Assembly (NCBI GenBank): GCA_044869815.1
Contig: JBIOXS010000023.1
Location: forward strand, 5,672 to 69,671
DNA length: 64,000 bases
Reading direction: 5' to 3'
From: Candidatus Rokuibacteriota bacterium
GTDB taxonomy: Bacteria; Methylomirabilota; Methylomirabilia; Rokubacteriales; CSP1-6
Positions 1-64,000 of this stretch are shown piece by piece. The position numbers and the translations under genes were made by a program. The number at the start of each line of letters is the position of its first letter. Position 1 is the first letter of the stretch. The notes under the pieces are model-generated. The model did no database searches and was not told the DNA's origin. It worked only from the letters and a program-made list of their open reading frames with translations.

Positions 1-1072
1 GCGCCGCCTCGCGGAACGACGCGGCCTCCGCCTCGGTCGTCACGATGCGACGTTCGGCCAGGTAGCGCCCGCGCGTCACCGCCGCCAGCGCGTCCCAGCG
101 GCGTGCGTACGGCTCGTCGATCAGCGAGCGCCCCTCGGCCATCAGGCAGTCGAAGAAGTGCAACGCCAGCGGCATCTCGCGCACGAGCGCCTCCACACCG
201 TGGACACGGCGGAAGCGCCGCATCAGCTCCTGGAACGGCAGCGGCTTGCCGGTCTGGTCGAGCGCGACCACTTCGCCGTCCAGGATGAACGGCGGGCCGA
301 CGAGCTCGCGACGCGCGATCTCGACGATGTCGGGGAGGCTGCGCGTCACGTCGGAGAGCCGGCGCGTCCACACCTCGACGCGGTCGCCGTCCCGGTGCAG
401 CTGGATCCGCGCGCCGTCGTACTTGTACTCGAGCGCCGTGCGCCCACCGTGAGCCGCCAGCACGACTCCGAAGTCGTCGGCGATCTCGGCCAGCATCGGC
501 AGCAGCGGCACGAACGGGCGGGGCGCCACGCCGGCGAGCGCGGCCGGCCCGCCGCCGGCAACGAGGCGCGCCACCGCGGCGAGGTCGCCCAGGAAGAGCG
601 CCGCGCGACGCGCGGCGCCGATGTCGGCGCCCCAGGCGGCGGCGATGGCCTCCAGCAGCAGGCCGTCCGAGACTCCGGTGCGCATCTCGCCACCGATGAT
701 GCGACCCAGGAACTCACGCTCGTCCGGGGAGGCGCGAGCGGCAAGGTCGGCCAGGCGCGCGTCGCGGGCGCGCCGCGAGCCCGCGCCCGCGGCGGCAGCC
801 ACCTCGGCGAACGCCTCCGCCACGTCGCCGAGCGTCAGCGCGGGGCCCGGCTGCGAGCCCCGGGCAGGGACGCCGCTGCCGAGACCGCGCACGCCGAGAA
901 CGCGCGGGTCGGACGTCGGAAACGCCCGGCCCGCCAGAAACGCAACGGCGATCGGGACCTCGTCGAGACCGAGCGAGCGGAGGAAGCTCGCCACCTCACG
1001 CTGCTTGTCGAGCCGGCCACGCAGGCGCTCGAGGCGGCGGCCGAGCGCGGCGAGCTCTCCGAACGTCGTCAT
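1..1072 (-). CDS. lig: ATP-dependent DNA ligase (LigB-like), runs off the window edge
   Basis: Minus-strand translation starts MTTFGELAALGRRLERLRGRLDKQ and contains PMLAE and the adenylation motif LEYKYDGARIQLH (around 400-433), then ILDGEVV and FDCL. Absent from the ORF track because the stop lies outside the window. Confidence 0.93.
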   Translation of the reverse strand, partial: MTTFGELAALGRRLERLRGRLDKQREVASFLRSLGLDEVPIAVAFLAGRAFPTSDPRVLGVRGLGSGVPARGSQPGPALTLGDVAEAFAEVAAAAGAGSRRARDARLADLAARASPDEREFLGRIIGGEMRTGVSDGLLLEAIAAAWGADIGAARRAALFLGDLAAVARLVAGGGPAALAGVAPRPFVPLLPMLAEIADDFGVVLAAHGGRTALEYKYDGARIQLHRDGDRVEVWTRRLSDVTRSLPDIVEIARRELVGPPFILDGEVVALDQTGKPLPFQELMRRFRRVHGVEALVREMPLALHFFDCLMAEGRSLIDEPYARRWDALAAVTRGRYLAERRIVTTEAEAASFREAA

Positions 1073-1131
1073 GTCCGCATTGTACTGAGCGAATTTGACT
1101 CACCGGCGGCCAGCCCCGTAGGGTTAAGACC

Positions 1132-2985
1132 ATGCGGCGCGTGATCTCCCACGACGGTTCGCCTTCGGTCGCCGCCGCCGCCGCTCCTCTCGCCGTCGAC
1201 TACGAGGTCCGCGCGCTCGTCGGCGAGCCGGCCGGTGAGCTCGTCCTCGTGGGGCCGGGCTCGACGCTCCAACCCAAGGATGGCAGTCGGATCATCGGCC
1301 TCGTCGAGGCGGGCGACGTCGGGCCGTGGCCGCCGGCGTGGTACGCCGTGCTGCCCATCGACGCGCCGGCCGCGATGCTGCGTCGCGCCATCGCCAACGC
1401 GTTCGCGGATCTCGAGGCCGAGGCCGACCTCGAGCGTCTCGAGCGGGACCTGGGCGAGCTGAACGCCATCGGCATCCGGCTCTCCGAGGAGTCGAATCCG
1501 CGATTCCTCCTGGAGACCATCCTCAGCAAGGCGCGCGAGATCACGTCCAGCGACGCCGGCTCGCTGTACATCGTCGACGAGGGCAGTGACGTGGCCCATC
1601 TGCGATTCGCGCTCGCGCAGAACGACAGCGTGAACATCCCGTACCGCGCAGCCACCCTGCCGCTCACCGACGAGAGCGTGGCCGGCTACGTCGCCCTGAC
1701 GGGACGGATCGTGAACCTCGTCGACGCCTACGCGCCGCCCGCGGACTCGCCCTTCACGATCAACCGGTGGTTCGACGAGCAGACGCATTATCGGAGCAAA
1801 TCGATGCTGGTCGTCCCCATGCGCACGCCGCAGGGCGACACCATCGGCGCCCTGCAGCTCATCAACTGCAAGGGCGACTGGCGCGGCTCGCTGGAGAGCC
1901 CGGCGGACGTCGAGCGTCACGTCCATCCCTACGGCCCGCGGCACGAGAAGCTGGCGGGGTCCCTGGCCTCCCAGGCCGCGGTGGTGATCCACAACCGCCG
2001 TCTCTACCTGTCGATCCGCGACCTGTTCGAGGGCTTCGTCAAGGCCTCCGTCACCGCAATCGAGGCACGGGACCCGACGACGTCGGGCCATTCGTTCCGC
2101 GTGGCCGATCTCACGGTCGGCCTCGCCGAGGTCGTGGACGGCTGCGACAGCGGCCCGTATGCTCGCCTGCGTTTCAGCGCCGAGGAGATGATGGAGCTGC
2201 GCTACGCCTCCCTCCTGCACGACTTCGGCAAGGTGGGCGTTCGCGAGCACGTGCTGGTCAAGTCGAAGAAGCTCTATCCGGCGGACCTCGAGCGCATCCG
2301 CCACCGAGTGGAGCTCCTCAAGCGCGAGCTCGCGCTGCGGTCGGCACGCGCGAAGCTCGATGCGGCGGTGGCCCGCCGCGCCGACTACGCTGCGCTGGCG
2401 GCGCGCCTCGACGCCGAGCTGGCAGCCGCCCTCGCCGACCTCGATCGTCAGCTCGGCCTGATCGTCGTCGCCAACGAGCCGAACGTGCAGGCGCGGGAGC
2501 TGACGGCCGACATCGCCGCCATCGCCGGACGCGTGTGGCAGGACGCCGACGGCGCGGCGCGGAGCATCCTCACCTCCGACGAGGCGCGCATTCTCGCCAT
2601 TCCGCGCGGCAGCCTCACCGACGGCGAGCGCCTCGACATCCAGGACCACGTCGTCCACACCTTCGAGTTCCTGAGCCGCATCCCGTGGACGAAGGAGCTC
2701 CGGCGCGTCCCCGACATCGCCGGCGCCCATCACGAAAAGCTCGACGGCACCGGCTATCCGAACCGCGTTCGCGCCGAGGAGATTCCCGTCCAGGCCCGCA
2801 TGATGGCCATTGCCGACATCTACGACGCGTTGACGGCGACGGATCGGCCGTACAAGAAGGCGGTGCGCACGGAGGAAGCGCTGGCAATCCTCGACGCCGA
2901 GGGTCGCTCCGGCGCCCTCGACTCCGCGCTTCTCGACCTGTTCATCTCGGCTCGCGTCTTCGAGCGCGTCACCCGGCCGTCGTAG
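1132..2985 (+). CDS. GAF + HD-GYP cyclic di-nucleotide phosphodiesterase
   Basis: GAF region (DAGSLY, SKSMLVVPM, IGALQLIN) followed by HD-GYP motifs TSGHSFRVA, LLHDFGKVG, HHEKLDGTGYP and IADIYDALT..RPYK. Confidence 0.92.
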   Translation: MRRVISHDGSPSVAAAAAPLAVDYEVRALVGEPAGELVLVGPGSTLQPKDGSRIIGLVEAGDVGPWPPAWYAVLPIDAPAAMLRRAIANAFADLEAEADLERLERDLGELNAIGIRLSEESNPRFLLETILSKAREITSSDAGSLYIVDEGSDVAHLRFALAQNDSVNIPYRAATLPLTDESVAGYVALTGRIVNLVDAYAPPADSPFTINRWFDEQTHYRSKSMLVVPMRTPQGDTIGALQLINCKGDWRGSLESPADVERHVHPYGPRHEKLAGSLASQAAVVIHNRRLYLSIRDLFEGFVKASVTAIEARDPTTSGHSFRVADLTVGLAEVVDGCDSGPYARLRFSAEEMMELRYASLLHDFGKVGVREHVLVKSKKLYPADLERIRHRVELLKRELALRSARAKLDAAVARRADYAALAARLDAELAAALADLDRQLGLIVVANEPNVQARELTADIAAIAGRVWQDADGAARSILTSDEARILAIPRGSLTDGERLDIQDHVVHTFEFLSRIPWTKELRRVPDIAGAHHEKLDGTGYPNRVRAEEIPVQARMMAIADIYDALTATDRPYKKAVRTEEALAILDAEGRSGALDSALLDLFISARVFERVTRPS

Positions 2986-3042
2986 CGCCGCGGGTTCGGC
3001 CGGGCTGCACTTTACGAACGACCACCGCGCGTCGGAGTCAAC

Positions 3043-3240
3043 TCAACCGCCGATCAATAGCAGCGAGACGGACCACGCGACCAGCGCGAGGGCAGCGATG
3101 GCGGCGCGGACGACTTCGGTGAAAAGGAGGCGGTCCCTCTTCACATGTCGAGTGGTTCGGATCAAAAAAAGGGCGCGCTGGCGACGTTGGGTGATCAGAC
3201 GGCGTTGCAGTGAGGGATACGTGACGGCGTGAGCGTTCAT
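3043..3240 (-). CDS. Small basic protein with C-terminal transmembrane helix, downstream of lexA
   Basis: ATG with GGAGG SD, 27 nt after the lexA stop. Arg-rich N-terminus and hydrophobic C-terminus (AAIAALALVAWSVSLLLIGG). Confidence 0.6.
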   Translation of the reverse strand: MNAHAVTYPSLQRRLITQRRQRALFLIRTTRHVKRDRLLFTEVVRAAIAALALVAWSVSLLLIGG

Positions 3241-3267
3241 CCGAGCCTCCGCTTCCTGTCTGCCTGT

Positions 3268-3903
3268 TCAGAAGCCTCGAAGAAGTCCGACGACCTTGCC
3301 GATGATCTTCACGGGCGTGCGTCGAGGGTCGACGACGATGGGGGCCATCGTGGGATGTTCCGGCTTGAGCACCACCCGCTCGCCGTCGCGCTGGAAGCGC
3401 TTCACGGTGGCTTCCGCCTCGCCCCCATCGGACTCCACCATGGCGACGACGATCTCGTTCGGCTGCGCGCTGTCCTGCCGACGCACCAGCACGAGGTCTC
3501 CATCGCAGATGTGCGCCTCGATCATGCTGTCGCCGCGCACCCGAAGCGCGAAGACGTCCTCGCCGCGACCGGGCAGCGAGGCCGGCGCAATGTGCAATTC
3601 GCCCTCGCGATTCTCGGCGGCAAGCAAGGGCTGGCCGGCGGCGACGCGGCCCAGGATCGGAACCACTTGCGGTCGGGATCCCCCGCCTTCGGAAGGCACG
3701 AGCGAGCGTGAGGTGCGACCGGCCGTGGCGCGGCGCTGGAGCATCCCCTTGCGCTCGAGGGCACGAAGATGGTCGAACGCGGCGCGCGGGGTGACTTTGA
3801 AGCGCTCGCCGATCTCCCGCACCGTCGGCGGCAGCCCGTGCTTGGCGATGAATCCCCGGATGAAGCCGAGAACCTCGCGCTGCTTGCCGGTCAACTCCCT
3901 CAT
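3268..3903 (-). CDS. lexA: SOS repressor LexA
   Basis: LTGKQREVL..PPTVREIG HTH, VAAG cleavage site, GDSM catalytic Ser, ATVKRF catalytic Lys. Confidence 0.97.
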   Translation of the reverse strand: MRELTGKQREVLGFIRGFIAKHGLPPTVREIGERFKVTPRAAFDHLRALERKGMLQRRATAGRTSRSLVPSEGGGSRPQVVPILGRVAAGQPLLAAENREGELHIAPASLPGRGEDVFALRVRGDSMIEAHICDGDLVLVRRQDSAQPNEIVVAMVESDGGEAEATVKRFQRDGERVVLKPEHPTMAPIVVDPRRTPVKIIGKVVGLLRGF

Positions 3904-3922
3904 TCGCACCTCCGTGGGCGAC

Positions 3923-3952
3923 ACCATACTCAACGGGTGTTGAGGTCGTCAA
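3923..3952 (-). promoter_or_regulatory. lexA sigma70 promoter with palindromic operator CTCAAC-N4-GTTGAG in the spacer
   Basis: Minus strand TTGACG-18 nt-TATGGT. Perfect inverted repeat at 3929-3944. Confidence 0.65.
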
Positions 3953-3971
3953 TCAAAAAAAGAGGGCTCCC

Positions 3972-4442
3972 TCAGGCCGGCTCCCACGGCTCGCAAACGG
4001 GGCACGTGGCGAGCCCGGCCTCGCGGGCCTCGGCGATCGTCTTCATGTAGCTGCGCTCGGGCTCGGGGATCCGGCGCACCCACGCGCAGTCGCGGCGGTG
4101 GAAGATGCGCGAGCCGCGCTGCGCGCAGAACGGCTCTCCGTGCTCCTCGGCGTCGGCGACGGCGACCGCCGTCGTCTCCTGCGTCATCGCCGGTTCCGTC
4201 TCCGATGGCAGCGGCACCGGCATCTCGGCGACCGGTGTCAGGTCGGGCGCCGGAGGCGGCGAATCGATCTCGTTGATCTGGAGATTGCTCTCCACCGTCG
4301 ACCGGAACTCGTCGCTGGCGCGACGAAACTCGCGCATGGCACGGCCCACCATCCGACCCAGCTCGGGAAGCTTCGACGGGCCGAAGACGAGGAGCGCCAG
4401 CACCCCGATGACGAGCATCTCCTGAAGACCGATGTCGAACAT
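3972..4442 (-). CDS. tatB: TatB/TatA-family translocase subunit with C-terminal Ada-type Zn-binding domain
   Basis: [30 protein letters not shown] is the TatA/B signature. C-terminus FHRRDC...[14 protein letters not shown]. Confidence 0.85.
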
Positions 4443-4583
4443 GCGGCTAGAGTAACACGCGCGAACGAGGCGGCTGGGCGTGCCCGAAGATGGAAAAAAG
4501 TTTCCGTGCGCGAGCGCGACCGGCGGGCGACACGCGCGACAGCGCCACCGTCACGGCGGCCACTTGCGGTCGCCGGAAGCGGC

Positions 4584-4600
4584 GGGGCACGGGAGTTGCT
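4584..4600 (+). promoter_or_regulatory. sigma54-like -24/-12 motif pointing antisense into the activator gene
   Basis: GGGGCACGGGAGTTGCT with GG-N10-GC spacing. Confidence 0.4.
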
Positions 4601-4646
4601 GCCACCGTCCGCTCCGAAAGGAATGACCGATGCGCGTCCGCGACCG

Positions 4647-5669
<1,023 letters not shown>

Positions 5670-5730
5670 CGAAGTGGTCTCCTCGTCGACATCGCGTGTG
5701 AACCCTTCGCCCATGCTGCGTGAAGCGGAG

Positions 5731-5747
5731 TGCACTCGATGTGCCAA
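5731..5747 (-). promoter_or_regulatory. sigma54 promoter upstream of the activator gene
   Basis: Minus strand TTGGCACATCGAGTGCA. Confidence 0.65.
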
Positions 5748-5876
5748 GGGTTTACCCACTGGCTATTCCAGTGATTACAAGGAGTTGACCCTGTGCTGCC
5801 CTATCAGCAGCGGCCGGCATTGTAGAAAATACATGCGATTGCTTGCAACAATTACAACGTGCCGGGAGGCAAGAAA

Positions 5877-6269
5877 ATGGAGATCATGATCGTCGACGAC
5901 GAACCGCAGGTTGCCGAGGTGCTCGCCACGTCCCTGCAGCGCCAGGGGCACCGGACGACGGTGGTGCACTCCGGCCGCGAGGCCCTCGATCGCATCAAGG
6001 CGGGAGCCTACGACGCCCTGTTTCTGGACGTCTCGATGCCCGGGATGAACGGCCTCGACGTCATGGCCGAGGTGCGCCGGATCCGTCCCGCCCTCGCCGT
6101 CGTCGTCATCACGGGTCACGCGACGGCGGACGAGATCGAGGACGTGAAGAAGATGGGCGCCGTCGACGTGATCCAGAAGCCGTCGGCGCTCACGCACTAT
6201 CATCAGGCCATCGAGCGGCTGCACACGCACGCCGAGAAAAAGCCCTTTCCGCGTCTCGGGGACGTGTGA
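5877..6269 (+). CDS. Stand-alone receiver (CheY-like) response regulator
   Basis: IMIVDDE, LFLDVSMPGMNG, ITGH, QKP. GGGAGG SD. Confidence 0.92.
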   Translation: MEIMIVDDEPQVAEVLATSLQRQGHRTTVVHSGREALDRIKAGAYDALFLDVSMPGMNGLDVMAEVRRIRPALAVVVITGHATADEIEDVKKMGAVDVIQKPSALTHYHQAIERLHTHAEKKPFPRLGDV

Positions 6270-6270
6270 T

Positions 6271-7539
6271 ATGCGTGAGCCCGTGATCGCCCGCCTCGTG
6301 CGCGTGGCCGCCGTGGTCGTCGTGTCGCTGTGGCCGGGCGCGGTCGCGGCCCAGCAGATCCCGCTCGCCCCGTACCAGTCCACGTCGCGGCCCGACGATC
6401 CGCAGCGTCTGCAGATGCCACGCCGGGCGCCGCTCACGATCTTGCCGAGCGTCACCATCAGCGAGGAGTACAACGACAACGTCAATCTGAGCAACGCCAA
6501 CCGGACTTCGGATTTCATCACCGGCATCACCCCGGCCCTCAACATCATCTACGGAAGCGCGACGTATCAGCTCGCCGTCGGCTACAACTTCACGGCCGAG
6601 ATGTACGCGCGCGATCCCGATCGGAACGCCGCCTTCAACCGGCAGAACTTCGATCTCGACACCCTCTGGCGTCCGACCGAACAGCTCACGCTGACGCTGG
6701 TCGACGGCTTCACGTTCAGCACCGACACCAATCTGATCTCACCCGAAGGCGTCGCCACCGGCCGCGATCAGGCCTGGTCGAACACGGTGCGCGGCGGCCT
6801 CGGCTATCGGTTCGATCCGCTCACGACCCTGCGGACGGGCGCCTCATACACGGTCCAGCGCTACGAGGCGGCGACGCTCGAGGACTCGGACATCTATCGC
6901 TTCGACGTCGCCGTCGACCGCGTGCTGTCGCGCTTTCTGACGGGAACGGTCGCGTACGAGGCCGCGTACTTCGACATCGAGTTCGAGCCCAAGACGTGGA
7001 CGCACACGCCGCGGCTGGGGGCCACCTATCGGTTGACGGAAACCATCACGCTGGCGCTCAGCGGCGGCCCCACCTTCGAGCTTCCCGAGGGCAACACTCG
7101 CGACGACCGGATCACGCCGGCCGTCACCGCGAGCTACGAGCAGCGGACGTTCTTCGGTCTGGTCCGCGCGGACTTCGATCGTCGCGTCGGCACCGCGGGC
7201 GGCGTCGGCGGCACCACCGACAACACGAGCTTCGGTGCCCGCGTCGACGTCACCACGCTCACGCGGGGTCTCACGCTGTCGCTGGCACCGCGATATTCCA
7301 TCGTCAAGTCGCCCGAGGACCAGCGGCGCATCGACATCCAGTCCTTCACGATGCCCCTGACGGCCACGTATCGCCTCACCGCGTGGGTGGCTGCGGTCGC
7401 GAGCTACCAGTTTTTCCGGCAGCGCACCGACGGGCCCGTCCTGAACCGCGCCGGCCTCGTCGTGGCCGAGGACGCGGACCAGAACCGCGTGTTCGTCGGC
7501 CTGCAGTTCGGGTATCCATTCGCGTTCGATCGGCCGTAG
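6271..7539 (+). CDS. Outer-membrane beta-barrel, exopolysaccharide-associated
   Basis: Signal peptide, PSVTISEEYNDNV motif typical of EPS-locus barrels, amphipathic strands, aromatic C-terminus, adjacent to wza/wzc. Confidence 0.75.
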   Translation: MREPVIARLVRVAAVVVVSLWPGAVAAQQIPLAPYQSTSRPDDPQRLQMPRRAPLTILPSVTISEEYNDNVNLSNANRTSDFITGITPALNIIYGSATYQLAVGYNFTAEMYARDPDRNAAFNRQNFDLDTLWRPTEQLTLTLVDGFTFSTDTNLISPEGVATGRDQAWSNTVRGGLGYRFDPLTTLRTGASYTVQRYEAATLEDSDIYRFDVAVDRVLSRFLTGTVAYEAAYFDIEFEPKTWTHTPRLGATYRLTETITLALSGGPTFELPEGNTRDDRITPAVTASYEQRTFFGLVRADFDRRVGTAGGVGGTTDNTSFGARVDVTTLTRGLTLSLAPRYSIVKSPEDQRRIDIQSFTMPLTATYRLTAWVAAVASYQFFRQRTDGPVLNRAGLVVAEDADQNRVFVGLQFGYPFAFDRP

Positions 7540-7686
7540 TGCAGCGCTTTACTCACCGCCGCGCACCCGCTTTCTGAGAATGCTCCGGCGCTGACCCCGG
7601 AACGGCGCCCCGCGGGCGCGCGTCGTGTGCCGTCCGTTGCGGGGAAAATGCATCCAGCGGGCACGGCCTGCGCCGGGCTGCAAGAT

Positions 7687-7703
7687 TTGGCACTGACCTT
7701 GCC
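7687..7703 (+). promoter_or_regulatory. sigma54 promoter upstream of the EPS regulator/operon
   Basis: TTGGCACTGACCTTGCC, near-consensus. Confidence 0.75.
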
Positions 7704-8153
7704 GTCACAGGGTGCAGCCGGTCACCCCGGCCGACGACATGCCGCTGGCCCGACGACTTGCACGGTCCGATGGAAGATTTACCCTCGCCGCCCGCGCGGC
7801 GGCGAGGGCGATCGCGTCGTCCTGCGCACCTGACTCACGCCCCGGCATTCACGACCACGACCTCCACAACTTCGAGGCGCGCGGCGCGCGCCTCTGTCGC
7901 GCCCCCGGGCGGCCTTGACCGCTCCGGGTCTCCGTGCGCTGGGAGATTCGATGAGCAGCGACGAAGTCGCGCGCACGTTTCGCTCGACAGGCGTCAAACC
8001 TTTTCCGCGATCGGGCACCTCCACGCCCAGACTGGGTTCACGACACGTGACCGCCGGGGGAGCGGCACCGCGCCTGCGCGCTAAGTGCGCGACATCGCGG
8101 TCCGGCACGTGTTTTGAACTGACACAGTCCGCCTCATGGAAGAAAGATTCCCA

Positions 8154-9608
<1,455 letters not shown>

Positions 9609-9631
9609 GCGGCGGTGCAGGAGGACGATCC

Positions 9632-10255
9632 ATGACAGTGAAGCCGTTCGTCGTCGCGCTCGCGCTCGTCGCCGGAGCCAGCGTCGCCACCGTCTACGCC
9701 CAGCAGGCGTCGCCGCCCTCGAACACGGGAGCGGCCGCCCGCACGCCGACCGGCGCGCCCATTCCCATCACCGACTACGTGATCGGTCCCGAGGACATGC
9801 TGCAGATCACCGTCTGGAAGAACGAGTCGCTGTCGCGGGGGCTGCCGGTGCGGCCGGACGGCAAGATCTCGCTGCCGCTGCTCCACGACGTGCAGGCGGC
9901 CGGACTCACGCCGATGCAGCTGCAGGAGAAGCTCGCCACCGCCCTCGGCGAGTTCATGCCGAATCCGGAGGTCTCGGTGACGGTGACCGACGTGCGGAGC
10001 TACCGCGTGTCGGTGCTGGGTGAAGTGCAGCGGCCGGGCGTGCTGCAGCTCAAGAGCGATACCACCGTGCTCGAAGCCATCGCGCTCGCCGGCGGCTTCC
10101 GCGACTTCGCCTCGCCGGGCAAGATCATGATCCTCCGCAAGAACGGTGACGGCCAGGCGCAGAAGATCCCGTTCAACTACAACCGTGTCGTGAAAGACAA
10201 CCGGGGCGAAGGCAACGTCACCCTGAAGTCGGGCGACGTGGTCGTCGTCCCTTAA
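9632..10255 (+). CDS. Polysaccharide export protein (Wza/Poly_export + SLBB)
   Basis: YVIGPEDMLQITVW, VRPDGKISLPL, VLGEVQRPG, EAIALAGG, LKSGDVVVVP. GGAGGA SD. Confidence 0.92.
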   Translation: MTVKPFVVALALVAGASVATVYAQQASPPSNTGAAARTPTGAPIPITDYVIGPEDMLQITVWKNESLSRGLPVRPDGKISLPLLHDVQAAGLTPMQLQEKLATALGEFMPNPEVSVTVTDVRSYRVSVLGEVQRPGVLQLKSDTTVLEAIALAGGFRDFASPGKIMILRKNGDGQAQKIPFNYNRVVKDNRGEGNVTLKSGDVVVVP

Positions 10256-10278
10256 GCGTACCCAGAGGACAGAACGCC

Positions 10279-11973
10279 ATGCCGACACCGCCGACCCAGT
10301 ACGACGACACCGCGAAAGGTCCTGGTCTCGCCGGGCTGCTCGAGATCGCGCGCCGCCGCCGGGTGCTGGCCCTCCTGCCCTTTCTCTTCGTCCTCACGGC
10401 GGCGGCGTCGCTGGCCGTCTTCCTGCCGAGCGTGTGGACGGCGAAGACCCTCGTGCTCGTCAACCGCCAGCAGATACCCGAGCGCTTCGTGGCGCCGACC
10501 GTGCAGGCGGACATCGACGCGCGACTGCTCACGCTGAGCCAGGAGATCCTGACCGCCGATCGCCTCATGAAGATCTCGCAGGACTACGGGCTCTATCAGA
10601 ACCTGCGCCGCACGCACCCGACGGAGGAGGTCGTGGACCAGATGCGCCGCGACATCCGGCTCGAGCTGGTGGAGGACAAGGTGGACCGCCGGCCGCGCGA
10701 GCAGCGCTCGGTGCTGTTCAGCATCACCTATCGCGCCCCCGATCCCCACGTGGCGGCCGGCGTGACGAACACGCTGGCGTCGCTCTACATCCAGGAGAAC
10801 GGCCGCGTCCGCGAGAAGCAGGCGGCCGGGACCACCGCCTTTCTCCAGGCGCAGCTGGCCGACGTGGCCAACAAGCTGAAGGCCCAGGAGCAGCGGATCA
10901 CCGACTACAAGGAGAAGTTCATCGGTGAGCTGCCCGAGCAGCGTGACACGAACGTGCGCACGCTCGAGCGCCTGCAGCAGCAGCTGCAGCTCGCCTCCGA
11001 GAACAACCGCCGCGCCAACGAGCGCAAGCAGCTGCTGACCGACAGCCTCGGCCAGTTCGACATGACCTCGGGCATGGTGGCGGGGCCGGGCGCCGGTCCC
11101 AACGTGACGCCCGCCGATACCGCGGCCGCTCGGCTGAACCTGCTCCGTCAGGAGCTGGCTGTCATGCAGACGCGCTTCCACGAGCGGTATCCGGACGTGA
11201 TCCAGATGAAGGATCAGATCCGCATCCTCGAGGCGAAGGTGGAGGCGGAGAAGAAACAGCAGGCCGCCCTCGCCGCGCAGGCGGCGGCCGGGCCCGCCGC
11301 CAAGAAGCCGGCGCGCGACCTGCGGGCGGTCCCGCAGAACCCCTACATCCAGAGCCTGATGACGCAGCTGGACCAGGCGCAGGTGGACGCCAAGGCCAGC
11401 TCGCAGGAGATCGCCGACATCAATCGGCAGATCGCCGTCTACCAGCGGCGCCTGGAGAACACGCCGAAGCGCGAGCAGGAGCTGGCCATCATCACGCGCG
11501 ACTACGAGACGACGCGCGAGCTGCACAGGAACCTGCTCGCCAAGCGCGGCGAGGCCGACATGGCCGCCGAGCTCGAGCAGCGCCAGCAGGGCGAGACGTT
11601 CCGCGTGATCGAGCCGGCGCGGCTGCCCGATCGTCCGGCCGGTCCGAACCGCTTCCGCCTCCTCCTGGTGGGCCTGGCCCTGGCCCTCGGCGCCAGCGGC
11701 GTGGCCGTTCTCCTCGCCGAGCAGGTCGACACGTCGTTCCGGCGTGTTGACGAGGTGCGCGCGACGGCGCCCATGCCCGTCCTCTCCGCCATCCCGCGCA
11801 TCAGGACCGAGCAGGATCGTTACCGCCAGCTCCGTCAGCGCCGCTGGGCGACGGCGGCGGTGGCCGTCGGACTCTTCATGGTCGCCGGCACGTCGTTCAT
11901 GGTGGCGCACAACAACCAGTCGATGGTGGCGCTCCTGATGCCGGCCCCGCCGACGGCGACGACCGGGAGGTAA
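10279..11973 (+). CDS. Polysaccharide co-polymerase / chain-length determinant (Wzc N-part/GumC-like)
   Basis: N-terminal TM, long coiled coil, YPDV motif, FRVIEPARLP..PNR followed by a second TM. Confidence 0.9.
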   Translation: MPTPPTQYDDTAKGPGLAGLLEIARRRRVLALLPFLFVLTAAASLAVFLPSVWTAKTLVLVNRQQIPERFVAPTVQADIDARLLTLSQEILTADRLMKISQDYGLYQNLRRTHPTEEVVDQMRRDIRLELVEDKVDRRPREQRSVLFSITYRAPDPHVAAGVTNTLASLYIQENGRVREKQAAGTTAFLQAQLADVANKLKAQEQRITDYKEKFIGELPEQRDTNVRTLERLQQQLQLASENNRRANERKQLLTDSLGQFDMTSGMVAGPGAGPNVTPADTAAARLNLLRQELAVMQTRFHERYPDVIQMKDQIRILEAKVEAEKKQQAALAAQAAAGPAAKKPARDLRAVPQNPYIQSLMTQLDQAQVDAKASSQEIADINRQIAVYQRRLENTPKREQELAIITRDYETTRELHRNLLAKRGEADMAAELEQRQQGETFRVIEPARLPDRPAGPNRFRLLLVGLALALGASGVAVLLAEQVDTSFRRVDEVRATAPMPVLSAIPRIRTEQDRYRQLRQRRWATAAVAVGLFMVAGTSFMVAHNNQSMVALLMPAPPTATTGR

Positions 11974-11977
11974 TGTC

Positions 11978-12952
11978 ATGTACCTGGGCTTTTACGGCCT
12001 GCGGGAAGCGCCCTTCGCGCCGACGCCGGACCCGAAGTTCCTGTTCCAGTCGGCCCGGCACCGCGAGGCGTTGGCACAGCTGATCTACGGCGTGCGCGAG
12101 CGCAAGGGCTTCACCGTCCTGACCGGGCAGATCGGGACCGGCAAGACGACCCTGCTCCGCACGCTGCTGGAGCGGCTCAACGCCGACACGCCGGTCGCCT
12201 ACGTCCACAACTCGGCGCTCAACATCGAGGGACTCCTCGAGTACGTCCTCCAGGACTGGGGCGTGAAATCGACGGCGACCAGCCACGCCCAGCGCCTGTT
12301 CGAGCTGAACGAATTCCTCATCGACCAGCATCGCAAGGGCGGCTCGCCCGTGCTCGTCATCGACGAGGCGCAGAACCTGACGGTGGAGACGCTGGAAGCC
12401 GTGCGGATGCTGTCCAACTTCGAGACGACGAGCCAGAAGCTCATGCAGATCCTGCTGGTGGGCCAGCTGGAGCTGCGCGACAAGCTCGATCTGCCCGAGC
12501 TCCGGCAGCTGAAGCAGCGCATCGGCTTGCGCTGCCACATCGCGCCGCTCTCCGCGGAGGAGACGCGGCTCTACATCCGACACCGATTGCGCATCGCCGG
12601 CGCCATCGACGCCGGCACGTTCACCGACGGCGCCATCCAGAAGATCGCCGACTACAGCGGCGGTACGCCGCGCGTGATCAACATCGTGTGCGACCATTGC
12701 TTGCTCTCCGGGTTCGCGGACAGCAAAAAGCGCATCGACGCCGGAACTGTCAGCGAAGCCATCGAGTACCTCGAGGAAGGCGAGCGCAGCGAGTGGAAGC
12801 GGCGGCGCCGCATCACGCTCGTGCCCGGGCGGGGCACCGTCTGGGCCGCGCGCAGCGGTGTGGCCGTGCTCGTGATGGTGCTCATCGCCCTGCTGGCATT
12901 CGCCGCCAATTCACTCGGCTGGATCGGGACCGTTCCCGGCGGCCCGCGATAG
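11978..12952 (+). CDS. ExeA-like AAA ATPase of EPS loci
   Basis: MYLGFYGLREAPFAPTPDP, GQIGTGKTT, VIDEAQNL, LVGQLEL, SGGTPRVIN. Confidence 0.92.
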   Translation: MYLGFYGLREAPFAPTPDPKFLFQSARHREALAQLIYGVRERKGFTVLTGQIGTGKTTLLRTLLERLNADTPVAYVHNSALNIEGLLEYVLQDWGVKSTATSHAQRLFELNEFLIDQHRKGGSPVLVIDEAQNLTVETLEAVRMLSNFETTSQKLMQILLVGQLELRDKLDLPELRQLKQRIGLRCHIAPLSAEETRLYIRHRLRIAGAIDAGTFTDGAIQKIADYSGGTPRVINIVCDHCLLSGFADSKKRIDAGTVSEAIEYLEEGERSEWKRRRRITLVPGRGTVWAARSGVAVLVMVLIALLAFAANSLGWIGTVPGGPR

Positions 12953-12963
12953 GAGGACAGCCC

Positions 12964-14004
12964 GTGAGCAAGTTCTTCAAGGCCCTCGAGCGAGTAGAGC
13001 AGGAGCAGGAGCCGGCGGCGGCCGCCATCGCGTCCACTCCCGCCGCCGAGCCCGCCGCGCCGGCGGCGGTGACGCCCAAGCGCGTGGAGCCGACGGCGGT
13101 GCCGACGCCGAGCCATCCCCAGCCGAAGATCATCAATCCGCCACCACCGGCGCCGGCGGTGAAGCTGGAGACGCCGATGCCGATGCCCGCTCCCACGTAC
13201 GGGGCGCCGGTGGCGACCGACAGTGGCGCCGGCTTCGGCACGCGCGGCTTCGCCTGGCAGATCGAGCCCGACGCCGACGCCGAGCTCGGCCAGGTCGACG
13301 ATCACCTCGTGAGCGTCCTCGAGCCGACGAGTCTGGCCGCCGAGCAGTATCGCGCCGTGCGGCTCGCCATCGAGACGTTCCGCCACGAGCGCGGCACGCG
13401 GACGGTCGCCGTCACCAGTCCCGGTCGAGGCGATGGCCGCACCATCACCGCCATCAACCTGGCCGGCGCCCTGGCTCAGGCGCCGGACGCGCGCGTCGTC
13501 CTGGTCGAGGTGGATCTGCGTCATCCCGGCGTCGCGCGGGCCCTCGGCATGCCCGCGGGACGCGGTCTGTCGAGCTACCTGCTCGACGCCTCCATGGCGC
13601 CGGAGATGGTCATCTCGCGACCGGCCAACGTCGCCTTCGCGGTCGTCACCGCCGGGGCCGCCTCGTCGATGCCGTACGAGCTCCTCAAGTCGCCGCGTCT
13701 GGCCGCGCTGCTGGCGGCGCTCCGCGAGCGCTTCGACTACGTGGTGCTCGACACGCCGCCCGCGCTGCCCTATCCCGACGTCGGCATCCTGCGCGACATC
13801 GTGGACGGCTTCGTCGTCGTCGTGCGCGCCAACCGCACGCCGCGCGAGATGCTGCGCGACTGCACCAACGTCATCGGTCGGCAGAAGGGGCTCGGCCTCA
13901 TCTTCAACGATGACGAGCGGCAGACCGTCCCGAGCTTCAGCGATCACGGCGACGGGTGGCGGCGCCTCGTGCCGAGGCCGCTGGCGAGCCAGCGCGTTGC
14001 CTGA
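12964..14004 (+). CDS. CpsD/CapB-family BY-kinase-like protein
   Basis: GTG with AGGAGG SD. SKFFKALER, AAEQYR, VTSPGRGDGRT, VEVDLRHP, VVLDTPP. Confidence 0.88.
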   Translation: MSKFFKALERVEQEQEPAAAAIASTPAAEPAAPAAVTPKRVEPTAVPTPSHPQPKIINPPPPAPAVKLETPMPMPAPTYGAPVATDSGAGFGTRGFAWQIEPDADAELGQVDDHLVSVLEPTSLAAEQYRAVRLAIETFRHERGTRTVAVTSPGRGDGRTITAINLAGALAQAPDARVVLVEVDLRHPGVARALGMPAGRGLSSYLLDASMAPEMVISRPANVAFAVVTAGAASSMPYELLKSPRLAALLAALRERFDYVVLDTPPALPYPDVGILRDIVDGFVVVVRANRTPREMLRDCTNVIGRQKGLGLIFNDDERQTVPSFSDHGDGWRRLVPRPLASQRVA

Positions 14005-14069
14005 GCTCGATCCGGCCGGCGCCGGGGAGACCGTCCCCGGCGCCGGCGCGTCCTGACGGAGCACGCGGC

Positions 14070-14720
14070 GTGAGCGCGCCGCGGTCATTCGCGGTCGGCA
14101 TCGCCGGCGGCAACGGCAGCGGAAAGTCGGCCCTGGTCGGCGCGCTCACCGCGATCCTCGGCGCCGACCGTGTCGCGACGCTGCGGTACGAGGCCTACTA
14201 CGGCGATCGCGGCGAGCTGCCGGCCGCCCGGCGCGCCGCCCTCAGCTACGACGAGCCGGAAGCGCTCGACACGGAATTGTTCCTCGAGGACCTGGCCGCG
14301 CTGCGCGTGCTCCGGCCCGTCCGCCCTCCGCGCTACTGCTTCAGCACGCACCGGCGCCTGGGCGTCGAGGCGGCCGTCGAGCCGCGCCCGATCCTCCTCG
14401 TCGAAGGCGTCCTGCTGCTCCACGACCCGCGCGTCCGCGCCCTCCTCGATCTGACGATCTTCCTCGAGGTGCCCGATGCCACGCGGCTGTCCCGCCGCAG
14501 CACGGGCGATGTCGGCGAGCACAGCCGCTGGCGGCGCTCCGGACTCTCGGTGTACGACGCGATCGCCGGCGGGGCCCACGCCCGGTACGTCGAGCCGACG
14601 AAGGCGTTCGCCGATCTCGTCCTCCTGAACACGGGTCGCCTCGATCGCGCGGCCGAGATCGCCGCCACCGTGATCCTCGATCGCATCGAGCGCCGCCGCT
14701 CGCGCGCGACGGCGGCGTGA
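14070..14720 (+). CDS. udk: Uridine kinase-like protein
   Basis: VGIAGGNGSGKS, YDEPEALD, PRYCFSTHRR, LLVEGVLL, YVEPTKAFADL. Confidence 0.8.
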   Translation: MSAPRSFAVGIAGGNGSGKSALVGALTAILGADRVATLRYEAYYGDRGELPAARRAALSYDEPEALDTELFLEDLAALRVLRPVRPPRYCFSTHRRLGVEAAVEPRPILLVEGVLLLHDPRVRALLDLTIFLEVPDATRLSRRSTGDVGEHSRWRRSGLSVYDAIAGGAHARYVEPTKAFADLVLLNTGRLDRAAEIAATVILDRIERRRSRATAA

Positions 14721-15847
14721 GTCGCATCGGCCTCCTGTTCGCGCTCACCGCATCCGCACGCGGCCGCGTGGAGGAGGTCGTGCTCGCGCTGCTGCGGCAT
14801 CTCGAGCCGTCACAATTCCGGATCGCCCTCGCCGCGCCGCCGGCGCTCCTCGAGAGCTTCGCGGGCGACCTGCACGGCGTGCCCGTCGAGACGGAAGCCG
14901 TGCAGGCGGACAGCTGGCTGCGGCGTCGCGACGTCGGGCGGCTGGCGGCCTTCGTGGGCCGCGTCCGGCCCCATATCGTCAACACGCACGGCGCCCGCGC
15001 CACCATGGTGGCCGCTCCGCTGGCGAAGTGGCAGGGCGCGAAGGTCGTCGAGACGTACCACGGCGGCGGTGACGGCTCGCGCGGCCGGCTCGTGCCCGGC
15101 CGCATGGTGTCACGATTCGTCGATCGTGCGATCGCGGTGTCCGAGGCCGCGCGCTCGTCGCTCGTCGCGGGCGGGTATCCGGCCGACAAGATCGTGGTCG
15201 TGCCGAACGGTCGCGACCTCTCGGCGTTTCGGCCGGGTGTGGCCCGCGACGCCGTCCGCCGCGAGCTGGGCATCGACCGCGCCGTTCCGCTCGTCGGCGT
15301 CGTCGGCCGGCTCGAATCCCGCATGGGACACGCCGAGCTCTTCGAGGCCTGGCCCTCGATCGTCGCCGAGTTCCCGGCGGCCCGCCTGCTGCTGATCGGC
15401 GACGGCTCGCTGCGGCCGCGGCTCGAGGGGCGCGCGCGGGAGCTCGGAGTGGAGAGACAGGTGATCTTCGCCGGAACTCGGACCGATCTCGCGCGCATGC
15501 TCGACGCCATGGACGTCGTCACGCTGCCGTCGCTTTCCGAGGGAATGGCGATGACCGCCATCGAGGCCTCCGCCATGGGCCGGCCGGTGGTCGCGACCGC
15601 CGTCGACGGCATCCCCGAGGTGATTCGCGAGGCGCGAACGGGACGGCTGGTGCCGCCGGCGGATCCCGGCGCGCTGTCGCGCGCGATTCGAGGCGTGCTG
15701 CGCGATCCGCTCGGCGCCCAGCGGATGGGGCGGGCCGGGCGCGATTTCGTCCGGGATCGCTTCAGCCTCGACCGCCAGGTGTCGAGCACGGCGCGCGTCT
15801 ACCGCGACGTGGCGGGGACGCCGCGCCAGCTGCCGCGCGCCGCCTGA
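14717..15847 (+). CDS. Glycosyltransferase family 4
   Basis: VVPNG, VGRL, LPSLSEGMAMTAIEASAMGRPVVAT..GIPEVI. Confidence 0.92.
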   Translation: MSRIGLLFALTASARGRVEEVVLALLRHLEPSQFRIALAAPPALLESFAGDLHGVPVETEAVQADSWLRRRDVGRLAAFVGRVRPHIVNTHGARATMVAAPLAKWQGAKVVETYHGGGDGSRGRLVPGRMVSRFVDRAIAVSEAARSSLVAGGYPADKIVVVPNGRDLSAFRPGVARDAVRRELGIDRAVPLVGVVGRLESRMGHAELFEAWPSIVAEFPAARLLLIGDGSLRPRLEGRARELGVERQVIFAGTRTDLARMLDAMDVVTLPSLSEGMAMTAIEASAMGRPVVATAVDGIPEVIREARTGRLVPPADPGALSRAIRGVLRDPLGAQRMGRAGRDFVRDRFSLDRQVSSTARVYRDVAGTPRQLPRAA

Positions 15848-15854
15848 CCCCCGA

Positions 15855-16613
15855 TTACTGCGCGGTGGGACGCCGCCGCCGCGCCGCGCGAAAGCCCGGC
15901 GGCAACGGCTCGAGCGGCGGCAGCACGCCGCGCGCGAGCGCGTAACGGATGAGCGCGGTGTGGTTCTTCAGACGCAGCTTGCGCATGACGTTGGCGCGAT
16001 GCGCCTCCGCCGTCCGGACGCTGATGGCAAGTCGACGGGCCACCCGTGTGCTGCTGTAGCCTTCCGCCACCAGCTGCAGCACCTCTCGCTCGCGGCTCGT
16101 GAGCGTCTCGTACGGATCGCCCGCGTGACGGCTTTGAGTGAGCCACGTCTGCACGTCGTCCATGGACAGCGGCGCGCTGAGATACCGCTGCCCCTGGGCC
16201 ACGCTGCGCACGGCGCGGATCAGCTCGCGTGCTTCCGCATGCCGGGCGACGTAGCCGGCGGCGCCATTGCGCAGCGCCTCGGTGACGTACCATTCGTTCA
16301 CGTAGCGTGACAGGACGATCACGGCCGTCTGGGGCGATCGTTGTCGGACCTGGCGCGTCACTTCGAGACCGAACAAGCCCGGGATCGCCACGTCGAGAAT
16401 GACGATGTGCGGTCGCAGCCGCTCGACGAGCGGCACCACGGCCAGGCCATCGTCCACTTCGCCGACTACTTCGAAGTCCCGCTCGGCCTCGAGGAGGCAT
16501 TTGATCGCCTCCCGCACGACGTTCTGGTCGTCGGCCAGGACGATCCGGATCGTGCCGGTCGTCGGACTTCGTCTGTCTTCTCTCGGCTTCTTCACGATTG
16601 CGGTCACGTCCAC
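15855..16613 (-). CDS. NarL/LuxR-family response regulator
   Basis: IVLADD..ILDVAIPG receiver and LTSREREVLQLVAEG HTH. GTG start with GGAGG SD. Confidence 0.9.
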   Translation of the reverse strand: MDVTAIVKKPREDRRSPTTGTIRIVLADDQNVVREAIKCLLEAERDFEVVGEVDDGLAVVPLVERLRPHIVILDVAIPGLFGLEVTRQVRQRSPQTAVIVLSRYVNEWYVTEALRNGAAGYVARHAEARELIRAVRSVAQGQRYLSAPLSMDDVQTWLTQSRHAGDPYETLTSREREVLQLVAEGYSSTRVARRLAISVRTAEAHRANVMRKLRLKNHTALIRYALARGVLPPLEPLPPGFRAARRRRPTAQ

Positions 16614-16797
16614 GTAGCGCCCTCCGACGGCGCCACGCGGCCCCGAGAGAATGCAGCGAGCGCGGGCGGCCCGTCTATTCGTACACGTACCTAGTGCAAG
16701 GTCGGGACCAGGTATCGTTTGACGAACCATTGCGCACAAAGCGGACATTCTTTTCCGGATCGCGCAATCGTACTGTCGATGGCACAGGCACTTACGT

Positions 16798-16814
16798 GTG
16801 GCACGCGCTTCGCA
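16798..16814 (+). promoter_or_regulatory. sigma54 promoter
   Basis: GTGGCACGCGCTTCGCA, 20 nt before the receiver gene start. Confidence 0.55.
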
Positions 16815-16834
16815 GCCCGCTGGACCAGCCGAAC

Positions 16835-17305
16835 ATGGCAAATCCCGGGAAAGCGCGTTCCCGCCGTTCAACGACCGGAGTCGCCGGCAGCGCGGCAGGC
16901 GCCCCCATTCACGTTCTCGTCGTCGAAGATCACGCCGACACGCGCGAGGTGCTCGACACACTGCTGCGAACGGAAGGCTACGACGTCAGCCTCGCCGTCG
17001 ACGGCGTCGAGGCGATCGAGCGCTACCGCCAGCGGCCGGCCGATGTGGTCCTGATCGACGTCTTCATGCCACGCAAGGACGGCATCGAGACGATCCGGGA
17101 GCTGCGTGAGGAGTTCGGTGATCCGCTGTGCATCGCGATGTCGGCGGACGGCGATCCCACGCGCCGCAGCGCGCTCGATCGCGCGCGCGAAGCGGGCGCG
17201 CGCCTGGCCTTGCGCAAGCCGATCGAGCCCTGGGTGTTGCTGCGCACGCTCGAAGGTGCCGTGGCCGGCCACCGCACGATCGATCGTCCGGCTGTCGCCG
17301 GCTGA
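16835..17305 (+). CDS. Stand-alone receiver response regulator
   Basis: VLVVEDH, LIDVFMPRKDG, AMSA, RKP. Confidence 0.88.
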   Translation: MANPGKARSRRSTTGVAGSAAGAPIHVLVVEDHADTREVLDTLLRTEGYDVSLAVDGVEAIERYRQRPADVVLIDVFMPRKDGIETIRELREEFGDPLCIAMSADGDPTRRSALDRAREAGARLALRKPIEPWVLLRTLEGAVAGHRTIDRPAVAG

Positions 17306-17313
17306 GCGCCGCT

Positions 17314-17649
17314 CTAAGGGTCGCTGCGACTCCTCGCTTCCGCCATCTCCACCACCGTGCTGGCGCCGCCCCAGCGTCCGAGACTGTCGACGGCGCGCGC
17401 GGTGATGGCGTGGGGACCGGGTGCGAACCGCTCCGCGGGCAGCTCGTAGGACGCCTCGACGTCGACCCACGTCTCGGCGAGATCGCCATCGACGTACAGG
17501 TAGATGCGTGCGGGCATCCGCGCGCCGGCGACGCGGATGCGGACGGTGGCGTCCTCGGTTTCGATCTGCACCGCGATGCGGCGCGGGCCGCGCGACGCCG
17601 TGCGGCGGGTCGTCGTGTCGCGAGACTCGAGGCGCGTGACGCTGCCCAT
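17314..17649 (-). CDS. Hypothetical Ig-like beta protein
   Basis: LYVDG..GPHAITARAVDSLGRWG resembles a Big/Ig-like fold. Starts immediately after the upstream gene's stop. Confidence 0.6.
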   Translation of the reverse strand: MGSVTRLESRDTTTRRTASRGPRRIAVQIETEDATVRIRVAGARMPARIYLYVDGDLAETWVDVEASYELPAERFAPGPHAITARAVDSLGRWGGASTVVEMAEARSRSDP

Positions 17650-17650
17650 C

Positions 17651-19330
17651 TCAGTTCGCTCCCGCCGCCCCGTCACCGACGACGTAGACGTGGGCGGCGA
17701 ACGGACCGAACGTGTCGCTGAACGAGCGCCCGGACGCCACGAGCGCGCGGTCCTCCGCGTGAACCGTGACCGTACCGGGGGCGGTGCTCCACGTGAAAGT
17801 CGCCGACTGCCGGCTGCCGGAGGCGTTGTAGGCCAGCACGAATCCCTTGCCGTTCACCAATTTCACCCTGGTCTTGATGTTCGAGTTGGAGTTGTCGGAG
17901 AGGGCAGCCGGCGCGTCGTCGGCCAGCAACACCGGCTCCAGCGTGGCGAGCTCGTGGACGACGCGCCTCAGATCGTCCGCGTGCCGCGTCTGATCCGGGC
18001 AGTCGACCGCGCAGCCGCCGCCGACGCTCGCCCACCAGAGGCCGCGGGCGCCCTCCACGATGGCCATGTAGGCATGGCCGCGCATCTCGACGAGCGTGGG
18101 CCAGCGGCCGAGCGATGACAGCGGGGCGAACGGCAGCACGCTGACGATCGGCCGCGCGTCCCTCACGGCCGCGCGCGACACCGCGGTCGCCTCCGCCACC
18201 GCACGGTGGTCGTAGCCCCGTTCGGGTTCGGGGCCGAACATCGCATGCGCGTCGGTGGCCACGATGTCCGCGACCTCGCGCCACCGGCGCAGATCGGTGG
18301 AGGGAGCGTCGACGACGTCGATCTTGAGACCGGCGGCGGCCGTGCCACGCGCGATGCCTGGCTCGTCGCCGCCGAGGAGGAAGCGGGGCACGCCTCTGAT
18401 CTCGACGCGGTTACGGCGATCGAACGACACGTTCATGGACGCGCGCGCCGCGGCCGGCACGCGCGAGACGCGATAGGACGGAGACACATACACCTCGGTC
18501 CCCGAGGCGGCGTCGACCAGCGCAAAGGTCGCAAGGTATGCCGTGCCGAGCCGCATTGCGCGACCGTCCAGCTCGGCGACGAAGGCGTGACGCGCCGGAT
18601 AGGACGCCGTCGTCACGAGGCGCCCCGTCGCTTCGTCACGGAGCGCGCCGCGCACCGTGTAACGGTCGACGTCGCGCGTGGGCGGCGCCACCTGCACGTC
18701 GACCGTCAGCGTGGACGGGCCGTCGTCGAACAACATGCCGCGAAAGTTCGGATAGAGGAGAAACGTCTGCAGCGGTTGCGGCAGCTGCTCCTCGAGCTTC
18801 ACGTCATCGAACCATGCGGTTCCGCCCGTGCCGTCGTCGGCCTCGAGCTTCAGGGTGACGATGGCGGGCTGGCTGACGACGAGATCGCTCAGCTCGTAGC
18901 GGCGCCAGTCGGCGGTGCCACGCTCGATGTCCGCCGAGAACCAGCTATGGACTCCGGGGCGGAGGTCGAACCGGAGACGAAGGCCGCCGGCGAGCCCTTC
19001 GGTCTTGACCCAGGCGGAGAGTCGATAGACGCCCGCGGACAGCTCGATCGTCGCCGTCGCCGTCGGCGCGCCGGGCTCGCGCCGGTAGCTGAAGCTCCCG
19101 CTGTGCGTGGTGCGCCAATCGAGGCTCCAGCCGGGGCCGCCGGACCAGGGCGCGGCGGTGGCCGCCTCGAACCCGCTGTTGGCGAGCAGGTTCGCGCCGG
19201 CGATGATCGCCGGCAGCGCGGTGAGGCCGCCGGCGACGAGCGTCGTCGCCGGCGGCTGCGCGGCGACCGCCGACCCGCTCGCGACGATCGCCACCGCCAA
19301 GACGATTGCACCTCCCAGCCGACGCGCCAT
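17651..19330 (-). CDS. Secreted carbohydrate-binding / glycoside hydrolase-like protein
   Basis: Signal peptide, CBM4/9-like NLLANSGFE...SAWVKT...AWFDDVKL, C-terminal GH-like segment AYMAIVEGARGLWW. Confidence 0.7.
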   Translation of the reverse strand: MARRLGGAIVLAVAIVASGSAVAAQPPATTLVAGGLTALPAIIAGANLLANSGFEAATAAPWSGGPGWSLDWRTTHSGSFSYRREPGAPTATATIELSAGVYRLSAWVKTEGLAGGLRLRFDLRPGVHSWFSADIERGTADWRRYELSDLVVSQPAIVTLKLEADDGTGGTAWFDDVKLEEQLPQPLQTFLLYPNFRGMLFDDGPSTLTVDVQVAPPTRDVDRYTVRGALRDEATGRLVTTASYPARHAFVAELDGRAMRLGTAYLATFALVDAASGTEVYVSPSYRVSRVPAAARASMNVSFDRRNRVEIRGVPRFLLGGDEPGIARGTAAAGLKIDVVDAPSTDLRRWREVADIVATDAHAMFGPEPERGYDHRAVAEATAVSRAAVRDARPIVSVLPFAPLSSLGRWPTLVEMRGHAYMAIVEGARGLWWASVGGGCAVDCPDQTRHADDLRRVVHELATLEPVLLADDAPAALSDNSNSNIKTRVKLVNGKGFVLAYNASGSRQSATFTWSTAPGTVTVHAEDRALVASGRSFSDTFGPFAAHVYVVGDGAAGAN

Positions 19331-19399
19331 CCGGCACCCCCGGTGATCGATGTACTGCTTACATTCCCTGGGAGATGTTTTTCCCAGCGCGCCGTGGGC

Positions 19400-19416
19400 G
19401 GCAAGCGTCACGCCAA
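19400..19416 (-). promoter_or_regulatory. sigma54 promoter
   Basis: Minus strand TTGGCGTGACGCTTGCC upstream of the secreted protein gene. Confidence 0.6.
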
Positions 19417-19578
19417 GGCTGGGCCTCGGCGCAAGTTGGCGAGAGAACGAGCTTGGAAGTTCTACGTTCGATGCCGCGCGGTCGTCACGTGACACCTGAC
19501 GCTCTGGAGCGGACACTGACCGCGCGCGGACGCAAGCTCGAGGCAGGTCTGGTACGGGATTTGCCGCCCGGATGGCTC

Positions 19579-20007
19579 ATGCGGAAGCGAGCCGCAGCGC
19601 TCTCGAGGCAGAACCGACGCCGCGCCGTGGCAGTCGCCATCGCCGCGCTCGCATGGACCACGCCGGCGGCAGCCGAGCACGGCTGGGCACCGGTGCTCGT
19701 GATCGATGCCGACTCGGCGAAGTCGTTGATCGATCGCGGTGAGCGCGTGGAGCCGCTCGACCTCCGTTCGCCGGTCGAGTTTCAGGCCGGCCGCTTACCC
19801 CACGCCCGCTCGCTCCCGCTCGGGGATCTGGCCGACCGCGTCGACGAGGTTCCTCGCAGCGGCGTCGTCGTCCTCTACTGCGGCTGCCCGCGCGACCAGT
19901 TGCTCCGGGCCTATCAGTTCTTGAGAGGCCGCCGCCACACGAACGTCTTCGTGCTCGATGGCGACATCGACGCCTGGCGGGGTCGGGGTTACGCGCTCGA
20001 GCGCTGA
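19579..20007 (+). CDS. Exported rhodanese-domain protein
   Basis: Signal-like N-terminus, LDLRS..F..GRLPHARS, VLYCGC, VLDGDIDAW. Confidence 0.85.
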   Translation: MRKRAAALSRQNRRRAVAVAIAALAWTTPAAAEHGWAPVLVIDADSAKSLIDRGERVEPLDLRSPVEFQAGRLPHARSLPLGDLADRVDEVPRSGVVVLYCGCPRDQLLRAYQFLRGRRHTNVFVLDGDIDAWRGRGYALER

Positions 20008-20022
20008 GCCGTCGGCGCGCGC

Positions 20023-20799
20023 CTACGGCCCCACGCCGGCCAGACGCGCAAGCTCGGCAAAGGATCGCACGACGACGTCGGCGCTGTCGGCGGGCGCTCC
20101 GTCGGGAGCGTAGAGGACCGTCCGCATGCCCAGGGCGCGAGCGCCGGCGACGTCGGACACGGTGCTGTCGCCGACCATGGCCGCCTCGTGAGCAGCGAGG
20201 CCGAGTCGGCGCAGCGCGATCTGGAACAGCGGCGGCTCCGGCTTGCCCACGACGACGGGCGTCACGCCGGCGGCCGTCGTCACCGCCGCCACCAGGGCGC
20301 CGCAGCCGGGCAGGAAAACGCCGTCCTCGAGAGGCAGCCGCGGGTCGACGTTCGGCGTCACGACCGGCGCGCCGGCGGCGGCAGCCCGGCTGGCGGCGGT
20401 GAGCCGCTCGTAGGTCAGATCGAAGTCGTTGCCGACGGCGACCACGCTGGCGTCGCGCCACGCGTGGGTGTCGACGAGCTGATGGCCGGCCGCTTTCACC
20501 ACCGACGCCAGCTCCGGTGCCCCGATGACCAGCACGCGCGACGGCCCGTAGCGCTCGGCGATGACGGTGCCGAGAATCTCGAGCGGCGTCAGCGCGTGCT
20601 GCGCCGGCGTAACGCCGAGCCGGCGCAGCTTGGCCGAGATATCCGCGCCGGTCGCCCGCGAGTTATTCGTCAGGTACGCGACGCCCCGGCCGGCCTCGTG
20701 GAGCCACCGCAGCGTCTGGGCGGCGCCCGGATTGAGCTGCTCGCCCTGCCAGACGCAACCGTCGAGATCGAAGACGAAGCCGGCGAGCGCGGCCAGCAC
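20023..20799 (-). CDS. HAD-IIA (NagD-like) hydrolase
   Basis: FDLDGCVW, LTNNS, GKPEP, MVGDSTVSDV. GTG overlaps the glgA stop. Confidence 0.9.
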   Translation of the reverse strand: MLAALAGFVFDLDGCVWQGEQLNPGAAQTLRWLHEAGRGVAYLTNNSRATGADISAKLRRLGVTPAQHALTPLEILGTVIAERYGPSRVLVIGAPELASVVKAAGHQLVDTHAWRDASVVAVGNDFDLTYERLTAASRAAAAGAPVVTPNVDPRLPLEDGVFLPGCGALVAAVTTAAGVTPVVVGKPEPPLFQIALRRLGLAAHEAAMVGDSTVSDVAGARALGMRTVLYAPDGAPADSADVVVRSFAELARLAGVGP

Positions 20800-21968
20800 T
20801 ACTCGGCGGTGCGCTTGAAGTCGACGATCGCGTCCGCGTAGACCTGCTCGGTGCGCTCGGCCACCGACGCCCAGCTGAACTTCGCCTCCACGCGCGCGCG
20901 GCCGGCCTTCCCCATCCGCCGGCCGAGCTCGGGATTCTTCAGCACCCGGTCGAGGGCCTCGGCCAGGGCGTCGGGCCGGGCGGGCGCCACCAGCAGTCCC
21001 GTCTTGCCGTCCTCGACGACTTCCACGATGCCGCCCACGGCGGAGGCCACCACCGGCGTCTCGCACGCCATCGCCTCCAGGTTGATCAGGCCAAACGGCT
21101 CGTAGACCGACGGACAGCAGAACACCGCCGCGTGGCTGTAGAGCTGGCAGACCACCTCGTGCTTCACCATCTCGTTGATCCAGAGGACGTTCGGCCGGGT
21201 GGCGACGGCCTTGCGCAGACGCTCCTCGATCTCGGGCGTGTCGGGCGCCGACGCGCACAGCACGATCTGCACGCTGGCGGACAGGCGCCCGGCCGCCCCC
21301 AGGAGGTGGAAGATGCCTTTCTGATCCGTGATCCGCCCCACGAACAGCACGTAGGGCGCCTTCACGCCCAGTCGATCGAGATGCTCGCGGCGCTCGGTGT
21401 GGCGGAACTTCTCCGGGTCGATGCCGTTGTGGATCACGACCACGCGCTCGGGATCGCACGCGAAGTGCTCGAGGATGTCGTCACGCATCTTCGCCGAGAC
21501 GGCGATCACACGATCCGCCGCCTCCACCGCCGTCTTCTCGATCCACGTCGACAGCAGGTACCCGCTGCCGAGCTGGTCCGCCTTCCAGGGGCGCAGTGGC
21601 TCCATGCTGTGCAGCGTCACGATGAGCGGGATGCGGTAGAGGGTCCGGATCCAGAGTCCGCCCATGTCGGCGTACCAGGTGTGGGCGTGGACGACGTCGG
21701 CATCGACGGCGTCACGGGCCATGGCGAGGCCGATCGACAACGTCTCGAGCGCCGGCGCAAAGCGCGGTCCGTCGTGGCTCGCCTTCAGGCGGTCCCACGG
21801 CGTGTACCCGCGCACGGTCAGGCCATCATCGGTGGGCGCTCGCTCGCCGAAGCAACGGACCTCGACGGCCATCCGTCGCTTGAGGGCCTGGCTGAGCTGA
21901 TCGACCACGACGCCGGCGCCACCATATATATGAGGCGGGTATTCGCGCGTGAGCAGGAGGGATTTCAT
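20799..21968 (-). CDS. glgA: Glycogen synthase / GlgM-type GT4 glucosyltransferase
   Basis: LLTREYPPHIYGGAGV, HAHTWY, HSMEPLRPWKADQLGSGY, PSVYEPFGLINLEAMAC. Confidence 0.92.
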   Translation of the reverse strand: MKSLLLTREYPPHIYGGAGVVVDQLSQALKRRMAVEVRCFGERAPTDDGLTVRGYTPWDRLKASHDGPRFAPALETLSIGLAMARDAVDADVVHAHTWYADMGGLWIRTLYRIPLIVTLHSMEPLRPWKADQLGSGYLLSTWIEKTAVEAADRVIAVSAKMRDDILEHFACDPERVVVIHNGIDPEKFRHTERREHLDRLGVKAPYVLFVGRITDQKGIFHLLGAAGRLSASVQIVLCASAPDTPEIEERLRKAVATRPNVLWINEMVKHEVVCQLYSHAAVFCCPSVYEPFGLINLEAMACETPVVASAVGGIVEVVEDGKTGLLVAPARPDALAEALDRVLKNPELGRRMGKAGRARVEAKFSWASVAERTEQVYADAIVDFKRTAE

Positions 21969-22054
21969 GGCCACAGGATAACCCAGCCGGCCACGACACC
22001 CCGCGCCCGGCCGCGGTTTTTTGTCGGACGGCGGCCTCCGCGCTATCGTGGGCC

Positions 22055-23251
22055 ATGCCGACTCGCCGCCTCGGCGCCCGTGCGGGCATGCTGGTCCTGT
22101 GTCTCGCCCTCGCCTCCCCCGCCGTCAGTCAGTCCGCGAAGCTCACGGACCGGCTGGCGTCGAAGGATCCGGCCGTGGCGCGCGCCGCCGTCGACGAAGT
22201 GCTGGGCGACGCCGGCCGCGCCGAGCCGCTCGTGCTGATGCTGGCCGCCTCGCGCCAGCTGGAGCTCGGCTCCAAGGACGACGCCGTCCTCTGGTTCTAT
22301 GCCGGCCAGCTGCGCGCCCGCTATTCGCCGCTGCTCACCGGCGAGCAGAGCCAGCAGGTGACGATCTCCACCGTGACGCTCGGCGAGGCCATCAACGCGC
22401 ATGGCATGCGCGATGTCGTCAGGATGATCGAGCTGATCGCCCGGGCCATGCAGTGGGACGAAAAGACCTACGACGCCTGGGCGAAGGCCAACAAGCTGGA
22501 CCCCGACCGCGCCGATCTGTTGAAGCGCCGGGCCGACGCGCGGGACGGGCTGGTCGCCTTCGCCACCGACCTCAAGGCGAACCGCCAGAAGTACGAAAAG
22601 GCGGCGCGCGAGTACAAGAGTCCCGAGCAGCTCCAGCGCGAGGCCGAGGAGAGCGTCCAGCGTGACTACACGACGGCGCCGCTGGAGCGCGTGGTGGGCG
22701 GCAGGACGCTACGCATCCCCGCCAACTACCTCACCGTGCACGGCCTCACCGCGCGGCCCCGCGAAAGCACGCGCGAGCTCACGCTCGTGCTGTTCCTGCC
22801 GAGGTTCGTGGGCTACACCCTCGAGAACTGGCGCGACCTGAGCGGCAACCGGAACGTCATGTGGGTGCGCCTCAAGCCCGACGCGGGTCCCAGGCCCGAG
22901 GAGCTCATCGAGGCGTTCATCGCCAGCGAGCCGCCGACCACGCAGCGGTTCGGCTCGCTCGCCTATCATTTCGACTCGCGCGCCACGACAGCGCGGCTGC
23001 CCCTCCAAAACGTGTCGACCCATCACGTGATCGCCGGCAAGGGAACGCAGGGAAGTCCGGTGTACCTGATCTGCCAGGCGCCCGACCCCGGCATCAGCAT
23101 CAAGCCGGCGCCGCGGTGCGAGCTCTTCGCCCTCGACGCGACGACGGGGCTGCGCGTGCACGCGCAGTTCTTCCAGGATCACGCCGCGCAGTGGCAAAAG
23201 ATCGAGGCGCACCTGAGCGAGTTCCTGAAGACCTGGGCGACGACCCAGTAG
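22055..23251 (+). CDS. Hypothetical secreted protein
   Basis: Signal peptide, strong GC3 codon bias, WFYAGQLRARY motif. No family recognised. Confidence 0.75.
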   Translation: MPTRRLGARAGMLVLCLALASPAVSQSAKLTDRLASKDPAVARAAVDEVLGDAGRAEPLVLMLAASRQLELGSKDDAVLWFYAGQLRARYSPLLTGEQSQQVTISTVTLGEAINAHGMRDVVRMIELIARAMQWDEKTYDAWAKANKLDPDRADLLKRRADARDGLVAFATDLKANRQKYEKAAREYKSPEQLQREAEESVQRDYTTAPLERVVGGRTLRIPANYLTVHGLTARPRESTRELTLVLFLPRFVGYTLENWRDLSGNRNVMWVRLKPDAGPRPEELIEAFIASEPPTTQRFGSLAYHFDSRATTARLPLQNVSTHHVIAGKGTQGSPVYLICQAPDPGISIKPAPRCELFALDATTGLRVHAQFFQDHAAQWQKIEAHLSEFLKTWATTQ

Positions 23252-23257
23252 GCCGGC

Positions 23258-24649
23258 TCAGCGCGGCTCGGGAGGCTCCGGCCCCTGCTCGGCGCTCTCT
23301 TCCAGCCGTTCGAGCTTGCGCGAGACGGTGCGGACGTCGATCCCCAGCAGCCGGGCCGTGAGCGTCTTGTTGCCCCTGGTGACGCGCAGCGTCTCGTCGA
23401 GCAGGCGCTGCTCGACCTCGGCCAGCGGCGTGCCGATGCGGACCGTCAGCACGCCCTCCGGCAGTGGCGTCGCGCCCGCGATCTCCGGCGGCAGATCGGG
23501 CACGTCGACCTGGGTCCCGCGGGCGAGCACCACGCCGCGCTCGATGACGTTCTCGAGCTCGCGGACGTTGCCAGGCCACGCGTAGGCCTCCAGCCGGCGC
23601 AGCGCGTCGTCGGTCAGCCCCTCCAGCTTGCGATTGTTCTTGGCGGCGTAGAGCCGCAGGAAGTGCTGGGCGAGGACGGGGATGTCCTCACGCCGCTCTC
23701 GAAGCGGCGGGACGTGAACGGTGATCACGTTGAGCCGATAGAAGAGGTCCTCACGGAAGCGCTTGTCCTTCACCATCTGCGCCAGGTCCCGATTGCTGGC
23801 GGCCACCAGCCGCACATCGACGCGGAGCGAGCGCGTCCCGCCGAGGCGCTCGAACTCACCCTCCTGGAGGACTCTGAGGATCTTCGGCTGCGTCACCGTC
23901 GAGAGATCGACCACCTCGTCGAGGAACAGCGTGCCACCGTCGGCGAGCTCGAACCGTCCCTCCTTGCGGCCGGCGGCGCCCGTGAACGCGCCGCGCTCGT
24001 AGCCGAACAGCTCGGATTCGAGCAGCGTCTCAGGCAACGCCGCGCAATTCACCGCCACGAAAGCCTTTGACGCTCTGGTCGAACGCTCGTGAATGGCCCG
24101 CGCCACGAGCTCCTTGCCCGTGCCGCTCTCCCCCTGGATCAGCACGGTCGCGCTCGAGGACGCCACCTGCTCGACGAGCATCATCATCCGGCGGAAGGCG
24201 GGGCTGCCGCCGATGATGGCGCCGTGACGCAGCAGGTCGTCGAGCCGCTGCTGGAGCGCCTTGTTCTTCTCGATGAGGTCGCGTCGCTCGAGGGCCTTGT
24301 CGATGAGCTTCAGCAACTGCTCGCGCCGGAACGGCTTCGTGAGGAAATCGTAGGCGCCGTCCTTCATCGCCTTCACCGCTTCCTCGACGGTGCCGAAGGC
24401 GGTGAGGAGGATGACATCGATGTCGGGAGCGATCGCCTTGGCGGCGCGGAGGAGCTCGAGCCCGGTGAGGCCCGGCATCTTGAGATCGGTGACGATGAGG
24501 TCGACGCCGCCCCCCTGCAAGCGCTCAAGCGCCGCCTGCCCGTCCGGCGCGAGCACGACCCGATAGCCCTCCCGCGAGAGCGTGCGCTCGAGGCTCTCGC
24601 GCAGGCCCGGGTCGTCGTCGGCGACGAGGAGCGTGCGATCGCTAGACAT
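23258..24649 (-). CDS. NtrC/AtoC-family sigma54 response regulator
   Basis: Intact receiver (VADDD, TDLKMPG, TKP), GESGTGKE, GAFTGA, HTH. Confidence 0.95.
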   Translation of the reverse strand: MSSDRTLLVADDDPGLRESLERTLSREGYRVVLAPDGQAALERLQGGGVDLIVTDLKMPGLTGLELLRAAKAIAPDIDVILLTAFGTVEEAVKAMKDGAYDFLTKPFRREQLLKLIDKALERRDLIEKNKALQQRLDDLLRHGAIIGGSPAFRRMMMLVEQVASSSATVLIQGESGTGKELVARAIHERSTRASKAFVAVNCAALPETLLESELFGYERGAFTGAAGRKEGRFELADGGTLFLDEVVDLSTVTQPKILRVLQEGEFERLGGTRSLRVDVRLVAASNRDLAQMVKDKRFREDLFYRLNVITVHVPPLRERREDIPVLAQHFLRLYAAKNNRKLEGLTDDALRRLEAYAWPGNVRELENVIERGVVLARGTQVDVPDLPPEIAGATPLPEGVLTVRIGTPLAEVEQRLLDETLRVTRGNKTLTARLLGIDVRTVSRKLERLEESAEQGPEPPEPR

Positions 24650-25940
24650 GCTCGGCCGATCTCGTGCTCGGCAGGCGAATGGTGAAGACGGCGCCACCGC
24701 CCGGCCGGTTGGCCCAGACCAGATCGCCGCCATGCTCCTCGATGATCTGCCGCGCGATCGACAGCCCCAGTCCGGTCCCCTGCGGCTTCGTCGTGAAGAA
24801 CTGCTCGAAGAGGCGCTCGCCCACCGCGGCCGCGATGCCGGGCCCGGTGTCGGCGACGATGATCTCGACGCCCTGCTCGGTGGCCCGGCTGCCGATGGTG
24901 AGCTCGCCGCCGCGGGAGAGCGCTTCGAGACCGTTCTTCACGAGATTCAGGATGGCCTGCCGCAGCAGCGTCCGGTCGATCTCCAGCATCGGGACGGCCG
25001 GATCCGTCTCCACGCGCATGGTCAGTCCCTGACGCTCCGCCACCGGGCGCACGAACTCCGCCAGCTCGTGCACGAGATGGTTCACCGACTCTTCCTCGAA
25101 GTGCGCCTTGGGGAAGCGAGCGAAGGCAAGGTACTCCTCGGTGAGGGCATCGAGCGTGTTCACCTGATCGCGGATGGCGGCGACGAGGGTGCCGGCATCG
25201 TCCATGTTCACGCCCGGTCGTCCACGCACGATGTCCTCGAGCATCTCCGCGTTGAGCTCGATGGCGCTGATCGGGTTACGGACCTCGTGCGCGACCTTCA
25301 AGGACAGTCGGCCGACGGTGGCCATCCGCTCGGAGACCAGGAGCTCCTGCTGGGCCGCCTGCAGGCGGCTCAGCGTCCCCGTGAGCTCGTCGTTGAGCCG
25401 CTCGACCTCGCCGCGCGCCCGCCGCTCGCGGTCGGCCACCAGGCCCACGGTGACCGCGGGCAATCCGAACAGGACCACGAGGAGCGTCACGCCGGTCCAG
25501 CCGATCCACGGGGGCGCCAGCGAGGCGGCGGCGGCCATGAGCCCGCCCGCCGCCAGCGCGGTGGTGAACGCGATCCACGGACCGAAGTAGTAGGCGTTGA
25601 CGGCGACGAGCGGGAAGAACAGCAGGTAGTAGAGACTGTTGCCGCCGCCGGTCAGGAACACGAGCACGAAGACGAGCAGCAGGTCGATGGCCAGCGCGCC
25701 GAGGAAGATCGACCGCGTCGCCCGCGGGTGCACGGTGACGAGGGCGAAGATACCGACCTTGTACAGCGCGAACCACACGACGAGCGAGTAGAGGTCGATG
25801 CGGAAGCGCGGGCTCAGCGGCACGAGCCCGAGGGTGGCCAGGCCGCCCACCATCGCCACCGCGAGGAGGACGGCGAAGACGCGCTCATCCCGCTCGAGCA
25901 GCCGGAAGATCGCGTGCCACGGCTTGCGGACGGGCATCAT
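24642..25940 (-). CDS. Membrane sensor histidine kinase
   Basis: Several TM helices, VAHEVRNP H-box, NLVKNG, DTGPG, FFTTK..GTGLGL. Confidence 0.95.
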   Translation of the reverse strand: MMPVRKPWHAIFRLLERDERVFAVLLAVAMVGGLATLGLVPLSPRFRIDLYSLVVWFALYKVGIFALVTVHPRATRSIFLGALAIDLLLVFVLVFLTGGGNSLYYLLFFPLVAVNAYYFGPWIAFTTALAAGGLMAAAASLAPPWIGWTGVTLLVVLFGLPAVTVGLVADRERRARGEVERLNDELTGTLSRLQAAQQELLVSERMATVGRLSLKVAHEVRNPISAIELNAEMLEDIVRGRPGVNMDDAGTLVAAIRDQVNTLDALTEEYLAFARFPKAHFEEESVNHLVHELAEFVRPVAERQGLTMRVETDPAVPMLEIDRTLLRQAILNLVKNGLEALSRGGELTIGSRATEQGVEIIVADTGPGIAAAVGERLFEQFFTTKPQGTGLGLSIARQIIEEHGGDLVWANRPGGGAVFTIRLPSTRSAEHV

Positions 25941-25950
25941 CGCTCTGCTG

Positions 25951-26574
25951 TTATAGCACGCTGTCTTCGCCGGCCTCGCCGCCGAGCGTCTCGCGGTTCT
26001 TCTGCCACACGAGGCGCATCAGCCACGCGGCCACGGCCACGAAGCCGAGGAGGATGAGCCAGCGCTCCACCCGGTGGACGTCCTCGAGGATCGCCTGCAG
26101 CTGGTCGGTGAAGAAGTAGGCGAGACCGAACGAGACCGGCACGCCGACGCAGGCCGCCGCCGCGTCGACGAGGAAGAACTTCCAGAACGGCAGCCGCACG
26201 ATACCGGCCGTGAGGAACGCCGCCGCCCGCAGTCCCATCACGTGGCGGGCGACGAGCACGATCTTGACCCCGTGGCGCCGGTAGCCCTCCGCGAGCCGAT
26301 GCTCGCGGGCCTCGCTGAGCACCCTGCGCACGAGGCGCCAGCGGAGCAGCCGGTCGCCCCAGTGGTGACCAGCCGAGTAGAGGAGCACGTCACCGATGAT
26401 GACGCCCGCGATGCAGAGCCCGAGCCCCATCCACCATCGGATGACACCCTCGCGTGCAAGCGCGCCGGCGGCCATCACCGGAAGCTCCTCGGGAATGGGC
26501 GCACCCAGTCCGCCCAGCAGCAAGACGAGGAAGATGCCCCCATAGGTGAAGTGCTCGATGAATTCCTGGATCAC
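25951..26574 (-). CDS. DedA family membrane protein
   Basis: GAPIPEEL, IGDVLLYSAG, VARHVMGLR, AGIVRLPFWKF. Confidence 0.9.
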   Translation of the reverse strand: MIQEFIEHFTYGGIFLVLLLGGLGAPIPEELPVMAAGALAREGVIRWWMGLGLCIAGVIIGDVLLYSAGHHWGDRLLRWRLVRRVLSEAREHRLAEGYRRHGVKIVLVARHVMGLRAAAFLTAGIVRLPFWKFFLVDAAAACVGVPVSFGLAYFFTDQLQAILEDVHRVERWLILLGFVAVAAWLMRLVWQKNRETLGGEAGEDSVL

Positions 26575-26713
26575 GCATGTATACTTTACCTGTCTGGTGC
26601 GCGTGGTCGCCGGTTCGCCGTGAACCCGCTCCCCCGTCAGGCCGCGTCCCGGTTCTCCTTCCGAGTTCAGGGATCGTGCGAGGCATTCGGAAGGCCACAA
26701 GGAGCCCTCCACC

Positions 26714-27061
26714 ATGGCGGTCAAACTCTTCGTCGGCGGACTCTCTTTCTCCACCTCGACCGATCGACTCCGCGAGGCGTTCGCCGCCTGCGGCAACGTT
26801 GAGTCGGCCAGCGTTGTGACCGACCGCGACACGGGCCGCTCGCGCGGCTTTGGGTTCGTCGAGATGGCGACGCCAGAGGAGGCGGAGTCCGCGATCAGCA
26901 AGCTGAACGGGACGAGCCTCGACGGTCGGACCATCCAGGTCGAGAAGGCGAAGGCCCCCGGCGCCGGCGGCGGTGGCCGTCCCGGCGGCGGTGGCCGCGG
27001 CGGGTTCGGCGGCGGCCGGCCGGGCGGCGGTGGCGGCGGCGGACGCGGCGGCCGCTGGTAG
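26714..27061 (+). CDS. RRM RNA-binding protein with Gly/Arg tail
   Basis: KLFVGGL (RNP2) and RSRGFGFVEM (RNP1). AAGGAG SD. Confidence 0.95.
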   Translation: MAVKLFVGGLSFSTSTDRLREAFAACGNVESASVVTDRDTGRSRGFGFVEMATPEEAESAISKLNGTSLDGRTIQVEKAKAPGAGGGGRPGGGGRGGFGGGRPGGGGGGGRGGRW

Positions 27062-28170
27062 CAGCCGGCTTCACTGTTCTCCATACCGAGGCCTCGCTCG
27101 GCTTCGGTGGGCAGGAAATCAGGATCCTCGCCGAGTCGCGCTGGCTCGGCGAGCACGGCATCCATGCGCTGGTGGCCGCCCAGCCGGGCAGCCGGCTGCT
27201 GAGCGAAGCCGAGCGCGCCGGGATTCCGGCGCTGTCGCTGCGAATGCGGGGCGCCTGGGATATCGCGGCGATGCTCGCCCTGCGCACGCTCGCGCGCGGC
27301 CGCGCCGTCGACGTCGTTCACACGCATAGCTCGATCGATTCGTGGGTGGCCGGTCTGGCGGCCCGCTCGTTGGGACTGGCCGTCGTCCGGAGCCGGCACG
27401 TCTCCATCCCGATTCCGCGCCGCCGCGCGCGCGTATATCGCCTCGCTCATTGCATCATCACGAGCGGCGAGGCGGTGGCCCGCATCGTGGAGGCCGCCGG
27501 CGTGCCGCGCCGGCGGATCGCGGCCATCGGCCCCGGCATCGATACCGCGCGGTTCCATCCGGGCGTCTCCGGCGAGGCGGTGCGCGCCGAGCTCGGGCTC
27601 CGGGGCCCCGCGGTGGGGCTCGTCGCCAACATTCGCGGCTCGAAGGGGCATCGCTATTTCCTCGAGGCCGCGTGTGACGTCCGGCGCCGTCATCCCGACG
27701 CGCGCTTCCTCGTCGTCGGCGACGGCATCGGCTTCCCGGACGTGCGGCGCCGTGTCGCCGAGCTCGGCCTCGACGAGTGCGTGATCATGACGGGCTTCCG
27801 GCGCGACGTCCCCGAGGTCATGGCCGCCCTCGACGTGCTGGTGCTGCCATCGGTGAAGTCCGAGGCGATGTCGCAGGTGATTCCGCAGGCGCTCGCCGTC
27901 GGCACCCCGGTGGTCGGCACCGCCGTGGGCGGCACCCCGGAGCTCGTACGGGACGGCGAGACCGGCCGGCTCGTCCCGCCCGCCGCCGCGCCGGCGCTGG
28001 CCGCCGCCATCACCGACCTGCTCGCGGCGCCGGCGCGCGCGCGCGAGCTGGCCCGCCGCGGTCAGGCCGAGGTGCTCGCGCACCACTCGATGGAGGCAGC
28101 GATGGCGCGGACGGTGGCCGTCTACGACTCGGCACGGGCGGCGGCCGCCGGGCCCCGCTCTTGCGTCTAG
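27055..28170 (+). CDS. Glycosyltransferase family 4, start probably non-canonical
   Basis: In-frame VLHTEASLGFGGQEIRIL lies upstream of the first GTG (27172). Also HTHSSIDSW and LPSVKSEAMSQVIPQA. Confidence 0.88.
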   Translation: MVAAGFTVLHTEASLGFGGQEIRILAESRWLGEHGIHALVAAQPGSRLLSEAERAGIPALSLRMRGAWDIAAMLALRTLARGRAVDVVHTHSSIDSWVAGLAARSLGLAVVRSRHVSIPIPRRRARVYRLAHCIITSGEAVARIVEAAGVPRRRIAAIGPGIDTARFHPGVSGEAVRAELGLRGPAVGLVANIRGSKGHRYFLEAACDVRRRHPDARFLVVGDGIGFPDVRRRVAELGLDECVIMTGFRRDVPEVMAALDVLVLPSVKSEAMSQVIPQALAVGTPVVGTAVGGTPELVRDGETGRLVPPAAAPALAAAITDLLAAPARARELARRGQAEVLAHHSMEAAMARTVAVYDSARAAAAGPRSCV

Positions 28171-28221
28171 CCGGAGCCCGCGACGGGCTCGGCCGCGCGC
28201 GCGTGTGTTACGATCCCGCGC

Positions 28222-29415
28222 ATGCTCGACGGCGTTCGCGTCCTCGACCTCTCGCGCGTCATCGCCGGTCCGTACTGCGCGACGCTGCTCGGCGATCTCG
28301 GTGCGGATGTGATCAAGCTCGAGCGTCCGGGCCGGGGCGACGACCTGCGCTCGTGGCGCGGCGCCGGGATGAGCGCAGCCTTCGCCGCCATCAACCGCAA
28401 CAAGCGGGGAATCGCCGTCGAGCTGCAGCATCCCGAAGGCGCGCGGCTCGCGTTCGCGCTGGCGCAACGCGCCGACGTCGTCATCGAGAATTTCCTGCCC
28501 GGCGTGGCGGAGCGCCTGGGGCTCGGCTACACGGCGGTGCGCGCCGTCAACCCGAGCGTCGTGTATGCCTCGGTCAGCGGCTTCGGACAGACCGGACCGT
28601 ACGCGAAGCGTCCGGGCTACAACACGATCGCCCAGGGCATGAGCGGCCTCATGGGGCTCACCGGCATGGCGGGGCATCCGCCGACCAGGGTCGGCGGCTC
28701 GGTCTCCGACCTCGCGGCGGCGCTCTGTGCCTTCGGGACCGTCAACGCCGCCCTCGTCCATCGCTTCCGGACCGGTGTCGGGCAGTACCTCGACGTCAAC
28801 CTCGTCGCCTCCACGCTGACGCTGCTGCCGGACCCGGTCGCGCATTACTTCGATTCGGGCGTGCGACCCAAGCGCGTGGGCAACCGGAACGCGAACCTGA
28901 CGCCGGCCGAGGCGTACCCCACCAAGGACGGCATGATCCAGGTCGTGATGATGAACCCGGATCAGTACGAGCGCTTCTGCCGCGCGCTGGGCGACGACGC
29001 GCTCGCCGGCGATCCGCGCTTCGCGACGAACGACGCGCGGCTCGCGAACTACGACGAGTTCCGCACGCGGGTCGAGCGTGCGCTGGCGACGGGCACCGCC
29101 GCGGACTGGCAGGAGCGCTTCGAGCGCGCGCAGATCGCGGCGGGACCGGTGTACGAGTTCGACGAGGTCTTCACCGATCCTCAGATCAAGCACCTCGGAC
29201 TGATCGCCGAGGTCGAGCAACCGGGCTACGGCACGGCACGCATGCTCGGCTTCCCCGTCCGCGCCTCCGCCACCCCGGCCGCCATCCGCCGGCCGGCGCC
29301 GCTCCTCGGCGAGCACACCGCGGAGATCCTCGGCGAGATCGGCATCACCGCGCAGGAGATCGACCGCCTCGTCGCCGTCGGCGCGGTCGCGCTGGTCGCC
29401 GAAGCGAAACGCTGA
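28222..29415 (+). CDS. CaiB/BaiF family III CoA-transferase
   Basis: LDGVRVLDLSRVIAGPY, LGADVIKLE, NRNKR, ADVVIENF, APLLGEHT. Confidence 0.95.
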   Translation: MLDGVRVLDLSRVIAGPYCATLLGDLGADVIKLERPGRGDDLRSWRGAGMSAAFAAINRNKRGIAVELQHPEGARLAFALAQRADVVIENFLPGVAERLGLGYTAVRAVNPSVVYASVSGFGQTGPYAKRPGYNTIAQGMSGLMGLTGMAGHPPTRVGGSVSDLAAALCAFGTVNAALVHRFRTGVGQYLDVNLVASTLTLLPDPVAHYFDSGVRPKRVGNRNANLTPAEAYPTKDGMIQVVMMNPDQYERFCRALGDDALAGDPRFATNDARLANYDEFRTRVERALATGTAADWQERFERAQIAAGPVYEFDEVFTDPQIKHLGLIAEVEQPGYGTARMLGFPVRASATPAAIRRPAPLLGEHTAEILGEIGITAQEIDRLVAVGAVALVAEAKR

Positions 29416-29457
29416 ACCCGGTCCCGGCGCGCTCGCCTCACCCGCTACAATAACTTC

Positions 29458-31173
29458 ATGATCGTGCACGTCTTCGCGTGCGACTACGACGGAACCATCG
29501 CCGCCTTCGGTCAGGTCGCCGGGGCGACGGCGCATTCGCTGGCGCGCGTGCGCGAGTCGGGGCGCAAGCTCTTGCTGGTGACGGGGCGGATGCTGCCGGA
29601 CCTGCGCTCGGTGTGTCCGGACGCCGACCGGATGTTCGACGCGGTGGTGGCCGAGAACGGCGCCGTGCTGTACTTTCCCGGCTCCCGTGAGACGAAGGTG
29701 CTCGGCGATCCGCCGGAGGAAGCGCTGCTCGAGGCGCTCCGACAACGCCGCGTGCGGTTCGACGTCGGCACGTCAATCATCGCCACCGACGAGCCGTTCG
29801 CCGAGGCCGCGGTGGCGGCGATCCGCCAGACGGGCGTCGAGCGCACGCTCGTCTTCAACAAGGGCGCCTTGATGCTGCTCCCGGGCGGCATCACCAAGGG
29901 CACGGGACTGGAGGCGGCGCTGGCGGCCTTGGAGCTGTCGGCCCACAACACCGTCTGCATCGGTGACGCCGAGAACGATCACGTGTTCCTGGCGATGTCG
30001 GAGTGCGGCGTGGCGGTGGCCAACGCCATTCCCGCTCTCAAGGAGCGCGCCGACCACGTCACCCGTGCCGCCGACGGCCAGGGCGTGATCGAGTTCATCG
30101 ACGAGCACCTCGTCAACGACTGCGTCGACCTCATTCCGCGTCTTCCGCGTCACCGCCTGCCGATCGGCGAGACGGCGGAGGGCGAGCCGGTGGCGCTGCC
30201 CGCCCACGGCACCCGCCTGCTGATCGTGGGGCCGTCAGGCAGCGGCAAGACCACCCTCACCGGCGCTCTCATCGAACGTATCGTGGATACCGGTCGCTCG
30301 ACGCTCCTGATCGATCCGGAGGGCGACTATCAGACGCTCTCCGATCTCGAGTCCGTGGTGGTGCTCGGCGGAACCGGCGAGCGCGCGCTGCCGACGCCGG
30401 ACGAGGTCCACCAGCTGCTGCGCCGTCCGACGAGCAGTCTCGTCCTCAACCTCAGCGCGATGACGCGCGCCGAAAAGGTCGGCTACACGACCAAGGTCCT
30501 CGGAGTGGTGGCCGCCGTGCGGTCGACGTCCGGCGTGCCGCACTGGGTCATCCTCGACGAGGCGCATCAGGTGCTGCCGGCCGAAGGCTCGCCGGGCGTC
30601 GAGCTGCTGCGGGCGGGACCCGAGGCGTTCTGCATGATCACGCTCGTGATCGAGGATCTGGCGCCGGAGGCGCGCGCGCTGCCGACGGCGGTCGCCTCGA
30701 CGGAGCTCGGCGCCTTCGCGGCGGCGCTGACCGCCTCGCGGAACGGCGCCGTGCCCACGGCGATCCCCGGCGGGCATCTGGACCGTGGCGAGGCCGCGCT
30801 GGCGTGGCTCGACGAGCGGCCGCGCGCCGTGCGTTTCCGGGTGGCCCGTCGGCGCGTCCAGCACCGGCGGCACGTACGAAAGTATACGGAGGGCGAGCTT
30901 CCCCCCGAGCGCAGCTTCTTCTTTCGCGGGCCGAACGGCGCGCTCAACCTCCGCGCCGTGAACCTCACCCGCTTCGTCGAGCTGGCGGACGGCGTGGACG
31001 AGGCGACGTGGGCGCACCACCTGGCGCGCGGGGAATACTCCAGCTGGGTGCGCGACATGATCAAGGATCCCGAGCTCGGCACGCAGCTCGCCGCGCTCGA
31101 GGCCGCCGGCGACACGCCTGCCGAGTCACGCCGCCGGGTGCTGGGAGCGATCCGCGCCCGCTACGCCGTCTGA
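29458..31173 (+). CDS. HAD-IIB hydrolase fused to P-loop ATPase domain
   Basis: ACDYDGT, VTGR, GDAEND, then GPSGSGKTT, IDPEGDY and ILDEAH. Confidence 0.9.
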   Translation: MIVHVFACDYDGTIAAFGQVAGATAHSLARVRESGRKLLLVTGRMLPDLRSVCPDADRMFDAVVAENGAVLYFPGSRETKVLGDPPEEALLEALRQRRVRFDVGTSIIATDEPFAEAAVAAIRQTGVERTLVFNKGALMLLPGGITKGTGLEAALAALELSAHNTVCIGDAENDHVFLAMSECGVAVANAIPALKERADHVTRAADGQGVIEFIDEHLVNDCVDLIPRLPRHRLPIGETAEGEPVALPAHGTRLLIVGPSGSGKTTLTGALIERIVDTGRSTLLIDPEGDYQTLSDLESVVVLGGTGERALPTPDEVHQLLRRPTSSLVLNLSAMTRAEKVGYTTKVLGVVAAVRSTSGVPHWVILDEAHQVLPAEGSPGVELLRAGPEAFCMITLVIEDLAPEARALPTAVASTELGAFAAALTASRNGAVPTAIPGGHLDRGEAALAWLDERPRAVRFRVARRRVQHRRHVRKYTEGELPPERSFFFRGPNGALNLRAVNLTRFVELADGVDEATWAHHLARGEYSSWVRDMIKDPELGTQLAALEAAGDTPAESRRRVLGAIRARYAV

Positions 31174-32090
31174 CCGACCCAGCGCACCTCGTCGGGCGCC
31201 TTGTCGTCGCGCAGGCCGAGGAAGACCGGGTGGCGGAGACGGCCGTCGCCCGTCCGCTCCATGAAGCCGACCTGCGCCACCAGCCGCGGCTCGAGCCACG
31301 TCACGCTCCGCTCGCGTGGCGCATCCACGAACGGCGGCGTCGCGCGCGCGAGGGCGCGGAACCGGCGGGCGAGGTCCGCCAGCGTCGTCGCCGTGAAGCC
31401 GGTGCCGACCTTGCCGGCGTACCGCAGGCGGTCGCCGTCGAACGCCCCGACGAGGATCGCGCCGAAGTGCGCGCGCGCGCCGGCCGGCGCCGTGTAGCCG
31501 CCGATCACGAACTCCTCCTCGGCCCGGACCTTCACCTTGCGCCACGCCATCGAGCGCTTGCCCGTCTCGTACGGCGAGGCCTCATCCTTGGCCACGATCC
31601 CCTCGAGCCCGCGCTCGCGCGCGAGCTCGAAGGCCGCGAAGCCGTCCGCTGCCAGCCGCCGCGCCAGTCGCAGCGGCCCTGCCGCCGTGACTTCCCTCTG
31701 CAAGGCCGCCCGGCGCTCGACCAGCGGCCGGCCGCGGAGGTCCTGTCCGCGCGCGAAGAGGAGGTCGAAGACCACGTAGACCGGCTTGCGACGCGTGTCG
31801 GCGCCGAAGAGCTGGAAGCGCGAGACACCGCCGGCGTCGAAGACGACGATCTCGCCGTCCAGCACCAGCGTCGGTGCCGACAGCCGCGCGATCGCCGCCG
31901 CGATGTCCGGAAAGTCCGCCGTGCGATCGATCAGGTTGCGAGTGACCAGCTGCACGCGGCCGCCGTCCTTGGTGGCGATGATCCGGATGCCGTCGTACTT
32001 CTCCTCGTAGAGCCAACCGGGCTCGTGGAAGGGCGCATCCACCAGCGTCGCCAGCATCGGCCGAACGCCGACCGGGACGCGCGCGCTCAC
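31161..32090 (-). CDS. ligD: LigD ligase domain (NHEJ), stand-alone
   Basis: PMLATL, EEKYDGIR, LDGEIV, EGIVAK, WRKVK, GKVGTGF, LRHPVFLGLRDDK. Confidence 0.9.
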   Translation of the reverse strand: MSARVPVGVRPMLATLVDAPFHEPGWLYEEKYDGIRIIATKDGGRVQLVTRNLIDRTADFPDIAAAIARLSAPTLVLDGEIVVFDAGGVSRFQLFGADTRRKPVYVVFDLLFARGQDLRGRPLVERRAALQREVTAAGPLRLARRLAADGFAAFELARERGLEGIVAKDEASPYETGKRSMAWRKVKVRAEEEFVIGGYTAPAGARAHFGAILVGAFDGDRLRYAGKVGTGFTATTLADLARRFRALARATPPFVDAPRERSVTWLEPRLVAQVGFMERTGDGRLRHPVFLGLRDDKAPDEVRWVGQTA

Positions 32091-32749
32091 GCCGGTCTGG
32101 TCGCGGAGCGGGCGGGATCGGCGCCGACGGCCTGCTCGAGCTGGCGCGGACTGGCGCCGGCGGCGCGCGCGATACCGGCCATCGTCCGGCGCGACACGAC
32201 GGAGTTGGGCTTGGTGAGCGTCAGATCCACGGTAGTCGAGGCATGCGCGTCGCGGTGCTTGATCAGGAGCCACTGCCGGTCACGCATGCGGACGAGCACC
32301 CATGAGCCCTTCAGCTTCTTGCCGTCGAGCTTCATCTTCAGGTCGCCCTTGGCGAGCGCCTTCTCGACGTCGGGACTCTGCGGCTCCCAGGTCCCGCGAT
32401 CCCAGATCATCACGGTGCCGCCGCCGTACTCGCCCTCCGGAATCACGCCCTCGAAGTCGTTGTAATCCACCGGATGCGGCTCGGTCATCATGGCCAGTCG
32501 CCGGACGCCGGGATCGAGCGACGGCCCCTTGGCCACCGCCCACGACAGCATGACGCCCTCGTGCTCGATGCGGAAGTCGTAATGCAGGTGACTCGCCCGG
32601 TGCTTCTGCACGACGAACTCGAGCGCGCGGGCGCGCTTCCTGGCCGCGGTGCCGCGTGGCTCGGGGGTGACGTCGAAGCGGCGCTTGCGATTGTATTCGG
32701 CGAGCCGTCCGTAACGGCTGAGGTCGTCGGTCGAATTGCGGCGCGCCAT
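32087..32749 (-). CDS. LigD 3'-phosphoesterase domain, stand-alone
   Basis: YNRKRRFDVTPEP, FVVQKHRASHLHYDFR, SWAVAKGPS, TEPHPVDY. Confidence 0.93.
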   Translation of the reverse strand: MARRNSTDDLSRYGRLAEYNRKRRFDVTPEPRGTAARKRARALEFVVQKHRASHLHYDFRIEHEGVMLSWAVAKGPSLDPGVRRLAMMTEPHPVDYNDFEGVIPEGEYGGGTVMIWDRGTWEPQSPDVEKALAKGDLKMKLDGKKLKGSWVLVRMRDRQWLLIKHRDAHASTTVDLTLTKPNSVVSRRTMAGIARAAGASPRQLEQAVGADPARSATRPA

Positions 32750-32765
32750 GGACCGGATTGTACCG

Positions 32766-33353
32766 TCAGCGTCCCGCGCGCGCGACGAAGCGCCGCATGT
32801 CGCCACGCGCGCGGCGTTCGTCGGCATCGATGCTGAACCCGGCGCGGGAGACCGCCGCCTCGGTGTCCCGATTCCAGTGGCAGCCTCCGGTCACGCGAGT
32901 CCACAGCGGCTGCCACCGATCTTGCAGCCGCGCCTTGAGCGCGCGTGTCGAGCGCACGTGCTCGAGCATGCGCAGCGTCCCGCCCGGCCGCAGCACGCGC
33001 TTCACCTCGACCAGGCCGCGCGCGACGTCGGGCACGCTGCAGAAGACGAGCGCGCTCACGACGGTGTCGAACGTCGCCGTCCGGAACGGCAGCGCCTCGG
33101 CATCCGCCTGCACCAGCGCCACCTCCGGCCGCCGTTGCCGGGCGCGCGCGAGTGCCGCCGCCGAGACGTCGACGCCGACGACGCGGGCGCCCGGACGGTA
33201 GAGCGGCAGGTTGCGGCCGGTTCCACAGCCGACGTCGAGGATGGAGCCGGCGGCGCCGTCGACGAGCCAGCGCCGCCAGCGGCCGAGGCCGAGGCGCTCG
33301 CACAGCGCACAGCACAGATCGTAGAGCCATGGGATCTGCTCGATACCGCGCAT
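32766..33353 (-). CDS. Class I SAM-dependent methyltransferase
   Basis: ILDVGCGTG, FDTVVSALVFCSV, LRPGG..LEH. Confidence 0.92.
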   Translation of the reverse strand: MRGIEQIPWLYDLCCALCERLGLGRWRRWLVDGAAGSILDVGCGTGRNLPLYRPGARVVGVDVSAAALARARQRRPEVALVQADAEALPFRTATFDTVVSALVFCSVPDVARGLVEVKRVLRPGGTLRMLEHVRSTRALKARLQDRWQPLWTRVTGGCHWNRDTEAAVSRAGFSIDADERRARGDMRRFVARAGR

Positions 33354-33370
33354 GGCGGTATCCTAGCGCC
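33354..33370. promoter_or_regulatory. Bidirectional -10 element between two leaderless genes
   Basis: TATCCT (+) and TAGGAT (-) overlap, each 6 nt before an ATG. Confidence 0.65.
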
Positions 33371-34159
33371 ATGCCGACGCCCGTGCTGCACGTCGATGCC
33401 TTCGCGGCGACGCCCTTCAGCGGTAACCCGGCCGCCGTCTGTCTCCTCGACGGCGCGCGATCCACGGAGTGGATGCAGGCGCTCGCCGCCGAGCTCAGCC
33501 TTCCCGCCAGCGTCTTCGTCGAGGCCGCGCCCGACGGCTTCGGCGTTCGCTGGTTCTCACCGACTGCGGAGCTCACGCTCTGCGGACACGGCACCCTCGC
33601 CGCCGCCCATGCGCTGTGGGAAACCGCGCGCCTGCCACCGGCGGCGGCCGCGCGCTTCGCCACCCGCAGCGGAATTCTGTCGGCGACGGCGCGTGACGGC
33701 TGGATCGCCCTCGACCTGCCGGCGGAAGTGGCCACGGCCACCTCGCCGCCGCCCGGCCTGGTGGGCGCTCTCGGCGCCAAGGCGCGGTGGGTCGGACGCA
33801 ATCGGCTCGATTACGTGGTCGAGGTCGAGGACGAGGCGGCGGTGAGCGCGCTGGCGCCCGCCCTCGGTGCGCTGGCCGCGATCGAGACCCGTGGCGTCAT
33901 CGTCACCGCGCGCGCATCGACACCGGGCCTCGATTTCGTGTCGCGCTTCTTCGCGCCGCGGCTCGGCATCCCGGAGGATTCGGTCACCGGCTCGGCCCAC
34001 TGCTGTCTGGCCCCGCTGTGGGCGTCGCGCCTCGGGACGTCGCACCTCACCGCGCGGCAGCTCTCGGCGCGGGGCGGCCTCGTGCGCGCGAGCGTCCAGG
34101 GCGATCGCGTGACGCTGTCGGGCCAGGCGGTCACGGTCCTGCGCGGCGAGCTCCGCTGA
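33371..34159 (+). CDS. PhzF family isomerase
   Basis: VDAF..GNPAAV, LCGHGTLA, EDSVTGSAHC. Confidence 0.93.
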   Translation: MPTPVLHVDAFAATPFSGNPAAVCLLDGARSTEWMQALAAELSLPASVFVEAAPDGFGVRWFSPTAELTLCGHGTLAAAHALWETARLPPAAAARFATRSGILSATARDGWIALDLPAEVATATSPPPGLVGALGAKARWVGRNRLDYVVEVEDEAAVSALAPALGALAAIETRGVIVTARASTPGLDFVSRFFAPRLGIPEDSVTGSAHCCLAPLWASRLGTSHLTARQLSARGGLVRASVQGDRVTLSGQAVTVLRGELR

Positions 34160-34161
34160 GC

Positions 34162-34683
34162 TCAGCTCAGGTGATAGAGGAGCAGATAGACGATCACCCC
34201 CGTCACCGAAACGTAGAGCCACACCGGCAACGTGAGGCGCGCGATCCGGACGTGGCGGACGAAGTCGCCGGAGAGCGCCCGGTACACGGTGGTGAGGACG
34301 AACGGCACCACGGCCGCGGCCAGGACGATGTGCGAGACGAGAATCGGAAAGTACAGCCACCGCATCCATCCCGGTCCCATGAACGGACGCGAGCCGGCGA
34401 GATAGTGATAGGTGACATAGGACGCGAGGAAGAGCGTGGAGACGCCGCACGCCGCCAGCATGCACGCCCGATGCAACGCGATGCGGCGACGGCGCACCGC
34501 GGCCCAGCCGAGCGCGAGCAGCGCGGCGCTCGTGGCGTTGAGGGCGGCGTTCAGCGCGGGCAGCGCCGCCACCTCGGCGCTCCACGGCCGGCCGGGCTCG
34601 TGGCCCAGCAGGAGCGCGCCGACGACGAACACGATCGCGAACGACAGCGCACCGATGACCGACACGGCGAGACGCTCGCCCAT
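34162..34683 (-). CDS. DUF420 family membrane protein
   Basis: LPALNAALN, H..CM, YFPILVSHIVLA, H.RIAR..P.WLYVSVTG. Confidence 0.9.
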   Translation of the reverse strand: MGERLAVSVIGALSFAIVFVVGALLLGHEPGRPWSAEVAALPALNAALNATSAALLALGWAAVRRRRIALHRACMLAACGVSTLFLASYVTYHYLAGSRPFMGPGWMRWLYFPILVSHIVLAAAVVPFVLTTVYRALSGDFVRHVRIARLTLPVWLYVSVTGVIVYLLLYHLS

Positions 34684-34712
34684 GACCCGCCCATCATAAG
34701 CCGGAGCTCGCC

Positions 34713-34979
34713 ATGAAGGCCTACGCCGCCGTGTTCCTCAGCGTGTTCGTCGCCGAGCTGGGCGACAAGACGCAGCTGGCCACGCTGCTCTTCGCATCCC
34801 GACCGGAGATGAGCAAGGCCGGCGTGTTCCTGGCCTCGGCAGCCGCGCTCGTCGCCGCGAGCTCGCTCGCGGTGCTGCTCGGCGAGCGGCTGGGCGCGTG
34901 GCTCCGCCCCGAGCTCTTGAAGACGCTCGCGGGCGGCGCATTCATCGCAATCGGCGCCTGGATGCTGCTCGCGCGCTGA
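34713..34979 (+). CDS. UPF0016/GDT1 (TMEM165) single-repeat membrane protein
   Basis: AELGDKTQLAT signature. Confidence 0.92.
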   Translation: MKAYAAVFLSVFVAELGDKTQLATLLFASRPEMSKAGVFLASAAALVAASSLAVLLGERLGAWLRPELLKTLAGGAFIAIGAWMLLAR

Positions 34980-35052
34980 GCGGAGCGGTGCCACGGCGTC
35001 GGCGCCGGCAAGACCACGACGTGCCATTGCGCCCATCTGGCGGGGGTTTTCT

Positions 35053-35082
35053 TTGACACATCGGAGCCGCGCCACCTAGAAT
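35053..35082 (+). promoter_or_regulatory. sigma70 promoter
   Basis: TTGACA-18 nt-TAGAAT. Confidence 0.65.
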
Positions 35083-35102
35083 TTCGGTGCCGCCTGAGCC
35101 TC

Positions 35103-36767
35103 ATGAACGTCAACGTCGAGCAACTTGACCGCCAGCTCGCCGGCCTCACCGGTCGCTTCGCCGACCTCGGTGCGAAGCTGTCCGAAGCCGCGCGCGAGCT
35201 CCAGGATGGCGGCGCGCCGCCCGCGGAGTCGCTCGTCGAGCAGCTGTCGCAGCTGCGAGCTCAGTCCATGCAGCTCTGCGGTGACGTCGCCGCCGCCGCC
35301 CAGGCCGTCGGCGTCGCCGTCCCCGCTAGCGTCGATACCGTGAACAGCCTCGAGCCGCTGCTGCGCGCCATCGCGGCCGCCCTCGAAACGAAGCGCCGGC
35401 AGGCGGCGCTGGAGCAGGCGCGCAAGGGCGTCATCGAGGTCCTCGACGTCGTGCTCGGCGTCCGGCATCTCGACGAGCAGCAGTTCCAGCCGCTCGTCGA
35501 GTGTCAGATGCAGGCGCGCGACCTTCACGCCGTGGTGATGGCGCTCAACGAGAGCAACCTGCACCAGGCGCAGGAGCTCACCACGCGCGTGCGCGCCTTC
35601 TCCGATTTCCTCACCATGCTCGAAGGCAGTGACCGCCTCGACGACGAGCGGTTCGCGAAGCTCGAGGCGAGCGTGGCGGAGACGTTCGGCCGTCAGCTCG
35701 CCACCGCCGCCGCGCGCGGCCGCCTGCTGCGACCGGGGCAGACGCCTCCGCCGCCGGCCCCGGCGCCACCGCCGCCGCCCGTCGTCGAGGCGCCCGCGGT
35801 GGTCGCCCCACCGCGCGAGGTCGCTCCACCGGCGCCGGTCGTCGCGGCACCTCCGCCGGTGGCGCCGGCACCCGTCGCGCCGCCGCCGCCGAAGCCGAAG
35901 CCCGCCGCCGCGGCATCGGCGCCGGCGGCCAGCGCCGGCGAGGCCTCTTTCGACGAGACCGCGCAGTGGTGGCTGGCCGCGTGGGCGCGCTGGTCGGGCT
36001 GGCGCGGGACGACCTTTCCGGACGCGGTGCGCGAGGAGCTCGCGAAGTACTCCTACCTCTTGTCAGTGCCGATGCAGAAGAGCCACGAATACGAGGACGG
36101 CCTGCTCGCCTACGGGTACTCGATCCTCGTCGAGCACGTCGAGAAGCAGAATCCCGGCTGCGTCGGCAACGCACTCAATCGCCTGAAATCGGCGGTAGGG
36201 ACCTCGGTCGGCGCGCAGATCTTCGAGTACTTGCTGACGGAAGGTCGGCTCGCCGAGACCTATCCCGAGTTCATCAAGAACGTGCTGCTGGCCGCCCTCC
36301 CCGACACCGCCCCCTGGGTCGACGCGCGCATCGTCCACACCAAGGACGACACCCGCATCTTCCGTCGCCCCAGCGCGCGACTCGGCGAGAGCGAGCAGAA
36401 GCCGCAGCGGCTGCTCGCCGACAAGGACCGCTTCACCGAGCACAAGTTCTCCTTCAAGCTGCCGGCGCTCACGGCGCGCTTCATCCAGCTGTCACCGGAG
36501 CTGAAGGACGCGCACGGGCTCGAGGCGCGACTCAGGGTGGACGGGGCGCCGACGGAGAGCGGCTGGATCGTCACCGTCCCCCAGCCGCACCGGGCGTCGG
36601 CGAAGACGGAGGCGCGACCCTTTACCGCGGAGGGCACGGCCGTGCCCGGGATCGGCCGTGACTTCGTCGCCGTGTGGGTGGCCGTGTTCAACCCCCAGCC
36701 ACGCGTCGAGGCGAAATACGAGCTGGCGCTGACGCTGCGAAAAGATACGAAGGGGATGAAGAAGTAG
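35103..36767 (+). CDS. Hypothetical protein: helical N-domain, Pro/Ala linker, globular C-domain
   Basis: 554-aa ORF with strong codon bias behind a consensus promoter. Confidence 0.8.
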   Translation: MNVNVEQLDRQLAGLTGRFADLGAKLSEAARELQDGGAPPAESLVEQLSQLRAQSMQLCGDVAAAAQAVGVAVPASVDTVNSLEPLLRAIAAALETKRRQAALEQARKGVIEVLDVVLGVRHLDEQQFQPLVECQMQARDLHAVVMALNESNLHQAQELTTRVRAFSDFLTMLEGSDRLDDERFAKLEASVAETFGRQLATAAARGRLLRPGQTPPPPAPAPPPPPVVEAPAVVAPPREVAPPAPVVAAPPPVAPAPVAPPPPKPKPAAAASAPAASAGEASFDETAQWWLAAWARWSGWRGTTFPDAVREELAKYSYLLSVPMQKSHEYEDGLLAYGYSILVEHVEKQNPGCVGNALNRLKSAVGTSVGAQIFEYLLTEGRLAETYPEFIKNVLLAALPDTAPWVDARIVHTKDDTRIFRRPSARLGESEQKPQRLLADKDRFTEHKFSFKLPALTARFIQLSPELKDAHGLEARLRVDGAPTESGWIVTVPQPHRASAKTEARPFTAEGTAVPGIGRDFVAVWVAVFNPQPRVEAKYELALTLRKDTKGMKK

Positions 36768-37208
36768 CTAGTCTTGCGGTGCGGCCGGGGACGGCGTGAC
36801 GGGCGCCGGCGCGCCCGTGCGGGCGAACGGGCTCTTGGTGACGCCGAGCTTCTGCGCGATCTGGTTGGTCGACTGAACCGTCTCGAGCAGCCGCGCGAAG
36901 GCCTGGGCGGCCTCCTCCTTCTCCTGCTTGAGGATCTCGTTCTGCCTCTGGACCTCCGCGAGCTGATTCTGCATGTCGCCCTGCGCCTTCTGGCGCTCGC
37001 CGGAGACGTCACGAAGCTCCGAGATCTCCTTGCGAAGCTCGTGCAGCTCCTTGCGCAGCACGTCCGTCTCGTGCTCGGAGTGCTGCAGCTTGGCGCTCAC
37101 CCGGTGGCTCGACTCGACGAGGACGGCGAGGACGGACAGCACCTCACGGCTCTCGTCCATCCAGCGGATCAGTCGCTCACGGGCCTGGGCGCCGGCCGTT
37201 TCGTCCAT
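36768..37208 (-). CDS. Hypothetical coiled-coil protein
   Basis: E/K/Q-rich heptads. Start MDETAG follows a TAGATT -10 element. Confidence 0.75.
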   Translation of the reverse strand: MDETAGAQARERLIRWMDESREVLSVLAVLVESSHRVSAKLQHSEHETDVLRKELHELRKEISELRDVSGERQKAQGDMQNQLAEVQRQNEILKQEKEEAAQAFARLLETVQSTNQIAQKLGVTKSPFARTGAPAPVTPSPAAPQD

Positions 37209-37278
37209 TGTCGACGAATCTAGCACCCGATGCTGTCGGACTGGAAATTTTGGGCAACAGTGATACTTTGAGCCCCTC

Positions 37279-37647
37279 ATGCCGGAGGCGCGCAATATCG
37301 GTTCGAGCGGGCAGCAGCGGCGCTACATCATCGGCGTCGTCGGGCTGCTGGCGGGGGTGGCCCTGGCGACCGCGCTCGTCCTCGGCGCCGCGCCGCAGGG
37401 CGCGCGCTTCCTCGTGTTCCTGCCGTTCGCGGTCGGCGCGCTCGGAATACTCCAGGCGCGCGGCCAGACCTGAGTCCGTCTCGCCGCGCGCGGCGCGCGC
37501 GAGACCGACCAGGGCGTGGAGTCCGTCACGGATTCGTGGCTCACGGGGCAGCTCCGACGTCAGGCCCGCAGCATCGTGGCGCAGGCGCTGCTCGCGGCCA
37601 CCGTGCTGACCGCTCTCACGCTGCTCCTGCCCGCCCGCGCGGTCTGA
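37279..37647 (+). CDS. Putative membrane selenoprotein, 122 aa, in-frame UGA at 37471-37473
   Basis: The frame stays open for 57 codons after the UGA (QARGQT-U-VRLAARG...) and ends in a further TM helix. A long hairpin follows the UGA directly. Confidence 0.75.
37474..37509 (+). promoter_or_regulatory. Candidate bacterial SECIS hairpin
   Basis: GTC/GAC, GTCTCGC/GCGAGAC and GCGC/GCGC stems with a GCGGC apical loop. Confidence 0.65.
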
Positions 37648-38242
37648 GCTCGCGACGCAGCATCACCGTCCGCGAGGGCCGCACCTCGGCGCCGAGCAAC
37701 GTGCGCATCTGCGACAGCGCGAGCCGGTTCGCCTGCCGATCGAGCGAGGCCACGCCGTCGCTCGGCACCACCACGCGGAAATCGCGCAGGTAGGCATCGC
37801 TCGCGGTGAACAGCACGCAGCGGTCGGCGGTGAAGCCGCCGATGACGAGCGTGCGGGTCTTGAGATAGCGCAGGAGCAGATCCAGCGTCGTCGAGAAAAA
37901 GGCCGAGTGCTTCGGCTTGAGCACGACGTAGTCGGTCGGCTCCGCTCGGAGCCGCTCGGCGATCGGACGGCCGCGGACGTCCTGGCCGAGGACACGAGCC
38001 AGCAGGGCCGAGAAATCCGAGCGCCAGCGCCCGAAATTGTCGTTGGCGTAGATGACGGGCACGCCGGCGCGCCGGGCGCGGCCGGCGAGGGCGGCCAGGC
38101 GGTCGGCAGCGGCCAGCGCGGCCGGGAAGAGACGCTCCCCGCCCTCGAACTCCAGGTCGTTGATCACGTCGATCAGGACCAGGGCGACGTCGGATTCGTC
38201 GGGGACGTTGCCATGCAGATCGTGGTTCCGCGCAGGCGGCAT
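37616..38242 (-). CDS. Isochorismatase-family cysteine hydrolase
   Basis: ALVLIDVIND, KPKHSAF, GFTADRCVLFTA.DA. Confidence 0.92.
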   Translation of the reverse strand: MPPARNHDLHGNVPDESDVALVLIDVINDLEFEGGERLFPAALAAADRLAALAGRARRAGVPVIYANDNFGRWRSDFSALLARVLGQDVRGRPIAERLRAEPTDYVVLKPKHSAFFSTTLDLLLRYLKTRTLVIGGFTADRCVLFTASDAYLRDFRVVVPSDGVASLDRQANRLALSQMRTLLGAEVRPSRTVMLRRELRPRGRAGAA

Positions 38243-38352
38243 TCCGCGGCCTCGAACGTGCAACGGCCATACCGTGGATCGTGGGATGGGGCCGGCGAAA
38301 CCCGGCTATACTCACAAGCAGCACCGATCCGACAGGCGAAAGGAGCCAGGTC

Positions 38353-39045
38353 ATGTCCGTGAAGCTGTTCGTGGGTGGTCTCTCGTTCTCCACCTCGACC
38401 GAAGGGTTGCGCGCCGCGTTCGCGCGCTTCGGCGCCGTTGATTCCGCGGCGGTGATGACCGACCGTGAGACGGGGCGTTCCCGGGGCTTCGGCTTTGTCG
38501 AGATGGCCACCACCGAGGAGGCCGAGCGGGCGATCTCCTCGCTGAACGGCTCGCAGCTGGACGGCCGCATGATCCGGGTCGACAAGGCCACCCCGCGCGG
38601 CGTCGGCGGTCCCCGGTCCCCGCGTCCCGCCGGAGGTCCACGTCCCTACGGCGACCGGCCGCAAGGCGGCGGCGGATTTGGTGGGCCACGGTTCGGTGCC
38701 GGCGCCGCTGGCGGCGGCGGTTTCGGCGGCGGCTTCGGAGGTCCGGGCCGCGGGCCGGGCGGGATGGGGCGTGGAACCGGCGGTGGGCCCGGACGCGGCC
38801 CGGCTGGCCCAGGTCGGGGTCCGGGCGGTGGGTTCGGGGACCGTCCCGGCGGCGGCTTTGGCGACAAGCCCGGCCGGGGTCAAAGCCGGCGCGGCGCCGG
38901 TGCCGGAGGCGGCTGGGGCGAGAACAAGCCGAGCGGTGGCCGCAAAGGTCCGGGCCGCGGGAAGCCGAAGCGCGGCAGCGACCAGGGTGGCGGCGGCGGC
39001 CGCGGCCGTCCAGGCTCCGACGGCGAGTACCGCTGGGGTCGGTGA
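38353..39045 (+). CDS. RRM RNA-binding protein with long Gly/Arg/Pro tail
   Basis: KLFVGGLSFST and RSRGFGFVEM. AAGGAG SD. Paralog of 26714. Confidence 0.93.
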   Translation: MSVKLFVGGLSFSTSTEGLRAAFARFGAVDSAAVMTDRETGRSRGFGFVEMATTEEAERAISSLNGSQLDGRMIRVDKATPRGVGGPRSPRPAGGPRPYGDRPQGGGGFGGPRFGAGAAGGGGFGGGFGGPGRGPGGMGRGTGGGPGRGPAGPGRGPGGGFGDRPGGGFGDKPGRGQSRRGAGAGGGWGENKPSGGRKGPGRGKPKRGSDQGGGGGRGRPGSDGEYRWGR

Positions 39046-39068
39046 ACTCGGAGGGGGCCTCGGCGGCG

Positions 39069-39191
39069 TCAGGGCGCGAGGGGGCCGGGGCTGACGGTGA
39101 GGCGGTCCCACATCTGCATCACGAGCGGATAGAAGAGCAGGAAGACGAAGAGACCGGTCGCGATCCAGATCGCGGCGCGCACGAGCTTCAT
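39069..39191 (-). CDS. 40-aa single-TM small protein
   Basis: MKLVRAAIWIATGLFVFLLFYPLVMQMWDRLTVSPGPLAP. ATGA overlap with the upstream HAD stop. Confidence 0.65.
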   Translation of the reverse strand: MKLVRAAIWIATGLFVFLLFYPLVMQMWDRLTVSPGPLAP

Positions 39192-39883
39192 CCGATCGGC
39201 ATCCCCGAGAGATCCCGCACGATGCAATGCGGGACGACGCCGGCGGTCGCCGGCAATCCCGTCCCTGCCCGATCGACCCACACGCCGCGCAGGCCCAGCC
39301 GCTGCGGTGCGGCCACGTCGAACTCGAGATGGTCGCCGACCATCCACGCGTCGACGGTGGCCACCCCGAGACGACGCAGCGCTTCGCGGTAGACCTCCAC
39401 GTCGGGTTTTCCGTAGCCCATCTCGCCTTCGATCAGGATGGCGTCGAACCATCGTGCGAGGTCGTGACGTGCGATCTTGTCGCGCTGCTGTCGCGCGTCA
39501 CCGTTGGTGACGAGGGCCAGCGGCACCCGCAGCTCGCGCAGCCGCGAGAGGAAGGCGGCCGCCTCCGGGAACAGCTGCCAGGTCGCGCGGCGCCGCTCGG
39601 CGTAGATCTCGGCGATCGCGGCGGCCGTGCGCGGATCCGCTCCGCCGCAGACCTCCAGCGCGCGGGCCGCGATCTTCGTCCAGGCGCCGACCATGTCGAC
39701 GCGCTCGCGCCGGTTGCGAACCGGATCGCTCCAGAACGACTGCCGCGCGTCGAGGAGCGCCGCCAGCAGCGCCGTCCGCTCGACCTTCGGGGACGCCGCC
39801 TCACACGCCGCCTCCCAGCACGCATCGACGCCGCCCGAGTAGTCGAGCAGCGTGTCGTCGAGGTCGACCAGCAGGGCCTTCAG
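39188..39883 (-). CDS. HAD-IA hydrolase, probable CTG start
   Basis: KALLVDLDDTL, VTNG, GKPD, MVGDHLEFDV. CTG overlaps the MFS TGA and has GGAG upstream. Confidence 0.88.
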   Translation of the reverse strand: MKALLVDLDDTLLDYSGGVDACWEAACEAASPKVERTALLAALLDARQSFWSDPVRNRRERVDMVGAWTKIAARALEVCGGADPRTAAAIAEIYAERRRATWQLFPEAAAFLSRLRELRVPLALVTNGDARQQRDKIARHDLARWFDAILIEGEMGYGKPDVEVYREALRRLGVATVDAWMVGDHLEFDVAAPQRLGLRGVWVDRAGTGLPATAGVVPHCIVRDLSGMPIG

Positions 39884-41139
39884 GCGCCCGTCTCCGCGAG
39901 GGCCCGGACGTGACGCGGCTCGCGCACACGGAGGGCGAGCGTCGCCAGCGCCAGCACGCCGGCGACGGTGGCGATCACGAACACGGCGGCGAAGCCTGCC
40001 CGGTCGGCGAGCAGCCCGGCCGCGATCGGCGCCGCGAAGGCGATCGGGGTGATCGCCGTGTTGCCGACGCCGATGTAGAGGGGCTGGGCCTCCGGCCGCG
40101 GCGCGAACTCGAGCAGCACCGTCGGGTACGCGATGCGGAAGGCCGCTTCCTGCAGGCCGGCCAGCACGAACACGACGCCGAAGGCCATGAGCGACGGCGC
40201 CCCCAGCGCCACGAGGTTCGCGGCCAGCGTCGCCGCGATGCCCGCCATGACCACCACGCGATAGCCGGCGCGGTCGGCGATCCAGCCGAGGGCCAGCAAG
40301 CCGACCACGGAGCCCGTGAGCAGCAGCGCGGTGAAGACGCCGAGCGTCGCCGCCGGCGCCTTCCAGGCGTGCAGCGCGTACACCGTGTAGAACGCCGACG
40401 CCATGCTGGCGGTGATCGAGAACCAGCGCACGACGAGGAACCAGCGCAGATTTCGGTCGTCGCGGAGCAGTGCCGGCACGCGCCGGAGGTAGACGCGCAG
40501 GCCCGGATGAGCGGCCGGGCTCGTGCTCGCCACCGGCTCGCGGACGAGGACGAGCGCCGCCAGCGAGCCGAACATGCAGACGGTGGCGCACGCGAAGCAC
40601 AGCGCATACGACGTCGGCGCCGGCACGCGCGCCAGGATCTCCGTCGTCAGCGCGCTGCCCGCGAGCCCGGCGGCGGCCGCCGCCACCGCCGTGAGCGCGA
40701 AGAACCGGCCGCGCATGGTCACGGGCACCGCCCGGCCGACGATGTCCATCCACGCCGGCGTCAGCGCGCCACCGACGCCGGTGACGACCACCAGCATGGC
40801 CAGCAGGAGCGCCAGCGTGAGCCCGGGTCGCGTGGGCGCCAGCCACATCGCCGCCGCCGCCAGCACCGCGAAGGGCACGCGCTCCCAGATCGTGTAGCGC
40901 AGGACGAACGGCAGCTTGCGATCCAGGCTCTCCGTATGCGCGGCCGCGAACAGCGGCGGCAGGAACCACCCGAGGGTCATGACGGCGGGGATGGCGCCGA
41001 TGACGACGTTCGGCGCGCCGAGGGACGCGGCGAATGCGGGAAGGATCGTGGCCGGAGAGACGAACGAGAGGGCGATCAGGAAGAGGCCGTAGTCCGCGCC
41101 GAGCGCGAGCACGTTGTGGCGCAGGTCGGGAGGGCGCAT
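39880..41139 (-). CDS. MFS transporter
   Basis: About 12 hydrophobic segments, GWIADRAGYR motif, RGRFF. Confidence 0.9.
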   Translation of the reverse strand: MRPPDLRHNVLALGADYGLFLIALSFVSPATILPAFAASLGAPNVVIGAIPAVMTLGWFLPPLFAAAHTESLDRKLPFVLRYTIWERVPFAVLAAAAMWLAPTRPGLTLALLLAMLVVVTGVGGALTPAWMDIVGRAVPVTMRGRFFALTAVAAAAAGLAGSALTTEILARVPAPTSYALCFACATVCMFGSLAALVLVREPVASTSPAAHPGLRVYLRRVPALLRDDRNLRWFLVVRWFSITASMASAFYTVYALHAWKAPAATLGVFTALLLTGSVVGLLALGWIADRAGYRVVVMAGIAATLAANLVALGAPSLMAFGVVFVLAGLQEAAFRIAYPTVLLEFAPRPEAQPLYIGVGNTAITPIAFAAPIAAGLLADRAGFAAVFVIATVAGVLALATLALRVREPRHVRALAETGA

Positions 41140-41196
41140 GAGGCACATGATACCGCGGCGCCGAAGACCTCCTATCGTCGCAGCAGAGCGCGGGTT

Positions 41197-41213
41197 TTTA
41201 CGTCGTCTTTACG
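41197..41213 (+). promoter_or_regulatory. KdpE-type direct-repeat operator
   Basis: TTTACG-N5-TTTACG with 11-bp period, upstream of the kdpDE-containing operon. Confidence 0.6.
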
Positions 41214-41285
41214 CGGACGGGCCGACTTTTGAGACGCTCTTCACGGCGCCGGCGCGATCATCGGAAGCGATGAACGAGCACTCTC

Positions 41286-41618
41286 GTGTGTGACCGCCTC
41301 GGGCCGCACCACGCGCCGCGGCCCCGTTGGGGATCGCTCTACACCATTGTGGGCACGGCGGCCGTGGCGACCGCGGCCGCCCGGACCGCGCTGCCCGTGT
41401 CACTTCTCCGGGGCGCCATGTTGCTTGCCATCCCGCTGCTTACCGGCGCGGCGCTGGCCCTGTGGGTCGCCACGAACCGCGTGGCCCTCGATCTGGCCGG
41501 GTGGTGCGACTGCGCGGGCAGCGCGGTCCGCGTGCGCGTGATCGATGCTGCACCGCCGCCACCGCGCGTCACGCTACCCGTCACTCGACCGCTCGAGAGG
41601 ACTACACTTCGGGGGTGA
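41286..41618 (+). CDS. Small membrane protein with WCDC motif, coupled to kdpD
   Basis: Two hydrophobic segments. Its stop overlaps the kdpD GTG (GTGA). Confidence 0.65.
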   Translation: MCDRLGPHHAPRPRWGSLYTIVGTAAVATAAARTALPVSLLRGAMLLAIPLLTGAALALWVATNRVALDLAGWCDCAGSAVRVRVIDAAPPPPRVTLPVTRPLERTTLRG

Positions 41619-43012
41619 ACCGGCGGGTCCGGATCCCCGTGCCGAGCGGCGTGCTCGCCGCCGTCCTCGCCGTGGCCGCGGCCACCGCGCTCTCGTGGGG
41701 GATGTTCCCGCGCTTCGAGCGCAGCACGCCGATCATGACCTACCTGCTCGCCATCGTCGCCGTCGGCGCCCGCTACGGGCGGGGGCCTTCGATCCTCACC
41801 TCCGTCCTCGGCGTGGCGGCTTTCGATTTCTTCTTCGTGCCGCCGTACTACACGTTCGCGGTGGCCGACGCCCAGGCTCTGTCGACGTTCACGGTCATGC
41901 TCGTGGTCGGCCTCGTCATCGGCGGCCTCACCGCGCGGATCCGGCGTCAGGCGCGTGTCGCCAGCGAGCGCGAGCGTCAGACGGCCGCCCTGGCATCGAT
42001 GAACCGCGACCTGTCGCAGGCCACGACCCTCGATGAACTGGCCGCGAGGGGCGCGCGGCACGTCGACGAGGCCTTCGAGGCCGAGGCGCGCATCGTGCCA
42101 GCCGGCGGGCTCGTCGACGACGATCCCGCGACCGTGCGGCTGCCGCTTCGCGAGCGCGAGCGGGAACTGGGAACGCTGCTCGTTCGTCCGCGCCACCGCC
42201 GGCGGCTGGCCGCCGACGCGCGCCACCATCTGGAGACGTTCGCCGACCAGATCGCGCTCGCCCTGGCGCGGATTCGCCTCGCCGCCGAGGCGGAGAGCGC
42301 CCGCGTCGGCGCCGAGACGGAGCGGCTGCGCAACGCGCTGCTGACGTCGGTCTCCCACGACCTTCGAACGCCGCTGGCGGCCATCACGGGGGCGGCCACG
42401 ACGCTGCTCGACGGCGGCACGCGGGTCGACGGGGCCACGCGACGCGATCTCCTCGAGTCGATCAGGGAGGAGGCGGAGCGCCTGAACCGACTCGTGCAGA
42501 ATCTGCTGGAGATGACGCGTCTCGAATCGGGCCACGTGCGGCTGCGGCGCGAATGGCACCCGCTCGAGGAAGTGATCGGGGCGGCGCTGGCACGCTTCGG
42601 CGAGCGTGACGTCACGCTGACCGTCCCGCGCGATCTGCCGCTGGTGCCGATCGACGACGTCCTGATCGAGCAGGTCGTCGTCAACCTGCTCGACAACGCG
42701 ATCAAGTACACGCCGGGCGGCAGTCCCATCCGCATTCTCGCGACGGCGACCGACGAGATCGTCACCGTGGAAATCGCGGACCGCGGTCCCGGCCTGCCCC
42801 CCGGGGCCGAGCAGCAGGTGTTCGAGAAGTTCTACCGCGTGGACGGCAACGGCCTGCACGGGACCGGTCTCGGCCTGGCGATCTGCCGGGGGATCGTCCA
42901 CGCGCACGGCGGTCGCATCTGGGCGCAGAACCTGCCCGAGGGCGGCGTGGCCTTTCTGTTCACGCTGCCGTTGACCGGCACGCCACCGCCGGCGGTCCCG
43001 AGCGATGCCTGA
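41615..43012 (+). CDS. kdpD: KdpD-like sensor kinase lacking the N-terminal KdpD/Usp domains
   Basis: DUF4118 motif AFDFFFVPPYYTFAV, ERLRNALLTSVSHDLRTPL, NLLDNAIKY, GLGLAIC. Confidence 0.88.
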   Translation: MNRRVRIPVPSGVLAAVLAVAAATALSWGMFPRFERSTPIMTYLLAIVAVGARYGRGPSILTSVLGVAAFDFFFVPPYYTFAVADAQALSTFTVMLVVGLVIGGLTARIRRQARVASERERQTAALASMNRDLSQATTLDELAARGARHVDEAFEAEARIVPAGGLVDDDPATVRLPLRERERELGTLLVRPRHRRRLAADARHHLETFADQIALALARIRLAAEAESARVGAETERLRNALLTSVSHDLRTPLAAITGAATTLLDGGTRVDGATRRDLLESIREEAERLNRLVQNLLEMTRLESGHVRLRREWHPLEEVIGAALARFGERDVTLTVPRDLPLVPIDDVLIEQVVVNLLDNAIKYTPGGSPIRILATATDEIVTVEIADRGPGLPPGAEQQVFEKFYRVDGNGLHGTGLGLAICRGIVHAHGGRIWAQNLPEGGVAFLFTLPLTGTPPPAVPSDA

Positions 43013-43697
43013 GCCCATCGTCGTTCTCATCGAAGACGAGCCGCAGATCCGCCGGTTTCTTCGCGCGACGCTCACCGGCGAGGGCTACCGGCTCTTCGAG
43101 GCCACCACCGGCGCCGACGGGCTCGTTCAGGCGAGCTCGCGACAAGCGGACGTCGTCATCGTCGATCTCGGGCTGCCCGACATGGATGGCCTCGACGTGA
43201 TCCGCCGCCTGCGCCAGTGGAGCGCAGTGCCGGTGATCGTGCTGTCGGCGCGCGGACAGGAGCGCGACAAGGTCAGCGCGCTCGACGCCGGCGCCGACGA
43301 CTACGTCAGCAAGCCGTTCGGCGCCGGCGAGCTGCTGGCGCGGATCCGGGTGGCGCTGCGCCACGCCGCCGGCGCCGCGCACGGCGGGGAGCAGACCGCG
43401 TTCCGCGTCGGCGATCTCGAGGTTGATCTGCTGCGCCGCCAGGTCTCCGTCGCCGGCGCCGAGGTGCGCCTCACCCCCATCGAGTATCGTCTGCTCGCCA
43501 CCCTGGTGGCGCATGCCGGCAAGGTCCTTACGCACCAGCAGCTGCTGCACGAGGTGTGGGGCCCGAGCCACGGCGACCAGGCCCACTACGTCCGCGTGTA
43601 CATGGCGCACCTGCGCGGCAAGCTCGAGGCCGAGCCGGCGCGTCCGCGCTATCTGCGGACCGAGCCCGGGGTCGGCTACCGGCTCGTCCCCGACTGA
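43005..43697 (+). CDS. kdpE: KdpE response regulator
   Basis: IEDEPQIRRFL, DLGLPDMDG, GKVLTHQQLL.EVWG, YVRVYM..LR.KLE, TEPGVGYR. Confidence 0.93.
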   Translation: MPEPIVVLIEDEPQIRRFLRATLTGEGYRLFEATTGADGLVQASSRQADVVIVDLGLPDMDGLDVIRRLRQWSAVPVIVLSARGQERDKVSALDAGADDYVSKPFGAGELLARIRVALRHAAGAAHGGEQTAFRVGDLEVDLLRRQVSVAGAEVRLTPIEYRLLATLVAHAGKVLTHQQLLHEVWGPSHGDQAHYVRVYMAHLRGKLEAEPARPRYLRTEPGVGYRLVPD

Positions 43698-44296
43698 GCG
43701 ATCACGCGCAGCGCGATCTCGATGGCGCGAATCATCAGCGGGAGGTCCATGCTCGGCTGCTCGAGCCCCGTGGCGACCACCATCGACGGCGACAGCGGCA
43801 GGTGGATGAATCCCGCCGGAATGTAGGGCCCCCGCGAGTGGAGCAGATGTCGCGTCGTGTAGAACGTCTGGTTGCAGAGATAGGTGCCCGCGGTGCTGGA
43901 GAGGTACGCCGGCACGCCCTCCGCGGTGAGCGCCTCGAGTATGGCCTCGAGCGGCAGCGTGCTGAAGTACGCGGCGGGGCCGCCCGGCACGCACGGCTCG
44001 CCGGTGGCGCGATAGCCCGTGTTGTCGGCGATCTCGAAGTCCATGACGTTGACGGCCACGCGCTCGAGCGCGAGGCGCGCGCGGCCGCCCGCGAGCCCCA
44101 GGTGCACGACCGCGCGCGGGGCCGTGTCCCGCACGAGCTCGGCGACGACCGCGGCCGCGCGTGCGTGATGCACGGGCAGGACGGCGCTGCGGACGGTGTC
44201 GTTGCCGACCGTGCGCCCGTGCAGCGCGTCCGCCACGTCCGCCGACGGATTGTCCTTGTACGTTCCGAACGGCTCGAAGCCGGTGAGCAGGATCAT
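43676..44296 (-). CDS. pcp: Pyroglutamyl-peptidase I
   Basis: ILLTGFEPF, LERVAVN, AGTYLCN, GFIHLP. Confidence 0.95.
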   Translation of the reverse strand: MILLTGFEPFGTYKDNPSADVADALHGRTVGNDTVRSAVLPVHHARAAAVVAELVRDTAPRAVVHLGLAGGRARLALERVAVNVMDFEIADNTGYRATGEPCVPGGPAAYFSTLPLEAILEALTAEGVPAYLSSTAGTYLCNQTFYTTRHLLHSRGPYIPAGFIHLPLSPSMVVATGLEQPSMDLPLMIRAIEIALRVIAQSGTSR

Positions 44297-44592
44297 GGGC
44301 GGCCTCCGCGGGTGAGCTCGGTCGCGAGCGTGCGCGCCACGCCGTGCCAGTCGGCGCCATCCGTCCTCAGCGTCACGCGGCTGCCGGCCTCAGCCTCGAC
44401 GGCGGCGAGCGTCAGCCGCGCGCCGGCGGCGAGGCGGGCCTCGAGCGTGCCGTCCTCCACGTCGTAGCGGACGACGCGGGCGCCGAAGTGGCGGAGCACG
44501 GCCACGCTCTGCAGCAAGACATCGGCCGGCGCCGTGGTCACGGTGACGCGGCGGACGCGACGGCGGCGCAGCCACTCGAGCAGTCGGGGCAT
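44293..44592 (-). CDS. Hypothetical protein
   Basis: ATGA-coupled to pcp, with a -10 element upstream. Confidence 0.6.
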   Translation of the reverse strand: MPRLLEWLRRRRVRRVTVTTAPADVLLQSVAVLRHFGARVVRYDVEDGTLEARLAAGARLTLAAVEAEAGSRVTLRTDGADWHGVARTLATELTRGGRP

Positions 44593-44642
44593 GATGGGAC
44601 CAGAGTAGCAGCGGGCCGGGCCGGTGCGCTATCGTACCGGGC

Positions 44643-45425
44643 ATGAGCGACCCGAGCGAGATCCTCGTCGAGCAGGACGGCCGCGTGGTGACGGTGACGT
44701 TCAATCGTCCCGAGGCCCGCAACGCCATGACCTTCGAGATGTACGAGCGGCTGCACGACCTCTGCGAGCGCTTCGACAAGGACCCCGGCGTGCGCGTGCT
44801 CGTGCTCACCGGCGCCGGCGACAAGGCGTTCGTCAGCGGCACCGACATCCGCCAGTTCCTGACCTTCAAGACGAAGGAGGACGCGCTCGGGTACGAGTCC
44901 CGGATCACGCGGGTGCTGAGCCGCATCCACGCCATGACCAAGCCGACCATCGCCATGATCCAGGGCGACGCCGTCGGCGGCGGGATGTTCATGTCGCTCG
45001 CGTGCGATCTGCGGCTGGCCGCCGAGCACGCGCGCTTCGGCGCCCCCGTGGCGCGCACGCTCGGCAACTTCGCGGCGCCGTTCAGCCTGGGGCTGCTGGC
45101 GGCGACGGTGGGGCCGATCCGGGCGCGCGAGATCGTGCTCACCGCGCGGCTCGTCGACGCGGCAGAGGCGAAGGCGATCGGGCTCGTCGACCGGGTGCAC
45201 GCGGCGGCCGACCTGCGTGGCCAGGTCATGGAGCTGGCGGGTCGGATCGCCGAGCTGGCGCCGCTGACGCTGGCCGCGACGAAGGAGGCCGTCCGTCGCA
45301 TGCTGGCCGCCACCTCGCCCGGCAGCCTCGAGGACCTCCTGCTGAGCTGTTATCTGAGCGAGGATTTCCACGAAGGCGCGCGCGCCTTCCTGGAGAAGCG
45401 CAAGGCGAACTGGCAGGGGCGCTGA
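44643..45425 (+). CDS. Enoyl-CoA hydratase/isomerase family
   Basis: FNRPEARNA, AFVSGTDI, KPTIA...AVGGG, ACDLR, AFLEKRK. Confidence 0.94.
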   Translation: MSDPSEILVEQDGRVVTVTFNRPEARNAMTFEMYERLHDLCERFDKDPGVRVLVLTGAGDKAFVSGTDIRQFLTFKTKEDALGYESRITRVLSRIHAMTKPTIAMIQGDAVGGGMFMSLACDLRLAAEHARFGAPVARTLGNFAAPFSLGLLAATVGPIRAREIVLTARLVDAAEAKAIGLVDRVHAAADLRGQVMELAGRIAELAPLTLAATKEAVRRMLAATSPGSLEDLLLSCYLSEDFHEGARAFLEKRKANWQGR

Positions 45426-45426
45426 G

Positions 45427-45696
45427 CTATGCCGCGCGGCGCCCCGAGCGCTCGCGGAAGCGCTCGATGGCGGCCAGCGCCGTCGTGATCTGCAGCGTCC
45501 GGTCGATCACGCCGCGCGAGCGCAGGGCTACCTCACGGACGGGACGGTTCCGCTGCAGCAGCAGGCCGACCGCGAACGCGGCGCCGAGGGTCAGGAACGG
45601 CAGCCAGCCGCGGCGCCGCAGCTCGTCGACGGCATCGCTCAGGGCGCGGCCGGCGAGGTCGATGTCTTCCCGGATCTCAAGCGGGTCTCGGCCCAT
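45427..45696 (-). CDS. DUF3618-like small membrane-anchored protein
   Basis: MGRDPLEIREDID....LSDAVDEL followed by one TM. GGAG SD. Typical position after a holin-like gene. Confidence 0.7.
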   Translation of the reverse strand: MGRDPLEIREDIDLAGRALSDAVDELRRRGWLPFLTLGAAFAVGLLLQRNRPVREVALRSRGVIDRTLQITTALAAIERFRERSGRRAA

Positions 45697-46952
45697 CGCC
45701 ACGTCTCCTTGATGGAGGCCCGCGTTCGGGCCAGCGTCACCACGTTCCGCACCCGATACACCGCCCATGTGATCGCGACGCCCGACAGGAGCGCGCCGCC
45801 GCCGCCGGCGATCAGCAGCGGTCGCCAGTCGGCATCGAAGACCGGGGCCAGGGCGGCGGCCAGCAGCACCACCAGCGACGTGACGAGCGTGACCATGGCC
45901 GCGAGCGCGATGCCGGCGGCGATCCCGGCCGACGTCGCGGCGCGCTTGACCTCGGCCACCGCCAGCTCGAGCTCGAGGCGGGCCAGGTGGCCGATGCCCT
46001 CCTGGACGGACTCGACACGCCGCAGCGCCGGCCGCCGGAACGGCACCACGGTTCCGGGCTCCTGCGCGCCGGCGACCTTGGCGTCGGGGGCGCCGCGGCG
46101 CGCCGCCGCGTGCTCGATCTCCGAGTTCACCTCGGCGCCGAGCAGCAGCGCCATGCCGCTCAGGTAGAGCCACAGCATCAACAGGATCACGCCGCCGATC
46201 GAGCCATACGTCGCGTTGTAGTTCGCGAAGCTCGTCACGTAGAAGCGCAGCCCGGACGACGCGATCAGCCACAGCACGAGCGCCACCGCCGAGCCGGGCG
46301 TGACCCACCGCCAGCGCTGCTCCACCGCCGGCGCCAGGTAGTACACGAGGCCGATGCCGGTGGCGACGAGCACCATGACGATCGGGATGCTGACGATGTA
46401 CCACACGAGCGTGAAGACGGCGCCGAGGCCGATCCATCCCGCCACCGTCTCGCCGATCTTCGGTCCGAAGACGAGCAGCACGAGCGCGCTCAGGATGAAC
46501 AGCGAGAAGCCGAGGGTGAGGCCGAGGGCGAGGAGCTTGGCCTTCCACCACGGCCGCGTCTCCTTGACGTCGTAGGCGACATTGAGCGCGCTCATGATCG
46601 ACGCCATGCCGTTGCTGCCGGCCCACAGCGCGCCGAGCACGCCGATCGACAGCAGCCCCCCGCCGGCGCCGGCCATGATCTCGTTCAGCGTCTTCTCGAT
46701 GATCGAGGCGGCGTCGCCCGGCATCGTTTGCGAGATGTAGTCCATGAGCCGATCCATGAGGTTCGGGATCGGCAGCAGCCCGAGCAGGACGGTCAAGAAC
46801 AGCAGCGCGGGGAACAGGGCGAACAGGAAGTAATAGGCCAGCGCGGCCGCGCGGTCGCTGACCTCGTCTTCGGAGAACTCAGCCAACACGCGCTTCGCCA
46901 GCTCGACCACACCGAGACCGCCGAGCTTCCAGGGGGAGACGTCAGACGCCAT
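45639..46952 (-). CDS. YihY/BrkB family protein fused to holin-like (YhjD/DUF1469-type) domain
   Basis: AAALAYYFLFALFP, ALNVAY, YNATYGSIGGVILLMLWLY, GAEVN, then LARLELELAVAEVK, two TMs and RTRASIKE. Confidence 0.88.
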   Translation of the reverse strand: MASDVSPWKLGGLGVVELAKRVLAEFSEDEVSDRAAALAYYFLFALFPALLFLTVLLGLLPIPNLMDRLMDYISQTMPGDAASIIEKTLNEIMAGAGGGLLSIGVLGALWAGSNGMASIMSALNVAYDVKETRPWWKAKLLALGLTLGFSLFILSALVLLVFGPKIGETVAGWIGLGAVFTLVWYIVSIPIVMVLVATGIGLVYYLAPAVEQRWRWVTPGSAVALVLWLIASSGLRFYVTSFANYNATYGSIGGVILLMLWLYLSGMALLLGAEVNSEIEHAAARRGAPDAKVAGAQEPGTVVPFRRPALRRVESVQEGIGHLARLELELAVAEVKRAATSAGIAAGIALAAMVTLVTSLVVLLAAALAPVFDADWRPLLIAGGGGALLSGVAITWAVYRVRNVVTLARTRASIKETWRWAETRLRSGKTSTSPAAP

Positions 46953-46966
46953 CGGCCGTCGAGGGA

Positions 46967-46983
46967 TGCAGCGGTCATGCCGG
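46967..46983 (-). promoter_or_regulatory. sigma54-like promoter
   Basis: Minus strand CCGGCATGACCGCTGCA just upstream of the yihY start. Confidence 0.45.
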
Positions 46984-48093
46984 CGAGATTCCGGCGGCGA
47001 CGGCAAGCCGCATGTCCACACGGAACAACGCGTTATGAAGAAACGCCACGAAGGCGTGCCGGGCGGCGCGGCGCTCGCCGAGTCCGAGATGGGCAACCGC
47101 CTCGATGCCGGCCGTCTCCCGCTCGTCACGGGCGGCGCGCGACGCGGCGCAGAGCGCACGCGCCTCCGTGTAGCGTCCTCGCGCGACCTTGAGCGCCGCC
47201 AGCCGCCGGATGACGGCCGCCGCCGTCCGCCGCTCGGCGCGCGGCGCCCCGGCAGCCTCGTAGAGCTGACGCCACTCCGAGAGCGTCCGCCGGACGGCGT
47301 CCTCGTCGCCGAGGTCGTTCTCGATCTCGTACCGCTGCAGCAGCAGCGCGCGGCGCCGCGCGGCGCCGCGGCCGGCGAGGGCGGCGTCGACCGTTCTGAG
47401 CGCCCCGCGCCGCGCACGCTCGAGCAGCGCGGGCGCGCGCGCGTCGCGCATGAGCGCCGGCTGAGCGACGATGACGTAGGCGGCGGCGTCGAACCGCTCG
47501 CGGCCCAGGAGGTGCTCGGCGTAGCGAATGCGGTCACGGTAGCGCAGCCCGCCGAGCCAGAGTGCGAGCGGCAGTCCGAGAGGCTCCGGCGGTGGCTCCA
47601 GCAGCTCGAGTACGGCGCGCGGGCCATGACGCTCGAGTGTCACCTGGGCCTGCTGCAAGAGCGCGCGCGCAGCGAAGGACTCCGGAAGCTCGCCGGTCAG
47701 CTCCGCCAGCCGCGCCGACGGCGGTCCGCCGCGCTCGGCCCACGCGACCAGCTCGCCGTAGCCGGCCACGAGCCGGTTGTGCGGCGCGAGCGTGGCAGCC
47801 GCGGTCATCGCCGTCCGCGCGCGCGCCGGATGGCCGGCGTCGAAGAGCACGATGCCATGATGGAGCGGGAAGACAAATGAGGACGGCGCCAGCTCGGTGG
47901 CGACGGCGAGCGCCCGCTCGGCCTCGGGCACGCAGTTCTGCTCGGCAAGTGCCTGCGCGAGGTAGAGATGGAAGTGCGGCTCGTGAGGGTTGCGGGCGAT
48001 TGCTGCCCGCAACGACGTCTCAGCGCCCGTATAGTCGTGCCTCGAGAGCGCGCGCTGGCCGCGCGAGAAGAGGCGCTCGGTGCGGCCGAACAT
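46975..48093 (-). CDS. Tetratricopeptide repeat protein
   Basis: TPR-pattern helices (AETSLRAAIARNP, HLYLAQAL, A..LAP). Confidence 0.75.
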   Translation of the reverse strand: MFGRTERLFSRGQRALSRHDYTGAETSLRAAIARNPHEPHFHLYLAQALAEQNCVPEAERALAVATELAPSSFVFPLHHGIVLFDAGHPARARTAMTAAATLAPHNRLVAGYGELVAWAERGGPPSARLAELTGELPESFAARALLQQAQVTLERHGPRAVLELLEPPPEPLGLPLALWLGGLRYRDRIRYAEHLLGRERFDAAAYVIVAQPALMRDARAPALLERARRGALRTVDAALAGRGAARRRALLLQRYEIENDLGDEDAVRRTLSEWRQLYEAAGAPRAERRTAAAVIRRLAALKVARGRYTEARALCAASRAARDERETAGIEAVAHLGLGERRAARHAFVAFLHNALFRVDMRLAVAAGISPA

Positions 48094-48159
48094 GACGGAA
48101 TTTTACTGTACGATCGGGCGGCGGCCGAGGACCGGCGGTCGCGTGAAAGGAGCACGTGG

Positions 48160-49593
48160 ATGGCGGGCTTGGCGGAGTACGAGCGCTACGACGGATTGGG
48201 GTTGGCAGGGCTCGTCAAGGCCGGCCACGTGACGCCGGACGAATTGCTGGAGGCGGCCATCGCGCGCGTCGAGGCGCGCAATCCCGTGGTGAACGCCGTC
48301 ACCATGCCGCTCCACGACTACGCGCGCCGCGCGCTGGCGGCCGGCCTGCCCGACGGGCCGTTCCGCGGCGTGCCGTTTCTGATGAAGGACCTCACCGCCC
48401 CCATGGCCGGCGTTCCGATGACGCGGTCGTGCCGCTACTACGCCGACGCGCCGCTGCCGGCGGCGGACAGCGTGCACGTCGAGCGCCTCAAGCGTGCGGG
48501 TCTCGTCATCTTCGGGCGAACCAACACGTGCGAGCTCGGCCTGTCGCTCACGTGCGAGCCGCAAATGCACGGACCCACGCGCAATCCCTGGGATCCCGCG
48601 CGCATCTCCGGGGGCTCTAGCGGCGGCGCCGCGGCCGCGGTGGGCGCCCGCATGCTGCCGATGGCGCACGCCACCGACGGCTTCGGCTCCATCCGTGCGC
48701 CGGCCGCGTGCTGCGGCCTCGTCGGCCTCAAGCCGACGCGCGGCCGCAACACCTTCGCGCCATACAGCGGTGAGGGGCTCGGCGGCCTCTCGGCCGAGCA
48801 TGCGGTGACACTGAGCGTGCGCGACTCGGCGGCGCTGCTCGACGCGACGGGCGGCGCCGGAGCCGGCGATCCATACGTGGCGCCGCGGCGAACGCGACCG
48901 TTCCTGGCCGAGGTCGGCGCCGATCCGGGGCGCCTGCGGATCGCGTTCACCAGCGTGACGCCCAACGGTGCCAAGGTCGATGCCGAGAGCCTGCGCACGC
49001 TCGCCGAGACGGCGCAGCTCTGCGCGGACCTCGGTCATCAGGTCGAGGAAGCGAATCCCGCCCTCGAGGGCGAGGCGGTGGTGCCCACGTTTCTCACGCT
49101 CGCGGCCGCGAACACCGTGGTCAACCTCGGCGGCAACCCCGCCAAGGGCCGGCCCGCGCACGAGGACGAAGTCGAACGGATCACGTGGGCGACGGCCAAG
49201 CGCGGCGAGCAGATCACCGGCGCCGACTACGTCCGCGCCACCCAGGCGGCCCATCGGCTCGGCCGGCAGATGGCCGCCTTCCACGCGCAGTGGGACGTCC
49301 TGCTCACGCCGGGTCTCGCCACCCTGCCCGTGCCGCTGGGTGTCATCGACATGATGATGGACGACCTCGACGAGTACTGGCGGCGGGTATTTCACTTCTC
49401 GCCGTTCACGGTGTGGTTCAACATCACCGGACAGCCGGCCATGATGCTTCCGCTGGGCCGGGCCTCGAACGGGATGCCGATGGCGACACAGCTCGTCGGA
49501 CGCTACGGCGACGAGGCGACGGTCTTCCGGCTCGCCGCTCAGCTCGAGGCGGCCCGCCCGTGGTTCGATCGAAAGCCTCCGCTGGCGATGTGA
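48160..49593 (+). CDS. Amidase signature family protein
   Basis: GVPFLMKDL, SGGSSGGAAAAV, TDGFGSIRAPAACCGLVGLKP. Confidence 0.95.
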   Translation: MAGLAEYERYDGLGLAGLVKAGHVTPDELLEAAIARVEARNPVVNAVTMPLHDYARRALAAGLPDGPFRGVPFLMKDLTAPMAGVPMTRSCRYYADAPLPAADSVHVERLKRAGLVIFGRTNTCELGLSLTCEPQMHGPTRNPWDPARISGGSSGGAAAAVGARMLPMAHATDGFGSIRAPAACCGLVGLKPTRGRNTFAPYSGEGLGGLSAEHAVTLSVRDSAALLDATGGAGAGDPYVAPRRTRPFLAEVGADPGRLRIAFTSVTPNGAKVDAESLRTLAETAQLCADLGHQVEEANPALEGEAVVPTFLTLAAANTVVNLGGNPAKGRPAHEDEVERITWATAKRGEQITGADYVRATQAAHRLGRQMAAFHAQWDVLLTPGLATLPVPLGVIDMMMDDLDEYWRRVFHFSPFTVWFNITGQPAMMLPLGRASNGMPMATQLVGRYGDEATVFRLAAQLEAARPWFDRKPPLAM

Positions 49594-49683
49594 CGGAGCG
49601 CGCGCGGGATCAAGCTGGCACGCGCGCGACAGGATGCGCGGCACGGCCGCGTCAGCGTTCCCGGAAAATTCCGCAGATCTCGC

Positions 49684-49700
49684 TTGGCTCGGAATCTGCT
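49684..49700 (+). promoter_or_regulatory. sigma54 promoter for the Cys-rich microprotein
   Basis: TTGGCTCGGAATCTGCT. Confidence 0.6.
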
Positions 49701-49767
49701 GCGCCCGTGACCGCCGACCGACGATGCCCGGCATCCAGGGACCCGGTGGCGGGAGGGGGTGGCTGAG

Positions 49768-49845
49768 ATGTTCAAGTGCGCGAAGTGCGGCAAGACCTCG
49801 CCGAAGTTCACGAACTGCTGTGGCACGCCGATGAAGAAGGGCTAG
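49768..49845 (+). CDS. 25-aa desulforedoxin-like metal-binding microprotein
   Basis: MFKCAKCGKTSPKFTNCCGTPMKKG. GGAGGGGG SD. Nearly all codons end in G/C. Confidence 0.8.
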   Translation: MFKCAKCGKTSPKFTNCCGTPMKKG

Positions 49846-49888
49846 GTTGCTCGTAGAGGAGCAGCCGGGGGCCAGTTCGGGGCCCCCA

Positions 49889-50764
49889 TCATATCGTCTG
49901 GAAGCGGAAGCCCTCGGCCGTGCGGATGATGTAGCCGGGGCGGGGGAAGTGCGCCGGCAGGATCAGCGTGCCGCTGTCGGCGTGGCGCTCCACGAACTCG
50001 CGCCGGGTCGCCGCCGCGCGGTCGCCGTCGTAGCAGAAGCGGCTCGACCACTGCGGCTCGGCCACCTGCACCACGCGATGCATCAGGTCTCCGGAAAAGA
50101 CGGCCTCACCCGCGTTCGTCGACAGCCGCACGCTGATGTGTCCCGGCGTGTGGCCGGTCGACGGCTCGAACCGGAGCCACGGGTCGATGCGATGCGTGTC
50201 GTCGACGAGCTCGGCCTGACCGCTGGCCACCACCGGCAGCACGCTGTCGTCGATGCAGCCGGAGTCCTCCGCGCCGCGCTCGCTCTCGTGCTTCCAGAAG
50301 GACCACTCCTCGCCGGCGAACACGTAGCGTGCCCTCGGAAACGTCGGCACCCAGCGGCCGTCGGCGAGCCGCGTGTTCCAGCCGACGTGATCGACGTGCA
50401 TGTGCGTGATGACGACGACGTCGACCTGCTCCGGCGTCACGCCGGCCGCCTCCAGGTCCTCGAGGAACGTGCCGCGGCGCAGGTTCCAGAGCGCGTTGTC
50501 GCGCTTCTTGTCGTTGCCGACGCCGGTATCGATGAGCACCAGGTGCGCGGGCGTGCGGACGACCCACGTGCCGATCCGCGACCCGAGGTCGCCGGTGGCA
50601 TCGTCCCAGAACGGCTTGAGCCAGTCGTGATGGCGAGCGATGGCCTCCGGGGTGGACGCCGGCAGCATCGACACCGTCGGGAACGTCGAGCGCCCGATCT
50701 CGACGACGCGGGCCACCGTCACCTCGCCGAGCCTCAGCGTCGTCGTCTGCGCGCCTGCCGTCAC
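49889..50764 (-). CDS. Metallo-beta-lactamase fold hydrolase
   Basis: LIDTG, THMHVDHVG, GHTPGH, FSGDLMH, PAHF. Confidence 0.93.
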   Translation of the reverse strand: MTAGAQTTTLRLGEVTVARVVEIGRSTFPTVSMLPASTPEAIARHHDWLKPFWDDATGDLGSRIGTWVVRTPAHLVLIDTGVGNDKKRDNALWNLRRGTFLEDLEAAGVTPEQVDVVVITHMHVDHVGWNTRLADGRWVPTFPRARYVFAGEEWSFWKHESERGAEDSGCIDDSVLPVVASGQAELVDDTHRIDPWLRFEPSTGHTPGHISVRLSTNAGEAVFSGDLMHRVVQVAEPQWSSRFCYDGDRAAATRREFVERHADSGTLILPAHFPRPGYIIRTAEGFRFQTI

Positions 50765-51795
50765 GGCCGCGGAAGCAGCTTCAGCAGCGGCTCGAGATGT
50801 TTGGCATCCGGCGTCAGCCGCCCGACGCCGTGCGCGTGCACGGCCGCCACGATCGCCTCGTTGAACGGCGTCGGCACGCCGACCTTCCGGCCCTGCGCCA
50901 CCACGTAGCCGTTCAGGACGTCGATCTCGGTGCGCCGGCGCTTCATCACGTCTTGCAAGAACGACGGTCGGCCGCCGGTGCGCCGCTTGGCTTCCGCCGC
51001 CAGGTCGGCTTCGACCTCGGCGAGACCGCGGCCCTCGGCGGCGTCGACGATCCGCTGCGCGGCGATGCCGATGAGCGGCTCGATCTCGTGGCCGAGCGCG
51101 CGACCGACGCGCACCGCCTCGGCGCCAAGCTGGATGGCGATCCGCCGCGGTCCGGGCTCGAGCCGGATCTCGGCCGAGCCGAGGCCGCTCAGCCCGGCCA
51201 GCGCATTGCCCATGCAGTTGACGGCGAGCTTCGACCAGCGCTCGCCCCACAGATTGGTGGTGACGTGCGTCGGCGCCACGGCGCTCAGGAGCTTGGCGAG
51301 CGCCTGCGCGCGCGCCGTGTCGCGACCGTCGAGCTCGCCGATCTTGAAGCCCACGCTCGTGGTGTCCGTCCGGATCGCGTGCCCCGGCTCGTACATGCCG
51401 GCGCTGATCACGATGACGCAGCCGAGCGTCCGCGACCGGCCGACGACCGCCGCCACGCGCTCGTCGTTGAGGCCATTCTGAAAATCGACGACCACGCCGT
51501 CAGGATGTCGGAGATAGGCCGCCGCCAGCTGGGCCGCCCAATCCGTGTCGTAGCCTTTGACGGCGAGGAAGATCGCGTCGAATGGCTCGCCGATCGACTG
51601 CAGCTCGTGCAGGTGCAGCGCGCGCACCGGGATCACGTGCTCGCCGCAGGTACCCGACAGGCGCAGGCCGTCCCGCTTCATCGCCTCGACGTGCTCGGGC
51701 CACTGGTCGAGGAGGGTGACGTCGACGCCCGCCTTCGTCAGCATGCCGCCGACGACGGAGCCGATAGCGCCTGCGCCGAGGATCGCGATGCGCAT
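50761..51795 (-). CDS. Ketopantoate reductase (ApbA/PanE) family
   Basis: IAILGAGAIG, AVKGYD, FQNG, WSKLAVN, SFLQD..RRTEID.LNG. Confidence 0.92.
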   Translation of the reverse strand: MRIAILGAGAIGSVVGGMLTKAGVDVTLLDQWPEHVEAMKRDGLRLSGTCGEHVIPVRALHLHELQSIGEPFDAIFLAVKGYDTDWAAQLAAAYLRHPDGVVVDFQNGLNDERVAAVVGRSRTLGCVIVISAGMYEPGHAIRTDTTSVGFKIGELDGRDTARAQALAKLLSAVAPTHVTTNLWGERWSKLAVNCMGNALAGLSGLGSAEIRLEPGPRRIAIQLGAEAVRVGRALGHEIEPLIGIAAQRIVDAAEGRGLAEVEADLAAEAKRRTGGRPSFLQDVMKRRRTEIDVLNGYVVAQGRKVGVPTPFNEAIVAAVHAHGVGRLTPDAKHLEPLLKLLPRP

Positions 51796-51905
51796 GCCGA
51801 TGTCCCCCTCGAGGCGGGAGTCTATCACCTCCCCCCGTTACGGCCGGTCGCCCCACCCGCTGGGCAGCAGTGACCCGGCGCAAGCAATCGTAGTGGCCTT
51901 TCCGG

Positions 51906-51933
51906 ACACACACGCATATACACACACGCATAT
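51906..51933. repeat. Perfect 14-bp tandem repeat (ACACACACGCATAT x2)
   Basis: Directly visible in an AT-richer intergenic region. Confidence 0.9.
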
Positions 51934-51968
51934 ATAGTGGACGCGCTGCGGCGGCTGGACGGCGTCGG

Positions 51969-52382
51969 TTACGCGGAGCGCCGGCGCCGCCGGCGCGAGG
52001 TCGCGGACTCGGGCGTCGCCTCCGGGTTCGCCTCCGGCTCGAGCAACCGCTTGGCCAGATAGTACTTCTTCGGATGACGCCGCTCGACCCGCCCGCGAGC
52101 GCGATCGCGCTCGATCTGCCGCTCCAGCGCGGCGAAGGCCTGCTCGAATGCCAGGCGGGCGTCGGCGGCGACGGTATCGGCGTGGAGCTCCGGGCGGTGC
52201 GGTACGTCGATCGTCAGCGAGCAACGGATGTCGACCCCGCCCTTCGCGCCGTTCTCGTCGCTGAACTGGACGCGCACGCCGGTGGCGACCACCTGGAGCC
52301 GGGCCAGCGTGTTCGTGACCTTGCCGGAGATCAACGTGCGAAGCGCGCGGTCGTCGCCGAGGCCTTCGATCACCACAGACAT
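51969..52382 (-). CDS. Ribosome hibernation factor (HPF/RaiA)-like protein
   Basis: V.FSDENGAKGGVDIRC motif and AF..LERQI. GGAGGAG SD. Confidence 0.78.
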   Translation of the reverse strand: MSVVIEGLGDDRALRTLISGKVTNTLARLQVVATGVRVQFSDENGAKGGVDIRCSLTIDVPHRPELHADTVAADARLAFEQAFAALERQIERDRARGRVERRHPKKYYLAKRLLEPEANPEATPESATSRRRRRRSA

Positions 52383-52423
52383 AGTTCGTCTCCTCCCCAG
52401 CAATGTACATGCCGTGGAGGCCC

Positions 52424-52440
52424 GTGGCACCTCTGTTGCT
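52424..52440 (+). promoter_or_regulatory. sigma54 promoter
   Basis: GTGGCACCTCTGTTGCT. Confidence 0.7.
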
Positions 52441-52471
52441 GTCATGACGCGACGAGGGGGTGATGCACGTG

Positions 52472-52900
52472 ATGACATTCGGAATAGCGTGGGCTCAGAC
52501 GCCGACACCGCCCGTCTCGCCGGCGGCTCCTGGCGCAGGGACGACGGCGCAGGGCGGAGGCATGGCCGCCGCCGGTTTCCTGGTCGTCATCGGCCTTCTC
52601 GTCCTGGTCGGGATTGCGGTCAAGCTGTATGACCGCAAGCGCAGGCGCGATGCGGAGGCCGTCCACCTGCAGGCGCAGGTCTCCGATGCCCTGATGCGGG
52701 ACGCGGGTCTGGCCGGGCTCCTGCTCACCCCGACCGCGTATCTGCGCCGCGGCGAGGCGATCGTGGAGATTTCCGGCGAGGTGCCGAGCGATGGCGCGCG
52801 CGACGCGGCGTTGCGGATCGCGCGAGACGAAGCGGCGCGCATTCGTCCTGACGTACGGATCGAGGACAGGGTGAGCGTGCGCGCGGCGCGGGCGGCTTAA
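52472..52900 (+). CDS. Membrane-anchored BON-like domain protein
   Basis: One TM, then VSDALMRD..L and VEISGEVPS..ARDAA. Start approximate. Confidence 0.7.
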   Translation: MTFGIAWAQTPTPPVSPAAPGAGTTAQGGGMAAAGFLVVIGLLVLVGIAVKLYDRKRRRDAEAVHLQAQVSDALMRDAGLAGLLLTPTAYLRRGEAIVEISGEVPSDGARDAALRIARDEAARIRPDVRIEDRVSVRAARAA

Positions 52901-53403
52901 GGCCGCCCCGCCAGCGCTCGCTCCAGCTGCGCCAGGTGGTTCTCGTCGTGCCACGCCATCACGGTCAGGACATCGTCGACCGTGCGGCGGCCCCGCGAGT
53001 CCACCTGGTGCCCTGCGCGCTCCCAGGCGGCTGACGGCAGGCCGCCCAGGAGCGAGAGCGTCTCCGTGCGCCTCGCCGCGAAGGCCGCGGCGGCGGCGCG
53101 CGCATCGTGGCGCAGGTACTGTCGCTCGCTCGCCCACCGGCCCGGATGGGTCGTCGGAAATCGAGGCTCGTCGGCGGCGAGGATGAGCGCCAGCCGCTCG
53201 TGAAACGACTCCTCCAGGTCTCGCAGATGGCAGACGACCTCGACGGCCGCCCACGCCTCGGGCGCCGGCCGCCGCGCGAGGGTCTCGGCGTCGACCGCGC
53301 GAACCATCGCCGCGAGCTCGGCCGGCGTCGCCGACAGTCGCGCCATGCGCGCCGCGCGCGGCCGCCGGCTCCACGCGATAATGCGCGAAGTTACGTCGTC
53401 CAT
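52897..53403 (-). CDS. DinB family protein
   Basis: WAAVEVVCHLRD and WHDENHLAQ metal-binding histidines. Confidence 0.9.
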   Translation of the reverse strand: MDDVTSRIIAWSRRPRAARMARLSATPAELAAMVRAVDAETLARRPAPEAWAAVEVVCHLRDLEESFHERLALILAADEPRFPTTHPGRWASERQYLRHDARAAAAAFAARRTETLSLLGGLPSAAWERAGHQVDSRGRRTVDDVLTVMAWHDENHLAQLERALAGRP

Positions 53404-53424
53404 CGTGCCTCGCCTGAGAAAGAA

Positions 53425-53441
53425 GTGGCATCGCGCGTGCA
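53425..53441 (+). promoter_or_regulatory. sigma54 promoter
   Basis: GTGGCATCGCGCGTGCA. Confidence 0.6.
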
Positions 53442-53467
53442 CCCGCTCACCGGCCCTGGAGGTATGT

Positions 53468-53788
53468 ATGAGCTGGAAGCTTGCGCTCGTATGCGTGGTC
53501 GCGCTCACCGCCGTCGTCGCCGGCTGCGCCACCACGTCAGATCCATACTATCCCTCGGCCTCGACGCATCCCTCTGCGTCGCCGCATGCCCTCGGCCCGG
53601 TGAGAACGGACGCTCCGCAGATCGACAACGCCGACGCGGCCGGCCCCGCCAGCGTCCCCGGGACCCACACGGGAGCGGCGCCAGCGGTGATCGTGCCGGC
53701 GCCGCCTGCGGCATCACCGGTGATCATCGTACCGCCCGCTGAGCCGGCGCCGCCGACCGTCGTCGTACCGGCCCCGCAGCCTCGCTGA
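53468..53788 (+). CDS. Pro-rich small lipoprotein
   Basis: Lipobox VAGC, GGAGGT SD, three VIVP-like repeats. Confidence 0.75.
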   Translation: MSWKLALVCVVALTAVVAGCATTSDPYYPSASTHPSASPHALGPVRTDAPQIDNADAAGPASVPGTHTGAAPAVIVPAPPAASPVIIVPPAEPAPPTVVVPAPQPR

Positions 53789-53882
53789 GATCCGTCCCAC
53801 CGGCCGGGCTCGCCGCCCGGCCGGTGGTCCATCCGGTCCTCGTCGGGTAGGATGAGGAGCCACTTCGACCCGGGAGGCCCGG

Positions 53883-54440
53883 ATGCCGGAATCGATTCCC
53901 GCCCCGCTGATCATCGACACCGTCAAGGACACGTTCAAGGAGGCGCGCGCCGCGCTCGCGCGCGAAGGCGTGCGACCGCGCCACGATCATCTCGGCTGGA
54001 TCCTCAGCGTGCCCGATACGCACCAGAAGAGCGTCCTGGCCGCGCTCGACAAGGAGCGCGCGCTCCGCGTGCTGACGTGCTCGACGGAGGACGAGGCGAA
54101 CGCCATCGCGGCCGGGCTCTGGATCGGCGGCGAGCCGGTGATCGTCATGATCCAGCACGCCGGGCTGTACGCCTCGATCAACACGCTGCGCGGCGTGGCC
54201 ATGGACGGACGCGTGCCGGTGTTCTACATGATCGGTCTGCTGAGCCGGGAGAAGGACAAGGACCCGCGGGAATCCCGGCATTCGATGGTGCGCTACTGCG
54301 AGCCACTGCTCGACCTCTTCGCCGTGCCGCACGCGCGCCTGGAAGGTCCCAACGACGTGCACCGCATTCCGGAGTACTACCGGCTGAGCCGCGAGCGACG
54401 CGGACCGGCGGCGGTGCTGGTCGGATTGGAGACGAGCTGA
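53883..54440 (+). CDS. ThDP decarboxylase alpha subunit (ComD/phosphonopyruvate decarboxylase-like)
   Basis: SVPD, TEDEANAIAAGLWIGG, MIQHAGL..SIN. Confidence 0.85.
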   Translation: MPESIPAPLIIDTVKDTFKEARAALAREGVRPRHDHLGWILSVPDTHQKSVLAALDKERALRVLTCSTEDEANAIAAGLWIGGEPVIVMIQHAGLYASINTLRGVAMDGRVPVFYMIGLLSREKDKDPRESRHSMVRYCEPLLDLFAVPHARLEGPNDVHRIPEYYRLSRERRGPAAVLVGLETS

Positions 54441-55024
54441 TGGCGATGAAGCCCGAGGAAGTCCTGCGGCTCATCGCCGCCGAGCGCGGCGATGCGATCT
54501 GCGTGCCGACGATGACCACGGCCCCCGCCTGGCGGAGCATCGCTCCCGACGATCTCTCCGTCGGCTGCGTCGGCTTCATGGGCGGCGCCTCCTCGATCGG
54601 CCTCGGCCTCGCGCTGGCCCATCCCGAGCGGCGCGTGCTCGTCTTCGACGGCGACGGCTCGCTGTTGATGCAGCTGGGGGCGCTCGCCACGAACGCCGGC
54701 GCCGGCGCCGCCAACTTCGTCCACTTCCTGTTCAGGAACAACGTCTATCACACGTCGGGCGCCCAGGAGATTCCCGGCGGCGACGGCGTGGACTTCGTGA
54801 TGATGGCGAAGGGCGCGGGCTACCGCGAGGCCTTCGCGATCCACGAGCTTTCCGATCTCGAGCGCCGCCTGCCGCACATCCTCACCGCCCATGGCCCGCT
54901 CTTCGTCGAGCTCCACACCACGCTCGCCGACACGACGCCGATGACAGCGGGCATGGGAGTGCCGTTCGCCAGGCAGGTCGAGACGCTGCGCGACCGCCTC
55001 CTCGCTCTCAACGCCGCCCGCTGA
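54440..55024 (+). CDS. ThDP decarboxylase beta subunit (ComE-like)
   Basis: MGGASSIGLGLALA, DGDGSLLMQLG, NNVYHTSG.Q. Confidence 0.88.
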   Translation: MAMKPEEVLRLIAAERGDAICVPTMTTAPAWRSIAPDDLSVGCVGFMGGASSIGLGLALAHPERRVLVFDGDGSLLMQLGALATNAGAGAANFVHFLFRNNVYHTSGAQEIPGGDGVDFVMMAKGAGYREAFAIHELSDLERRLPHILTAHGPLFVELHTTLADTTPMTAGMGVPFARQVETLRDRLLALNAAR

Positions 55025-55059
55025 CCGCGCCGCCGCGCGCGCGGGCCTCGCCGCCGCCG

Positions 55060-55782
55060 TCAGCCGCGGATGTCGGCGGAGGTGATGCGGCGGACGCCGG
55101 CGCTGGTCATGTCGGTCCAGGCTTTGCCGAGAGAGCCGCCGGCGTCGATGCCGCGCGTGGCGTCCTCGATCACCAGCGCGTCGAAGCCCGAGCGGCGCGC
55201 GTCGAGCGCCGACCACGCGACGCAGAAGTCGGTGGCGAGGCCGACGAGGAACACGCGCTTGAAGCCGCGCTCCTGGAGATATCCGGTGAGTCCGGTCTTC
55301 GTCTTGCGATCCGCCTCGAGAAACGCCGAGTACGAGTCGACGTGCTGACGATAGCCCTTGCGAATGATCAGCTCGGCGTGCGGGATCTTCAGCTCCTTGT
55401 GGACCTCGGCGTCGGGGGTGCCCTGGATGCAGTGATCGGGCCACAGGACCTGCGGGCCGTAGGGCAGCGTCACCGTGTCGAACGGCTTCTTGCCGGGGTG
55501 GCTGGAGGCGAAGGAGATGTGGCCCGGCGTGTGCCAGTCCTGCGTGATGACGACGTGGCGAAAGGCCGGCGCCAGGCGATTGATGATGGGGATGATCTTG
55601 TCGCCCTCCGGCACCGGCAGGGTGCCGCCCGGCAGAAAGCAGTTCTGCACGTCGATGACGGCCAGCACGTCGTCGTCAGCGAGCGCGACGCGCGTTTGCG
55701 CGCGGACGACGGCGGGGAAGGCGGCCAGCGCGACGGCGCCGGCGAGGAGCGTGAACATGTCGCGGCGATACAGGATGCTCAT
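55060..55782 (-). CDS. pncA: Nicotinamidase/pyrazinamidase with Tat-like signal peptide
   Basis: IDVQNCF, QDWH..H.SF, LWPDHC, KG...DSYSAF, GLATDFCV. N-terminus YRRDMF...AVVRA. Confidence 0.92.
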   Translation of the reverse strand: MSILYRRDMFTLLAGAVALAAFPAVVRAQTRVALADDDVLAVIDVQNCFLPGGTLPVPEGDKIIPIINRLAPAFRHVVITQDWHTPGHISFASSHPGKKPFDTVTLPYGPQVLWPDHCIQGTPDAEVHKELKIPHAELIIRKGYRQHVDSYSAFLEADRKTKTGLTGYLQERGFKRVFLVGLATDFCVAWSALDARRSGFDALVIEDATRGIDAGGSLGKAWTDMTSAGVRRITSADIRG

Positions 55783-55889
55783 GGCGGCCTCCTGGCGAGT
55801 GGTCTGCGGGTACGCTAGCGCCGACGCGGCCCCGAGACAAGCGGGCCCGTCCCTTGACAAGTCATTTTCCGCGGATAAAGTTTCTCCGT

Positions 55890-56399
55890 ATGGCCCGGCC
55901 CGCGACGCGCGAGCGGACGGAGCGGTTCGTGGCGCGCTGCCGGTCGGCCGCGCTCGCCGTCACCCCGCAGCGCCTGGCCATCTTTCGTGAGCTCGCGGCC
56001 ACCGATCGGCATCCCAGCGCCGAGGAGCTCCACGCCGCCGTGCGCCGCGAGATGCCGACGCTCTCGCTGGCCACCGTCTACAAGACGCTCGATACGCTGG
56101 CCGGCATCGGCGCCGTGCGTCCCGTCTCCCGGCTCGGCGCGCGCGGCCGCTGGGATGCCAACCTCGGGCCGCATCACCACCTCATCTGCACCGATTGCGG
56201 CGCCGTCAGCGACGTGACGGAACCGGCGCTGGACGCCGCCGCCCGACCGGCGCGACGCGTGGCCGCCCGCCACGGCTTCGCCGCCGCCGGACACGCGGTC
56301 GAGATCTTTGGTCGATGCGCGGCCTGTCGCCGCGCGCGACCCTCGTCGCGACGCCACCTCAAGGACCCAGAAGGGAGAGCCAGATGGCCGAAACGATGA
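55890..56399 (+). CDS. perR: Fur/PerR family regulator
   Basis: TPQRLAI, HPSAEE, SLATVYKTL, HHHLICTDCG, GRCAAC. TTGACA..TAAAGT promoter. Directly upstream of the peroxiredoxin. Confidence 0.85.
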   Translation: MARPATRERTERFVARCRSAALAVTPQRLAIFRELAATDRHPSAEELHAAVRREMPTLSLATVYKTLDTLAGIGAVRPVSRLGARGRWDANLGPHHHLICTDCGAVSDVTEPALDAAARPARRVAARHGFAAAGHAVEIFGRCAACRRARPSSRRHLKDPEGRARWPKR

Positions 56400-57010
56400 C
56401 CGCCGGGCTCAGGCTCGGGCAGCGGGTGCCCGACTTCGAGCTCATCACCTACGAGCCCACCAAGGGCGACTTCGGGAAGTTCAGCCTGAAGGATCAGATC
56501 GCCAACAAGCGCTGGACGATCCTGTTCTTCTACCCGGCCGACTTCACCTTCGTCTGAGCGACCGAATTCGCTGCTCTGGCAGAGCAGCACGATCGCTTCC
56601 AGAAGATGGGCGCCGACATCGTCACCGTCAGCACCGACACGCAGTTCACGCACCTGGCGTGGCAGCGCAGCGAGAAGGAGCTGAACAACGTGCGGTACTC
56701 GATGGGCGCCGACCCCACCGGCACCGTCTCGCGCATGTTCGGCGTCTACAACGAGGACAACGGTCTCGATCTGCGCGGCACCTTCCTCATCAGCCCGGAA
56801 GGCAAGCTGATGGGGATGGAGATGAACTTCTACAACCTCGGCCGGAACATCGACGAGCTGATGCGGAAGTTCAAGGCCAACATCTACATGATGAAGAAGG
56901 GCGGCAACGAAGTCTGCCCGTCCAAGTGGAAGGACGAGGGCGACAAGACGCTCGTCAATCCGGGCGCCAAGATGGTCGGCCGGGTTCACGAGGCGCTGCA
57001 AGGCTCCTGA
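56384..57010 (+). CDS. prxU: Selenocysteine-containing peroxiredoxin (UGA at 56555-56557)
   Basis: FFYPADFTFV-U-ATE occupies the peroxidatic Cys position of AhpC (FTFVCPTE). The frame continues through VSTD, RGTF, GRNIDE and EVCP. Hairpin follows the UGA. Confidence 0.93.
56558..56596 (+). promoter_or_regulatory. SECIS hairpin of prxU
   Basis: GCTGCTCT-GGC-AGAGCAGC perfect stem (56570-56588) plus basal GCGA/TCGC. Confidence 0.8.
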
Positions 57011-57053
57011 TTGCCGTTTGACTGCTCACGCGGGCTGGCCTAGGCTCGCCCGC

Positions 57054-57536
57054 GTGGGCTACGTCGAGCGTCACCTCCTGCCCCGCGAGCGCCTGCTCTA
57101 CACGACGCGCCTGCACTGGGGACTCTTCGCCAAGCCGGTGCTGGCCATGGTCGCCGGCGTCGTGCTCACGTGGCTCCTCTACGCGGGCGTGCCGGACCCG
57201 CCGTGGCTGTGGCAGGTCGGCGTCCTCCTCGCCGCCTCCGGAGTGCTCTGGCTGACCCTCCGCTGGATCGAGTGGGAAACGTCCGAGTTCGCCGTGACGT
57301 CCGTGCGCTTGATCTTCAAGGTCGGCCTGGTCGCCCGCTACACGACGGAGCTCCTGCTCTCGAAGGTCGAATCGATCTCGGTCACGCAGGGGCCGATCGG
57401 ACGCATCCTCAACTACGGTGATCTCACGGTGACCGGGACCGGCGCCGTGCGCGAGGTGTTTCCCCGCGTTCACGACCCCGTCGGCTTCCGCAACGCCGTC
57501 CAGCACGCATCCGCCCGCCCCGCCGCCGTCGAGTGA
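57054..57536 (+). CDS. Bacterial PH-domain membrane protein
   Basis: Two TMs, EFAVTS.RLI.K.G, KVES..V.Q..GRILNYG. Confidence 0.88.
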   Translation: MGYVERHLLPRERLLYTTRLHWGLFAKPVLAMVAGVVLTWLLYAGVPDPPWLWQVGVLLAASGVLWLTLRWIEWETSEFAVTSVRLIFKVGLVARYTTELLLSKVESISVTQGPIGRILNYGDLTVTGTGAVREVFPRVHDPVGFRNAVQHASARPAAVE

Positions 57537-58226
57537 AGTTCGACCTCGCCATCCTCGCCAACGAGCCGCTGCCGGTGGTCGTGCGCACCGCAGCACATGC
57601 CGCGAGCGTCACCCACAGCTCGCGGCAGACGAGATGGGTGTCGGTGATCCAGGCGGTGTCGTAGCCGAGGCGGCCGGCTCGCGTGGCTCGATTCGGCGCC
57701 GGTCATTCCGCTCTACCTGGCCGGCTCGGGACCGCGGATGCTGGAGACCGCCGGCCGTCTCGGCGACGGCGCGATCGTGTACGCGACCGTGCAGCCGGAC
57801 GTGCTCGCTCCCGCCCTCGCGCGCGTCGCCGCCGGTGCCGCGGCAGGCGGGCGCGACCTGTCCGATCTCGACGTGGCGCTGTGGGCGCCGATGTCGGTCG
57901 GCCGCGACGGCACCCTCGCCCGCGACCACGCGCGCGGCCGCGTCGCCTCCGCCTGCCGTCATCCGCTGCCCGTGCGCCTATCCCACGAGGACGAAGCGGC
58001 GATCCGCCGCGTCCGCGAGGCGTACGACGCCTACCAGCACGCGACGGCGGGCTCGCGTCACCGCACGCTGGTGCCCGATCGGCTGGTCGACCTCATGGCG
58101 CTGGCCGGGACGCCCCAGGAGGTGCGTGAGCAGGTCGAGCGGCTGGGGACGGTGCGAGGTGATGGCGCGCCTTGCCGGAGTCGGTGGCACACCACTTGGA
58201 AGCAGCGTGGACCATGCGACGGGTGA
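57533..58226 (+). pseudogene. LLM-class flavin/F420-dependent oxidoreductase, disrupted by inversion, deletion and 3' truncation
   Basis: Plus strand VKFDLAILANEP..., minus strand LGYDTAWITDTHLVCRELWVTLAACA at about 57589-57673, then plus strand IPLYLAGSGPRMLETAGRLGDG and LAGTPQEVREQV. Confidence 0.85.
58184..58200 (+). promoter_or_regulatory. sigma54-like promoter
   Basis: GTGGCACACCACTTGGA, with a variant -12 element. Confidence 0.45.
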
Positions 58227-58543
58227 TGATGATCGCCGCGCTGGCGACGGTGATGTCGGGGTGCGCGACGTATGCGTGGTACCGGGCCGACACGCCGCCC
58301 GATGTGGCCGCGCGGGACCGGGCCGAGTGCTCGGACGTCGCGCGCGGCTCCGCGCGCGACGTGCCGTTCAGCGCGTTTCCCCGGCTCTACGGGCCGGCAC
58401 GGCCGTGGCCGGCGCTCGGATGGAGCGATCCGTACTGGGGCCCGGCGGGCGACCCGCTGTGGCGGATGGACGTCGAGCAGCGGCTGGAGGATCAGTGCAT
58501 GCGCGGCCGCGGCTACGACCTGCAGCGTACGCCGAAAGCGTAG
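58214..58543 (+). CDS. Small lipoprotein with a Cys pair
   Basis: Lipobox MSGC, D.AEC and CMRGRGY motifs. Confidence 0.8.
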   Translation: MRRVMMIAALATVMSGCATYAWYRADTPPDVAARDRAECSDVARGSARDVPFSAFPRLYGPARPWPALGWSDPYWGPAGDPLWRMDVEQRLEDQCMRGRGYDLQRTPKA

Positions 58544-58546
58544 CCC

Positions 58547-58936
58547 TCAGCCGCGCGCCGCGAGCGCGGCGACGAGCCCGGCCAGCTCCGCCATGTCGGG
58601 AGGCTTGCCGCGAACCTCGGTGAAGCCGGCGACGAGGAGCGCCTCCTCTGAATCGAGCCGACCGGTCATGGCGATGGCCGGCACGGCGCCGCCGCGCTCG
58701 GGCGGCAGCGCCCGCACCGCACGGATGAGCCAGAAGCCGTCGTGACGCGGCATGCGCACGTCCGAGATCAGCACGTCGGGCGGCGCCTCCGTGAGCATGC
58801 GCAGGGCGGCGTCGGCGGAGCGAGCGGAGACGACGTCGGCGCCGCAGTCCATGAGGTAATCATGGACCGCTTCGCGAACGCCGTCGTCGTCGTCGACGAC
58901 GAGGACACGCACTCCCGCGACCGACGGTGGTGACAC
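58547..58936 (-). CDS. Stand-alone receiver response regulator
   Basis: VLVVDDD, ISDVRMPRHDG, AMTG, KP. Start approximate. Confidence 0.87.
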   Translation of the reverse strand: MSPPSVAGVRVLVVDDDDGVREAVHDYLMDCGADVVSARSADAALRMLTEAPPDVLISDVRMPRHDGFWLIRAVRALPPERGGAVPAIAMTGRLDSEEALLVAGFTEVRGKPPDMAELAGLVAALAARG

Positions 58937-59250
58937 GGCCGTCCTCTCGAACCCTCGTCCGGGGAGTCGGCGCGCGCCGAGGCCCTTGTTCTTCGGCAAC
59001 CCGGCTGTCTGGGATTCATTTCCCAGACCCGTGGCTTTGCGTCCCAGCCTCACGGCTGGTTTGCCTTTCTCGGAACGAGGCTGGCCGATGCAAGGAGCAA
59101 CGGACGGGCCAGATCACGTCTGCGACACGTTCGAGCCGTGGATCTCGATCGTTACGCCTCGAGCACCGCTCGGCGGCGCCCGTCCGCCGGTGAGTTCCTG
59201 ACCAGTCCGGGACCGCCTGGCAAGCGTGACGACGCTGCGCCGGGCGCGCC

Positions 59251-59279
59251 TTGACTTGTATACATCTCGCATATAAATT
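59251..59279 (+). promoter_or_regulatory. sigma70 promoter with GntR/FadR-type operator
   Basis: TTGACT-17 nt-TAAATT, with palindrome TGTATACA (59257-59264) in the spacer. Confidence 0.75.
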
Positions 59280-59307
59280 CCGTCCACCCGATCCGCGGAG
59301 AGCGCCG

Positions 59308-59958
59308 GTGCCGAACGACTCACGACCGAAGACCTATCTCGCCGATGCGGTGTACGTCGCGCTGCGCCGCGCCCTTGTGCACGGTGACTTCGATCCCGGC
59401 GAGCCGCTCACGGAGGGGGACCTCTGCCGGCGCTTCGCCGTGAGTCGCACGCCCGTGCGCGAGGCGCTGGCCAAGCTCGAGCGCGATCAGCTCGTCCGCG
59501 TGGTGCCGAAGAAGGGCGCCTTCGTGCGCACGCTGTCGCACGCCGAGATCCGCGAGCTCTATCAGCTTCGCGAAGCGCTCGAAGGCCTCGCCCTGCGGCT
59601 GGCGGCGCCACGCGTGGAGCGCGCGGAGCTCGACGATTTCGCGCGGCGCTTCCGTGAGCTGCGCGGGCGGCGGCGTCTGGCCGACAGCGAGGTGCGCGCC
59701 CTCGGCGAGGAGTTCCACCGGTTCCTCGTCAAGCGGGGGGGCAACACGCGCCTCGTGCAGATGCTGGAGGACATCCGGGAGCAGCTGCAGCCGGTGTGGA
59801 CGATGGCCATCGTCGCGCCACGCCGCGTGCACGGGCTCGTCCGCGAGCATCTCGGCATCATCGCGGCCCTCGAGCGCGGCGACGCCCGCCGCGCCGAGCG
59901 GCTGATGATCGACCACGTCCGCCGGGTCCGCGACGCCATCTTCCGCATGGTGGATTGA
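59308..59958 (+). CDS. GntR family regulator (FCD domain)
   Basis: VSRTPVREAL HTH, EFH, EHL.II.AL. Confidence 0.95.
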   Translation: MPNDSRPKTYLADAVYVALRRALVHGDFDPGEPLTEGDLCRRFAVSRTPVREALAKLERDQLVRVVPKKGAFVRTLSHAEIRELYQLREALEGLALRLAAPRVERAELDDFARRFRELRGRRRLADSEVRALGEEFHRFLVKRGGNTRLVQMLEDIREQLQPVWTMAIVAPRRVHGLVREHLGIIAALERGDARRAERLMIDHVRRVRDAIFRMVD

Positions 59959-59972
59959 ACAAGGAGGCGGTC

Positions 59973-60656
59973 ATGACTGAGATGAGCCCGTTCCGAACGA
60001 CGCTGGAGGCAGCGGTCAACGCCCGGCACAGCCGGCTCAACCCGTTCACCGAGCGCTGGGTGAAGGGTGAGCTCTCGCGCGCGCAGCTCGGCGCGTGGGC
60101 CGCGCAGCACTACCAGTACGTCTCGCAGTTCCCGCGCTGGTGCGCGACGGTCTACGGGGAGTGCCCCGATCCGGACGCGCGCGACTTCCTCCTCGAGAAC
60201 ATCGTCGAGGAAGAGGCAGGCGTCAAGCACGTCGACCTGCTGATCCGGTTCGCGGAGGCGTGCGGCGTCACGCGGGCGGAGGTGGAGACGAAGCCGCAGC
60301 TGCCGACCACGCGCGGGCTCACGGCGTGGTGCTTCGAGATGTCGCACAAGCCGTTTCACGTCGCGGCGGCCGGACTGCTCGTGGGTCTGGAATCCCAGGT
60401 GCCGGGCATCTACAAGCGCAATCTGCCGCCGCTCAAGACGCACTACGGCTTCACCGACCACGAGGTCGAGTTCTTCGCCATTCACATCGAGGCCGACGAG
60501 GTCCACGGCGAGCGCGGCTACCAGATCGTCGAGCGGCACTCCACCACGCCCGAGAAGCAGGCGGAGGCGGTGGAGGCGGTGCGCCAGGCCACCGAGATGC
60601 GCTGGCAGTACATGAGCGGGCTCCATCGCGCCTACGTGCTGAAGGAGGAGCTGTGA
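59973..60656 (+). CDS. Heme-oxygenase-like diiron enzyme (CADD/PqqC/TenA family)
   Basis: ENIVEEE...KH, LESQVP and FFAIHIEADEVH metal-ligand motifs. AAGGAGG SD. Confidence 0.88.
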   Translation: MTEMSPFRTTLEAAVNARHSRLNPFTERWVKGELSRAQLGAWAAQHYQYVSQFPRWCATVYGECPDPDARDFLLENIVEEEAGVKHVDLLIRFAEACGVTRAEVETKPQLPTTRGLTAWCFEMSHKPFHVAAAGLLVGLESQVPGIYKRNLPPLKTHYGFTDHEVEFFAIHIEADEVHGERGYQIVERHSTTPEKQAEAVEAVRQATEMRWQYMSGLHRAYVLKEEL

Positions 60657-60985
60657 CGGCACGGCGCGTGCGGGCGGCGCGGCTGGAGGACGTCCCGGCC
60701 GGCCGCCCGCTGCGCGTGGACGTCGCCGGCGCCACCGTGCTGGTCGTCCGAGCCGGCGACGCCGTGTATGCGTGCGGTGCCGTGTGCGCGCACAAGGGCG
60801 GGCCGCTCGAGAACGGCAAGCTGTCGGGCACGCGTCTGGCCTGCCCGTGGCACGGCTGGATGTACGACGTGCGGACGGGCGACTGTGTCTTCCCCGGCCG
60901 CGGCGCGCGGGTGCCGACCTATCCCGCGCGCGTCGACGCCGGAGCGGTGTGGGTGGACGTGCCGGAAGGAGGCGATGGATGCTGA
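60653..60985 (+). CDS. Rieske [2Fe-2S] ferredoxin
   Basis: CAHKGGPL...CPWHGW.YDVRTG. GTGA overlap with the upstream gene. Confidence 0.92.
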   Translation: MTARRVRAARLEDVPAGRPLRVDVAGATVLVVRAGDAVYACGAVCAHKGGPLENGKLSGTRLACPWHGWMYDVRTGDCVFPGRGARVPTYPARVDAGAVWVDVPEGGDGC

Positions 60986-61401
60986 CGTTGAAGGAGGCGC
61001 GTGCGGCCATCGAGCGCGGCGTCGCCAAGGCGCACGAGCTCGGCTTCAAGGTCGCGGTGGCCGTCGTCGACGCCGGCGGCCATCTGGTGGCGTGCGATCG
61101 CATGGACGGCGCCCTGTGGATCGCCCCGGAAATTGCGCGCGCCAAGGCCAACGCCGCCGCCGCCTTCCAGGCGACCACCGAGGATCTGGAAACGCGCTTC
61201 GCCACCGCGCGCGCCCTGTTCGCCGGCAACGTCGCCTCGCTCGGCGACTACAAGCTCGTCTTCGGCCGCGGCGGCGTGCCGCTCGTCGCCGGCGGCCGCG
61301 TCGTGGGCGCGGTCGGCGTCAGCGGCGCCGTGCCCCCGGACAACGACCACGTGATCGCCGACGCCGCCGCCGGACACCCGATGGTGCCGAAGACTCACTG
61401 A
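60979..61401 (+). CDS. GlcG/HbpS heme-binding family protein
   Basis: VAVVDAGG, RMDGA, A.AKA, GGVPL, GAVGVSG...D. Confidence 0.92.
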   Translation: MLTLKEARAAIERGVAKAHELGFKVAVAVVDAGGHLVACDRMDGALWIAPEIARAKANAAAAFQATTEDLETRFATARALFAGNVASLGDYKLVFGRGGVPLVAGGRVVGAVGVSGAVPPDNDHVIADAAAGHPMVPKTH

Positions 61402-61405
61402 CGCG

Positions 61406-62266
61406 ATGCGCGCCCTTCTCCTCGCCCTGATGGTGCTGCTCGGATGGGCGGCCTCGCTCCCCGCGCAGACGAGGTCCCTGCACCTGGTGCTGACACCGTC
61501 GCAAAAGCCGACCGATCTCCTCGCCGCCGGCCAGGAGTTCGGTGAGGTTCTCGGCCGCCTCATCGGCACCCCGGTCAAGGTCACGGTCGCCTCCGACTAC
61601 GCGGCCGTCGTCGAGGCCCTGCGGAACCGGACCGCCGATCTGGCGTTCGCCCATCCCGGAGGCTACGTGCTCGCCAGCCGGGAAGCGAAGGCGACGATCG
61701 TGGCCAAGAACCTCTGGCACGGCAAGAGCACCTTCACCTCGCGGATCTTCGTGCGCAAGGACGGCGGCGTACGGCAGCTCGAAGATCTCCGCGGAAAGAC
61801 GATCGCGTTCGTCGACCCGACGAGCTCCTCCGGTTACATCTATCCGATGGCCTTGCTGATCCAGCGCGGGCTCGTCAAGAACCGGGATCCGAAGTCGTTC
61901 TTTCGCGAGGTGGTGTTCGCGGGCGCGCACGACGCCGCGATGCGCGCGCTCGTCAACGGCCACGTCGACGCCATCGCCTCGTTCGACCTCGCCCGCGAGC
62001 AATACCTGAAAGACGCGGCCGAGCGTGAGCGGATCGTCTTCGTCGCCGAGACGCCGCCGATTCCGGAGGCGGGCATCGCCGCCCGTGACGGGCTCGACCC
62101 GCAGATGCTCGCGCGCGTGCGCGCGGCGCTCATCTCCATCCGCGGTCCGGCGTATGCGGACCTGCTGAAGCGCCTGTACGACATCGACGGTTTCGAGCCG
62201 GCGGAGGACCGCGAGTACGATCCTGTGCGCGCGGCGTTCGAGCTGGTCGGCGCCCGACCGCGCTGA
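61406..62266 (+). CDS. phnD: Phosphonate/phosphite ABC transporter substrate-binding protein
   Basis: SDYAAVVEAL, AFVDPTSSSGYIYP, FAGAHDA. Confidence 0.9.
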   Translation: MRALLLALMVLLGWAASLPAQTRSLHLVLTPSQKPTDLLAAGQEFGEVLGRLIGTPVKVTVASDYAAVVEALRNRTADLAFAHPGGYVLASREAKATIVAKNLWHGKSTFTSRIFVRKDGGVRQLEDLRGKTIAFVDPTSSSGYIYPMALLIQRGLVKNRDPKSFFREVVFAGAHDAAMRALVNGHVDAIASFDLAREQYLKDAAERERIVFVAETPPIPEAGIAARDGLDPQMLARVRAALISIRGPAYADLLKRLYDIDGFEPAEDREYDPVRAAFELVGARPR

Positions 62267-62292
62267 CCGCGCGTGCCGCCGTCCGCTCGGCG

Positions 62293-63032
<740 letters not shown>

Positions 63033-63036
<4 letters not shown>

Positions 63037-63773
63037 GACGGGCGACCGTCTTCGTCGCGCTCGCGGCCCTCGCGTGGACGGCGTGGGACACGGGCGCCGA
63101 TCCCGCACGCCTGGTCCGCGGGCTGCCGTGGCTGCTCGATTTCGTTCGGCGCATGGTGCCGCCCGATCTCCGCGTGCTCCGGCCGGCGCTCGACGGCGCC
63201 GTCACGACGGTCGAGATCGCGTTGCTCGGCACCGCGGTGTCGGCCGTCCTCGCGCTGCCGCTCGGGTTCCTGTCGGCCCGCAACGTCGCGGCGCCGCCGA
63301 TCTTCCACGCAGCGCGGGCGGCGCTGAACTTCTTCCGCAGCGTCGACACGCTCGTGTACGCGCTCGTGTTCGTGGCCGCCGTCGGCCTCGGCCCGTTCCC
63401 GGGCGTGCTGGCCGTCATCGCCTACACGACCACCTCGCTCGCGAAGCTCTACTCCGAGGCCATCGAAGGCATCGAGCGCGGCCCGGTGGACGCGGTCACC
63501 GCCACCGGCGCCACGCGCGTCCAGGTCCTGCGCTTCGGCGTCCTGCCCCAGGTGCTGCCGCTGTTCCTGTCCTATGTGCTGTACCGGCTCGAGACCAACA
63601 TCCGCGCGGCCACGGTGCTGGGGTTCGTGGGAGCCGGCGGGATCGGCTTCTACCTGCAGACCTATCTCCGCCTGATCGACTATCCGGCGGCCTCGACGGT
63701 CCTGCTGGTGACGGTTGCCATGGTCATGGCCGTCGATTTCGTGTCATCCAGGCTGCGCAAGCGCCTCGTCTGA
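63033..63773 (+). CDS. phnE: Phosphonate ABC transporter permease
   Basis: AKLYSEAIE, YRLETNIRAATVLGFVGAGGIG. Confidence 0.93.
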
Positions 63774-63896
63774 CACGCCGCGCCTGGTGAAATCGCGGCT
63801 GACTGGTTGGAGATCATCCAGGTCCGGGACCCGGGGCCTTCGCGGCTTCTCTGCAAAAACGGTCGAGACGGCGCTCACTTGTCGGGCGGGTGGCCC

Positions 63897-63913
63897 TTGG
63901 CGTCGCGGTTGCT
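63897..63913 (+). promoter_or_regulatory. sigma54 promoter
   Basis: TTGGCGTCGCGGTTGCT. Confidence 0.6.
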
Positions 63914-63926
63914 TTGCTACCCGGCC

Positions 63927-64000
63927 GTGGACACCGCGCAGATCGTCGAGATCAGGGTTCCCGAGGAGCTGACGCACCGCACGGCGTCGCTGGCCGCTCG
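63927..64000 (+). CDS. Start of a gene running off the window (possibly STAS-like)
   Basis: GTG GAC ACC...: VDTAQIVEIRVPEELTHRTASLAA, open to the edge, directly after a sigma54 motif. Confidence 0.4.
   Translation, partial: MDTAQIVEIRVPEELTHRTASLAA

What the first reader, a model, noticed from the sequence alone, without database searches (positions are those of the whole stretch)
37279..37647. Hidden membrane selenoprotein of an apparently uncharacterised family
Seen: the 64-aa ORF stops at TGA 37471, but the frame continues with normal GC3 bias for 57 codons (U-VRLAARGARETDQGVESVTDSWLTGQLRRQARSIVAQALLAATVLTALTLLLPARAV) and ends in a third TM helix. A 36-nt hairpin starts immediately after the UGA, with a G-containing apical loop about 16-17 nt downstream. 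Established: bacterial Sec insertion needs exactly such a 3' SECIS, and prxU in this window indicates the organism decodes Sec. Both loops contain GGC. Inference: this is a 122-aa, three-TM protein whose only Cys-like residue is Sec just after TM2, possibly a membrane redox or metal-handling protein. From memory, similar small proteins read QA...TCV here; that is unverified.
Basis: partly seen in the sequence, partly recalled or inferred. Interest (0 to 1): 0.85.

Follow-up and report, generated by a model that had tools for sequence, protein, structure and literature searches.

The report
Unlisted small membrane selenoprotein family
The "64-residue" gene is really a 122-residue, three-helix membrane protein whose in-frame UGA encodes selenocysteine, and it belongs to a widespread, unnamed family found in many soil bacterial phyla that I could not find in the current published list of bacterial selenoproteins.

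Summary
The ORF 37279-37473 stops at TGA 37471. The frame then stays open for 57 more codons to TGA 37645.

- **Same UGA in relatives.** It sits in the same column in 54 of 62 hit genomes of the window's own phylum. It also does in 54 of 80 loci from about ten other named lineages.
- **Cys in homologues.** Cys aligns there in 144 of 149 full-length homologues.
- **Translation past the UGA.** Protein conservation continues after it. Leu68 is kept through five synonymous codons.
- **SECIS.** A short G+C stem presents an invariant GG at +22/+23 from the UGA. Its synonymous sites are frozen and it shows some compensatory changes. It is weaker in Cys forms.
- **Machinery.** selA, selB, selD and tRNA-Sec are in the genome.
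- **Family.** No Pfam or NCBIfam model matches. None of the 119 families in a 2026 inventory fits.
- **Closest known.** The YgaP-like TM domain (DUF2892) is a probable distant relative. It also has unlisted Sec forms in this phylum.

Function is inferred only: a selenol on the cytoplasmic face of the membrane, acting in redox, sulfane-sulfur or soft-metal chemistry.

The parts
37279..37647 (+). Complete coding sequence of the selenoprotein: 122 aa (M1...V122) with Sec at residue 65, plus the true stop TGA at 37645-37647
   Evidence: frame. (orthologues with the same start, the same UGA column and a similar end). (GC3 0.94 before and 0.91 after the UGA; median dN/dS 0.60 upstream and 0.55 downstream).
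37294..37323 (+). N-terminal motif N6-I-G...R14-R15, just before TM1. N6 and R15 are near-invariant in the family. This is the stretch that aligns to the NVG..ER..R motif of DUF2892.
   Evidence: N in 143 of 150, R in 145 of 150. (hhalign).
37327..37386 (+). TM helix 1 (about residues 17-36)
   Evidence: AlphaFold2 helix 9-35, pLDDT about 98. The hydrophobic stretch is read directly.
37408..37461 (+). TM helix 2 (about residues 44-61). It ends in the conserved LG.(F/L)QAR.
   Evidence: helix 40-62. (P49 in 120 of 150, Q59 in 139 of 150).
37471..37473 (+). UGA read as selenocysteine (U65), directly after TM2
   Evidence: TGA is in this column in 21 of 21 aligned relatives, in 55 rows from 54 genomes and in 54 of 80 loci. 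Cys is there in 144 of 149 homologues.
37485..37503 (+). Conserved core of the SECIS. The G+C stem pairs 37486-37491 with 37495-37500. An alternative register pairs 37485-37491 with 37497-37503. The apical loop starts with the invariant GG at 37492-37493, which is +22/+23 from the U of UGA. The single-sequence MFE hairpin is wider (37469-37513).
   Evidence: Frozen synonymous sites: A70 GCG, R71 CGC, R74 CGC.
37474..37533 (+). Conserved cytoplasmic segment after Sec: V-R-L-A-A-R-G-A-R-E-T-D-Q-G-V-E-S-V-T-D. The model shows a short helix (66-70) and a beta-hairpin (73-76 / 79-82).
   Evidence: secondary structure. (A69 in 140, G72 in 126, D77 in 112, G79 in 127, D85 in 120, each of 150).
37570..37632 (+). 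TM helix 3 (about residues 98-118). It is preceded by the basic stretch R93-R94-Q-A-R97.
   Evidence: helix 86-116. (T111 in 128 of 150).

Best explanation
**What it is.** 37279-37647 (+) is one gene for a 122-residue integral membrane selenoprotein. UGA 37471 is recoded to selenocysteine by the SelB / tRNA-Sec pathway. The signal is a short G+C-rich hairpin inside the coding sequence that presents GG at +22/+23 from the UGA (a bacterial SECIS).

**Topology (inferred).** The protein has three TM helices. By the positive-inside rule, the N-terminus and the segment 61-97 face the cytoplasm. That segment holds Sec65, a short helix and a beta-hairpin. Sec would then sit at the cytoplasm-membrane boundary, right after TM2.

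**Family.** It belongs to a large unnamed family of proteins of about 120 aa. The Sec position is otherwise Cys and is nearly invariant, so it is the functional residue. The family is most likely a distant, extended relative of the YgaP-like transmembrane domain (DUF2892). That domain keeps a Cys, or in this phylum also a Sec, at the same place after its second helix.

**Status of each step.**
- Shown: the conserved in-frame UGA, the Cys/Sec pairing, translation past the UGA, the conserved RNA element, the Sec machinery, and the fact that the family is unnamed.
- Inferred: topology, and function.

**My preferred function (about 0.3).** A membrane-anchored selenol or thiol that accepts and passes on sulfane sulfur or selenium (persulfide or perselenide), or does thiol-type redox chemistry at the inner face of the membrane. 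In 86 of 150 aligned sequences (the window's own included) a Cys lies within six residues before the NIG motif and may act with it.
For: 1. **UGA conserved in register.** 21 of 21 aligned sequences of the first search have TGA in the same column, with identity to the query down to 37%. In the own phylum, 54 of 62 hit genomes have it, out of 251 searched. Among loci of Acidobacteriota, Methylomirabilota, Chloroflexota, Binatia, Verrucomicrobiia, Ignavibacteria, Zixiibacteriota, Thermodesulfobacteriota, Spirochaetaceae, Gemmatimonadales and 'Deltaproteobacteria', 54 of 80 have it.
2. **Cys/Sec pair.** Cys aligns to U65 in 144 of 149 homologues. Within one genus, 7 genomes have a match without an in-frame stop and 5 have TGA. 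I read the codon as TGC in 4 of those 7.
3. **Translated past the UGA.** In 54 Sec forms, Leu68 is coded by CTG 21, CTC 18, CTT 7, TTG 6 and CTA 2. Median dN/dS is 0.55 downstream and 0.60 upstream. GC3 is 0.91 and 0.94. Start and stop positions are consistent across orthologues.
4. **SECIS.** GG at +22/+23 is invariant in 38 of 38 sequences. The core pairs 24-34 and 25-33 (or 25-35 in the other register) are kept in 38 of 38. The stem's synonymous sites are frozen: A70 is GCG in 54 of 54, R71 is CGC/CGA/CGT and never CGG or AGG, and the third base of codon 73 is G in 53 of 54 although the amino acid varies. Arg67 and Arg93/94 use many codons. Compensatory sets occur: CGC with GCG, CGA with TCG, CGT with ACG. 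Pair 21-39 is C-G in 14, G-C in 9 and G-U in 6. A stem of 4 bp or more closes the loop in 52 of 54 Sec forms and 13 of 26 Cys forms (Fisher p = 2e-6, but the sequences are kin and not independent). In the own phylum it is 38 of 38 Sec forms.
5. **Machinery.** selA (592 bits), the selB N-terminal part, and tRNA-Sec (69.7 bits) lie on contig C40, with the selB C-terminal part on C101. selD has its own in-frame TGA. Eight AhpC-TSA genes in the genome have an in-frame TGA. selA was found in 24 of 29 Sec-form genomes of other lineages.
6. **Fold.** The AlphaFold2 model has pLDDT 96.2 and pTM 0.86 over the whole read-through, including the part after U65.
7. **Link to DUF2892.** hhalign gives probability 31% (E 5e-4, 65 columns, aligning NIG to NVG, R15, and Cys to Cys) and 64% (E 6.5e-5, 20 columns). 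PF11127 is a sub-threshold hit in 3 of 50 members. Genuine DUF2892 genes in 8 genomes of this phylum carry TGA at their conserved Cys, followed by a 9-bp hairpin with a GGU loop.
8. **Sulfur link of DUF2892.** A DUF2892 gene was about 10-fold induced under H2S-oxidising conditions in Azospira (passage read in PMC5358917). YgaP is a membrane sulfurtransferase (abstract in the listing).
Against: - **No direct evidence.** No selenium-incorporation or protein-level evidence exists.
- **The hairpin is short and weakly resolved.** It is only 4-7 bp and made of GC repeats that can slip by 2 nt. Sliding the 3' partners by 2 columns either way keeps 55-79% of cells paired. RNAalifold found no double changes in its 5-pair consensus of the first 20 sequences.
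- **The stem overlaps a conserved peptide.** It lies over A-A-R-G-x-R, and the Cys forms use largely the same codons (R71 CGC in 20 of 26). Part of the nucleotide conservation is therefore protein or codon bias.
- **No Rfam support.** No Rfam family matched.
- **selA not always found.** It was not found in 5 of 29 Sec-form genomes of other lineages, whose completeness is unknown. It was found in 17 of 26 Cys-form genomes, so its presence does not separate the two forms.
- **The DUF2892 link is weak.** No member reaches the Pfam cut-off. Foldseek found no PDB match at E <= 0.001.
- **Context gives no consistent partner.** The window gene is flanked by a divergent and a convergent gene, and synteny holds only within the genus and its nearest neighbour. 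Other lineages show different neighbours.
- **The extra Cys is missing here.** The window protein lacks the N-terminal Cys that a Cys-Sec redox pair would need.
Confidence: 0.85

Rival explanations
1. UGA 37471 is a real stop. The gene would make only a 64-aa two-helix protein. The hairpin would be a terminator or attenuator, and the open frame behind it would be chance or a separate small gene (for example GTG 37516, 43 aa).
For: By table 11 the ORF ends here. Public gene callers ended the close relatives at ...LQARGQT: 8 of 10 hits (shown). A strong hairpin follows the stop. Long open frames are common in DNA of 70% G+C.
Against: The segment between the UGA and GTG 37516 is conserved as protein, with synonymous variation; Leu68 uses five codons. 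It is continuous with both flanks in 144 Cys-containing homologues. TGA sits in the same column in many phyla. Constraint is equal on both sides of it. The whole read-through folds as one confident unit. No T-run follows the hairpin.
Confidence: 0.03
2. The gene is a recent nonsense mutant (pseudogene) of a Cys-form gene, or the TGA is an assembly error.
For: Decayed copies do exist in the family. G036 has two fragments, and its match in the first search had an in-frame TAA. G037 lacks the N-terminal part.
Against: The same TGA is present in 54 genomes of the phylum and in 54 loci of other lineages. It is also present in contigs of three further soil runs. There are no other stops or frameshifts in the frame.
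Confidence: 0.01
3. It is a genuine selenoprotein, but its job is to bind a soft metal or metalloid (Hg, Cu, Ag, As) at the inner membrane face. It would hand the metal to an efflux or detoxification system, much as the cytoplasmic Cys pair of MerT does (that comparison is recalled).
For: In Blastocatellia/Pyrinomonadaceae (25 loci) the gene follows, on the same strand, an OEP outer-membrane factor and a short HlyD-like protein. An AcrB-type RND pump lies further upstream in 21 loci. In Vicinamibacterales, some other Acidobacteriota and one Chloroflexota (8 loci in all), an HlyD_3 protein lies directly beside it. A Cys lies within six residues before the NIG motif in 86 of 150 aligned sequences. 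Small membrane metal-transport selenoproteins are on the published list (MerT-like PF02411, SO_0444 family; Table 1 read).
Against: The efflux neighbourhood is limited to Acidobacteriota plus one Chloroflexota locus. It is absent from the window's lineage. There is no Pfam match to MerT or any metal-binding family. The window protein has no second Cys.
Confidence: 0.2
4. It is a genuine selenoprotein that acts as a membrane-surface peroxidase or reductase. It might reduce lipid hydroperoxides or exchange electrons with quinones, with Thr64 and Gln59 tuning the selenol.
For: Thr directly precedes Cys/Sec in 130 of 150 sequences, and Gln59 is present in 139 of 150. The genome invests heavily in Sec-peroxiredoxins: 8 AhpC-TSA genes have an in-frame TGA. 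In 6 loci (Verrucomicrobiia, Binatia, Thermodesulfobacteriota, 'Deltaproteobacteria') an MsrB (SelR) gene lies about 2 kb downstream on the same strand.
Against: There is no similarity to any known peroxidase fold. No resolving Cys is present in the window protein. The MsrB neighbourhood is restricted to a few lineages.
Confidence: 0.15

Closest known systems
YgaP-like transmembrane domain (Pfam PF11127, formerly DUF2892)
   Same: An N-terminal N-[IV]-G-x-x-x-R...R...G motif is followed by two TM helices. A near-invariant Cys follows directly after helix 2. hhalign aligns these landmarks. In this phylum the Cys of genuine DUF2892 genes is also replaced by Sec, with a hairpin behind the UGA. 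A link to sulfur chemistry is known for the family: the YgaP rhodanese (abstract) and an H2S-induced gene (passage).
   Different: No member of the new family reaches the Pfam cut-off; 3 of 50 hit at E 0.001-0.01. The motif around the Cys differs: T-C/U-V-x-L-A-A-R-G against G-x-C-P-x-Y/W. The new family adds about 55 residues (short helix, beta-hairpin, third TM helix) that DUF2892 lacks.
Known small or integral-membrane bacterial selenoproteins: MerT-like putative mercuric transport protein (PF02411), YeeE/YedE family (PF04143), SaoP permease, SO_0444 family transporter. All are listed in Table 1 of PMC13188914.
   Same: They are integral membrane proteins in which a functional Cys is replaced by Sec, predicted in the same way (Cys/Sec pair plus SECIS).
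   Different: No sequence relationship: none of these models matches the window protein or 50 family members. Size, helix number and Sec motif differ (C/SxxU, GUxSG and UxC against T-U-V).
Canonical bacterial SECIS, as in E. coli fdhF (features recalled, not from a call)
   Same: It is a hairpin inside the coding sequence just 3' of the UGA. Its apical loop starts with G residues at about +22 to +24 from the U of UGA. Here GG is at +22/+23.
   Different: The stem is shorter (4-7 bp) and made of GC repeats that allow two registers. No conserved bulged U is evident. The loop is 3 or 5 nt.

Membership tests
Bacterial (SelB/SECIS-dependent) selenoprotein | In-frame UGA aligned with Cys in homologues | tested here: met
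   Cys in 144 of 149 homologues. TGC in four Cys-form genes of one genus that also has TGA forms. TGA 54, TGC 24 and TGT 2 in 80 loci.
Bacterial (SelB/SECIS-dependent) selenoprotein | Protein-level conservation on both sides of the UGA, meaning it is translated through | tested here: met
   Leu68 is kept through 5 synonymous codons. dN/dS is 0.55 downstream and 0.60 upstream.
Bacterial (SelB/SECIS-dependent) selenoprotein | Stem-loop closely 3' of the UGA with G in the apical loop (bSECIS criteria recalled: loop about 16-37 nt from the UGA, stem of 4 bp or more) | tested here: met
   GG at +22/+23 in 38 of 38. A stem of 4 bp or more in 38 of 38 own-phylum and 52 of 54 other Sec forms. Some compensatory changes. 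Relaxed in Cys forms (13 of 26). bSECISearch itself was not available.
Bacterial (SelB/SECIS-dependent) selenoprotein | selA, selB, selC and selD in the same genome | tested here: met
   selB is split over two contig ends (C40, C101). The genome is a 79.7%-complete assembly.
Bacterial (SelB/SECIS-dependent) selenoprotein | Selenium actually incorporated (75Se labelling or mass spectrometry) | not testable with these tools
   None available.
YgaP-like_TM / DUF2892 (PF11127) | Score at or above the Pfam gathering cut-off (25.3 bits) | tested here: not met
   No hit for the window protein at E <= 1. 3 of 50 family members hit at E 0.0012-0.01, below the cut-off.
YgaP-like_TM / DUF2892 (PF11127) | N-[IV]-G..R..R motif, two TM helices, conserved Cys after helix 2 | tested here: met
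   Alignments A4/A6 against A5/A9.
YgaP-like_TM / DUF2892 (PF11127) | Significant profile-profile similarity | tested here: inconclusive
   hhalign probability 30.9% over 65 columns and 64.1% over 20 columns.
Any of the 119 selenoprotein families or subfamilies in Table 1 of PMC13188914 (2026) | Match to the Pfam or NCBIfam model given for the family | tested here: not met
   Pfam-A and NCBIfam 20.0 scans of the window protein and of 50 members gave only noise. I read the table in full. The few rows with only CDD or PANTHER ids describe Trx-like, CopZ-like, BtuF and Fe-S proteins and were not scanned.

The most novel reading that the evidence does not exclude
The 122-aa family and DUF2892 would together form one superfamily of tiny membrane proteins. 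Their single Cys/Sec at the cytoplasmic membrane boundary would be a membrane-anchored persulfide or perselenide relay. This would be a still-unknown membrane step in sulfur or selenium trafficking, for example handing imported or membrane-generated reactive S or Se to cytoplasmic acceptors such as rhodaneses or SelD. In soil phyla (Methylomirabilota, Acidobacteriota, Chloroflexota) the selenium form would be the commoner one. That would make it one of the commoner selenoproteins of soil bacteria that annotation currently truncates to a fragment of about 64 aa.
Probability: 0.15. Interest if true: 0.85.

Novelty: new member of a known kind. Interest (0 to 1): 0.65.

Why it matters
**Annotation.** Gene callers cut this protein in half. 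Eight of the ten database hits are fragments ending at the UGA. A whole family of membrane selenoproteins is therefore invisible in soil genomes and metagenomes.

**Scale.** The family is large and broad. A profile search gave 2505 cluster representatives at E <= 0.001. TGA forms occur in about ten named lineages. Yet it has no Pfam or NCBIfam model, and nothing in the 2026 inventory of 119 prokaryotic selenoprotein families fits it.

**Biology.** Few integral-membrane selenoproteins are known. A three-helix protein whose only reactive residue is a selenol at the membrane surface points to chemistry at the inner face of the membrane that has not been described: sulfur or selenium relay, redox, or metal handling.

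**A second case.** DUF2892 genes also have Sec forms. That suggests a wider class.

**Practical use.** An HMM of the family with the Sec column marked, plus the GG-loop hairpin, would let annotation pipelines call these genes correctly.

Tried and rejected
**Analyses that led nowhere**
- **Homodimer prediction.** Run on a Cys homologue with alignment A10 (P0015 first, two copies, collected). The verdict was 'no answer'. It is not used as evidence either way.
- **RNA evidence.** No RNA holder was listed for 37150-37750, so nothing can be said about expression.
- **Structure searches.** Foldseek against the PDB gave no match at E <= 0.001; the top rows are generic helical membrane proteins. A profile search of PDB sequences gave nothing below E 0.16.
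- **Rfam.** On 37400-37600 only noise above E = 1 came back.
- **RNAalifold.** On the first 20 sequences it gave only a 5-bp invariant stem without double changes. I therefore counted two named registers on 38 sequences instead.
- **selA presence versus Sec or Cys form.** It does not discriminate. Within genus g39, selA is over the cut-off in 4 of 5 TGA-form genomes and 6 of 7 Cys-form genomes. In other lineages it was found in 24 of 29 Sec-form and 17 of 26 Cys-form genomes.
- **Gene neighbourhood.** No partner is conserved across phyla.
- **My first guess of the phylum was wrong.** I guessed Gemmatimonadota.
- **Rejected readings.** Terminator plus a separate ORF, a nonsense mutant, and an assembly error (see rivals).

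**Literature**
- Searches for a prior report found none: 'selenoprotein' + 'DUF2892' gave 0 papers.
- I read the passages and Table 1 (section 7, parts 1-2) of PMC13188914, passages of PMC12013277 and one passage of PMC5358917.
- For the YgaP papers I saw only the listing and abstracts.
- Supplementary files were not consulted. Table S2 of PMC12013277 and similar lists could hold candidates that I could not see.

**Unpublished genomes**
- G020 (locus L027), G094 (L054) and G135 are unpublished.
- They contribute 1 of the 21 rows used and 3 of the 54 TGA genomes.
- L027 is a row in A2, A3 and A7, and L054 is a row in A7.
- Since all 38 rows agree on the points made, leaving them out changes no conclusion.
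Full report
**Observation.**
- The window has ATG 37279 ... TGA 37471-37473 (64 aa). In the same frame, 57 more sense codons follow, up to TGA 37645-37647.
- The read-through product has 122 residues, no Cys, and three long hydrophobic stretches.
- GC at codon positions 1/2/3 is 0.78/0.52/0.94 before the UGA and 0.81/0.56/0.91 after it. The window as a whole is 0.707.
- RNAfold places a 36-nt hairpin at 37474-37509 directly behind the UGA. For 37465-37530 the energy is -36.6 kcal/mol, z = -2.5, and 4 of 200 shuffles fold as well.
- Contigs from three further soil-metagenome runs cover the codon without a difference, so the TGA is not an assembly error.

**Homologues across the UGA.**
- A first protein search returned ten hits. 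Eight close ones (70-84% identical) all end at ...LQARGQT, exactly at the UGA. These are gene calls truncated by the stop.
- The two more distant hits (131 and 134 aa) are full length. They read ...LQARE(K/S)VCIALVARG..., with Cys aligned to the UGA, and similarity continues to the C-terminus.
- I then searched 61 related genomes in six frames with stops read through. This gave 21 matches covering essentially the whole 122 residues, each with a TGA in the same alignment column (identity to the query 37-98%). It also gave one decayed copy with TAA and one unrelated weak hit.
- In 19 of these 21 an ATG lies 64-68 codons before the TGA, and the next stop lies 52-61 codons after it. One has TTG (L021) or GTG (L025, L029) instead, and one (L028) has no start at all.

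**Size and spread of the family.**
- A profile of these sequences was scored against 1.84 billion cluster representatives. It found 2505 proteins at E <= 0.001, 947 at E <= 1e-10 and 27 at E <= 1e-30. The best 150 are mostly 104-184 aa (one of 96 aa) and nearly all match over almost the whole profile.
- In an alignment of the window protein with 149 of them, the UGA column is Cys in 144. The exceptions are G, G, D, W and S.
- Other near-invariant positions are N6 (143 of 150), R15 (145), Q59 (139), T64 (130), V66 (134), A69 (140), G72 (126), G79 (127), D85 (120) and T111 (128).
- In 86 of 150 sequences a further Cys lies within six residues before N6. The window protein is not one of them.

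**Sec and Cys forms side by side.**
- Within the window's own phylum 251 genomes were searched, and 62 have a match. Of these, 54 carry one in-frame TGA at the site (55 rows, since one genome has two copies). Seven have no stop, and one holds two fragments.
- All seven without a stop belong to one genus, in which five other species have TGA. For four of the seven I read the codon as TGC.
- A scan of one genome per GTDB species used the downstream motif LAARGxRN[LM]D. It fetched 80 loci whose record titles name these groups: Acidobacteriota (Pyrinomonadaceae, Blastocatellia, Vicinamibacterales), Methylomirabilota/Rokubacteria/NC10, Chloroflexota, Binatia, Gemmatimonadota, Verrucomicrobiia, Ignavibacteria, Zixiibacteriota, Krumholzibacteriota, Thermodesulfobacteriota, Spirochaetaceae, Alphaproteobacteria, Polyangiaceae and 'Deltaproteobacteria'.
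- The codon at the site is TGA in 54, TGC in 24 and TGT in 2.
- This sample is biased by the motif used. At least eight of its loci are the same genomes as, so the two counts must not be added.
That places the window in that phylum.

**Is the part after the UGA translated?**
- In the 54 TGA forms, Leu68 is coded by CTG 21, CTC 18, CTT 7, TTG 6 and CTA 2. Codons 66, 67, 69, 76 and 77 likewise vary at synonymous sites.
- Among 36 TGA forms of the own phylum, median pairwise dN/dS is 0.55 for the 50 codons after the UGA and 0.60 for the 58 before it (628 pairs). dS is near saturation, so it is the equality of the two values that matters, not the value itself.
- AlphaFold2 folds the whole read-through, on a 150-row alignment, with mean pLDDT 96.2 and pTM 0.86. 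The elements are helices 9-35, 40-62 and 66-70, strands 73-76 and 79-82, and helix 86-116.
- Together these exclude a true stop followed by an unrelated open frame.

**The RNA element.**
- I aligned 38 distinct TGA forms of the own phylum without gaps. GG at +22/+23 from the U of UGA (window 37492-37493) is invariant.
- It is flanked by GCGCGC ... GCGCG. Because this is a GC repeat, two registers are possible.
- In the first register there are six pairs around a 3-nt loop. Pairs 24-34 and 25-33 are kept in 38 of 38 and pair 23-35 in 38 of 38 (one of them U-G). Pair 27-31 is C-G in 15 and A-U in 4.
- In the second register there are seven pairs around a 5-nt loop. Pairs 25-35, 26-34 and 27-33 are kept in 38, 37 and 34 of 38. 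Pair 21-39 is C-G in 14, G-C in 9, G-U in 6, U-G in 1 and unpaired in 8. That pair joins the third base of Ala69 to the third base of codon 75.
- In both registers GG lies in the loop.
- Synonymous sites of the stem are frozen although other codons for the same amino acids vary. In the first 20 sequences A70 is GCG in 13 of 13, R71 is CGC in 19 of 19 and R74 is CGC in 19 of 20. By contrast R67 uses four codons and R93/R94 use six and three.
- In the 54 forms from other lineages A70 is GCG in 54 of 54. R71 is CGC 44, CGA 6 or CGT 4. The third base of codon 73 is G in 53 of 54 although the residue is T, A, S, L, V or M. R74 is CGC 50 or CGA 4.
- The non-CGC codons at R71 mostly come with matching partners. 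CGA goes with TCG in 5 of 6 cases and CGT with ACG in 3 of 4.
- A stem of at least 4 contiguous pairs closes the loop in 38 of 38 own-phylum TGA forms and 52 of 54 others. For Cys forms the figures are 13 of 26, and 2 of 4 in the own phylum. Fisher's p is 2e-6, but the sequences are related, so this overstates the case.
- Weak points: the stem is short. Sliding the 3' partners by two columns either way still pairs 55-79% of cells. RNAalifold found no double change in its own 5-pair consensus. Cys forms still use mostly the same codons. Rfam has no matching family.
- The position of the GG loop agrees with what I recall of the E. coli fdhF SECIS and of the bSECISearch model. That comparison rests on recall, not on a call.

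**Sec machinery.**
- The genome of the window is 3.69 Mb in 190 contigs and 79.7% complete.
- It encodes selA (592 bits), selB (the N-terminal part at a contig end next to selA, the C-terminal part at the end of another contig), and tRNA-Sec (69.7 bits, 1.3 kb from selA). It also encodes a selD that itself has an in-frame TGA.
- Eight AhpC-TSA genes have an in-frame TGA. One of them lies in the window and reads ...FFYPADFTFVU....
- In other lineages, selA was found in 24 of 29 genomes with the TGA form. It was also found in 17 of 26 with the Cys form. Its presence is compatible with the claim but does not discriminate.
- The five TGA-form genomes without a selA match are assemblies of unknown completeness.

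**What family is it?**
- The window protein has no Pfam-A or NCBIfam 20.0 match at E <= 1 other than noise. None of 50 members reaches a family cut-off.
- The ESM Atlas neighbours of a Cys homologue are all 'hypothetical protein' clusters without a common Pfam family.
- A May 2026 review tabulates 119 prokaryotic selenoprotein families or subfamilies, most with an InterPro-type domain id. I read the whole table and none corresponds. Four full-text searches found no report.
- The nearest known family is the YgaP-like transmembrane domain (PF11127, formerly DUF2892). Three of 50 members hit it below threshold.
- Profile-profile comparison with DUF2892 domains taken from related genomes gives probability 31%. 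It aligns NIG with NVG, R15, the two helices and the Cys. With larger alignments it gives 64%, but only over the 20-column N-terminal motif.
- I therefore call it a probable distant relative with an added C-terminal module, not a member.

**A parallel case, noticed in passing.**
- While collecting DUF2892 sequences, I found that eight genomes of this phylum have full-length stand-alone DUF2892 genes (58-68 bits) with an in-frame TGA. It sits exactly at that family's conserved Cys: GW-U-PLW or GY-U-PGS, against GWCPLW in a Cys form.
- All eight have a hairpin of 8-9 bp with a GGU loop at +24 to +26 behind the UGA. The Cys form does not.
- No NCBIfam model matches them, and PF11127 is not in the review's table.
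- This supports the idea that the Cys after helix 2 is a reactive residue in both families.

**Topology and likely role (inference).**
- Basic residues cluster at the N-terminus (R5, R14, R15). They also cluster in 61-97 (R61, R67, R71, R74, R93, R94, R97). Only R43 lies in the short loop between helices 1 and 2.
- By the positive-inside rule, Sec65 and the following helix and beta-hairpin face the cytoplasm at the membrane boundary.
- Three facts point to a catalytic or ligand-binding selenol: near-invariance of the residue, its frequent replacement by Sec, and the preceding Thr.
- The kinship with DUF2892 bears on function. That domain is fused to a rhodanese in YgaP, and one DUF2892 gene is H2S-induced in Azospira (passage read). 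This makes a sulfane-sulfur or selenium relay, or thiol-type redox role, my first choice at about 0.3.

**Gene context.**
- In the window the gene stands alone. It lies between a divergent coiled-coil gene (36771-37211, -) and a convergent isochorismatase-family gene (37619-38263, -). The end of that gene overlaps its own by 32 nt. This arrangement is kept only in the genus and its nearest neighbour.
- In Blastocatellia/Pyrinomonadaceae (25 loci) an outer-membrane factor and a short HlyD-like gene lie just upstream. In 21 loci an RND pump lies further upstream. In 8 loci, mostly Vicinamibacterales, an HlyD_3 gene lies next to it.
- In six loci of Binatia, Verrucomicrobiia and related groups, pterin-4a-carbinolamine dehydratase, DUF520 and MsrB follow it.
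- These neighbourhoods keep a metal-efflux accessory role and a membrane redox role alive as rivals.

**Verdict.**
- This is a genuine selenoprotein gene, mis-called as a 64-aa ORF (confidence about 0.95 for that core claim).
- It is the founding example, in this scan, of a widespread membrane selenoprotein family that I could not find in current family libraries or in the 2026 inventory.
- The mechanism of decoding is of the known bacterial kind. The novelty lies in the family and its membrane setting. The function is open.

**Limits.**
- Three unpublished genomes (G020, G094, G135) are among those counted and in alignments A2, A3 and A7. No conclusion depends on them.

Noticed in passing
L161:926-1105 (+); L162-L164 and L166 (- strand, about 1501-1683); L165:1501-1680 (+); L167:1047-1226 (+); L168:1501-1677 (+): Stand-alone DUF2892 / YgaP-like_TM genes (PF11127, 58-68 bits) in eight genomes of the same phylum have an in-frame TGA exactly at the family's conserved Cys. 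A hairpin of 8-9 bp with a GGU loop follows at +24 to +26. A Cys form (L160) lacks the hairpin. No NCBIfam model matches, and PF11127 is not in the 2026 table of selenoprotein families. This looks like a second unlisted Sec family.
   Followed up: partly
window about 56396-56990 (+): A peroxiredoxin-type selenoprotein...FFYPADFTFVU..., with an in-frame TGA. It is one of eight AhpC-TSA matches with an in-frame TGA in this genome.
   Followed up: partly
own genome: G000:C40:1-3494, C101:2-1228, C156:80508-81458: selB (N-terminal part), selA and tRNA-Sec lie together on contig C40. selB is cut by the contig end and continues on C101. selD carries its own in-frame TGA.
   Followed up: yes
window 37616-37647: The 3' ends of the selenoprotein gene (+) and of the convergent isochorismatase-family gene (37616-38263, -) overlap by 32 nt.
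   Followed up: no
window 35103-36767 (+) and 36771-37211 (-): A 554-aa protein with a long Pro/Ala-rich middle and no Pfam family lies next to a 147-aa coiled-coil protein (weak DUF7491). Both keep their place beside the selenoprotein gene in 10 related loci of the genus and its nearest neighbour.
   Followed up: partly
L030 (G036:C72) and L028 (G037:C75): These are decayed or incomplete copies of the family. G036 has two fragments, and its match in the first search had an in-frame TAA. G037 lacks the N-terminal half and has no start codon in frame.
   Followed up: no
G177:C5:48649-49906 and G178:C3:1551439-1552564: In two genomes that carry the Cys form, selA is split into two overlapping pieces, and one has an in-frame TAG. 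This is either a decaying Sec pathway or errors in long-read assemblies.
   Followed up: no
L086-L155 (25 Blastocatellia/Pyrinomonadaceae loci), about -6 kb to -0.2 kb from the gene: An OEP outer-membrane factor and a short 210-330-aa HlyD-like protein lie on the same strand directly upstream of the family's gene. An AcrB-type RND pump lies further upstream in 21 loci. In three loci a second HlyD_3 gene follows it.
   Followed up: partly
window 37388 and 37566: Natural variants in other soil runs. C>A at 37388 changes Ala37 to Asp in the loop between helices 1 and 2, the residue a close relative has. C>G at 37566 is synonymous (Ala96).
   Followed up: no
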